Shown here piece after piece: positions 1-64,000 of a stretch of DNA of 64,000 nucleotides (the first letter of the stretch is position 1; each line of letters begins with the position of its first letter). Source of the stretch: the human T2T-CHM13v2.0 reference genome, Homo sapiens; NCBI RefSeq assembly GCF_009914755.1, contig NC_060931.1, one strand, 5' to 3'. The position numbers and the translations under genes were made by a program. The notes beneath the pieces were generated by a model. It did not search any database, had not been told where the DNA came from, and saw only the letters and a list, made by a program, of their open reading frames with translations.

Positions 1-330
1 AGAGGTTTTATTCCGACAGTTTCCACAGGGTTGAGTAAATTTCTTTAGACTCCAGGGGTATTTTCCCCTTGGGTTTTCCATCACAATTTATTTATGCTAT
101 GTGGGTAACTAGATCAGTGCTCTCCCAGATGACTCAGTTACAGATGGACAGCGTATAAGTCTTCCAAATTGCTCGTGTGTAGATTGTAGGATAAGTAATA
201 TAAAAGGAACTATGACAACATTTAAGTGTGGCCATGTTGTTTTACGTGGCTCTCTTCTACATGTAAAGTGAATTTAGAAAAAAAAAAAAAACAAACCAGA
301 ATCACGTTAATGGTGGTTCTTTGCTTTCAG

Positions 331-542
331 CTCTTCTCGAAGCCCAAGATGTGGAACTTTACCTGAGACCTCTGAGGAGACACATCCAGTGTCTCCAGGA
401 GACGGAATTCCCACAGACACGCATATTAATCGCTCCATTATTTCATACCATCTGTCTGATCTGGAGTCATTCCAAGTTTTATAACACCCCAGCTCGGGTT
501 ATAGTTTTATTGCAAGAGTTTTGTAATCTCTTCATTAACCAG
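331..542 (+). CDS. DNAH11: DNAH11 exon ~6 (212 nt; ALLEAQDV...LFINQ)
   Basis: ttgctttcag|CTC acceptor; CAG|gtatga donor; overlaps ORF 321..548. Confidence 0.96.
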
Positions 543-1208
543 GTATGAAGCATCAAAAAACAGGAACAATAAGAATTGTTGCTGTGAGGTAGGTTTTACG
601 AGACTAGTGAAGAATAATCTAGTATACAGTAAGAACACCATCTTTCTTTTTCTTTTTTCAGAAAGGACATTTTTGGTAACAAAGGCCAGGTAACCTTTTA
701 ATCCTAAATGGCAGGAAGCTATGAAAATAAGTCAGACATAATCAAAGGACAAGTTGTTGCTTGGTTTTGTTTAACATCTGTACCTTTCTTCAAAAGGCTT
801 TAAGGCAGCTTCCAGCAAAAGACAGACATGTGTAGTACCTTCTTTGTAGCCTTCCCTTCGGTTTTCACAGAAACACTGGCTGATAAAAGCCTTTTGGAAA
901 GTGTGGTAAGTTAAGAGCATCTGGCAAAAAGAAAATCCTAAAAAAGTAGTAGAATTGTATTGAAAAAATTCTGATTCATTGCTGATCTTTTAAAATCTCT
1001 TTTGTAATTGTGTCTCTATTCCTTACTCAACCTGCAAAATGTTAAAAAAAAAAAAATTTAAAAAAAGGACCACCTTCCTCTGTGTCCTCATCCTGTCTGT
1101 GTGAATGTGGATTCTTCCATGTTCACAGTACCAGAGGGTATTACATAATTTGAGAGGTAAAAGATACTTGGATGCTACATAATCCAGTGGTTCTTATTTG
1201 GAACCACT

Positions 1209-1556
1209 TAGTCTTAATCTTCTCAGGCTGCCATAGCAAAGTACTATGGATTGGGTAGGTTAAACATCAGAAATTTATTTTCTCACAGTTCTAGAGGCTG
1301 AAAGTCTCAGATGAGGGTGCCAGCGTGCTCAGATTCTGGTGGGGGCCCTCTTCCTGGCTTGCTGATGGCTGGCTGCCTTCTCACTGTGTCCTCACTTGGC
1401 CATCTTCCTCTTGTAAGACCACAGGTCCTGTCGGATTAAGGCCCCATCTTTACAACCTCATTTAATCACAGTTACCTCCTAAAGACCCTATATCCAGATA
1501 CAGTCACATTGGGAGTTAGGCTTTCAATATTTATCAATTTGAATGGACACAATTCA
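1209..1556 (-). mobile_element. MaLR solo LTR (MLT1-type)
   Basis: ggctgccatagcaaagtac...agaaatttattttctcacagttctagaggctg...gacacaattcag resembles the MLT1 reverse consensus. Confidence 0.75.
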
Positions 1557-1744
1557 GATATTTTTCAAATGAATTAACCAAGACTTGAAAAATGATGTTA
1601 TTTGCTCAATTTCCCTGAGCAGTTAGGAGGAAAGCCAGACCAAAGAACAGGTCTGCAGACTTGCAGCTTAGAATTTTTGGAGTATGAGGTTGCATTGTTA
1701 ATATTTTTCATCTCTCTTCCCTCTCTGATTCTGAAAAGATAGAG

Positions 1745-1955
1745 TGGTGTGTGGGAAAGGCTTTGGACCTAGACCAACCTGGATTGAAATCTAATTTTCT
1801 CACTTAAGGGAAGTTCAATTACTCCTCAGTTCCCACATCTATCAGTGGGGATAATGCCTAGTCCATGGCTATTGCTAGGATTCAAAGATAACCTAAGTGA
1901 AATGCCCAGCGTAGTGCTCGGTGTTTAATCGAGGCTCAGTAAATGTTAGTTGCCT
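1745..1955 (+). mobile_element. MIR SINE
   Basis: ggctttgga...agaccaacctggattgaaatc...cctcagttcccacatctatcagtggggataat...gctcagtaaatgttag; MIR core. Confidence 0.7.
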
Positions 1956-4900
1956 TCTGTTCTTTTGCCCAAACTATTGACTTACAGGCTAGTTGCAGCT
2001 GGTGGTAGCAGATAACAACAGGTCGATTCCTTGCTATATTTTACCATCATCTCCTCTGGTTTTGTTCAATATCTGTTACTCTGTTGGGCAAACTCAGTTT
2101 TGCCCTTTTGTTAAACAGGTTCCCTGGGTCCTAATGGCGCGGGTCTCTATGTAAAACACCACAATCCCTGTTGCAGGGCCAAAAACTACGACCACCACTT
2201 CCCCCAAACCCCTTTTTAGGGACCTATTTCTCATTTTGAGAATAATTGAAACTGTTTCACTGCAAATCCTTGTTAACGTATGAATCACAGAGGAGACCAT
2301 TTGTTGGCATAGGTGACTTATTTTAAGTCCTAGTTACCCGTAAGCCTGTAAACTTCTCATCCCTGGCTTCTAGTCTTTCAACAGCCAGAGTCTGCCAAGC
2401 TCCTGATAAAATAATGTGGCTTCTCTTGTTCCTTAGTTCTGGCTTCTATCCAAAGGTTTCATTGACCCGATTCCTTTGATTCTATGAACGGCAGATTTCA
2501 GACTTTGTGGTAAATATGCCCAACATGTTAGGAGTCAAAAGTTAACAATTAGCCAATGTCCATAGCTGGTTCCCTGAAGCACTAACCACCCTGCCACCAA
2601 TTTTACTACTTTTATATAGTTATTTAACAAATATTATATAGTACTTATTTTGTTCAGGAGCTTTTCCAAGCCCTTTACAAAAATTCAAAAGTTACACCCT
2701 CATAGCAACACTATGACGTAGGTATTATTAGTAGCTTCATTTTATAATGAAAAAAAAAAAACACTGAAGCCTAAGAAGATAAGTAACTCTCCAACCCAGC
2801 AAGTCAGTAATAGAGTTCTCACCCGTTATACCATGCTCCATATTTTAAAATAAGTTTTTTTAATGTCTGAATGTGACCTAATACATGGTATGCTAACGAT
2901 AATTGTAAAATATTCTCATTGCATAATGTTGGAACATTGGAAATGGTTCTGGAGTTTTATCACTCTATTATTAAAGCATTTTTATTTTTCTGTCCTCCTA
3001 AACTTATATATATTTATACATTTTATCATGCATACAATTTTGTACTAACTTCTTGAAAGATTATTTTGTTATTGCTGTATATGTAAGTTGCTTCCAGCCT
3101 CCTTGATTGTAAACAGTATGCAGAAAAAAACTATACAAAGATCCCCTCTTTTGACTGGAATGATTGGCTTACTATAAATTCCTGATGTTGGTCAAAGGGT
3201 ACAATCTTTTCATGGCTCTTGAGCAATATTTAATACTTTCAAATTATTTTCTAAAAGGTTATATCAATTACATTGTTATTATCAATGTGTAAAAGCTTTC
3301 ACTATGACCTGTCAACTTGGAGCATTGCCATCTTTAAAAAAATTTGGGGTCATTTATTGGGTATCTAGTGGTAACATGTTTTTAAATTTGTACCTTGCAT
3401 GATATATGTGTGATTACACATTTTATGTTTTCTATAATTGTATTTCCTCTTGTCACCTACATGTTCTTTGCGTTCATGAATTTATTGATAAAGTTTTTGT
3501 GAAAATTCAAGCCCTTCCTATGTTACATATTAGAGGTCATAAGCTGACATGCTGTCAGCTCATTCGGCCCAAGGATCAATGCAGTGTTTTTATTTTGTAT
3601 AATATTTTTAACTTAAAATTGTTAATACTTAAATTGGATAGATCTCATTTAAATGCCAGCATTTCAGCCTCCACTGAAAACTCAGAGATCTTGCTACAGT
3701 GCTTGCACCATCCCCACAGGCGCAGCCAGTGACTGTAACTTCAAATGCCCCTTAAGGTGGAACAGGTGCTGTGTAGATGACCATGACCTTCACTGTTCAC
3801 TGTCCTTTCTGATCTACTTTACTCAGTTTCATTACATGCTTGACCCTATGACGGGAATGCCAGTCAGAGTCGGAAACTCTTTGTTACTTTAAAAGCAAAT
3901 GTATTTCTTTTCTCTTGTTTTCTAGCAGTGAACATTAACATCATTATCTAGGCCAGACACATAAAAGGCATCACCTGTTCACCTTGCGTGCTAGCACAGG
4001 CTTTGGTAGTGGGGTCTTAATGCCTTGCCTTTCTTCTCTGGTAACCTGACACTACTCCATGGTCCTTGTGTGTCATTACCACTCTAGACACTACGTTGTC
4101 TATTCCATGGCTTGGTGTATCTATTGTAGATATTGTCACCTACAAGATCCTAGGTGAGGAAGAGTTAAAGTCTGAGTAGTCGAGTGTGGAGTGGAGCTGT
4201 CAGGACTGAGCTAAAATAACAGTCCATAAAAACACATGCAAAAGAATAGAGAAGCAGCAGCAGGGAGACGAGCCTCAAACTAACAATATCATTGGTAAAT
4301 TGGTTAATTGATCATTAGCTTATTGATAAATAAGTTGGTAAGCAGTGTTTTAGTTTATAAGACCTCTGAAGTGGGACTAGTTCATCCTAAATCTAGTGGC
4401 TTTTAGCTTGTTTGTGCTGGTACCATTGAGTGTGCGATGATAGAGCTGGTGTGGTTAGGCGTGCTCCAGACTGGGTACTGTGAGAGGTAGAAAAGAATTT
4501 AGAGTTTATGAGCTAAAAGGGATTTTGAAGTTCACCTAATTCATTTCCCTCATTTTGCAGCTAAGGAAATAGATCCTCTGAGACAACTTAGCTAGTATCA
4601 CAAAAGTAGTTTGTGGCCCCTAGTAGGGTCACAGCCAGCCCCTGCGTCGGGTCATGCTTTTTCCTTCACACGTTCTGCCTCCCCGTGCAAGGAGACAGAC
4701 TGAGTGTTTTCATTTAGGACATTAAGTGCCATCTTAGGAGGCCTTACTCAACAGTGGGCTGTATGAACAGGAGGTTCTTTGTCTATGATTGTCTCATCTA
4801 TGCGAGGGGCCAGCCAGGAAGCACAGGAATAAACATTAAGCATGACTTGTCCTAGGGATGTTACTTTACATACAAGTAATTAGGTAACAGGGGGCTGCTG

Positions 4901-6212
4901 AAGCAGAAAGGGCCACTCGAGCAAAAGATGGAGTCGTTTGCCATAGATTTTTCAGCATCCTAAAAAGACACATTTACTATAAAGAATACATAGAGATAAA
5001 GGTATATGGAATACACCATATGCCACATCAAAGTGTCAACTCTTTTAAAATTCACATTGCTGAGGGATTCCTGGTGGTTCTCTTCACTGCCCTGAATGAC
5101 TTGCTGTTATAGCACCCTCATGTGGAGGTTAATTTTCTATCTAACCTGACAGGGAAATAAAAGCATAGATTGGGAAGGAGTCTAATCAGTAGGGGTTTTA
5201 GACACTAAATGAATGATTTCCTTATTGCCTTACAAATTCATGGCACAGAGCCTATATTGCATGTAAAACTGTTTTCATTAATGGGAAATGAAAGGTCATA
5301 TGCCTACATTTAGGGAAGAAGTGCTTCCCTCTGCTATTTTGAACTCAGGGCTTTCATTACATTATCCATTGACATCTTGAACAACATTCTAAGCGACCAC
5401 AAAATTGAAGGCACACAAATTAAACCTATAATTTATATGAGGTTAAGATGCGTCAGGAAGAGGTAGCATACAAAAGAACCTTCAGAATGCAGAGGTTCTT
5501 GGTCCTTGAAGAGGGGAATTCTGAATGTTTATACCAAATATGAAGAGAGAAGAAGTTGGGAGTGTCGGTTGATCCCATGAGAATTTGACCAGTGCCACGT
5601 GGATCTTCCAGTCTTTTCTTTTATCCTTCTCCTCTCTTCCTTTCTTTTCCTCTATTCAAAACTAGTTCATGTGGCACACGTCAGCCAGTTTGTATGTCCT
5701 ATAATGTTACTTGAGCCCCCAGAAGAGAAGTTTGCTAACTTGAAAGAATTTCCACTGTTACACACTCCTAATCAGCTCTTTCTCTTTACAAGTGGTTCTG
5801 AACTACCAGGTAAAGTGAGCATACTTTAAAAATTCATGTTCTGATAGATTTCCTTGTCTGCCTCGTATATTCTTTAGATGAGAAAACGATTGTTCAGAAT
5901 ATTTGCTGGCAGGCACAGTCATGCAAATTACATGACAGTTGTCATATAATGAGGCTTAGCAACAATTTAGTCATTTGCTAGAATGTAAAAATCCAGAAAT
6001 AGTAGGGTCTCCTGTATGTAATTCTAACTTATACAAGTATGTCATTGAAGTCCAAGTAGCTGAATTTCTAGAACTTGTGCTTTCTTTCTTTCAGCATTGC
6101 TGGCCCAACTTTAGATACTGGCATTTAAAAATGATTCTTTGAAACAGAGACGGTTACAGGGAAAAACTGTTAAACATAGTTTTGATCATTGTTCCCTTTC
6201 ATTAAATCCTAG

Positions 6213-6443
6213 GCAACAGCTTACCTTTCACCTGAGGACCTTTTGAGGGGAGAAATAGAAGAGTCACTGGAAAAGGTGCAGGTGGCTGTTAACATCTTAA
6301 AGACTTTCAAAAACTCCTTTTTCAACTATAGAAAAAAATTGGCAAGCTACTTTATGGGAAGAAAGCTGAGACCATGGGATTTCCAGTCTCATCTGGTGTT
6401 TTGCAGATTTGACAAGTTTCTTGATCGTTTAATAAAAATAGAG
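6213..6443 (+). CDS. DNAH11: DNAH11 exon ~7 (231 nt; [10 protein letters not shown]...LIKIE)
   Basis: aaatcctag|GCA; GAG|gtattc. Confidence 0.96.
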
Positions 6444-7422
6444 GTATTCATTTTTTGATTTTATTTATTCATGTTGAAGGTGGGTGCAAAAAGCCAGTAG
6501 CTTTTCACATGATTCATGGAACAGTTTACTTTATATCATAGGTGGAGGTCTCCTTTCTCAGTGATTCTCATAAGGAGCTCAGCAGGCCAATGCTATGATG
6601 ATACAAGGGCATTTTTTAAATCTTTAATTTGGATTTTTTAAAAGTTCATTTTTGATTCCATTATTACATTGAGTATAAGTAAATCTCTTTATGTATCAGT
6701 GACTCTTAGAATTGACTAATCTGAGAGAGAGTTGTAAGTCAGGAAGCAGTAAGCTCATCCTCTGTAAATAAATCCACTTTTCCTTTTGTATATTTAATGC
6801 TTAAAATTGGTATTTCATACCCTAAAACCCATTGCATAATTTAAATTATCACACTTTTTTAGTATATGAATATATGCTGTACTACAAAAATATTAAAACC
6901 ATTTATAAAAATAAAACATGGAAAAGTATGTGCTCTGTGTAAAAGTTTTCAAATACCTTAAAACCAAAAATTAAACACATACAACCTACACATTCTTACA
7001 TTTATATGGTGTCTATTGGCTTAGTTTAAAAAAAAAAAAAAAAAGTTTAAATTGATGACACTGCCTTATTTTCTTTGTAAAGCTCTAAGAATTTTGGGCA
7101 TTGTCATTGATAAAGGTTTGTTTTATTCCATTCAAAATTAGAGCTTTATGTCTTGAGAATTCTCGTAATCACTTAAATGAGCCTGAATGCCTCTTCTGTC
7201 TCTGAATGTGAAATACCTAATGAAGGGCAGCTTACATATGCCTTCCTTAACAGTTTCCTGGGCTCGCTTTCAATAAAGCAGACTCACTGCCGGGTATGGG
7301 GTGATGAAAACAGGAGTTTTGGATATTACCTGGGGATCTGACTTACGTTTAGGAAGATATAAAATTGGGGGAGTTATGTGTCTAGTTATGGTAAATTAGA
7401 GGTTGCTTCTACTGCGAGATAG

Positions 7423-7722
7423 TTTTTGTTTTCTTTTTTTTAGAGACAGGGTCTCATTCTGTCACCCCGGCTGAAGTGCAGTGGTGTGAACACAGCTCAC
7501 TGCAGCCTTGACCTCCTGGATCAAGTGATCCTCCCGCCTCAGCTTCTCAAGTAGCTGGGACTACAGGTGCACGCCACCATGCCTAGTTAACTTTTTAATG
7601 TTTCATAGAGACAGGATCTTTCCTTGTTGCCCAGGTTGGTTTCAAACTCCTGGGCATAAGCGATCCTCCTGCCTCGGCCTCCCAAAGTGCTGGTATTACA
7701 AGCGTGAGCCCTGTGCCTGGCC
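7423..7722 (-). mobile_element. AluJ
   Basis: Poly-T, then gagacagggtctc...tgcctggcc; J-type ccttgacctcctgg. Confidence 0.9.
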
Positions 7723-7949
7723 AGTGAGAGTTAATTTTTAATAAACATGAAAATGGGAGAGTAATTTTAAAAATTAGCAATGACTTTGTTTAATTAAATA
7801 CTTATTTCTGTCATGAAAATATTTATTTTCTGTCATTTTCTGTCATTGACTCATTGATTTTGAACATTTGAAAATGTTCTTGATTTGAAACTTTAAAATA
7901 TTTTGCTGCTCAATGTAGTGGAAAGGTCTTTACTGTGTTTTTTACAAAG

Positions 7950-8117
7950 GATATATTTGCCACCACTTTGGAATTTGAAAAGCTGGAAAGACTGGAATTT
8001 GGTGGTACCAAAGGAGCAATTTTAAATGGACAAGTCCACGAGATGAGTGAAGAACTTATGGAACTCTGTAAACTTTTTAAACAGAGCACTTATGACCCAT
8101 CTGATTGCACTAACATG
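7950..8117 (+). CDS. DNAH11: DNAH11 exon ~8 (168 nt; DIFATT...DCTNM)
   Basis: ttttacaaag|GAT; ATG|gtaatg. Confidence 0.96.
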
Positions 8118-10680
8118 GTAATGTTGTACCTTTGCATTTTCATTGCATGGGATCCTATAATTTTATAGCTGAAAAGGAAGATAGGTCACAGTGATAATAG
8201 GGACCATCCATTCCAATATCTCTAGGACCAAAAGAGGTTACATGACTTGCCTGAAGTCTTGTAGCTACTTAGTTAGTAGATCAGGGATCAGAACTTAAGC
8301 TTTTGCATTTTCAGTTCAGAATGACGGCTGATAAAACTGCAGACCTCAGTCTGGATTTGTATCTTGTTTGTGTATGCTAAACAGAAACTTTCCACATGAA
8401 TTCATTTTGATCTGATGTCCATGTAACTCGTGCTTTATTTTAGCATTTTCTTGAATCACTGGATGTTTTGTTTTTTGATTCACCTGAACACTTGCTTTCA
8501 CCCCAGTCATTAAGTGTATCATTTACATGTTGGTTGTTTCTTATAATTTTTGTTATTCTTGAGAGCTGATTATAATTTCATATTTCCAACCACAGGAAAG
8601 GGGGAACCTTTCTGATTTAAGCTGCTTCTGTGCTCTGTCAGTTCCAGCATGTTAGTAGCCAGGGAGCTACCTGTGAGCATCCCTGCAGTTCTAGGATAAA
8701 AATAGCTTCATTTTAGTAGTTTGCCAAGAACAGCGAAGCCCAAGTCCAAAAGAATGAAGATTTAGCTCTTGTTCTTATTATTGTATATGTAATGTGAGTT
8801 TATTCACTATTGTTTATATTTGGCCAAACAATTGATTCTTTGAAGTGTACGAGTGCAGTATGTTAGCTTTATAAGGATGTAGTTAGCAAACTTAAGCCCT
8901 CTGAATTATAGTCAGTTTTGGAAAGTGGAGTTAATGGTAGAAGGACACTGCTGTAATAGGTGACTTTTTGCTAAACCAGGGCACTACACTTTGTGAAAAA
9001 GTATGAGGAACCTAGGATCATGGTGATGAATAATTTGAGTGAGCTCATCCCCAAAGCCTTGTAAGATGCCTGGCACTTGGAAGGCATTCAATAAATACGT
9101 ACAGAATGGGATTCTTAAGAGAGCCTCTAGGTTAGCGCCGCTGAAGGAGCTAGTGGAGGAGGAGTGTGAGACTGAGCCTGCACAAGATCCTTGGGGACAT
9201 TTGGATTGCAAGAGAGTCTTGATTTTGTTATAATTACAAAAACTGGCAAGTTTTCAGAGTGCCAGAATTAGAGAATGTGGCCAGGTTTAATTGACGTCAC
9301 TACCTTGGCCATGCCAAAGGTCCTGATTTTACTCCTGTCTCTGCCTAAAGCCTGCATAGTCACAAACATGTAGGAATAGAAAATTCATTTACTCTTGAGG
9401 TATATATCTGCTTGGTATTTGTATTTTGGAAGCCTATTCTATTTTGCAGATAAGGTGGGCAGGGTTTACCTCTGATCTTCGGTCTGGTTGGAGACATCAT
9501 AACCTTCCCCTGAAGTTCCCTTCATCCTCCTGTCTGATTCTTGCCTTAGAATCTAGAAGCTCCTTGACTTTGGTCATTCCCTAAAATTAAAACATGAATT
9601 AACTAAAAGTTAACTTAATCAGCATACTTATGTTGAAAATGACCATTACTTTTTTAAAAAAATGTGTTTTGCCTATCATTATTACTTTAAAATATTGCAT
9701 TTATCATATATTTTTGCTTAATAAGCTGTTCATTTTGGTGCTTTTTAGCTGAGTTCCTTGTACTTTGACTTCATGATGAAATCAGTTGGTAGTTTTTGAG
9801 ACATTATTTTAACAAATGACTTCCAACCTAGTGTATGCATATATTTGCATGTACATATGAATACATGCCCAACCTCTGCCCTTCCCCTCCCATTGCATTC
9901 ACCCCCATGTTCCTGCTCCTGCCCCATCCCCTCTGACTACAAACTAGTGCTTATATAACAGGGAAGTGTGTCAGGGTCAGCCATTCTGCCCTTTGGTATA
10001 TACATGGTTTAAATATGTTCCAGTAAATTAAAGAAATGATCACTGGTAATTTGCTTTTTGAAATGCTGTTGTTTATTTCTCTTCTCATCAATCTCATGCC
10101 TACTAATCAGGCTTTGAGCCTTTATTGGCGTACCGAAAGGTTTGCTGCCGTGGTCCATTTACAGAATGTGGGGATTTTATCAGGTGTGCCCATAAAAATG
10201 GTTTTGGGTTTCTCAATTATTGAATGTTACTTTAGGTGTTTTCTTTGACATCTTCTTAGGGGACTGTTTGAAATCTAGACAGTTATGGGAAGAGACTTGC
10301 TTTCTTCATTATTAATGTTGAACAGTTAGTCCAGCAATATTAGACTCAGTAATTTTGCTGTCTTTCTGTGGTGTTTCTTGATGAAATCCCTCAGATACCT
10401 AAGCAAAGATGGTAGCTATTCTTGTTGAGGGTAACCCCTTGGCTCCACTTAGTCTCTGTTAATGAGAGCCAGTTAATATTTATGGACGAAGTACTGGATG
10501 CCAGGCGTTGTGCCAGAGATTTCCCACATTATATACCTGCTTAATTTTCACTATAACCCAGAGAGTGGTCCCGCAGGCAAATGACAGTTTCACTAAATTA
10601 CCTGAGATTATAGTTTCCAGTTGGTGGAATGGAAGTTTGAATCCAGAACTCTCAACCACAAGCCCTGCATACTTTTGTTT

Positions 10681-11011
10681 TCCCTCCCTCCCTCCCTCCC
10701 TTCCTTCCTTTTTTTTTTTTTTTTTAAGACAGAGTCTCACTCTGTCGCCCAGGCTGGAGTGCAATGGTGCGATCTTAGCTCACTGCAACCTCTGCCTCCT
10801 GGCTTCAAGTGATTCTTCTGCCTCAGCCTCCTGAGTAGCTGGGATTACAGGGGCACACCACCACGCCCAGGTAATTTTTTTGTACTTTTAGTAGAGATGG
10901 GGTTTCGCCATGTTGGCCGGGTTGGTCTCAAACTCCCGACCTCAGATGATCCACCCTCCTTGGCCTCCCAAAGTGCTGAGGAGATTACAGGCGTGAGCCA
11001 CTGCACTGGGC
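10681..11011 (-). mobile_element. AluS (left member of a tandem pair) with CCCT/T tail
   Basis: Alu reverse consensus from 10727 to cactgcactgggc. Confidence 0.9.
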
Positions 11012-11384
<373 letters not shown>

Positions 11385-12129
11385 TGAAAGGAATAAGTTC
11401 ATCTGTGGGAACTCACCTGAGGACCTATGGCCTGAGATGGAGTGATCCAGGTTGCTGTGTCTGCTTTTCTGCTGATTTTCAGTGGGAAGCTTTATTCAGG
11501 TGCCTTGTTCACCATGATATCAGAATCTAAAATACATTTTAAAAGTAGTTATTTAGTTCATCTGTACTAGGTTGTATTCTAATTCCTAGAACGAGTCTAT
11601 TGTTCTGCTGTCACTCACTGAACTATTCTTTTGCTATTTATGTAGTGTTTTCTCATTTTAATTAAACAGATTTCATCTTTATTAGTCATACACAGCATTT
11701 TCATGTTTTGCCTGCCTATTATTCAAGATTAAATGAGTTATTTAGCAACCTTCCTTAGTAATTCTTTTGGAAAGGTAACATCTGTAAAAACTTAGTCCCT
11801 TTCTTCTCACCCTATGGCCTTTTCCCTAGTCTTCCATTTTTCCTCCCCAAAGGCATCTCTATTAAAAATTTCTTATATGATGTTCCAGAGATATTTGGTG
11901 CATGCACTGGCATATACATATATTTATTCCTTTGTTTTCTGCTTTTGCATTAATAGCATTTATACCTTGCTTTTATCCCTTACTATATTTTGGCAGTCAT
12001 TCTGTGTCACTACAATAGCATTGCTCATCTTAAAACAACTGCGCATTCCATCAGATTTATATACTAAAGTTTATCTTATTTATTTTAAAATGTCATTTAG
12101 TAGATATCATTGTTTAAAATTTTAATGAG

Positions 12130-14050
12130 AAACTTCTGCTTCTGGAAAGAGGGAGATGTACTTTTCCCTACTGCTCCCAGTAAGTGCAACTAAAACACTG
12201 GCCGTTATACAGTAGCATGGCTCACCTGTCACCGAGACTCCTCTAGATCTTGTTGCTGCTGAGTATCCTACCTGCCAGCGATGGAGATTGACTCTGAGGC
12301 TCCACCATGGTATTATCCCTTGAGGAGACCAAACAGCTGCTTGGCAGGAAGTTAATTACCCAAGAAGGACAGCGATTCATCTTGTACAGGATTGATACAT
12401 ATTCCAAGGTTGTGTCTTCCTTGCCTGCCTGAAAGGCCTCAGCAAGCACGGCGGCCACAAACAACCCTTGAAAATGTCTATTGCAGGAAGCCCAGAAAGG
12501 AAGCACCAAGTTGGTTTAAGGGACTGTTCTTGGGGTTGTAGGGGAGAGGAGATAAAAGGAAGCCAAGATCTGAGATCCCAGAAGATCTTAATACTGACTC
12601 AAGACTCTCTTGAAAGATGTAAACTCTGATAGAGGGTATGGATAATATGTTTGATCCTTTCTAGGGCTTAAGCCAAGACCCTATCAAGCAAGTAAGTGGG
12701 AGATTGTGCTTATAAACAGCTCTTTTGAAGTAAGACAGATGTTCTCCTTGCTTCTCAGAATATTTTAGGCCAAAGCATTTTGTGGGCATAAATTAGCCTA
12801 ATATCAGTGTCAATGCTGTATTTCAGCTTACTCGTGAAGACCTGGTCTTTGTGCTGTAAGCAATTAAGAAAGACAGAATTCTTAAGTGTATTTCAAGGAA
12901 ATGTAAAAACAAAGTGTTCAATGCACACTTATGTATATATATTATGATGTTTATAACAAAAGTGTGAAAACACACATGGGAAAGATTGAAACTTACTTTG
13001 GGGTAGTGGTTTTCTGGGCAGGCAGAAAGAGAAATGTGTCTATGTGTGTTACTACTTATTTCTGAAATAAAATAACAGTATCTGAGAAAAACAAAACAAA
13101 AAAAACACTGGCCATTATATATAAAACAGACCTAAGAAGACTCTGAAAGGTGAAAAGAAAAAGGCAGAGTGGCTAAGGATATTGGGACTCAAGAAACAAC
13201 AACGTGATGATGAGTTCCCTGGATTTTCCTGTTGCCTGAAGTAATCCAGACTTGGAGCTGAAAACACTGGCAACCAGGAAATGCCAGTGGGCACAGACCA
13301 GAAAGAAGCCCAGTAAAAGCCTGATCTCTCCCTAGCCAAAGGCTCAAGAAGGAGAGAGCTTAACACAAAAGAAGATTTGTAAGCCATCAACTGTCCACTC
13401 TAGCCAAACACCATGGAAGAAACTGTGTCCCACCCCTCCCCTTGCCAGGAAGAGCTGAGTGGGGAGCCTAGACTTACACCCTTTCTGTCTGAAAATGCTC
13501 CAACTCCCACCCTTGCTGGGGTGATGTCAGAGATGACCACATAGGGAGCCATGATTTTCATCCCTGCTGGCCAGGAATGAACTTCATTCTCTGTGGTGTC
13601 CGGAGACCATGTGGGAATCCTGGATTTCCTTCTTCACCCAGCCTGATGTTGGAGCAAACCTGATGGAGAGTCCAGACTATCACCCTGAGGCCAAGTGGTA
13701 ACAAGGCCACCTGCACTTGTGGCAGCAGTAGAGACCACATGGGGAACTGGAAGTCCCAACCCAGCGGTAACAAGGAGCCCCGCCCACCCTTGGTGGATGA
13801 GTAAATGCCGAGTGGAGAACCTGGACTTCTGTCTCTATTGTAATGAGGCTGGAGCAGCATCAGAGAAAGTCAGCAAAAACAAAAGGTTTAAATAAGAGTC
13901 AGAGTCTTATAACAATATGAAATTTCAGTAGAATATCAGTTAGTATACCAAGAACCAGGAAGATCTCAACTGAGTGAAAAAAAGACAATCAGTAGATGCC
14001 AATACCAAGATAATAGAGATTTTGGAATTACTTGAAAAAGATTTTAAAGT
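12130..14050 (+). mobile_element. Ancient L1M 5' region (L1M4/L1MD-like), interrupted at 12212-13101
   Basis: acttctgcttctgg...aagtgcaactaaaacactgg | ...ataaaacagacctaagaagactctgaaagg...; reads continuously once the insert is removed. Confidence 0.55.
12212..13101 (+). pseudogene. L1-mediated retro-insertion (retrocopy or orphan transduction) of an unidentified transcript
   Basis: 20-bp TSD (12192-12211 and 13102-13121, 18/20 identical), AATAAA at 13066-13071, A-rich tail at 13087-13101. Confidence 0.8.
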
Positions 14051-14052
14051 AG

Positions 14053-14925
14053 TGTATTAGTCCATTTTCACATTGCTACAAAGAACTACCTGAGACTGGA
14101 TAATTTATGAAGAAAAGAGGTTTAATTGACTCACAGTTCCACAGACTTAACAGAAAGCATAACTGGGAGGCCTCAGGAAACTTACAATCATGATGGAAGA
14201 TGAAGGGGAAGCAAGGACCTTCTTCACATAGTGTTCAGAGAGAGAGCAAAGGGGGAAGTGCCACATACTTTTAAACCATCAGATCTCATGAAAACTCACT
14301 GTCATGAGAACAACAAAGAGTAAATTCACCCTCCATGATCCCCTGTAAAATCAAAAACAAGTTAGTTATCCAAGATACAATGAAGGTACACGTATTGGGT
14401 AAATATTCCCCTTCCAAATGGGAGAAATTGGCCAAAACAAAGGGGCTACAGGCCCTGTGCAAGTGTGAAACCCACCAAGGCAGTCATTACATCTTAAAGC
14501 TCCAAAATAATCTCCTTTGACTCTATGTCTCACATCTAGGACACGCTGATATAAGAGGTGGGCTTCCAAGGCCTTAGGCAGCTCCACCCCTGTGGCTCTG
14601 CAGGGTACAGCCCCCACAACTGCTTTCACTGGCTGATGTTGAGTGCCTGCAGCTTTTCCAGGTGTATGGATCTACCAGCTGTCAGTGGATCTCCCATTCT
14701 GGGGTCTGGAGGACAGTGACCCTCTTCTCACAGCTCCACTAGGTAGTACCCCAGTGGGGACTCTGTGTGGGGGCTCCAACCCCACACTGCCCTAGCAGAG
14801 GTTCTCCATGAGAGCTGTGCTCCTGCAACTGACTTCTGCCTAGACATCCAGGTGTTTCCATACATTCTCTGAAATCTAGGTGGAGGTTCTCAAGGCTCAA
14901 CTCTTGGCTTCTGTGTACCCACAGA
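14053..14925 (-). mobile_element. MST/THE1-type MaLR LTR plus truncated internal sequence
   Basis: tgtattagtccattttcac...; internal aaaatcaaaaacaagttagtt...cagctccacccctgtggctctgcagg. Confidence 0.85.
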
Positions 14926-14939
14926 AACATGTGCCAAAC

Positions 14940-15340
14940 ACAACTGCCTACCCAACGTCTCCACTGAGATATTTCATACACATCTCAAAATCACATTCAG
15001 ATCTAAACCCCTGCCTGTCCCTCCCCAAACCTACTCTTGCCTGTCTCTCCAACTCATTAAATGGTACATATAATGGGCTACTTAGTGAGAAACCTTTGAG
15101 TCATCTGTAATCTTGCTCATTTTCTCACAACAACCATCCAGTTCTTTCAGCTATGCCTTGAAAGTATTTCCAGGTGTTTTCTGTGACTTGGCTTATTGCA
15201 CTTGCCTCCAAACTGCTCCCTCTTCCCCATCTTGGCTTTCTTAGTTTGTTCTCCACACGGCAGCCTGAGTGCCTTTTAGACACTAAGTCAAACCATGGCT
15301 TTTCTCTAATTACAACCCTTCAATAGCTTCTCATGATGCT
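14940..15340 (+). mobile_element. L2 fragment
   Basis: aactgcctacccaacgtctccactgagatattt...catctcaaaatcac...ttctccacacggcagcc; L2 3' region. Confidence 0.6.
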
Positions 15341-15419
15341 AATAAAGGCAATTATGCAGTTTTCAGAATACAGCAACATTTTTATAATGATTTCTGAACA
15401 ATACTAGCACATCATTTAT

Positions 15420-16270
15420 TCTGTAATATATATTTATTGAGAAACAGCTATGTCCTGGGAACTCCATTAAATATTGGTACTGTAATTGTGAAAGAAAAAT
15501 AAACCTGGCAGTTACACTCAGAGATTAAAATCCAAGGGAGAATGTAGACAGGCAGTTATCATATGGGTGCCCGGTGCTGGAGTATGAAGAGTACAGAGTG
15601 CTCTGAGAACATTTACATAGGGCCCCTTTCCAGAGGAGGTGAAATGTAAACTGAGACCTGTAACATAAATAGAAATGAAGCAGGTGAGAAGTGGGTGAAG
15701 GAGAGAGACAGAATGTGATAAGGCTTTGTGGCTGGATCTGAGAGTGTGAAATTGGGAGAGATGGCAGAATAGTTAGGAGCAGTAAGTGGCATCCAGACCA
15801 CATAGGGTCTTATGCAGTAGATTATGCTAAGACCTTTGGACGTTATCCTAAGAAACTGACAATTCCGAATTAAGATTGTGAGTTAAAGGATTCTAAATAA
15901 GAAAGTGACATGATAAGATTTCTATTTTAAAAAAGATTATTTAGTCAGCCATTGGAGGATGAATCAGAGATAGGACTAGAGGCGAAGAGTAGTTAGAAAG
16001 TGATTAACAGATACCCAGATGAGCAATAATGGTGACTTGGACCAAGGGCATCCTGGAGATGGAGGATAGTAGAGAGACTCCAGAGGTAGTTAGAAGAGCA
16101 CTTGACAGAGAAGTCAAGGAGGTTGCCCAAGTTTCTATTAGGGTGTATAAAAAGAAGAGCAGCTTTGTAGAGAAGATAACAAGTTCAGATTTGTACTTGA
16201 ACAAATTAGGTATGAATTTTTTGTGGGACTTTCCAAGGGAGAGGTCCCACGTGCAGTTCTAAATTTGTTT
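15420..16270 (-). mobile_element. L2 fragment
   Basis: atatttattgag...tatgtcctggg...; purine-rich L2 antisense pattern. Confidence 0.55.
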
Positions 16271-16624
16271 TCAGGAATGAGTGAGTGAGAAGGGAGGGAG
16301 GTGACAGATATCAGGGAGGGAGACTAGCATATTTTTCTCTCCCTGAGATGTTTATTTCTAAATGTTCAGTTAATGTTTTGTGACCTTAAGCCGTATGTTC
16401 TCTATTACTATACTAAGAAGAGGGATGTTAGGCGTGTTAAAACTTGTTGGGAAGTTGTGTTTACTTTATTAGCCAATGAGCCTTGAATAAAGAGATTGCT
16501 TGGCTCTAATTCAGAAGTGGAAACTTCCTCTTGATGCTAAATATAACATTGTGGTGTATGACACATAGTGTCCTAGAACTTTGCTGTTACACTGCTTTTC
16601 AGCTTGTGTGAAATTCAGCATAAG

Positions 16625-16986
16625 GTGCCCTCTGTTTAGGTTGCTATAACAAAACACGATAAACTGGGTAGCTTATAAACAACAGAAATTTATTTTTCAG
16701 GGTTTCAGAGGCTGAGAAGTCCAAGAGCAAGGCTCCCGCAGGTTCAGTGTCTGGGGAGGGCTACATCCCAGTTCACAGATGGCACTTTCTAGCCATGTCC
16801 TTACTTGGTGGAAGGATGGAGGAGTCTCTCTCAGGCCTCTTTTATATGGGCACTGATCCCATTCATGAAGGTCCCACACTTATTACCTAGTCACCCCTGA
16901 AAGCACCACTTCTTGATACTATCGTATTGAGGGTTAGGATTTCAAAATAAAATTTTGCAAGGACATAAAACATTCAGACTCTAGCA
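16625..16986 (-). mobile_element. MLT1A-type solo LTR
   Basis: gctataacaaaacacgataaactgggtagcttataaacaacagaaattt...cattcagactctagca. Confidence 0.8.
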
Positions 16987-17009
16987 GGTATATTCCTTCA
17001 AAGAAACAT

Positions 17010-17240
17010 AGCATCTGGGATCAGGAGCCAGGTTGCCTGGCTTTAAATTCCAGCCCTGACATTTACCAGTGGTGTGATTTTAGGTGAATCATTTAACTTC
17101 TCTGAGTTTGTTTTGTCACCTATAATGCACAAAAAATTATAACCTACATGAAATGTTGTAAGAGGTGAGTTAATCATGTGAAATATTTAGAACAGAATTA
17201 CTCACGTGCTAACTGTCATTAATTCTATTACCGTTGTTAT
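17010..17240 (+). mobile_element. MIR SINE
   Basis: ctggctttaaattccagccctgacatttaccag...tttaacttctctgagtttg. Confidence 0.65.
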
Positions 17241-18048
17241 TGTTAATAGATTGAGGCTCAGTTTACAGAGGTGGCAAAGGCCTTCATTGTGAGAAATCTG
17301 TGGTGTGTACTTCAGAGGCCTTTTGACTATGAAGCACCAAAATGTTTCTGAAATCCTGGGACTTCTTTACTGGAGACTCAACTCTGATGCTGTGAAGATA
17401 ATAGTTATTCTTTCACCGTTTCATTGTAACTATGGGAGTGGATAGTTATGTATCAGGAGGAAACTGAGGGATGCTAAACGCACGCTAATAAGAAACTGGG
17501 AAAACGTAAGAGTATTTGTTTCCTCTGTATCACTAATGATATTTTCTTACCAGTGGATTTCAGTTCTCACCTGAAGAAATAGTGTTTCCGTGTAGATTTA
17601 CAACTCCATGAAAAAACAAACAAAAACCCTTCCTATTTAAACTTATAGATGGACTAAAGTTATAATGAGGATAGGTTCTTTTTTCTTTTCTGAAAAACTT
17701 CACTTTTTCATTTATAATCAAAATGAATTGGGAGTAGGAGGAGAGACTGAGGCTTCTATGTGAGCATGTGAGCCAAAGCACTGCTGTTGAGGCCTGGGCC
17801 ACTGAAAAGAATCGGGAAAGCATAGGGGAACAGTGCTAAGCTTTCAGTGATTCTGTAAGGTGGCACTTGCACAGTCAGTCAGATATAGCTCTTTCTTGAA
17901 CTTCCGTAGAATGCTGCTATGAAAAATAAATTCACTCAGAGACAGAGAGCGAGCGAGAGAGAGCTAAAGTAAGGTCACGCTTGTGTGATTGCTATTTTCG
18001 CTGTTGGATTATTTCCAATATACTAATATTTCACTTTGAATTTTACAG

Positions 18049-18165
18049 GAGTTTGAAAGTGATTATGTGGCATTTAAGTCCAAAACTCTGGAATTTGACA
18101 GAAGGCTTGGGACAATTATTTGTGAAGCTTTCTTTAACTGCAATGGCTTAGAAGCTGCATTTAAG
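18049..18165 (+). CDS. DNAH11: DNAH11 exon ~9 (117 nt; EFESDY...EAAFK)
   Basis: ttttacag|GAG; AAG|gttagt; not in the ORF track, read manually. Confidence 0.95.
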
Positions 18166-18582
18166 GTTAGTTCTGAAGAAGCTATCATAAAAAACGTTTA
18201 CTATGAATAATATAGGCTGTTAAATGAAAGGGGTGAATTCTCATTCAGGTAGAGTATTCACTAGGTTAACTAGTCATATTCCCTTCAAATTCAGCTCACT
18301 GAATAATAAACTTTGAATAGTGTACTAATGAATAATGACACTTTGGACAAGATTATTTTAGGACATTTAGTTACTGTTCTGTTCTTGCATTCACAGTGTT
18401 TTAGCTCTCATTATCTTCACAGCAAATTTGGCCTGGCCAATGAAATATTGATTCAAAATTAAGTCACAGTGAAAAGTGAAAAATACCTTAATTCAGGAAT
18501 TTCTTTTATTTACCATTGTTTAGATTGTTAGGTTCATCTGCCTATTTTATTATTCTGACTGAAACAAATAGCAATTTATATA

Positions 18583-18752
18583 CTGTATTTACCCAGGCAT
18601 AAGACATCATTGATTATCAGACACACCATTATTTTGTGTAACAATAAAAAATGCTGCCAAATAATTATGATTTCATTGACTGCATAATGTATTTCAGTCG
18701 CAGAGATTTTGAAACATAAAAGTATGCTTGTCACAGAATTGATGAAATACAG
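18583..18752. mobile_element. Short TcMar-type DNA transposon relic (MER104-like)
   Basis: Imperfect terminal inverted repeats ctgtattt...gaaatacag with TA-like flanks. Confidence 0.45.
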
Positions 18753-19114
18753 TTAAGAGTTATATAAAAGAAAAGCATCTCAATAGTGTCCCCAGATGAA
18801 AAGCTTATAATATGAGGAATAGCAACACCATGTAAAACTTGCTTGACAAAGAAAAAAATCACAAATCAAGTATAAATTAATAATTAGATAACGTCCCAAA
18901 AGAGGGATGGAGGGTTCAATATCAGAAGAAAAAGAGCTAAGAAATCATGGATATAATTCATTGAGAATGGCAGTGCCAAACAATATAGCAGACACAGATT
19001 TTTAAAAGATATTGTTTGATTTTGACCTTCGAATGAATTGGCTGGTCAGTGGAGAAGACACCGGCGTTCTCTGGCCCCAGTCAAGCATTTTAACATAAAG
19101 AATTCACGAGGATC

Positions 19115-20725
19115 TGGATAGGAAGAATCATTATCATGAAAATGGCCATACTGCTCAAAGTAATTTATAGATTCAATGCTATCCCCATCAAGCTACCACT
19201 GACTTTCTTCACAGAATTAGAAAAAACTACTTTAAATTTCATATGGAACTGAAAAAGAGCATGTATAGCCAATATAATCCTAAGCAAAAAGAACAAAGCT
19301 GGAGGCATCATGCTACCTGACTTGAAACTACACTACAAGGCTACAGTAACCAAAACAGTATAGTACTGGTACCAAAACAGATTGTAGACCAATGGAACAG
19401 AACAGAGGCCTCAGAAATAATGACACACACATCTACAACCATGTGATCTTTGACAAACCTGACAAAAACAAGCAATGGGGAAAGGATTCCCTATTTAATA
19501 AATGGTGTTGGGAAAACTGGCTTGCCATATGCAGAAAACGGAAACTGGACCTCTTCCTTACACCTTATAGAAAAATTAAGATGGATTAAAGACTTACATG
19601 TAAGACCTAAAACCATAATACCCCTAGAAGAAATCCCAGGCAATACCATTCAGGACATAGGCATGGGCAAAGACTTCATGACTAAAACACCAAAAGGAAT
19701 TGTAACAAAAGCCAAAATTGACAAATGGGATCTAATTAAACTAAAATGCGTCTCCACAGCGAAAGAAACTATCATCAGAGTGAACAGGCAACCTACAGAA
19801 TGGGAGAATATTTTTGCAATCTATCCATCTGACAAAGGTCTAATATCCAGAATCTACAAGGAACTTAAACAAATTTACAAGAAAAAAACAACCCCATCAA
19901 AAAGTGGGCGAAAGACATGAACAGACACTTCTCAAAAAGAGACATTTATGTGGCCAAGAAACATGAAAAAAAGCTCATCATCACTGGTCATTAGAGAAAT
20001 GCAAATCAAAACCGTAATGACATACCACCTCATGCCAGTTAGAATGGCGATCATTAAAAAGTCAGGAAACAACAGATGCTAGAGGGAATGTGGAGAAATA
20101 GGAATGCTTTTACACTGTTGGTGGGAGTGCAAATTAGTTCAACCATTGTGGAAGACAGTGCGGCGATTCCTCAAGGATCTAGAACCAGAAATACCATTTG
20201 ACCTGGCAATACCATTACTGGGTATATACCCAAAGGATTATAAGTCATTCTTCTATAAAGACACATGCACACATATGTTTATTGCAGCACTGTTCACAGT
20301 AGCAAAGACTTGGAACCAACCCAAATGCCCATCAATGATAGACTGGATAAAGAAAATGTGGCACATGTACACCATGGAATACTATGCAGCCATAAAGAAG
20401 AATGAGTTCATGTCCTTTGCAGGGACATGGATGAAGCTGGAAACCAACATTCTCAGCAAACTAACACAGGAACAGAAAACCAAACACTGCATGTTCTCAC
20501 TCATAAGTGGGAGTTAAACAGTGAGAACACATGGACACAGAGAGGGGAACATCACACACCAGGGGATGTCAGGGAGTGGGGGGCTAGGGGAGAGGTAGCA
20601 TTAGGAGAAATACCCAATGTAGATGATGGGTTGATAGGTACAGCAAACCAGCATGGCACATGTATACCTATGTAACAAACCTGCACATTGTGTACATGTA
20701 TCCCAGAACTTAAAGTATTAAAAAA
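19115..20725 (+). mobile_element. 5'-truncated L1PA7/8-like LINE-1 (ORF2 3' part and 3'UTR), inactive
   Basis: ORF2-like peptides ([21 protein letters not shown]) broken by frameshifts; short A tail; TSD aattca(c/t)gaggatc at 19101-19114 and 20726-20739. Confidence 0.93.
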
Positions 20726-23029
20726 AATTCATGAGGATCAAATAGTTCTTTGTTTTATAAGAACTCTTCAGTGAAACTCAGGTGCCAGCCATCAGCCGAA
20801 ATGTACAGCCTGTTGTTATAAAATGACCTGTAATCTCATCTCTCAGGTATACTTGCTAGTATATTTAATACTGCCACTATTTTTTCTTTGTCTAGATATG
20901 CATACATGTTTCTCTTTGACAAAAATGACATTATATTTTAATCCTCTACTGTAATCTTCTTCACTTAACAGAGTCATAAAATTTTTTCTTGCCTTTATAA
21001 CAGAATTCAAGTATTATTTTTTTACATGTGTGATAGTCTATCATATTCTTTGCTACTGGAACTAGTTTTCTTTCTTGCTTTTACAAATAACTAAAAAAAA
21101 TGTAGAGTGAAATCTCAATTACAGAGGCTCCTGCCATTTTCAATTCAAGTCTCTCTTTTTCACAACCATTAGTATGAATTCTGTTATAGTACCTGTCAGT
21201 TAATGTTTTTTCTAAACAATTTAATCTCTTAGGTAAAAGGTTTTTTTCTTTAACTTTTCAGATATTTGACCTGTTTACTGAACAAATATAAGATGAGATC
21301 CTACTGTCATAAGCTTGGCGGGGGTGTGGCATCATCTTACAGCTTCTGTGTAGATTGCCTTCCATGGTGACTTGTACAAAGTGGCGTTTAATAAGTACTT
21401 GAGGCTAGGTGGAGTGACTGGTAGTTCAAGTAATGAAATAACATGCTGATGAGGGTAAACTGCTGCAAGTGTAATGGCAGAGGAAAAAATTACAAGGCTG
21501 TGTACTTAGAAAAATATTGCATCCATAGGGATAGAATGATGAGCTCAGACCATTTACTGTTGGTCCCTGGGAAAAAAATATTTATAGATGGTTCTCTGAA
21601 GACGACTATTCCAGTACCTGCTATTGTCACAGACATGGCCAGGAAGGGCACCGGAACTGAGCGCTATTCTACTCTAATATAAAAGTATAGTACTTTAAAA
21701 TCTGAAGTGCTGGTGCTCACCAAAAACCAAAACCAAATACTACTGAATGGCTCTCTAAAATTTACATGAAGGTAAACCGAAGTGTGTAAAAAAAATTGTC
21801 TAGAAAGGACTTCAGCTTTGAAAAGTATTAAAATGTGAAGTGTATATGGTTTAGGTGGCCACAGATTTTTAAAAATCTTTGAAAGAGGCGCACCTAGGAA
21901 AAATATAAATATGTACTACACCGAACAATGGCAATGGTGTTATGAAAAACTGTATTATGCAATGAAAGAGAAGTGGAGCAAAATTAAGGCAAACCTTGCA
22001 GATCTCAGATGTGATATTTAGAAAGAGAAGCATGTGGTGGGAATTACTCTTTAGTCTTGAAGTCAATGTGAAAGAAAACATCTCTACTCTTCATAAAATA
22101 GCTTTTAGTTTTACTGTGAACAAAGAAGCAAGAGGTTGAAATGACCTTTACTCTCCTCCTGGAGGGTGGTTTTTATACATTTTGCATGACAAACAATTAC
22201 AATAATGTATACTGCCTAAAACATTGAGACTTTTCCTACTACTTTTTGGCTTTACAACCTCGCCTCAGAGTATTTTCTCTATGTATTTTCTCTTGAAAAC
22301 TTGGAGTTAAGGACCGCTAAGCTGGTGGGCAAGATGTGATGTAGCTAGGAAGCTTCTGGTATTCTTTCCATTGTGGTCAATATGATAAGTTTTTACAAAA
22401 TAATGTTGTGAAATAAATACACTTATCATTTCTTGTTGGAATATACTTTTTTGTTAAATACATAAGGCAATGTTTACTTCAGAATTTTTATTTGAAACCC
22501 AAACTCAACAAAACAATGACTGTGGGAAGAAAGTTAATCATTTACATTTTGCTAGGTAGCCCCGAGTAGTAGATTTAAAAATATTTAGCAGTTTCTACTG
22601 TAGTTATAATTGCTGTCACCAGAAAAAGTCAGAATGTGTTTGTCTAAATTGATCCCTAAGGTATAGTTATAGTTACATTTTAGTTTCTATAATTTTTTCA
22701 TGGTAATTTTATTTTCAGTGAATGTAGTTTATGGAAATATTTGCAAATTTTTATTATGAAGCTGTTTTTTAAGTGAAACAAGTTTTAGGGAATACCTGTT
22801 ATTTCCTTAAGAAAAAGAACAAAGCCCCCTCCTTTGCCATATTGCTAAACAAGGCGTGACCTTGGATACAGTTTATCTACCACTGTAAATATACTTAGTT
22901 ATTTTGAGATGTCTTCTTTCAGAGAAAATACCTATATGACAGGCTTAATAACTAACATATTATAAAGCCCACACAGAATGATCAGATAACAAAATGACAT
23001 AACTTTCAATGGCGTATTAGCTGATGAGA

Positions 23030-23230
23030 AGCTACACACTGAAGCACAAACCCGAATGCTAGACTGCCTGGTTTCAAATCCCAGCTCCGCCACTAGCTGT
23101 TACGAATTTGGGAAAATCATTCCCTCCTTGTAACTCAGTTTCCTCACCTGGAGTGTGTAATAATAACAGCACTTTTAAAGCCCTTAACACATAGTTCCTG
23201 GGACATAGCACTATAGAAACATTGGTTATA
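23030..23230 (+). mobile_element. MIR SINE
   Basis: agactgcctggtttcaaatcccagctccgccactagctgt...ctcagtttcctcacct. Confidence 0.7.
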
Positions 23231-24207
23231 TACAAATAAATGTTTTGGTTACATCATTTTGCTTGCAAGGAAAGAGCTATTTTATGCTAGCACACAGAAG
23301 AATCCACATTGGGTAGTAAACAAGACAAGAGACTAATGGGAATCCAAAATCAGACTCACTGGATAACTAAGCTTTGTGAACACCGGCAGTGAAGGTAAGT
23401 TTGAAATCTAGGGGGCTCCATTGACTGAGCAAGAGGAGTTTGTGAGACTCGACTCCTGCTTTGCTGGTCATGTGATCCTGTTCAGTCTGTGTGTCTGCTT
23501 TCTCCTGTCCCACTATCAGTTGACTTCCTCTGCTTGCTAGTAGTTTCTGCTCACTGATAATTTTAGCCAGCATGGATTCAGCCAGGCCCTGACTCTGAGA
23601 AAGAATCTTATTAGCTCAAAGCATTGATTTGAGCCAGGACAGTCATCCACCTGTGGAGTGGTTGTCCTTGTAACAGTCACCACTGTAGCCCCAGGACACT
23701 GTTGGGGGTGGCTGGGTCGTGTGGATGTACCAGCGGCCATAGGCATGCAGTCATGGTGACTGGCACATCTGGTATAATTATTCATGCTGTGACCTAGAGG
23801 GCCTTAATATGGATATATGGATATTTATATCTAAAGAATACATATGTAGGAGGGAAGAACAATAACAAGTATGTGAATCTTGTTTCTATTCTTATATCTG
23901 CAAAGCATCTTCTAAAATGTTACCTGGAACCCAACAGGAAATAATATTAGCTGTGAACGGAAATTGCAGACAGACAGTGGTTCCTTTCTGCTGAGAAAGG
24001 GAAATTATTTTACATCTAGAATTGGTTTATTGGATGTACAGAAATTTTAGGGAGATGGAAAAATACATTTTACATTTTGAAGCATCACAGGATGCTTTTA
24101 AGATTCTAAACTTTAGTCATGTAAGAGGTTTGAAGGGGAACATTATGAGCTGAGTATTTGTTAAAAACTCATAGTGCTTAATGTTGCCTTCACTTTGATT
24201 TTTATAG

Positions 24208-24345
24208 CTTTTGACCATATTTGGAAATTTTCTAGAGAAGCCAGTTGTCATGGAAATTTTCAGCCTACATTACAGCACACTAGTGCATATGTTTAATACA
24301 GAGCTGGATGTGTGTAAGCAACTGTATAATGAACACATGAAACAG
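24208..24345 (+). CDS. DNAH11: DNAH11 exon ~10 (138 nt; LLTIFGN...EHMKQ)
   Basis: tttttatag|CTT; CAG|gtaagt. Confidence 0.95.
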
Positions 24346-24655
24346 GTAAGTGGTGGATAAGGTTGGACACATTTACAATATCATTTAGGCGGATAATGAC
24401 CATCAACTAGAACTCTATGTGATTATATCTAAAGATTAGATATAGGCACTACATTTTTGTGCTTTTATTTAACTGGTTTCCTCATGGAGATGGTAAACTT
24501 GCTTTAGGACTGTAACTCTTCTAGTAATCAAGTGATTAAACACATATGTTTTATACTACTGTAAAAATACCAAAATGAAAAATTGCTTACAGGGTTGGAA
24601 ACCATTCTGACTAAATGTTCCCTTTCTTCCTCTTCACCAAAATATCAACTTGCAG

Positions 24656-24780
24656 ATTGAATGTGGTCATGTAGTTCTTAACAAGAACATGCCATTTACC
24701 TCAGGAAATATGAAATGGGCCCAGCAGGTTCTCCAACGACTTCAAATGTTTTGGTCAAACTTTGCATCTCTCCGTTATCT
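24656..24780 (+). CDS. DNAH11: DNAH11 exon ~11 (125 nt; IECGHV...SLRY)
   Basis: caacttgcag|ATT; TCT|gtaagt; ends in phase 2. Confidence 0.95.
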
Positions 24781-25351
24781 GTAAGTAGTTAAGCTTAGGT
24801 CATGGCAAGTTATTCTAATGGTACGGGTGACATTTTATATAAGAGAGTGAGCTGTTCATATTAGCACTTAGGAAGCCATTGCCCTGTTCACTTCTCTCAC
24901 TGGTTGGGTTTGTGGAGAGGGATTCATTCCCATGGTTTTGGAATATTTCTAATGGGACTCTTAGAATTTCATATGCTTACATGTTTTCTGGTCCTTTTTT
25001 TCTTTTTCCTTGTCCTTTCCACCCACCATGTTTGGAGTTTCTCGTTATTGTTTTTCCTTTTTCCAATAAATAACACTGCTTTTATAATGCAATCTTTGTA
25101 CCTTTTTCTTCTCTTCCTAGGAGCCAGTAGCTTGTTGCTATCAACATTTAGTAAAATCTTGAGTTTCATTCATCTTATAACTTTATCTTTTAAAGCAAAA
25201 GCAATTAATAGGCACATAATTTGGTCTTGACTGTTTCTCTTCCTGGTTGTTTATAGTGTATTATATTTTATATATTGTATTACTATACAATTATTAAGCG
25301 GAAATCTATCTAATATACGTATAAACCAGTAGAAAAACCTTATTCCTACAG

Positions 25352-25547
25352 ATTTTTGGGCAATCCTGATCACGCTTTAGTTTATCAAAAGTATGTTGAA
25401 ATGACCACTTTGCTTGATCAATTTGAAAGTCGTATCTATAATGAATGGAAAAGTAATGTGGATGAAATCTGTGAATTCAATTTGAATCAACCCTTGGTTA
25501 AATTCAGTGCCATAAATGGTCTTCTCTGTGTCAATTTTGACCCAAAG
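25352..25547 (+). CDS. DNAH11: DNAH11 exon ~12 (196 nt; FLGNPDH...NFDPK)
   Basis: ttcctacag|A; AAG|gtaggg; restores phase 0. Confidence 0.95.
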
Positions 25548-27061
25548 GTAGGGATTTGATTTTTTAAGATGATTTATAAGTGCCCTTTTTATTATAAGCC
25601 TATTTCTGATATTTCCAGTCATTTGTAATTTACATTTGGGAAAATGTCAGAGTTGTGAGGACTGTAACTGTAAACAATTTCTTACAGGTCTTCATTGTAG
25701 AGATTTGTTTCTCAAATTCTACTAATTACTCTATTAATTTGTATTGTAATTGTTTCTTTACCACGCCACCCTCACTAGATAATGAGCCACTGAGAGTAGC
25801 ATCCGTTTCATTGCATCTTTATGCTCTATGTTTCTAGTTTAGTGTCTGGTACTTGGTGACAGTTAGTAAATGTTAGCTCAACTGAATTGAATCATTTGTC
25901 TTTGCCGGACAGTTTCTGGCTTAAATATATTCATAACATACACCAGTGTTTTAGTTAAAATTTCATCACGTAAGTTAAGATTTGGGGAATCAACAGAATA
26001 CACAGAATGAAAGACACGTCACGTTTTTGATGAGCACTGGTAGATTTTAATTTATTGTCATTTCTTTCAAAGGGACAATAAGCTTGTATATGGTAATTAA
26101 ATTGATGGTAATTTTAAAAAACATAAAACATATTAATATAAAAAATATTAAGTTAAATAATGTCCAGGATGAATATTATCTTTATTGAACAGGTCTTTTG
26201 TTAATGCATGGTAAGTCATGTAACAAAGGAAATTTCATATATTTTCTCAATTCTCATAATTTCATTACATGTTATGTAACAATGGGATTTTTGTTACCAT
26301 TTATGTATGTGTATGTGTATATAATTATACAATATGTGCATATATTTAATCAATGCTAGATGTGCATGTATATATGTATGTATATGCATTGTATATATTT
26401 TAAACAAACGATCTCCAAGTCTGGCAGCTTGCTAGATATGAGACATAAAATAAGCTTTCTTTTCTATTTACCACCATGGGTATGCTTTAGGGTAAGGGGC
26501 AAGCTTATAAGAATATCTATTTGTAATTTCCATGACAAAACACAAAATGCCTTAAACATCTAGCTGAATTTTTAGGGGATGAAGATTATACATTCACTAT
26601 TAGTGATTACCTGGAGTCTCTCATGGCAGTCAAAATGCATGCCTAGGAAGTGGGAAAGTTAGCCTCACTGAGTTGGATAAGCATACTCTGCACCCAAATT
26701 CTGATCTGTTTCCCTAAAATATGTACAGAGAATAGTTGACTTTATTTTGCTAGTAAAACTCAGCACACATACCTAAATATATGACATAGTTAACTGAGGA
26801 TTCGTTCTACTTTCTGATTTCATAAAACCAATTTATAGAAACTAATTTCTTGAGATGTTTAAGGATAATTCATATACCTTTACTATATTATGAATGTATG
26901 ATTTTTGTTTTTAAAAAGTATATGAAACAAAAGTCTATTTACCTTGATTTGGAAATATAGTAATACTTGGATAACATCTTAAGTATTTCAAGTTAAACTT
27001 GAGTTAAAATAGAATGACATTATGAAAATATGCAATAATTTTAATAATTGTATTTTAATAG

Positions 27062-27166
27062 CTAGTGGCTGTATTGAGAGAAGTGAAATATCTTTTGATG
27101 TTGAAGAAACAAGACATACCAGATTCAGCTTTAGCCATCTTCAAGAAAAGGAACACTATTTTAAAG
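27062..27166 (+). CDS. DNAH11: DNAH11 exon ~13 (105 nt; [10 protein letters not shown]...NTILK)
   Basis: ttttaatag|CTA; AAG|gtttgt. Confidence 0.95.
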
Positions 27167-27328
27167 GTTTGTGATTTTTGTTAAAAAAAAGATACTAGGG
27201 CCTATTATGAATATAAATATTTTGAATTTTAATTATTATATAGATCTATATGATATTTTTACACCTTTAAGACAGAGAAAATAGCTAACATATTTGGCAC
27301 TTTTTGTTTTGGGGTTTTCTTTGCTCAG

Positions 27329-27721
27329 TACATTGGAAATCTTGACCTTCTTGTGCAAGGGTATAATAAACTCAAACAGACGCTCCTGGAAGTTGAATAC
27401 CCTCTGATTGAAGATGAGCTGAGGGCTATTGACGAGCAGCTGACAGCAGCCACAACGTGGCTGACATGGCAGGATGACTGCTGGGGCTACATCGAGAGGG
27501 TGAGGGCAGCCACGTCCGAGTTGGAGCACAGAGTTGAGCGCACACAGAAAAACGTGAAGGTGATCCAGCAGACCATGAGGGGCTGGGCCAGGTGCGTGCT
27601 ACCTCCCAGGAGAGAGCACAGACGAGAGGCAGCCTTCACCTTGGAGGACAAGGGTGATTTGTTTACAAAAAAATACAAGTTAATCCAAGGAGATGGCTGC
27701 AAGATCCACAACTTGGTCGAG
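27329..27721 (+). CDS. DNAH11: DNAH11 exon ~14 (393 nt; YIGNLD...HNLVE)
   Basis: ctttgctcag|TAC; GAG|gtaatg; overlaps ORF 27353..27796. Confidence 0.96.
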
Positions 27722-28289
27722 GTAATGGCTTTTAACCTTTCAAGATTTATAGATCTTTTCATTGAGTTCAGAGAAGAGCAAAAATCTTTAACCTAATAAT
27801 GTGGGACTCTTTTATCAAGCCTGAAAGAGCTTTATGAATGGTATTATTAGGCATTTAAAGTGGAGGAATTTGTGTTACTTGCCTGCAATTTCTGTAGCCC
27901 TCACCACTGTCATTCCTGAGGGAAGAGATTAGAATGTGAGATGTGTTGATTAAACAGAAAGGCTAGTGATAGAATCTTTATCTTGTCACAGTTGCATCCT
28001 CTTTTGGATGCTCCTTATAGCTACCACTGTTTGTTGACTGCCTCGTATGTGCCAAACAAACAACTTCCTTAGGTCATCTCAAGGTACCCTCTCAACCATC
28101 TCCTAAGGGTGGCAACAATAATTACTCTCCTTTTAACAAAGATTTGAGTTCCTAAAACAGTAACAGGCACTCATCTAGGCTTGTGAATGCAAGAGAAAAC
28201 AGAAAAAAAACACACACACACACACAAAAGGCAGAAGGCAGGAAAATAAAAGCAAACAACACAATGCTCCCCTGCCAACCACCACCAAA

Positions 28290-29530
28290 TCCTTTATTTC
28301 ATGGAGCTTACACTCTAGTCAGAGGAAGTTAGCAAGAGAAAAGAACAAATAGATATGTCAGTTGTAATAGGAGCAATGATGAAAAATAGAGCAGAGCAGG
28401 TGGGATAGGGAGTCGCTTGCGGGTAGGGTGGTTGGGCAGGCCTCTTTCCTAAGATAGTATTTCTGCAGAGAACTGACAGGGAACAAAGCATATGGATATC
28501 AGGAGAAGAACATTCTGGAGAGCAAAAGTATAGACACTTTGAGGCAGGAGCAGCCTGGCCTGTTCCAGGATCAGTCAGCAAACTGAGATCAGAATTTGCA
28601 AGGGGAGTGGTAGTAGAGGGTGAGGTAGAAGATACTAATGGTACATTATGTGGGGTTAGCAGGCTGTTATGAGGACTTTGGATTTTACCGTAAGGGGAAA
28701 GAGCAGCCAGAGACTTTCTGCTCAAAGGCTTTCCCTGTGGAGGGTAAGCCACAGGCAAGCAAAGAAGTGGTTGGCAGGGAGACTCTTCAGAGCCTATGCT
28801 AATAATCCAGGTGAGAAATGATGCTGCCTTGGGTCATAGTGCTAGTGATCAAGGCAGTTCATATCCTGCAGATATTTTGATGGCAGAGCCAGCAGAATTT
28901 GCTTTGAGGAATCAGAGGAGAGAGAAGTCAAGGATGATTTCAAGGTTTTTGGTCTGAGTGATTGGACTGGACTGGGGTTGCCCTTTAATGATATGAGGAA
29001 GACTGTGGTGAGCAGATTTTGTAGCAGAAAAAAAAAGGAGGTTTGGTTTTGGACAAGTTAGTTAGAGATGCTTGTCCTAAGGGACATTTTGAGTAGACTA
29101 GAATTGCAAATGTGTCTTGTGTTCAGGGCAAAATCCAGGTAAGTAACAGAGAATTGAGATTTATGCACATATGTATGGTATTTAGAGCCATATAATTAGA
29201 TTAAGAACATGTGGGAATTGTAGATAGAAAAGAGGCCCAAAAACTAGCCTCGAAGTCCTCCCTAGGTCAGGGAGAAGAGGAAAATCCCACAGAGGATACT
29301 GAAAAAGAGAGAGTGATGCCCTGGAAACCAATAATAGAAGGGATTTCAAGGAGGAGGAAGAGCTCAACTCTGTCCCATCCTGACGTAGGACCTGAAAATA
29401 AAGACGGAGGCTAACCCTCAGATCTGGCAGCACGGAAGTCATTGGGATGAGGAGAGGTGATTTCATGTGGTGGCAGAGTGGAAGCTTGGTGGGAGTGGGC
29501 TGATGAGAGAATGGGGAAATATGAGTGGAG
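28290..29530 (-). mobile_element. L2 fragment
   Basis: ttcatggagcttacactctagt...ataatccaggtgagaaatgatg...gtcaaggatgatttcaaggtttttggtctgag. Confidence 0.7.
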
Positions 29531-30050
29531 GCAGCTGAGGAGATCCTGAGGAGCTCTGCTGTGTGGCAAACCAACAACTGGGCAGTACCTGGGGCCTGTG
29601 TATCAGGGTGGGGAGGGTTTTATTTTTAATAGTGGTTGATGTTTCAGGATGTTTGTATGTTAACTGCAGTAATCTAGGAAGGAGAAAAAATTGTTGGAAG
29701 AAAGCCATTGAGGGAAATGGGATTTAGTAAATACCTGTAGAAGGTGTCTTTAGACAGGAGCGCGGAGCATTCATCTGTAGTACAGGATGGAGGGAAGGCA
29801 AAGATAGGAATGTGGTGCTCACAGATGTGCAATGCTGATGATGGGAACATGGGGAGTTGATTTCTTGTTGTTACTATTTCTTAAGGAAAAAAGGGATAGG
29901 AATGAAAGAGCGTATTTCATGTTTCCTCTGAGCATCCTTGTTATGTGGAGTCTTCTCTATAGACCAGCACAGTCCTTAATCCATGAATACTCTCCTTTGG
30001 GCAAGGCAGACAGACCCCCTCCCCTGCCCCTGCTCCCCCCAGACACAAAA

Positions 30051-30200
30051 TCTCTCTCTCTCTAACACACACACACTCTCTTTCACACACACATACTCTT
30101 TTTCTCTGTATGTCACATACTCTCACACACAGTCTCTTCCTCTCACATATCACACACACACTCACACACACTCTTTCTCCCTCATGCACACTCTTTCATA

Positions 30201-30250
<50 letters not shown>
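30051..30250. repeat. Compound (CT)n/(CA)n microsatellite
   Basis: Alternating ct and ca runs ending in an almost pure CA tract at 30198-30247. Confidence 0.95.
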
Positions 30251-30251
<1 letters not shown>

Positions 30252-30464
30252 AAGCCATCATGAAGTAGCACAGTGTGGGGTAGGGAAAGTGTCCTTGGTA
30301 AAGGCTGGAAACCAGAGTCTTCCAGAGGCTGGGCCTGAATTTTCTCATGTGTAAAATGAAGGTCCTTGTCTCTAGGATAATTCTCAGCAGAACAAGAAAT
30401 AGATTACGGTTTTCCTGCTGGGAATTGTATGCAACCCATTATGTATCTTGTCTTTGCAGTCCAT

Positions 30465-32130
30465 CATCATTCACTTATTTGAGAAATATTTATTGTGAGC
30501 ATTGTGTGTACCCAGCACCTTTCTAGGTTTTTGAAATATGAGAGCAGAGCAGACAAAGTTCCTTGCTCTCATGGAACTTGAATCAAGTGAGGAGAGAGAC
30601 AATAAGCAGTGACATAGTAAGTCGTGCTGTGTTAGAACTGGTACGCGCTGCAGGAAAAAGATCAAATTGGAGCAGGGCAAGGGAATTCTGGAGGGTGGGG
30701 TCGAGGATGCAGTTTTAAGTAGGATGATCAGAGTAGGCCTCAACCAGAAGGTGAAATTTGAACAAAGACTTGACAGAGGTGATAGAGTCAGCCAAGTGGG
30801 CCTTTGGTGAAGAGTGTTCCAGGCAGAGGAGATAGTTTTGGGGCAGGAGATCCCTGGGCATGCTCGAGGAGGAGCAGGGAAGTAAGTGTGGGGGGAGTAG
30901 AGGGAGCTGAGTGGAGAGTTGCTGAGGTGAGGTCAGACGCTAAGCTGCGTGGTGAGGGACTGGCAGCTCAGGGGAGGCTTCATAGGCCTTTTTGCAGATT
31001 CTGGCTTTGGCTCACTCTGAGGTATGTGAAAGACACTGCAGAATTTTGAGATTTTGAGAAGGGGAGTAAATACAATCTGACTTTCATTCTAAAAGGATTT
31101 CTGGCTGTTGTGTTGAGACCCTCTGTAGGGAGGCTAGGGAAGAGGCAGGCCGACCTGGTAGGTTGCCATTCTTACTAGTAATCTAGGGGTTCCGTATGTT
31201 CAGGCTGATATAGCAAAATACTCTAAACTGAGTAGCTTTAAAACAGCAGAAATGGTTATCTCATAGTTCTGGAGGACCAGGTGCCAGCATGATCAGTTTC
31301 TGGCAAGGCCCCTCTTCTAGGTTGCAGACTGCCAACTTCTCATTGTGTCCTCACATGGAGGAAGTTCCCCTGGGCCTGTTTCATATAGGCAGTACTTTCA
31401 TTCATGAAGGCTCTGCCCTCAGGACCTAATCACCTCCTCCTAAACCCCTCCTCATAATACCATCCCCTTGGGGGTTGGGATTTTCACATTCAAATTTTGG
31501 GAGGACATAAGCATTCAGACAGTGGCACAGGCACGTAACAGATGATGGTGCTGGACCAGGGTGGTAGCAGTGAAAGTGATTAGAAGTAGTTGGATTCTGG
31601 ATATATTTTGAATTAAGTGGAGCAAACAGAGTTTCCCAAAGACTGGATGTGGAGCACGAAAGAAAGACACGTTAAAGATTATTCTACACATTTTGTCATG
31701 ATCAACTGGAAAGGTGAAGTTGCAATCTATTCAGATGGGGAAGGGTATGAGAGGAAGAGACTTAGCAGGGAAGGTCAAGATTTCAGTTTTGGGCATTTTG
31801 AATTTGAGGTGTTAATTAGCCAAGAGGAGTTGAGTGGGCTATTGGATTTACTCATTTAGAGTTAATGAGAGGGGTCCAAACTGAAAACACAAATGAAGGA
31901 GGAGTGGATGGCAATGATATTTAAGCCAGGAGACTGGATGTGATCACCGAGAACATGAGTTTAGCTAGAGAATAGAAGAAAATCAAGGACTGTTGGCTGG
32001 ACCACCATTCTTCTCTTAGGAGACCAGGGAGAAGAAGGACCAGCCAAAGATGCAGAAAAGGAAAGGCTGAGACAGTAGGAGGAAAACCAGGACAGGAAGC
32101 CGAGTGAAGAAAGGGTTCGGAGGGTAACAG
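30465..32130 (-). mobile_element. L2 (long), interrupted by MLT1A
   Basis: cattcacttatttgagaaatatttattg... matches the L2 3' end in antisense and resumes after 31527. Confidence 0.75.
31186..31527 (-). mobile_element. MLT1A-type solo LTR nested in L2
   Basis: ggctgatatagcaaaatactctaaactgagtagc...cattcagacagtggca. Confidence 0.75.
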
Positions 32131-32334
32131 ATTTTCTTACCAAAACGTAAAGTACAGTACATTTGATATGCTCTAGTGGATATGGAGAAGAAAATAAAAA
32201 GAAGTACATAATTAACATGGGTTTCAGTGTTTCTGTTGACTTCCAGTGTTTTCTAAAATTTCTAAGAAAGTTTTAATTTTCCCATCAATGACAATTTGCT
32301 AGGACAAAGACTTTGTTTCTGTCTTCTTTGAGTA

Positions 32335-32490
32335 CTGCCTGGAATAGCGTCCCAAGGCTGCCATGACAAGGTCCACAAACAGGCTGTCCTGAAATGAAAG
32401 AAGTTTATTCTCTCATAGTCTAGAGGGCTGAAGTCTGAAATCAAAGTGTGGGCAGGGCCATGCTCCCTCAGAAGGCTCTGCCAAAGTCCT
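32335..32490 (-). mobile_element. MLT1 fragment
   Basis: ggctgccatgacaaggtccacaaac...gtctgaaatcaaagtgtgggcagggccatgctccctc. Confidence 0.65.
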
Positions 32491-33559
32491 GGGTAGCCTG
32501 GAGAGAATCTCAGGGGTGTCCTGACGTGTAAAGGAGGTATTTATCTAGAAATTAATTTGTTTTTCAGCAGTATCTTAACTAAGTCATGCCGTGGACTATT
32601 TCTAGTTGTTCAATAAATGCTGTGAATTATTCTCTGACTTTTAAGACATCTCTACAACTGTTTATGTGTTAGAATCTGTCTCATAGAGGACAGATGATGG
32701 ATTACGGTTAGTTTTTTCTGTTACATTTTCTTGATAATAAAAAAATGTACTCCCCAAACTCTAAGGATTTAAACCATTAAGATATGAATCCTGATGAAAA
32801 TGCATTAAAAGTATGGCCAAGACATGACTAGAAATCATCAGAAAACAAGGTTTTGCATTGTCATCTCAGAGAAAAATGTTAGAATTTTTTGTATTAATAA
32901 ATGGATTCTCCTATTTTTGTCCTTAAGGCAAAAACTAGGAAGCTTTGAAATCACTGTTCTCAATCCAAGAATGGAAGAGAGCTTCTGCCTTGAGGGAATG
33001 TAAGCCAGCTTTAAAATGGAAATGAAATGATTATTTGTTTCCATAAGTTGGGTCTTTTAAGTGATTATTTTCCTCTTGACTTAGCACGTGATGTTGAACC
33101 TAGTTCTCAGGCTTCTGGTGAGGAACATGGTTTGGGGAAAAGCTGTAGAAATATGGCCAAGGGTGAGTCAGTTCTGCCTTTTGCATGCTGCATGTTTTCT
33201 GGCTGGTGGCATGTCAGCGAGTGGTCTGGAGTCAGAGTTAAAGATGGAGAGAAGAGAGGAGCAGGACCATGGAATATTGGGCCTGGAAGGGACCTGAGTG
33301 ATCATTCAGTTATCTAAAGCTCTCCTTTCTCTTCCTTTCGCTCCCTTTATCCGAATGTGCTGAAGATACAGCATTTCTCATCAATGTGACTGTAGTGAGG
33401 TAAACTGGATCTCTTGGTATGAAAAAGTGTGTATGACCGTGACATGATGGGAAAGGCCCTACTCTGGGAGGTCAAGAGGGCTGGTTTCTAGTCCTAGCTC
33501 AGCTATTAACTTCCTACTAGTGCGACGCTGAATGTGTATTAGGTCTTTGTTTTCATGTC

Positions 33560-33936
33560 TATGTTAGTATGTTTTCACACTGCTTTGAAAAAAAGAACTA
33601 CCTGAGACAGGGTCATTTATGAAGAAAAGAGATTTAATTGACTCGCAGTTCTAGATGGCTGGGGAGGCCTCAGGAAACTTACAATCATGGCAGAAGGCAA
33701 AGGGGAAGCAAGGTCCGTCTTACATGGTGGCAGGAGAGAGAGCAAAGGGGAAGAAACACACACTTATCAAACAACCAGATCTCATGAGAATTCTGTAATG
33801 AGAACAGCAAGCGGGGGGTTGGGGCAGGGAGTCTGCCCCCATGATTCAGTCACCTTCCACCAGGCCACTCTCCCAACACATGGAGATTACAATTCAAGTT
33901 TAGATTTGGGTGAGGACACAGAGTCAAACCGTATTA
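33560..33936 (-). mobile_element. MSTA/THE1-type solo LTR inserted into a MIR
   Basis: gaactacctgagacagggtcatttatgaagaaaagag...gacacagagtcaaaccgtatta; 5-bp TSD atgtc/atatc. Confidence 0.85.
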
Positions 33937-34745
33937 ATATCTTTAAGATGAGGAGACTTAACAAGATGGTCTCTAAGGATTTTTCTTCAGCTGTAAGATC
34001 TATACTTTTCTCTTTTAGTGCCTACAAAGGGGCCAGGGCAGCTGTGTATACTTTCCTAGGGTGTGTACTGCACAATTCCAGGGGTGCATGTCACATGATT
34101 ACACAGATGTGAATGGTTCCACCTGGCTGGTAGGCAACACAGCATTCCTGAGAAGGAGCAGTTCTTAAATTTTTTTGAGAGCTAGGGTTCTCTCATCTCT
34201 CCCCTGCCTTATTAGGATCTGTACTTACCTCTCTAGTTCTGATTCTTGCTTACAACATAACACCTTTGCATCCTGGATCATATATCCATAGTAAAGAATA
34301 ATCAAAGAAAACAGAGAGTATAGTCCACCTTACAATCAGCTCTTATTCCAGTGTCACCTTATAATCAGCTCTTATTCCAATGTCTCTTTTGCTCTGTGCT
34401 TCAGTTCCTCCCTTGGGTATCTGCCGTCTGGTCTGTATAGACCATGCAAGTTTAGCCACTCAGCCTCTCTAGAATCAACTTTGCTGCCCACCTGACCTTT
34501 TGAAACCTGTGTCTCTAGGCAAGCACACTGCGTGCTCAACCTGTAGTGGTCCTTAACCACACCTCTGTCTTCAGGTCCTATTTTGCCCCAACTGGCTTGT
34601 CCATTGTGTCGCCCAAACTCTTGGGAGACACTAAGGTGCAAGAAGCTCATATTGTTGATGCAAGAAGGGAGCTTAGAACTTCCCTAGTCCAGTGTTTTCT
34701 AAACTGGGTCTATTCCACAGGTTGCTTATCATAGATGGTATGCAA

Positions 34746-34748
34746 AAA

Positions 34749-34787
<39 letters not shown>

Positions 34788-34789
34788 AT
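34746..34789. repeat. (AAAT)~11 tetranucleotide microsatellite
   Basis: Direct reading of the sequence. Confidence 0.95.
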
Positions 34790-34818
34790 TGTGCTTAAAC
34801 AAGGTCTGAAAACATGAA

Positions 34819-35437
34819 GGTTTATTGTACAGATTATTTTATCACCCAGGTATTATGCCTAGTACCCACTGGTTATTTTTCCTGATCCTCTCCCTCCTTC
34901 CAATCCTTACCCTCCTTTAGATCCCAGTGTGTGTTGTGCCCCTCTATGTGTCCATGTGTTCTCATCATTTATTTCCCACTTAAAAGTGAGAAAATGCAGT
35001 ATTTGGTTTTCTGCTCCTGCATTAGTTTGCTGAGGATAATGGCCTCCAGCTCCATCCATGTTCCTGCAAAGGACATGATCTCGTTGTTTTTTATGGCTGC
35101 ATAGTATTCCATGTATACACGTACCACATTTTCTTTATCCAGTGTATCATTGATAGGCACTTAGGTTGATTCCATGTCTTTGCTATTGTGAATAGTGCTA
35201 TAATGAACATACATGTGTGTGTCTTTATAATAGAATGATTTATATCCCTTTTGGTGTATATCCAGTGATGGGATTGCTGGGTCAAATGATATTTCTGTTT
35301 TTGGGTCTTTGAGGAATTTCCACACTGTCTTCCACAGTGGTTGAACTAATTAACATTTCTACCAACAGTATATAAACATTCCTTTTTCTGTGCAACCTCA
35401 CCAGCATCTGTTATTTTTTGACTTTTTAATAATAGCC
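34819..35437 (-). mobile_element. Older L1PA (about L1PA13-16) fragment lacking its extreme 3' end
   Basis: cagattattttatcacccagg...gactttttaataatagcc; ORFs 34969..35160 and 35091..35285 are ORF2 C-terminal remnants. Confidence 0.85.
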
Positions 35438-35949
35438 TCAGTGGACTTTAATAGAATAGGTACATTGTGAGTCTCCAAGAATGGCATAGAGTACATAGTA
35501 CTTCACTGACTTGATAGTCTTCAGATGTTCCAGAACAGTGTTCTCTGAAGGACCAGTTTGACAGATCTCTTTATTTATACGGAAGGCCCTGGAAGGCAAA
35601 GTCTAAGGACACAGAGTTAGTGACAGAGCAAAAACTAGAGCCCAGGTCCAAAATGTCTAGAATTCACTGGGAACTAGTGTATTTCCTGTCTGTATCTGAA
35701 GATAGCAATCTTTGTAGAGAACTTTCCTTGAAACAACTTTTGAATGTATTTCATGTGTGAACTTAATGTTCTAAATTCCTGCTTAGATCTTTGACATCTA
35801 GCTTAAGGTTCTGCAACTTAGTATTTGAATGTTCCTGTCTTGTGCACAACAATGCAGTCTCTTCTTTTACAAACTATTTAAACGGAGAGTTTTAGTTTTT
35901 ATGCTAATTATTTGTTTATATTCATCCACTAATACTTGTCTGTTTCTAG

Positions 35950-36282
35950 GAAAATAGGAAGCTCTTCAAAGCCAATCCCTCTCTGGATACCTGGAAAATT
36001 TATGTAGAATTCATTGACGACATTGTGGTGGAAGGCTTTTTTCAGGCTATAATGCACGACTTAGACTTCTTTCTGAAGAATACAGAGAAACAATTGAAAC
36101 CGGCACCGTTTTTTCAAGCACAAATGATCTTGTTGCCTCCTGAGATTGTGTTTAAACCTTCCCTAGACAGAGAGGCTGGGGATGGCTTCTATGATCTTGT
36201 AGAAGAAATGTTATGCAATAGTTTTAGAATGTCTGCCCAGATGAACCGAATAGCAACACACCTGGAAATTAAAAATTATCAG
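35950..36282 (+). CDS. DNAH11: DNAH11 exon ~15 (333 nt; ENRKLFKAN...IKNYQ)
   Basis: tgtttctag|GAA; CAG|gtattt. Confidence 0.96.
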
Positions 36283-36340
36283 GTATTTTCTTAGTAAATG
36301 GGTATTTAGCTTTTATATTAATGATTCAAAAACAAATTGT

Positions 36341-36755
<415 letters not shown>

Positions 36756-36838
36756 TTACCTTGGTAATGTTATGTTGTAGATAATTGGTAAAGTAAGGTT
36801 GGTTTGAATAGTAAGTGCTGTGTTTTCCTCTCATTTAG

Positions 36839-37093
36839 AATGATATGGATAACATGTTAGGCCTGGCAGAGGTCAGGCAGGAGATCATGAACAGAGTGGT
36901 GAATGCCATCAACAAAGTCTTAGATTTCAGAAACACCCTGGAGACCCACGCTTACCTCTGGGTGGATGATCGAGCTGAGTTTATGAAGCATTTTCTCTTG
37001 TATGGCCATGCTGTGTCTTCCGATGAAATGGATGCTCATGCAAATGAAGAAATTCCCGAACAACCACCAACTCTTGAGCAATTCAAAGAACAG
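36839..37093 (+). CDS. DNAH11: DNAH11 exon ~16 (255 nt; NDMDNM...QFKEQ), GC donor
   Basis: ctcatttag|AAT; CAG|gcaagg non-canonical donor, needed to join the next exon in frame. Confidence 0.93.
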
Positions 37094-37172
37094 GCAAGGA
37101 AAACCCTTAGCATTTAATGTAGTGAAATGGCTTTTCACTGAGTTGTTCTAATTAATCTTTTTCTCACTACAG

Positions 37173-37342
37173 ATTGACATTTATGAAGCTTTGTATGTTC
37201 AAATGAGCAAATTTGAGGACTTTAGAGTGTTTGATAGTTGGTTCAAGGTGGACATGAAGCCTTTCAAAGTGAGCTTGTTAACCATAATTAAGAAATGGAG
37301 CTGGATGTTTCAGGAGCATCTTTTGAGATTTGTCATTGACAG
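37173..37342 (+). CDS. DNAH11: DNAH11 exon ~17 (170 nt; IDIYEAL...FVID)
   Basis: ctcactacag|ATT; CAG|gtagcc; ends in phase 2. Confidence 0.95.
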
Positions 37343-37558
37343 GTAGCCTTTTACTTTGGTTTTTGGAATTATAACTTTCTAAACTGCTTTCTAAAACTGA
37401 GATGTTACTTTTAAGCGTATTAATGTTGCCAGTTTCATGATAGAGATAAATGTTTAATCAGGTACATAATGAAAATAAGATTCAATCAGAAGTCTTATAC
37501 TGCTAAATGTTTTAATAAACTTAATTTGTGTGTATCTATGTACATATATATTTAATAG

Positions 37559-37781
37559 TCTGAATGAGCTACAAGAATTTATAAAGGAGACAGATTCCGG
37601 ACTTCAGAGAGAATTAAATGAAGGTGATCATGATGGTTTAGTTGACATCATGGTGCATCTTCTGGCTGTAAGAAGCCGACAGAGAGCTACTGATGAACTC
37701 TTTGAACCTCTAAAAGAAACGATCACCCTCTTGGAAAGCTATGGCCAGAAGATGCCTGAGCAAGTCTATATTCAGCTAGAG
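37559..37781 (+). CDS. DNAH11: DNAH11 exon ~18 (223 nt; LNELQEF...YIQLE)
   Basis: tttaatag|T; GAG|gtaagt. Confidence 0.95.
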
Positions 37782-38220
37782 GTAAGTGCAGAGGTGAAAT
37801 AATCATAATTACCATAAATTGAGCATCTCTTTTATTAAAGTACTTTACATGTACTCTCTTATGATGTCCTTATAACAATCTATACTGTACACATTTGATG
37901 TTTTCAATTTACAGGTTAGGAATCTGATACTTAAGGAGATTTAATAACTTTCTCAAGGTCATGCAAATAGTAAAGCCAGCCAACACTCTCGGTGTGTTTT
38001 ATGACAAAATACTTAACCACTGTGCTCCACTGCCTTCTTATTAGAAAGAATGTAGATTGTAAAGAACCTATGAGTTGCTTTTTTGAGTTCAGTTTTACCA
38101 TCATTTTTCACACATGAAATATATCCATACTTTTTTTTTTCATTCAAAAAAACTACCTGTCAGTCAAGAAGTGCCCTAGTCTTGCAAACGTATCATGGAT
38201 TTGTTAATAAAGAATAAATA

Positions 38221-38530
<310 letters not shown>

Positions 38531-38717
38531 TGAAACTCAATTTGGATGGGGAAATCACTGTGCTTTCTAAATAGATTTCTATGCCATCCACCTGTTTCCA
38601 TGCTGTGGAAAGATTTGGGGGCTTTTTAACATCAAAGTCTCTTTAATTAGAACTGAAATCATGAACCACAGTCTCACAATTTAGATTCTTTTTCTATGCC
38701 AATATTGATATTTTATA

Positions 38718-38720
<3 letters not shown>

Positions 38721-38751
<31 letters not shown>
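38721..38751. repeat. (TG)15 microsatellite
   Basis: Direct reading of the sequence. Confidence 0.95.
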
Positions 38752-38753
<2 letters not shown>

Positions 38754-39009
38754 ACACATGTACTTGAATTTTGCAAATGTGATCAGTGGACACATTAACC
38801 AAAAAGCTTTCACTGGATTCTAGTTGATCTAGTTTAGTAGTCAGAGCACAGAACTCAAACTTAGATTTGTTTTCAAGTACTGTATGAGTTCATCTTTTCT
38901 GTTTGCCTTGACAAGTTTGTTAATGTCTAAGACCACACTTACTTTTTGCTAAAATATGCCTCATGATCCCTCATTTAAACAATTTCTCTATACTTGCTCC
39001 CATCAATTT

Positions 39010-39650
39010 CTGTTTTTTTCTTTTTTTTATTGAGGTGAAATGTACTATTCGGATAACATATAAAAGTAACCATTTAAAAATGTACAATTTAGTACAATAT
39101 TGTGCAACTACCACCTCTATCTAGTTCCAGAAATTTTCATCACTCCCAGAAATCCCATACCACTTCTCTGTCTCTCCCCATTATCCTCCTCCATGCCCTG
39201 CCAAGCCTTGCAAACCCCTACCCACCAATCCTTGGCAATTCCCAATCTATTTCTGCCTTTATGGGTTCACTTACTCTAGATATTTCAGATAGATGGAATC
39301 ATACAATATGTGACCTATTTTGTTAGGCTTCTTTCACTTGGTATAATGTTTTCCAGGTTCATTCACATTGTAGCATGTGTTGGTACTTCATTTCTTTTTA
39401 TGGCTGAATAACATTCCATTGTATGTCCGTCCATACCACCATTGGCTTATCCACTCGTCTGTCAATGGACATTTGGGTTGTTTCCATCTTTGGGCTATTG
39501 TCAATAGTGCTGCTATGAACACTGGTGTGTATTTATTTGAGTATCTGTTTTCAATTCTTTTCAGTACACCTAGGAGTGGAATTGCTGGGTCATCTGGTAG
39601 TTCTATATTTAACTTTTTGAGCCATTGCCAAACTATTTTTCACAGTGGCT
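39010..39650 (-). mobile_element. L1M (L1MB/MC-like) 3' end
   Basis: ttattgaggtgaaat...tttttatggctgaataacattccattg...ggagtggaattgctgggtca. Confidence 0.8.
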
Positions 39651-42193
39651 GTTTTGTTTTATATTCTGTCATTTTGCTTTGTGAGGATTAAATGCAGCAG
39701 GGTATTTACAAGTGCTCTCTTGACTATAAAGACTATGAGAATTACTGTATATGAATTGTTAAATTCTATTTAAGTATAAAACTGCCCTTAGAGCTTGCAA
39801 GCCAGTTAGACATGGAGCAAGATGACAAGTTCTAGACAGATACATACATAACAAGATGAAGAGATAAAACAGTTACAGTAGAAACAACTATAAATAGTTC
39901 TTGTTTCTAGGAAGATTTAGATATTCCTTGAATCAGATGTTGAACCTTAAACTATATCTCATAGAGAAAGTAGTCATAATAAGTAATTGATGAGGGAAAT
40001 TTAGATATGGCCTCCAGAATTTGTATTATATAAGTTTGGTTCACTCTTTCGGGTGATGGTAGTATTGAAAGCATTAGGCTTTTCAACATTTCAAAAGCAG
40101 AATACAATTTTAGCTGTGTATCAGTAATTTAGACTTGTCAGGAGGGAAAATAAGATTCATAGGCGGTATGTGGTGTATTTGGAGGGTAACGAGGCCCAAT
40201 TTTATTTTAATTTAAGCAACTTCAAGTGATAGTTACTTTCAGTTTCTCCTTTGTTATTATGAGAAGTCATAACATTTTCCAAATACTTGTCTATGCTTAG
40301 TTCTGTGGGAAAACACCCTAAAGTCTGGCTATGCCTACTAAGAGTTGAAGTATTACTTCCTTAAAGTCATGAGGACTCACCACCAGCAAGATCTTTGTCC
40401 TGTTGGAGCATCTCTTCAGTCTTTTGCCTCTTTTCACTGCTGTTAACACCCACTTTAATTCAGCTCTTGTTACTTCTCACCTCACAGCAACAGCCCCTTA
40501 ATTCATCCCATTCCTCCTCACACCCCACCCACAATATACTCTGAAACAAGATGAATATTCTGATCTGCAGGACTTATCCAGTCCCTTTTCTGCTCAGAAA
40601 CCTTCATTAACTGCCCCTAACTTCCCGAATGCTGTCCAGTTTCCATAAGAGCTCACACACTCACACCATCCTGTATTGGTCGTCATACCTCAAGGGATCT
40701 CACCCTAATCTCTGCCTGTTGAAACCTAGTCATTTCGTTGAGCCTCAGTTTCAGTGTCACCTCCTCCTTGAGTGGATCATCTGACTTTGAGAGGCTTTGG
40801 AGATCATCTGATCTTTTGGGTTTCAAGAAAATTTATTTTTACCAAGTAAAAACTTGTTTGGAATCCCCAAATATAAAGCAGGTTTGTTGTGTTTGAAGAG
40901 GGATAAGGGGACCTGAGCTCATGGATGTAACTTCCTCCTGGCTTCCCAGCCATGGCCTCCGAGGGACTCCATGGAATACTTAGGTTCCATGGAATGGAAT
41001 TGGAAATGCAAAGTGAGACTCTGTCTGTACAGAGGGCGGATGCAGAGTTTTGATGAGAAGCCACGAGAGGGAAGGACAAAGGGGTTTAAAGCCCAGGTCC
41101 CTTGGTTCCTGAGCTGGTTTGGTATTCCTGTCATGTCACCAAATTGTCTCCCAACTGTTTTGATTCCATAACACATAGACCTCCTGATAGTTAGCACATT
41201 CTGTTGTGTAGAATAGTTATTGTGTGTGCCTCTTGCTCACTCTGACAGATTATAAAACAATTTGAGAGAATGTTTTACCTTTTTAGCACCCTGTTCACCA
41301 CACAAATAGTATTTAGACCTAGCACAGTGCGTTTTTCCATAACTGGCAGTTACTGAATCGTTCATCAAATATTTACTGAGGTTTACAAAATAGTCTTTAG
41401 AACCTTTGAGTTTTGCACTTCAGCTACAAGTAGAGTTCCATCACTGTGGGTGGGTTTGTGTGACAAAACAATTTCACTGTCCCAGGAGATGACCGAGAGG
41501 AACAATTCTTTGTTAATTGGGACACAAGGAATGCTTTTCAACAGTAATTATGCTCCATGCATTGCTCCTTAAAGAAAATAACTTGCTTTTGTCCTATTTG
41601 CATTGTAGGCAGGGAGAGCAGAGTTGAGTTGGTACCTGAACTATTTATTGTGTCTTTTGTCCTACATAGAGTAGGAATTAACCTTTCTTCCCTTTGCCCT
41701 CTTCTCCCTTCAAAAACTCCTAGTCCCCTAAAATAAACCCAACCTCAATCCTCAAACTCTCCAACAAGAAGGAGAATGTACAGAGCTTTGGGAGCTAGAG
41801 AAAAGCCGAGGATGAGATTGATTCACATTTTCATCCTTGCCCCAGCATTTTCAAAGCATCTTTTTTTTCACTTGCTAAATTACTAAACATGGCTGGCTTC
41901 CATTTCTAGTTGTTAGAGATCAACAAAGTCATTTCCAGAGCACTTCAATTTTATTCCCACAGCAGCAAAACAATTAGGAGATTTGTGTTTATTTTAAAAA
42001 GATTTCCATGGATTCTGAGATGAGAACAATTCTGGTACATGCTTTGGAGTTCTGAACCCAGCAGTGCCAGTGAATCAGCCTGTACTTCAGCCTTGGTTCT
42101 AAGCCTTTTCATCACTTTCATCCTTTTTTATAAACTCATTATATAAGAATGAAGAGATGTCATGGGTTAGTGTAAAGAAATTAGAATCATTTA

Positions 42194-42491
42194 CATGGAC
42201 ATGGTGGCTCATGCCTGTAATCCCAGCACTTTGGGAGCCAGAGGCAGGTGAATCGCTTGAATTCACGAGTTCAAGACCAGCCTGAACAACATGCTGAAAC
42301 CCTGTCCTACAACAAATACAAAAATTATCTGGGCATGGTGGTACATGCCTGTAGTTCCAGCTACTGGGGAGACTGAGCTGGGAGGATCACTTGAGCCTTG
42401 GAGGTGAAGGTTTCAGTGAGCTGAGATCATGCCAGTGCACTCCAGCCTAGGGGATAGAGCCAGACCTTGTCTCAAGAGAAAAAAAAAAAAG
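42194..42491 (+). mobile_element. AluJ
   Basis: 20-bp TSD aaagaaattaga(a/g)tcattta at 42174-42193 and 42492-42511. Confidence 0.92.
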
Positions 42492-42576
42492 AAAGAAATT
42501 AGAGTCATTTAATCCTATAGGGTTGATTTGTTTTAGGAATTGAAGTAATTTCGCATTTGTGCCTTTGCTTTTGCAG

Positions 42577-42693
42577 GAATTACCTGAAAGATGGGAAACT
42601 ACCAAAAAGATCGCAGCAACTGTCAGACATGAAGTCTCACCTCTCCATAATGCGGAAGTCACTCTTATAAGGAAAAAATGTATTTTGTTTGAC
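42577..42693 (+). CDS. DNAH11: DNAH11 exon ~19 (117 nt; ELPERW...CILFD)
   Basis: gcttttgcag|GAA; GAC|gtaagc. Confidence 0.95.
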
Positions 42694-42797
42694 GTAAGCT
42701 AGTTACCAAGTTTTTGTTTTAAGAAAGGTTTTACTAGGATAATTGAAGTATTTGTTTGAAATTCACTTTTTTTTTTTTTTTTTTTTGCAATGATCAG

Positions 42798-42884
42798 GCA
42801 AAGCAGGCAGAGTTCAGAGAGAGATTCAGACACTATGCCCCTCTTGGATTTAATGCAGAAAATCCATACACAGCGCTTGATAAG
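42798..42884 (+). CDS. DNAH11: DNAH11 exon ~20 (87 nt; AKQAEF...TALDK)
   Basis: T20-gcaatgatcag|GCA; AAG|gtaata. Confidence 0.95.
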
Positions 42885-43084
42885 GTAATACAGATCTCAA
42901 ATATCCTGTGTGCATTAAAATAGCTACTTTAAAAAATGTAAGTTTAGACACAAAATACTGCCACATTTTGTCTTTGTTTTGCTGTTATAGGAATTGATTT
43001 ATTTAAAACCCAGTTATAAGCAATTTCCCCTTAAGTAAATTGTATTGTATTTCAAATCATGCCTCCCAAAACCATCATCGTCAT

Positions 43085-43627
43085 TGTATTAGGGTTCTCT
43101 AGAGGGACAGGACTAGTAGGATAGATGTATATAGGAAAGGGCGTTTATTAAGGAGTATTGACTCACACCATCACAAGGCGAAGTCCCACAGTAGGCTGTC
43201 TGCAAGCTGAGGAACAAGGAAGCCACTCTGAGTCTCAAAACCTCAAAAGTAGGGGAGCCAGCATTGCGGCCTTGAGTCTGTGGCCAAAGGCCCCAGACTC
43301 CCTAGCAAGCTGGTGTAGGTCCAAGAGACCAAAAGCTGAAGAACATGGAGTCCAGTGTTCGTGGACAAGAAGCATCTAGCACGGGAGAAAGATGGAGGCC
43401 AGAAGACTCAGCCAGCCTAGTCCTTCCACATTCCTCTGTCTGCTTTTATCCTAGCTGTGCTGGCAGCTGATTAGATGGTGCCCACCCAGATTGAGGGTGG
43501 GTTTGCCTCTCCCAGTCTCCTGACTCAATTGTTAATCTCCTTTGGCATCACCCTCACAGACACACCCAGGAACAATACTTTGTATCCTTCAGTCCAATCA
43601 TGTTGACAGTCAGTATTAACTATCACA
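43085..43627 (-). mobile_element. MLT2A-like (ERVL) solo LTR
   Basis: tgtattagggttctctagagggacag...gtattaactatcaca; TG...CA ends; TSD gtcat/atcat. Confidence 0.85.
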
Positions 43628-43801
43628 ATCATCATAGTAATCATACGAGAGACAGTAACAACTACTACTATTTTTTGAGTCCTTACTATATGTCAAGAAT
43701 TTTGTTAAGCATATGACTTTCATTATTTCTTTTTAATTCTCAGTCTCCCTATGATATGGCTTGTATTACTTTTCCTCTTTCAATTAAAAAAACAAGCTTG
43801 T

Positions 43802-44123
<322 letters not shown>

Positions 44124-45329
44124 TTAAGTAATTCCTTGCAGATTTCTGTTAGTAAGTGACAGAACTAGGATTAACATTCTGGCTATCTAAACTTTTTTTT
44201 TTTTTTTAATCAGAAATTTTAACCACTATACCCTTTCTCTTGTGATTCTTTTGCCCGTAACTTTTAACCATAGTCAAGGAAGCCCATAACTTATTCTTAA
44301 CCCTGGACATGAAGATTGTTGAGTCATTCAATCCTAGTTTATAATGAACAACTGTACTTTATTATAGTTGACTATAAGAATGAATATGGTGGGCAAAGAA
44401 TCCAAATGGTAAGTAATTCACAGAACACTTGAAAAGATGTTTTAAACTTTTATTAGAAAAATGGTGTCTTTGTTTCTCTAGGAACTTAACCTGGCAACCA
44501 AAATAAGAAAATAATTGGGTGAAGTTTAGATTTAGGAGCTGGGCACCTTTCTGAGTTGCTCATCTAGCCTGTCACCCTGATTTCATTTCATGCTGGAGAT
44601 AGTCTTAACTCCTTAGCTGGATGCGGCTGACAGAGCCCTTACCTCTCTTTCCAAATTTTGGGTTGAATTTAGATTTAATTGCTTTAAACTTATTCAGAAA
44701 ACACCATTCTATAGCATCATGTTGCCTCTTTCACTTGGCAGAAGAAAATTGGTTAACATATTCATTGAAAAGGGAGTAGGTTAGAGTATGCTAATATACT
44801 TGGTTTTATTTTTTATTTTTTAAAGATTATGTCTAAATTGCAGGTGGTCTGAACAGATTGTGGATGGGGAAACGTTTTTACTTGACTAACCAACATGCTG
44901 TATGTAAACATTTACTACAGTTACTTATTGAATTGTATCATGTTCATGCTATACTATAACAGCATGTAGTTACATATTTAAAAGTCAGAGATGCTTACGC
45001 TTATAACTACAGGAATATTTTGAATGTAGTAGGGCTGGGTGAACTTTTTCTTGAAGTCATGTTCTTGGTGTGTTTGTTCAGCAGACATGTCTAATGTAAA
45101 TCTAGTTAGACTCAGTGAAAGGCATATGTATTATTGTTCTGGGCTGGTATGGTGGACCCTGGTTCTGAAGGCATCTCAGTCCACAAGACAGAAAACACTG
45201 ACTTTCCACAAATAAGGAGAACAGTACAGTGAATCCCTCCCTTTAAAATGAGGTTCCCTGGTTAAGTACTACCGTTTCTTCACAGCCAAAGATATAGTAA
45301 CTGTATAATAACCAGCTGAATTAACATAA

Positions 45330-45672
<343 letters not shown>

Positions 45673-46125
45673 ATAACTGGGTATATATTTCTAGGAATAA
45701 TGGAATTAGTGTAAGTGATAGGAAAAAAAACGATTAAAAATAAATCAAAGGGATATTGGCTTTGGAGATTATGGTGGACCAGACATTTTGAAAAGCCCTC
45801 TTTCATAAAACAGATGCTGAATACATATTCACAAATGTGTAATTTTTAATCTGTTGCGGAGTTCACAAGAACATAAAACAAATCTCTAAAGGGCAAGAAA
45901 AAATAGAGGCAAATGCAGAAGCCTGTGCTGCTGTAGTGAAAATGGAAATATCAGAAGTCTAGAACTATGAGATTGAGTTTCTCATGGGGAAGTAGAAGAT
46001 GCTGTTAAGGGTGATACCCTCATTGGAGAGTGGGCTAGGGAAGGTCTGCAGCCTGCAAAGGAAGCCGATGAGATCACTGTGGGTCTTCACTAATGCTCAG
46101 AGTAGGGTGAAAAAAACAGAAAAGG

Positions 46126-46420
<295 letters not shown>

Positions 46421-47119
46421 AAAACAGAAAAAGATACTCTGGGAGTTTGTAAACATATTCCTGTTCTCACAAGGGTCTATGGTCCGGTTTTATACTACCC
46501 CTCTGATTAAGGAATTTCTAAGACAGGAAATTGAAATGGTTACAAGTATCTTCCTAGTAACTAGTAGAAGCAAACCTAAATCATCTCTGGAAAAAAGCAC
46601 TCTCATTCAGTCTCTTTAGGGGGTCCAACAGATTAAGTTCAGTCAAATATGAGTACACAATAAAACAATGAACACACCATTACGCATAAGAGTCAGTTGA
46701 AAGAAACCACGGATAGAGATGCATGCAAAGTTTCAGATATTAGAAGGAAATAAAAGATAATATTGAAAAAAATGAGCAAGTTCTCAGTTTTGAGACTATC
46801 AACCATGATCAGTTGAATTTGAAAAAGGGCCAGATACTTACAGAAATGAAAAATACAGTTGTGAAAAAAAAAATACAACTCAGCAGATGGGTTAAAGAGC
46901 TCATTAAAATTGGAAAGAGAATTAGTGAAATACAAATTACATTGGAGGAAATCACTTAGAACGCAGTCATAGGTGTAAGGAGATGGAAAATATAAAAGAG
47001 CCTAAGGGACGCATAGAAAGAAGTTAGAATGCCGTCCAACTGTTCTATTCATACTTCCTGGAAGAGAGAATGAACAGAATATAGTCTGCAAGATAATAGC
47101 TAAGACTTAAAGGACTGGT

Positions 47120-47685
47120 TGTGATGGTTAAATTTAGGTGTCAACCTGACTAGATTAAGGGATACCTACAGAGCTGGTAAAACATTATTTCTGGGCATGT
47201 CTGAGGACACAGGAGAGACTGGTTTGTAAGTTGGTGGACTGAGTGGAGAAGATCCACCTGCAGTGCGGGTGGGCATTGTCCAATTGGCTGGGGGCCCAGA
47301 TAGAAGAAAAAGGCAAAGGAGAGGCAAATTTGCTGTCTCCTCTGGAAAAGGAATACCTTTCTCCTGGTCTTGGACATCAGAATTCCAGTGTCCCTGGACT
47401 TTGGACTCCAGGACTTGAACCTGCAGCCTCCCACCCTCAGCATCTGGTTCTTAGGACTTTGGCCCCGGACTGAGGATTACCCTATCAGCTTTCCTGGTTC
47501 TGAGGCCTTTGAACTTGCATTGAGCCACACTGCTGGCATCCGGGTTTCCAGCTTGCAAATAGCTTATTGTGAGACTTCTCAGCCTTCATAATCGTGTGAG
47601 CCAATACCCCTAATGAAACTTCCCTCATGTATCTATTTATTTTTTCCTATTGGTTCTGTCTTTCTGGAGAACCGTGACTAATACA
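47120..47685 (+). mobile_element. MLT2B-like (ERVL) solo LTR
   Basis: tgtgatggttaa...gactaataca with a perfect 5-bp TSD ctggt. Confidence 0.88.
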
Positions 47686-48426
47686 CTGGTCAAAACATGA
47701 ATCGATAGATTCAGGAAATTCACCAAATCCCAACCAGGATAAATACAAAGACTGCATCTAGACACATCACAGTGAACTGCAGAATACCAAAAGCAAAAAT
47801 ATTTTCAAAGCAACCAGATAGAAAAGACTGGTCACTTGTTAGAAATGATGATTAGGCTAAGAGCATACTTCTCATTAGCAACAATCGGAGCCAGAAGGTA
47901 GTGGATGATGTCTTTCAATTCTACTGGGAAAAATTCTCTCTCAATAATAGTGAAATGAAGATATTTCAGGTAAACAAAAATGCAATATATTTACCACCAA
48001 TAAACCATTACTAACATAACTCTAGTTATTTATAGTGAACCATCACTAACTCTAGTTATTTATAGTGAATAACTAGTTATGCTCCAAACAATGCCAAATT
48101 TGCTTCTTAGAAAAGACTAACTCTATGGACAAACCTCTGGTGAAATCATCAAGGGAAAAACAGAAAAACAGCAAAATTAACAGTATTAGAATAAAATAGG
48201 GAATGATTGTACAGAAACAGCAGATATTCAAAAATATAGAGCACTATTAATAAGAAACTTAAAAACTTAAAATGGATAAATTTTTAGAAAAATATAATTT
48301 ACCAAAACTGTCTCAGTAAATCTGAGTAGTCATATAACTATTCAAACTTAGCCAGTCAGAAAATAAAAAGAAAAATATTAACCAGTAGTTAAAAAACAAA
48401 AAAATTTCCAAAACAGAGACTAAGAA

Positions 48427-48728
48427 GGCTGGGCATGGTGGCTCACGCCTGTAATCCCAGCACTTTGGGAGGCCGAGGTGGGCAGATCACAAGGTCAGGA
48501 GATCGAGACCATCCTGGCTAATACGGTGAAACCCTGTCTCTACTAAAAATACAAAAAATTAGCCGGGCGTGGTGGCAGGCGCCAGTAGTCCCAGCTACTC
48601 AGGGGGCTGAAGCAGGAGAATGGCATGAACCCAGGAGGCAGAGCTTGCAGTGAGCCAAGATTGCACCACTGCACTCCAGCCTGGGCGACAGAGTGAGGCT
48701 CCGTCTCAAAAAAAAAAAAAAAAAAAAA
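48427..48728 (+). mobile_element. AluY
   Basis: Y diagnostic positions; TSD agagactaagaa. Confidence 0.93.
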
Positions 48729-49689
48729 AGAGACTAAGAAGCCCTGATGGCTTTACAGGTGAATCTTAAGAAGCTTTCAAGAAACGGATCTCATTCACAT
48801 GATTCCAGGAACCTGAAGAAGAATGAACACTCAAAAATTACTTTGTGAAGCATGTCTGATTTTTATAAAGGCATAGTATGAGAAAGGAAAAAAATATAGA
48901 TCAGTCTTTCTCACGTACATATAGATACAAACATACTAAACAAAACAATCAAATTATACCAATTTATAAACAAGTTTTCATTTAAGGAAAATAAGTTTCA
49001 CTTAACATTAGAAAATCAGTGTAATTAATTGCATTAACAAATTAGGGAGAAAAAATCGTATGATTATCGCGAGAAATGCCAAAAGAACTTTAGCTATCAT
49101 TCAACATTCATTCATGATAGAAACACTTAGCAGCCATTTTTTACCTAATAAAAGAATGAAAACTCTACGTAAAATACTATACGATAGGGAACGTGAAAAT
49201 TTCCAGAAGCATTAGTAATAAGGGTGAAACATAGGAAAAGACAAAATGACTATCAGAAGTAAAAAAAAATAGTGTGTATTCATATAATGTAGTACTATGC
49301 AGTAGGGGAAATGAACTTCACACACATCATCATGAATATATAGGTGGACATAAATATCAATTGAAATGTGATATATGTAGTAAACTGCATTTCACAAACA
49401 TAAATTTTAACATTTAGCGCTTAGCAATACATTAATGTGAAAATATTATAAAAATTAGATTATTAAATAAAAAGGTAGGTTTTGTGGTTAAATATGTAGT
49501 AGGGAAAAGAGGGATGAAATTAAGAAAAGGCATTAAAAATTATTAGTCATATTTCTTAGGCTAGGTGGGGAACAAACGCATATATCCTTTTATGTGTATA
49601 AAATGTTTCATAATAAAACATTTTAAAACTAAAAGAATTGCAGTTCTTGTATGTGAAGATATAACTTGTAAAAATGAAAGCAGGATGCT

Positions 49690-50316
<627 letters not shown>

Positions 50317-51266
50317 TAAAAGCATTAAGTATAGGTATTTAAAGTTCAAAGAAACTAAAGTAATACAATTGTTGGATCTTGGGAGGAGGATGGGAGAAAA
50401 TAGAAAGTGGAAAAACAAAGTCAAATCCTTCTTTTGCAAAGCCAGTAGTAACCTAGTATAATGTCTAAACGTGATCAATCAACAAAGAGCAGCTTGAGCA
50501 CAGAATTGGAAGTTACAGAAATAGCATCCAAAAGAATGACTGAACCTGAAGGATTGCTTTCCTGCCTTGCAAGTGCTCCTCTACACCTTGAACTTTTACC
50601 ATGTAAGCATAGTACCATTTTGTTAATTAAAGATGAAAATTAAGACTTGGTCATCACAAAAGAAAAAACATGTCAGCATTTACGTTTGGTGTAAAATGTA
50701 AACTATTCTATGTAGATGGGGTATATAATTGAACCTTGATAAAGACAGTCATATGGTGATGTTTTCATACTGGGCTGTGTTTTTAGCTTTATGCTTTATT
50801 TCACAAATTCTCTTGAGTGCATTTGATATTATTGATAATCTGTAGGGTATTTTTTAAATCTGAAAGTTTTAATAAACTAAGTCATTACTTAAAATATAAT
50901 TCATTCTTACATGGAAGTTTCTAGAGCCCCACCTTTTGTTCTTCAGCAAATTCCCCAGCTCTCGGTACAAAAACCAAGAGGAAAAATTGTATTCAGAGAA
51001 ATCTGATGAAGAAGAAATTTTGCTAATACGTGTATAGGGACAGTATTGTTGAAGTTACTGTGTTTAACAGTAATCTGTTCTCACTTTTTGTGCAGCTGAG
51101 TTTGCTCTTCTAAAACCTACATTTTGCCAGTAATTACGCTGCAGATTTATTTTTATTTTCCCGTTAAAAATCAAAGATTGAAATGTCGAGATAACCAGAG
51201 CTACAGAACTGCATGTCTTCTCTTTCTCTGGCAGTTTGTATGCAGGTGTTTATGTTCTCTCCTTAG

Positions 51267-51425
51267 GCAAATGAAGAGCTTGAGGCCTTAGAAGAAGAAA
51301 TGTTGCAGATGCAAGAATCTACTCGTCTTTTTGAAGTGGCTCTTCCAGAGTACAAACAAATGAAACAGTGTCGCAAAGAAATAAAATTGCTCAAGGGACT
51401 GTGGGATGTCATTATTTATGTTCGA
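51267..51425 (+). CDS. DNAH11: DNAH11 exon ~21 (159 nt; ANEELE...IIYVR)
   Basis: ctctccttag|GCA; CGA|gtaaga. Confidence 0.95.
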
Positions 51426-52361
51426 GTAAGATGTGCTTTTTCAAAACATGCTTTTTATTTAGTAGTTCTTTTACATATGCAGTTTGTGGAGCCTATATTA
51501 TTCTATTTGGGTTTTATAATGTCTTGAAATATGTGGAAATTAGATCCTCACCCCAGCCCCAAATTAGAGTTCATGTATCTCTGTTAGTGGATGATTCTTC
51601 TTTGAATACCAGTTGTTTTTATTTTTAGTTCAGGATGAAACTTTGTTTAATAAGCTGACTGCCTCAAATCCTTTGGGGAGATTGTAAAGAATATAAATAA
51701 AATAAAAATTAATATATAAATATATATTACATGTGTAGTCATCTGTGCATACCAACTCATACATATTCCTATGCTTATACTTACATGCCTGGGCATACAC
51801 AAACAGACCCTTCCTAAAAATAATTTGTATGTGGTTAATTAAGTTAAAAACTTAAGTGAAAAAGTAAGTTCTAGGGAATGAGGCATATTGCAACAAGCAC
51901 TATAATCTTTTATGTTAGTTGAAAGCCATATAGAAATATATTAACAAAATATAAAATATGGTCAAGAAATGGTTGATGAGAGTTTTGTTTATAATGGTTG
52001 AAAATTGTCATGTGAAAGCTTATTTAGTTACATGTAGAATTATAAAAGTCTGTTATTTAATAATCTACTTATCAATTTATTCAAAGTACACAGGATTAAG
52101 TGATAATGATGGTATGTGTATGGAATTTATCATCGCTACTAGAAATTAATATATCATAATGTTTTAGCCTTTAGCTTGACGTGTTCTGACAACTTTTTTG
52201 TTTTGGTGATAGGGAAGTTTTGACAAGTGCAGTTAATATTTTAAAAATTGACTTTCCACTGGATGATAGAGTTACAGTGTATCATCAGTTTATATATTTT
52301 GCTGCAGAGACTTGCTTTCACCAAATGTTGTTGACACTTTTATCTGCTTTTGCGTTTTCAG

Positions 52362-52445
52362 AGAAGCATTGATAATTGGACTAAAACCCAGTGGAGACAG
52401 ATTCATGTGGAACAGATGGATGTAGAACTCAGAAGGTTTGCCAAG
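52362..52445 (+). CDS. DNAH11: DNAH11 exon ~22 (84 nt; RSIDNW...RRFAK), GC donor
   Basis: cgttttcag|AGA; AAG|gcgagt, a GC donor with otherwise consensus flanks. Confidence 0.9.
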
Positions 52446-53771
52446 GCGAGTTCCATAACTGTCTATTACAACAATTTATCTTTCTCAGCACCACCTCCTT
52501 CCATCTTCCCTAATCTAGTATCTGGTGTATTGGGCTGCATGTACTTATTTACTTCTAACAGAGTGATAGCAGACAGTGTTTTTTTCACCCTTAGCCAGTT
52601 GCACTTCTAATCAAGCCTGTCTTTCTGTGAGTGAGTTGATAGAAGCATATTAGGGTTAATGAATTTATGAGAAGCTACTCTAATTATGAGCTTCCTACAG
52701 CTTCCTAGAACAGAGAGGAACATTATCAGGGCCAAGGGGTCAGGCTTCTGAAAGCTTTTGATTTCTTTGCTTAGCAACCATAAACATTTTGTATCTGAAA
52801 AGGTACCTTTTGGCTCTGGAATTTGGGGCAACTAATAGGAGCATGCCACCTCTGGATTTATGCGGAATACTATGATCTTTGTTCTTATTAATGACTCTGG
52901 TATCCCAAGGGGGCTCAACATATACAGAACTGAGCCTATTGTAATTTGGTACTTATTGGAATTTGATGTCTATTCTGCATAGCCGTATGCCCTCTGAAGA
53001 CAGAGCATCTTTGGATAAAGGCAAAATGCATATCAGTGAAAGGCAGTTAAAAGTGACAGGACCATTTGCTTTTTTTCCACCCCAGGGCTTCCTTGCCTCA
53101 GCTTCTACCCACTCTCGCCTGTATTTTCCCCCATATTATGCCAGTCCCAAAGACCCAAACTAAAATGTCCCTTCATTCTTTCGGATGTCATGGGGTCACA
53201 TTGTCCTTTATTTCGTGCTAAGTTCTAGTTGTTTTCTTATGGGTTTTCTCATTCACAATTGCTGATGTTTTTCCTTGGGCTGAGAGGACCAGCCAAGTCA
53301 AAGGACCTATTTGGCATTTTAAGATGATGAAATATTTAGGTTTCAAGAAACAGGCACTCAAAGGTAATCAACATTCCAAGGCTGTTGTTTAAATGAGTCA
53401 TGTATTCCGAAGGAGGTCTTAGTAATCTGATAACAGTCTGTTTCCATTTACTTATGTTTATAGAAGAAACATTCTTCATTGCACGTGTCCTGTGAACTCT
53501 GTTACTTACCTGTGTTTCCTCATGGGACATTCAGTTAGATCTTGTGAATGAGAAAGCAGTGTATACAAGTGGCTTGTACGGAGTGGGCTTGTAATGTACA
53601 AATGAGTGGATCCCTTTTCGTTTCTCTGGTTTTGCCCCTTGGTCTAGGAGTTCAAATGCTTTCAGTCTTTTCTAATCCAGGAGTTGGGAAATATATGTCA
53701 AAGGAGGCAAATTATTAATATATACTGTGTTATATCTTGGGAGCTAGGTTTTTTCCTCCACTTTTCTTTAG

Positions 53772-53930
53772 GAAATTTGGTCACTCAACAAGGAAGTCCG
53801 CGTCTGGGATGCTTACACGGGCCTGGAAGGCACAGTTAAGGACATGACAGCCTCCCTGAGGGCCATCACAGAGTTACAGAGCCCTGCCCTCAGGGACAGG
53901 CATTGGCACCAGCTGATGAAAGCTATTGGG
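53772..53930 (+). CDS. DNAH11: DNAH11 exon ~23 (159 nt; EIWSLN...[13 protein letters not shown])
   Basis: ttttctttag|GAA; GGG|gtcagt; contains the conserved dynein linker LRDRHW motif. Confidence 0.96.
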
Positions 53931-54324
53931 GTCAGTATCCTTGGTCTCACTAATGAACCTTTTTATGACTGTGAAGTGTTACTTCTTGGTTTGCATCATC
54001 TGAGATGAAGTGTAATTTATGAAAAGACCCCCCTCAGCATAGCCTCTACTTGCTGTGTTATGCCTTTTTGCTGTCTAGAAAAAGTCGCCTGATCCGACCA
54101 ACAATTGAGAAAAAGGCACCCTCCTCCAGGCTGTCCCCAGGACAGCAGAGCGGAGGCTGGCTTCCATCTCCATTTGTCATCTGGGCTGGTGTCCACGTTC
54201 AGTACACAGATTGCACAACTAATCAGGGTGGCCCTATTACTCATCTCTCCTCATTCTTTCTCAAGGACAGACCTAGCTCCCTGGCTCCCAGCAACTCTGG
54301 AGTGAGGCCAAAGTTGACACAGAG

Positions 54325-54452
54325 ATAGTCTGGCAAACTCATCTAGCTTTCTCAGGACTTTCCAGATTTTAGCACTGAAAGTATCACATCCCTGAAATCC
54401 ACTTGCTAGAAACCCCTCAGTCCGGAGCAAATCAGGGCATTTGGTCCTCTTA
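54325..54452. mobile_element. MER81-like hAT MITE
   Basis: ggactttccagattttagcactgaaagt...aaacccctcagtcc resembles MER81. Confidence 0.5.
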
Positions 54453-55252
54453 TGCAGAGGCGTGGATGGTGCTAAGGAATGTTAGAGGGTAGGGAGGGGC
54501 AGAGGGTGGCAGCTTCCAAGAAGCAGATTCTGGATATTCTTAGCAAAAGCCGGAAAGAAAATGGCTTTCCTGCAACCCATATGGCTGGCTCAACTCTTCA
54601 CTTACAGGAGACATGAGTGAGTTTGGGTATGTCGAAGAGCTGAGGATGTCTCAAGGACCCAATATAGGGGAGGGAAGGAGAGTCAATGTGAGAGAAGGGG
54701 AGTCATTGTCACAAGACAATGTGGAAATGAGAATTATTTTTCACATGGTAAATATGAATAATGACACTGTAAGACTATTTTTTTTGCCAATGAACTGAGA
54801 TTAAATTAGTGATAAAACTAGGTTAAATCACAGAAGCAGCTGGGAATTATGTTCAGTGAATAGGGTTCTTTAGGAAGAAAAGACAAATGAGCCACTACCT
54901 GATTCCTGGGATTTCAACCAAATTATAATAAATGAACAATGAGATTCTCTTTAAAAATGGGTTTTGTGGGCAAAGGAGATAAGAAACGTGCCGACAAGGG
55001 AAAGATGTGAAACAAAGAAAATAGTGTAGCACGGATGTGACTAAACTGTGGCCCTTGCTTCCGGCAGGTGACGCCTCAGGAATTGTGAGTTAAAAAGGAG
55101 TGTCTTAGATTCTCCACGTATTTCAAGACGAGAGATGTACTCAGCACCTGACTTGAGTATATTTTAGTTAAGATTCATTTCACCAGCCTTTAGGCAAAAG
55201 GAACCGTTCATATATGTGGAATATAAAGTCTAACTTTTTTTCCCCCAATCAG

Positions 55253-55375
55253 GTCAAGTTTTTAATAAATGAAGCCACAACTTTGGCAGATTTGTTAGCA
55301 CTGCGGTTACACAGAGTGGAAGATGATGTCCGAAGGATTGTGGACAAGGCGGTGAAAGAGCTGGGGACTGAGAAG
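55253..55375 (+). CDS. DNAH11: DNAH11 exon ~24 (123 nt; VKFLINE...GTEK)
   Basis: ccccaatcag|GTC; AAG|gtagtg. Confidence 0.95.
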
Positions 55376-56108
55376 GTAGTGTCCTCGGGACTGGGTCATT
55401 TCTACTTGGCTAATTTTGGGTATTTGCATAGAAGCCAACTTAGAGAAAAGTCCTTTTGATGTCCTGGGAGCCTGGAGAGATGAGTCCCAGTTTGTTCCCT
55501 GCTGTTCATTAGGTGTGGGATGAGCAGGAACTAGAATCATTCTAAGCCACAGTAAAACAGGAGGATTGGTCTTGTTGATGATGATGATTATAGCAGAAAA
55601 TACTTACATATCCTTTATTTTGTAGCCAACACCACTCTGAGTGCTTTATTTATATTAACCCATTTAATCTTCTGAGGTAAGTAATAGTATCTCTATTTTA
55701 CACATGGGGAAACTGAGGTATAAAGAGATAATTAACTTACCCAGATTCACACAGAAGACTGAGATTCATTCACATTTGAGGCATTACCTGTTTCATGCTG
55801 GCTAATTTGTAAATAGTATCTACCAAACATTTAAGTCCCTTCCTGCTCTTGAATTGTGTTTTGGTTAGGGATGATAAACTCACATTCAGTAGAAGTTTGA
55901 TGTTAGTGTGATGCTCATACCTTTGATGTGATAAAATTCATTCTTCAAACCCCATTAGCATGAATTACTTGGAGGAAAAAACTCAAGCCAATAATACTTG
56001 ATATCAGTTTGCATTTTTGAAAGTTGAAAAAAATTAATTCCAGATAATAGTCTACATATTGATTATCAATTAAATTTTGTGCACATTAATTATATTGTTG
56101 ATTACTAG

Positions 56109-56231
56109 GTTATTACTGAAATCAGTCAGACCTGGGCAACCATGAAGTTTTCTTACGAAGTTCACTATCGAACAGGCATTCCATTACTAAAGTCTGATGA
56201 ACAACTTTTTGAAACTCTAGAGCACAACCAA
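56109..56231 (+). CDS. DNAH11: DNAH11 exon ~25 (123 nt; VITEISQTW...LEHNQ)
   Basis: gattactag|GTT; CAA|gtaaga. Confidence 0.95.
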
Positions 56232-56264
56232 GTAAGATGGATATTTTTATTGCATATATTTTTC

Positions 56265-56711
56265 ATTTTATTTTTATTTGACAAATAATTGTATATATAG
56301 GGTACCATGTGATGTTTTGATGTATGTTTACAATGTGGAAAGATTAAATCAGGCTAACCGTCATCTCATACACTTAACATTTTTTTTGTGGTGAATCACT
56401 TAAAATCTCCTTTAGGAATTTTGAAACATACAATGCATTATTATTTATTGTAGTCACCAACTGTGCAATAGATCACTAAAGCTTATTCCTCCTGTCTAAC
56501 TGAAAATTTGTACCCTTTGATCAACAGCTCCTCTTGCCCCCTCCCCCCGGCTCTGGTAACCATCATTCTACTCTCTGTTTCTATGAGTTCAACTTTTTTA
56601 GATTCCACGTGTAGATGGCATCGTACAATATTTGTCTTTTTGTTCCTGGCTTATTTTGCTTAGCACTGTCCTTTAGGGTCATCCATGTTGTTGCAAACCA
56701 GGATTTTATTC
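56265..56711 (-). mobile_element. L1MA-type 3' end (host of the L1PA3 structure)
   Basis: gattaaatcaggctaac...catccatgttgttgcaaaccaggattttattc. Confidence 0.8.
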
Positions 56712-60157
<3,446 letters not shown>

Positions 60158-60290
60158 GAATCCACTTTCTTAATATCACTAACTCACTAATGAGGGCAGA
60201 GCCCTCATGGTACCTCTTAAAGGTCTCACCTCAAACACTGTTGCATTGTTGATTAAGTTGCAACACATGAGCTTTGAGACACAATAACAG
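60158..60290 (-). mobile_element. Partial MST/MLT1A-type LTR
   Basis: atgagggcagagccctcatg...cctcttaaaggtctcacctc...acactgttgcattg; begins part-way through the LTR. Confidence 0.7.
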
Positions 60291-60304
60291 GTAGTACAAT
60301 AGCA

Positions 60305-62045
60305 GGTAGTGTGAACATTTTAACAATATTAAATACTGGGATAACTTTAAATACTGAATACCTTTCAGTGTGTTTGTATTATCTACATTTTTTCATCAAT
60401 GTTTTGTGGTTTTTAGTATACAGATATTTCACCTCCTTTGGTTAAATTTGCTCAAGTATTTTATTGTTTGATACTATTGTGAATGGGATTGATTTCTTAA
60501 TTTCTTTTTCAGATAGTTTGTTGTTAGTATAAAAGAATGCTGATTTTTGTGTGTTGGTTTTGTACCTTACAAGTTTGCTTTATTCATTTATTAGTTCTAA
60601 CAGTTTTAGGATGGAGCTGTTAGGATTTTCTAAATATAAGATTATGTCATCAGCAAACAGACACACTTTCACTTCTTCCTTTCCATTTGAGTGCTTTTTA
60701 TTTCTTGTCTAGTTGCTCTGGCTAGAACTTCCAGTACTGTATTGAATAGAAGCATGAGAGTGGGCATCCTTATCTTTTTCCTGATTTTAGACAAAAAGCT
60801 TTTGATTTTTTGCTGTTGAGTATATTAGCTGTGTGCTTTTCATGTTCAGCCTTTATTGTGCTGAAGTACATTCTTTATATGCCAATTTTGTTGGAAGTTT
60901 TAATCATGAAATGATGTTGAATTTTACCAAATGTCTTTTCTGCATATATTCAGATGTTCATATCATTTTGTCCTTTCTGTTAAATATGGTATATCACATT
61001 TATTGATTTGCATATTCTTGCATTCCTGAGATAAATCCCACTTGATCATGGTGAATGATCTTTTTTAGTGTACTGTTAAAATCAGTTTGCTAGACTTTGC
61101 TGAGGATTTTTTTAATGTATGTTCATCAGGGATATTGGCTTCTAATTTTCTTTACTTGTGGTGTCCTTGTTTGGCTTTGGTATCAGAATAATCATGGCCT
61201 CATAAAGTGAGTTTGGAAGTATTTCTCCTTAAGTTTTTTTGGAAGAGTTTGAGAAGGGTTAGTATTAGTTCTTCTTTAAATGTTTGGCAGAATTCCACCG
61301 TGAAGCCCTCCTGTCCTAGGCCTTTCTTTTGAGGGGAAATATTTTAGTATTCAATCAGTGTCTTTACTCATCTGTTGAGATCTTTTATTTCTTCTTGATT
61401 CAGTCTTGGTAGGTTGTATGTTTCTAGGAACTTAACCATTTCAATTTGTTGACATATAACTGTTCATAGTAGTCTCTTATGATCCTTTGTATTTCTGTCG
61501 TATCAGTTGTAATAACTCTTCTTTCATTTCTGATTTTGAGTTATCTCCCTTCTTTCCTTAGTCTGGCTAAAGGTTTGTTGATTTTGTTTACTATTCAAAA
61601 AACCAATTCTTCATTCCATTGGTCGTTTTGTTGTCTTTGTAGTCTCTGTTTCATCAATTACTGCTCTGATCGTTATCATTTTTTCCTACTATTGATTGTG
61701 GGCTTAGTTTGTTCTTCTTTTTCTAGTTCCTGAAGGGTTAGCATTAAGTTGTTTATTTGAGATTTTCTTGTTGTTGTAAACACTTATTGCTAAAAACTTC
61801 CCTCTTAGAACTGGTTTTGCTGCATTCCGTAAGTTTTAGTATGTTGTGTTTCTGTTTTCATTTGTCTCAATATATTTTAAAATTTCTCTTTTAGTTTCTT
61901 CTTTGACCCATTGGTTGTTTGGGAGCATGTTATTAATTTTCATGTATTTGTGAGTTTCCAAAATTCCTCCTGTTATTGATTTCTACTTTTATGCCACTGT
62001 GATTGGAAAAATACTTGATGTTATTTTTGATCTTCTTAAGTTTTT
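60305..62045 (-). mobile_element. L1MA-type ORF2 region
   Basis: Antisense RT-region sequence: gtcatcagcaaacag, gagagtgggcatcct, tatgttcatcagggatattggc. Confidence 0.85.
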
Positions 62046-62084
62046 AGCTAAGATTATCTGGCAGACTTGGAAAACATTTATGTT

Positions 62085-64000
<1,916 letters not shown>

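What the first reader, a model, noticed from the sequence alone, without database searches (positions are those of the whole stretch)
12192..13121. Cryptic 890-bp retro-insertion of an unidentified polyadenylated transcript
Seen: the hallmarks of target-primed reverse transcription around sequence that is not itself a young retroelement. There is a 20-bp TSD (AAAACACTGGCCgTTATAcA / AAAACACTGGCCaTTATAtA) and an L1-endonuclease-like site (CT|AAAA). AATAAA lies 15 nt before an A-rich tail, and the host L1M reads through once the insert is removed. The cargo looks mosaic. About 12212-12480 resembles a decayed ERVL integrase region. The middle looks unique, and the last ~200 nt resemble an ancient L1ME 3' end that supplies the poly(A) site. 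There is no useful ORF. Inference: a 5'-truncated retrocopy of a lncRNA or 3'UTR, or an orphan L1 3' transduction. It would record a germline-expressed locus elsewhere in the genome. Repeat masking would split it into unrelated old fragments and hide the event.
Basis: partly seen in the sequence, partly recalled or inferred. Interest (0 to 1): 0.7.

Follow-up and report, generated by a model that had tools for sequence, protein, structure and literature searches.

The report
Retrotransposed chromosome-3 fragment inside DNAH11 intron
An 874-base stretch in an intron of DNAH11 is a 94.6%-identical copy of a stretch of chromosome 3, likely pasted in through an RNA by LINE-1 machinery around the ape-monkey split, and it holds the first exon of a predicted antisense RNA: a clean but ordinary case of a known process.

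Summary
Window 12213-13086 matches one other locus, C3:45204939-45205812 (minus strand), at 47 differences in 874 with no gaps, so no intron was lost. The source has no A-tail or target-site duplication and its old repeats run on across both junctions. The chr7 copy has an 18-20 bp duplication, a non-templated tail 15 nt after AATAAA, and splits an old L1 5' end that is continuous in 16 of 19 paralogues. Divergence (about 2.9% per copy) places the event near the ape/Old World monkey split. No young L1 or SVA lies within 100 kb upstream of the source, and that region lacks the strand skew of long-term germline transcription that DNAH11 shows. Best reading: an orphan 3' transduction whose driver L1 has been lost (0.55); rival: a retrocopy of a weak non-coding Pol II RNA (0.38). 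The insert carries exon 1 and the splice donor of predicted antisense lncRNA LOC105375183, and its tail, read antisense, forms the top-scoring acceptor of 4243 on that strand in a crude model. Known class, new member, modest interest.

The parts
12103..12191 (+). Left piece of the host repeat, the first ~90 nt of an ancient L1 5' end
   Evidence: Paralogues align from 12103-12131 onward; adjacent to the right piece in 16 of 19 paralogues
12192..12211 (+). Left target-site duplication (18 bp to 12209, or 20 bp to 12211); both differences from the right copy are on this side by comparison with paralogues
12210..12212 (+). 1-3 junction bases matching neither source nor right duplication; the source just upstream of the junction resembles the end of the duplication (GGCC..TATA)
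12213..13086 (+). Copied segment, 874 nt, equal to C3:45205812-45204939 (minus strand), 47 differences, no gaps
12213..12450 (+). Decayed ERV-L pol fragment (integrase N-terminal part); at the source and in paralogues it continues upstream across the junction
12226..12286 (-). Exon 1 of predicted lncRNA LOC105375183 with donor CAG|GTGAGC (source: GAG|GTGAGC)
   Evidence: Hub annotation (predicted model)
12451..12959 (+). Middle part with no paralogue found except the source
12960..13086 (+). Old L1 3'-UTR-like piece (L1ME-type by recall), cut about 80 nt before its end
   Evidence: 1 of 10 loci
12997..13081 (-). Potential 85-nt antisense exon: tail-derived acceptor at 13081 and inherited donor at 12997 (predicted only)
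13066..13071 (+). AATAAA, intact also at the source (C3:45204959)
13087..13101 (+). Non-templated A-rich tail, decayed into AAAAC units
13102..13121 (+). Right target-site duplication
13102..14050 (+). Right piece of the host ancient L1 5' end (67-78% identity to paralogues; 5 of 19 paralogue loci hold L1 ORF2-like sequence in their flanks)

Best explanation
The 874-nt segment is a gapless 94.6% copy of a chr3 stretch with a new A-tail and a target-site duplication, likely inserted by LINE-1 target-primed reverse transcription as an orphan 3' transduction from an L1 that has likely since been lost from the chr3 locus. Steps: (1, inferred) an active L1 upstream on the minus strand read through its own weak poly(A) signal; (2, shown) the RNA ended 15 nt after an AATAAA inside an old L1 3' piece and gained a tail; (3, shown footprint, inferred agent) the chr7 site was cut at CT|AAAA about 90 nt inside an ancient L1 5' end and duplicated; (4, shown) copying stopped after 874 nt, inside an ERV-L fragment, before any driver sequence; (5, inferred) this happened near the ape/Old World monkey split, the copy was retained and the driver was not; (6, predicted model) an antisense RNA now uses a splice donor carried in by the insert. 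Confidence that it is an L1-machinery insertion from this source is about 0.97; the number given is for the whole, driver included.
For: One high-identity match among 4 candidates scored; junctions show tail and duplication only at chr7; paralogues cross both breakpoints (host 16 of 19; ERV-L 9 of 16 cross the 5' junction). No intron loss. No coding-strand skew upstream of the source, S = -0.016 (95% CI -0.047 to 0.009), against +0.083 (0.051 to 0.116) in DNAH11 introns, which fits a short-lived driver better than a standing germline gene. 18 AATAAA lie on that strand between the nearest CpG-island gene and the source segment, against unspliced read-through from it. Precedent: a DMD insertion first published as a retroposed non-coding gene and then as an orphan transduction from a non-reference L1 (titles and table row seen in PMC4859970); 48 orphan transductions in 1,019 genomes (PMC12350158 passages).
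Against: No driver is visible: in C3:45196001-45306000 only old L1 scraps (67-71% identity for those over 100 nt) were found and no SVA hexamer run, so the key step rests on absence. No sibling transductions were found (the search is stated to be a lower bound). The skew test is crude, is confounded by replication and old repeats, and would miss a weak or young transcript. chr3 annotation and expression were not seen. Polymorphic processed pseudogenes (292, 216 mono-exonic) outnumber orphans (48) in PMC12350158.
Confidence: 0.55

Rival explanations
1. A host Pol II non-coding RNA (terminal exon of an unannotated lncRNA, an LTR-driven RNA, or spliced read-through from the gene 36 kb upstream) was mobilised in trans by L1 and truncated inside its last exon.
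For: Intact AATAAA at the source, and an 8.5-kb stretch without AATAAA upstream; a strong acceptor at C3:45208795 in the crude model; an LTR-like element in the same orientation about 17 kb upstream (read by eye; family recalled); a CpG-island gene on the same strand at C3:45241491-45242462 (TMEM158 by recall). No L1 needs to be postulated.
Against: No transcription-type skew; no exon junction in the copy; the sequence after the cleavage site is only 42.5% G+T over 40 nt; the AATAAA-free gap is not shown to exceed chance; three paper searches listed nothing on such an RNA.
Confidence: 0.38
2. Orphan transduction driven by an SVA-like or other non-autonomous element, or by the AluS-type copy 140 nt upstream of the 5' junction.
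For: The Alu is in the same orientation; SVA 3' transductions are longer than L1 ones (PMC12350158).
Against: No SVA hexamer run in 110 kb; the age is at or before the recalled origin of SVA; an Alu Pol III RNA would stop at T-runs within the segment and would not use AATAAA (established knowledge).
Confidence: 0.04
3. DNA-level duplication (repair-templated insertion or small segmental duplication), or chr7 being the parent.
For: Gapless, intron-free match and short similarity at the 5' junction.
Against: Non-templated tail exactly 15 nt after AATAAA, a target-site duplication, no shared flank, and old repeats continuous only at chr3.
Confidence: 0.03

Closest known systems
Orphan 3' transduction (Awano 2010 / Solyom 2012 DMD case, seen as titles and a table row in PMC4859970; class defined in PMC12350158 passages)
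   Same: Unique sequence, poly(A) tail, duplication, no retroelement in the insert, source element absent from the reference
   Different: Old, apparently long retained; 874 nt against 212 nt; the driver cannot be shown in this genome
Trans-mobilisation of genomic DNA (Ejima and Yang 2003; title seen in the reference list of PMC4929541, content recalled)
   Same: Unspliced genomic segment ending at a cryptic poly(A) signal, no L1 beside the source
   Different: Here the source is not known to lie inside a gene and carries no coding exon
Processed pseudogene / retrocopy with antisense exonisation (Baertsch 2008, PMC2584115 passages, types Ib and III)
   Same: A retroposed piece supplies splice sites in the opposite orientation to a new transcript
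   Different: No mRNA parent, no intron loss; the polypyrimidine tract would come from the tail, as in antisense Alu exons (recalled)

Membership tests
L1-machinery (TPRT) insertion | Target-site duplication of 4-25 bp | tested here: met
   18-20 bp; range from PMC4862182 passage
L1-machinery (TPRT) insertion | Non-templated 3' A-tail after a poly(A) signal | tested here: met
L1-machinery (TPRT) insertion | Endonuclease-type site | tested here: met
   TTTT/AG on the bottom strand, a one-base variant of TTTT/AA; similar variants are tabulated in PMC4859970
L1-machinery (TPRT) insertion | Empty site with one copy of the duplication | tested here: inconclusive
   Shown in 16 of 19 paralogous repeats; no orthologous primate genome was available
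Orphan 3' transduction | Insert holds no young retroelement | tested here: met
Orphan 3' transduction | Full-length source L1 or SVA upstream on the same strand | tested here: not met
   None in 100 kb upstream in this genome; a lost polymorphic element cannot be tested, so membership is not filed as proven
Orphan 3' transduction | Source lies outside annotated exons (operational definition in PMC12350158) | not testable with these tools
   No chr3 annotation was available
Processed pseudogene / lncRNA retrocopy | Intron loss relative to the parent | tested here: not met
   874 of 874 columns without gaps; truncation within a last exon would look the same
Processed pseudogene / lncRNA retrocopy | Parent is a germline-expressed transcript | tested here: inconclusive
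   No strand skew; no expression data
Non-autonomous repeat family (single consensus) | Many copies of the whole unit | tested here: not met
   2 full-length matches among 4 scored; 2 of 2 for the 3' part; no Rfam match
ERV-L pol fragment (first 240 nt) | Collinear with RNase H, integrase, dUTPase order | tested here: met
   Aligns to L037 at E 1e-23; L037 hits PF00075, PF00665 (below cut-off) and PF00692; 1 of 5 paralogues scanned gave such hits

The most novel reading that the evidence does not exclude
A single orphan transduction of intergenic junk seeded a lineage-specific antisense gene inside DNAH11: the insert brought the donor of exon 1 of LOC105375183 (one later base change moved it towards consensus), and its poly(A) tail, read antisense, built a new acceptor that opens an 85-nt or 856-nt exon, so the event is traceable base by base from source to spliced RNA.
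Probability: 0.2. Interest if true: 0.55.

Novelty: new member of a known kind. Interest (0 to 1): 0.3.

Why it matters
It is a dated, source-resolved example of sequence moved by L1 machinery that repeat masking and mRNA-based retrocopy catalogues would likely miss, because it has no young element and no known mRNA parent. It is a ready phylogenetic marker near the ape/monkey split and a test case for telling lost-driver transductions from non-coding retrocopies. It also adds a sense AATAAA and antisense splice sites to an intron of a ciliary-disease gene; an effect on DNAH11 is unlikely, as the copy lost its downstream element and the intron has 6 other sense AATAAA. The 94.6% paralogue on chr3 may matter for short-read mapping of the predicted exon.

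Tried and rejected
Pfam on the insert and source frames: no hit above cut-off in 9 frames, none in 6 frames of L003/L004; PDB search of one paralogue frame gave nothing significant; Pfam on 15 frames of 5 host paralogues found no L1 family, so the host's L1 identity rests on tblastn in 5 of 19 loci. A 10-kb upstream query returned only Alu matches and was uninformative. Searches for sibling copies with source flanks found none. Rfam: 0 matches. An excess of A/G over C/T differences (24 vs 11) is not significant (p = 0.09), so editing is not claimed. Middle part: no paralogue in 186 kb of fetched loci plus the window beyond one weak hit. Segmental duplication, reversed direction and Alu read-through were considered and rejected. 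Paper searches for LOC105375183 (0 papers), the chr3 interval (6 listed) and DNAH11 antisense RNA (2 listed) showed nothing on this event; only listings were read and no supplementary tables were seen, so catalogues of transductions or retrocopies may hold it.

Full report
Observation. 12192-12211 and 13102-13121 match at 18 of 20 positions. The window holds 59 pairs of that quality at 100-3000 nt, mostly in Alu and simple repeats, so the pair alone proves little. Anchored at the tail, the best match in the 3 kb upstream is 17 of 18, against at most 15 of 18 in 300 shuffles.

Source. A search of the own genome with 12212-13086 scored 4 candidates: itself, C3:45204939-45205812 on the minus strand at 95%, and two short 76-77% matches. 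The alignment is gapless, 47 differences in 874. It begins at 12213 and ends at 13086, that is, between the two duplication copies and directly before the tail. At the source the sequence after the last shared base is not A-rich and there is no duplication. The tail is therefore non-templated, and chr7 is the daughter. Flanks of the source have no other close copy.

Anatomy. The first ~240 nt are an ERV-L pol fragment: 14 of 16 paralogue loci align to it, 9 of them across the 5' junction into sequence that only the source has. One of five paralogues scanned shows RNase H, a sub-threshold integrase core and dUTPase in that order; the insert itself is too decayed for Pfam. The middle has no paralogue found but the source. 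The last ~125 nt align to 1 of 10 loci picked by a motif that lies downstream of the cleavage site at the source, at the same spacing, and that locus has an A-run where the source has AATAAA. This weakly supports an old L1 3' piece whose internal A-run became a poly(A) signal; the name L1ME is recalled. The host is a repeat with 39 other matches listed at 67-78%. In 16 of 19 paralogues the left flank abuts the right flank with one copy of the duplicated stretch. The host starts near 12103 and runs to about 14050, and 5 of 19 paralogue loci hold L1 ORF2-like sequence, which fits an ancient L1 5' end.

Age. Raw difference is 5.4% (95% CI 4.0-7.1), K2P 5.7%, about 2.9% per copy. Of 13 sites covered by several paralogues, 8 changed in the chr7 copy, 4 in the source and 1 is tied. 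Neutral branch lengths to hominoids are 2.68% from the Old World monkey ancestor and 4.23% from the New World monkey ancestor (bioRxiv 10.1101/036434, Results part 1 read). The event falls near the first split and after the second; 25-30 million years is the recalled date of that split.

Driver. A young L1 of the window, used as DNA and protein probe over C3:45196001-45306000, finds only old fragments, the nearest on the opposite strand 14 kb upstream, and no SVA hexamer run. A CpG-island ORF on the source's strand lies 36 kb upstream (TMEM158 by recall), with 18 AATAAA in between. Strand skew, a mark of long germline transcription (established knowledge), is +0.083 in DNAH11 introns but -0.016 over the 34 kb upstream of the source. 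This leans against a standing germline gene and towards a transient driver, such as an L1 that was polymorphic and never fixed. The test is crude and blind to weak or young RNAs, and the driver is absent by hypothesis, so the split is 0.55 to 0.38. The same ambiguity is on record for a DMD insertion (titles and table row in PMC4859970). In 1,019 genomes 48 orphan transductions and 292 processed pseudogenes were counted, sorted by whether the source is an annotated exon (PMC12350158 passages); that look-up could not be made here.

Consequences at chr7. The hub's annotation puts exon 1 of predicted lncRNA LOC105375183 at 12226-12286 on the minus strand, inside the insert. Its three junctions in the window have canonical GT/AG ends. 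The donor CAG|GTGAGC ranks 27 of 3214 minus-strand GT sites in a matrix trained on 20 DNAH11 donors. The source has GAG|GTGAGC, and the chr7 base is the derived one (0 paralogues share it, 9 share the source base, 3 differ); the score gain is small, 7.8 to 8.4. Read antisense, the tail and the cleavage site give an acceptor at 13081 that ranks 1 of 4243 minus-strand AG sites (14.7; source equivalent 6.4). An inherited donor at 12997 would close an 85-nt exon. Against this: the model does not include that exon, the second-best acceptor lies 61 nt away in the host repeat, the matrix is crude, and no reads were seen. Antisense exonisation of retrocopies is described (PMC2584115 passages).

Comparison and novelty. 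It works like an orphan 3' transduction or trans-mobilised genomic segment. It meets every tested hallmark of an L1-machinery insertion, fails the visible-driver feature of transductions and the intron-loss feature of processed pseudogenes, and is filed only as a new member of the general class. Searches for the lncRNA name, the chr3 interval and DNAH11 antisense RNA listed nothing on this event; subscription papers and supplementary catalogues were not seen. Interest 0.3.

Noticed in passing
C3:45205474 (window equivalent 12550-12555): The source has a second AATAAA 515 nt before the one used; the chr7 copy differs there. A present-day source RNA might end earlier. Which state is older could not be told.
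   Followed up: partly
L007:5830-7000 (C3 about 45221830-45223000), minus strand: Solo LTR-like element with a TATA box, same orientation as the source RNA, interrupted by two Alus; MER39-like by recall. A candidate promoter for the rival explanation.
   Followed up: no
C3:45196001-45204900: Skew of -0.091 (CI -0.141 to -0.043) on the minus strand, that is coding-like on the plus strand, the strand on which the source's own copies of the antisense donors lie. Could be a plus-strand transcript or a replication effect.
   Followed up: no
window 13400-13850: The host L1 5' region holds several diverged GC-rich repeat units at about 70-80 nt spacing (D3, D17, D20); it lies upstream of the antisense lncRNA start and could supply its promoter.
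   Followed up: no
window 56675-60167: 5'-truncated young L1 on the plus strand with long ORF2 pieces and an intact 3' end; used as probe.
   Followed up: partly
window 10706-11326: Two minus-strand Alus head to tail directly after exon 11417-11526 of the predicted lncRNA.
   Followed up: no
window about -3783 (L053): An ATTAAA lies on the minus strand next to the annotated 3' end (-3769) of LOC105375183, but just beyond it rather than before it by my coordinate conversion.
   Followed up: partly
DNAH11 donors at window 36282 and 52445: Two of the 20 annotated donors are GC-type.
   Followed up: no
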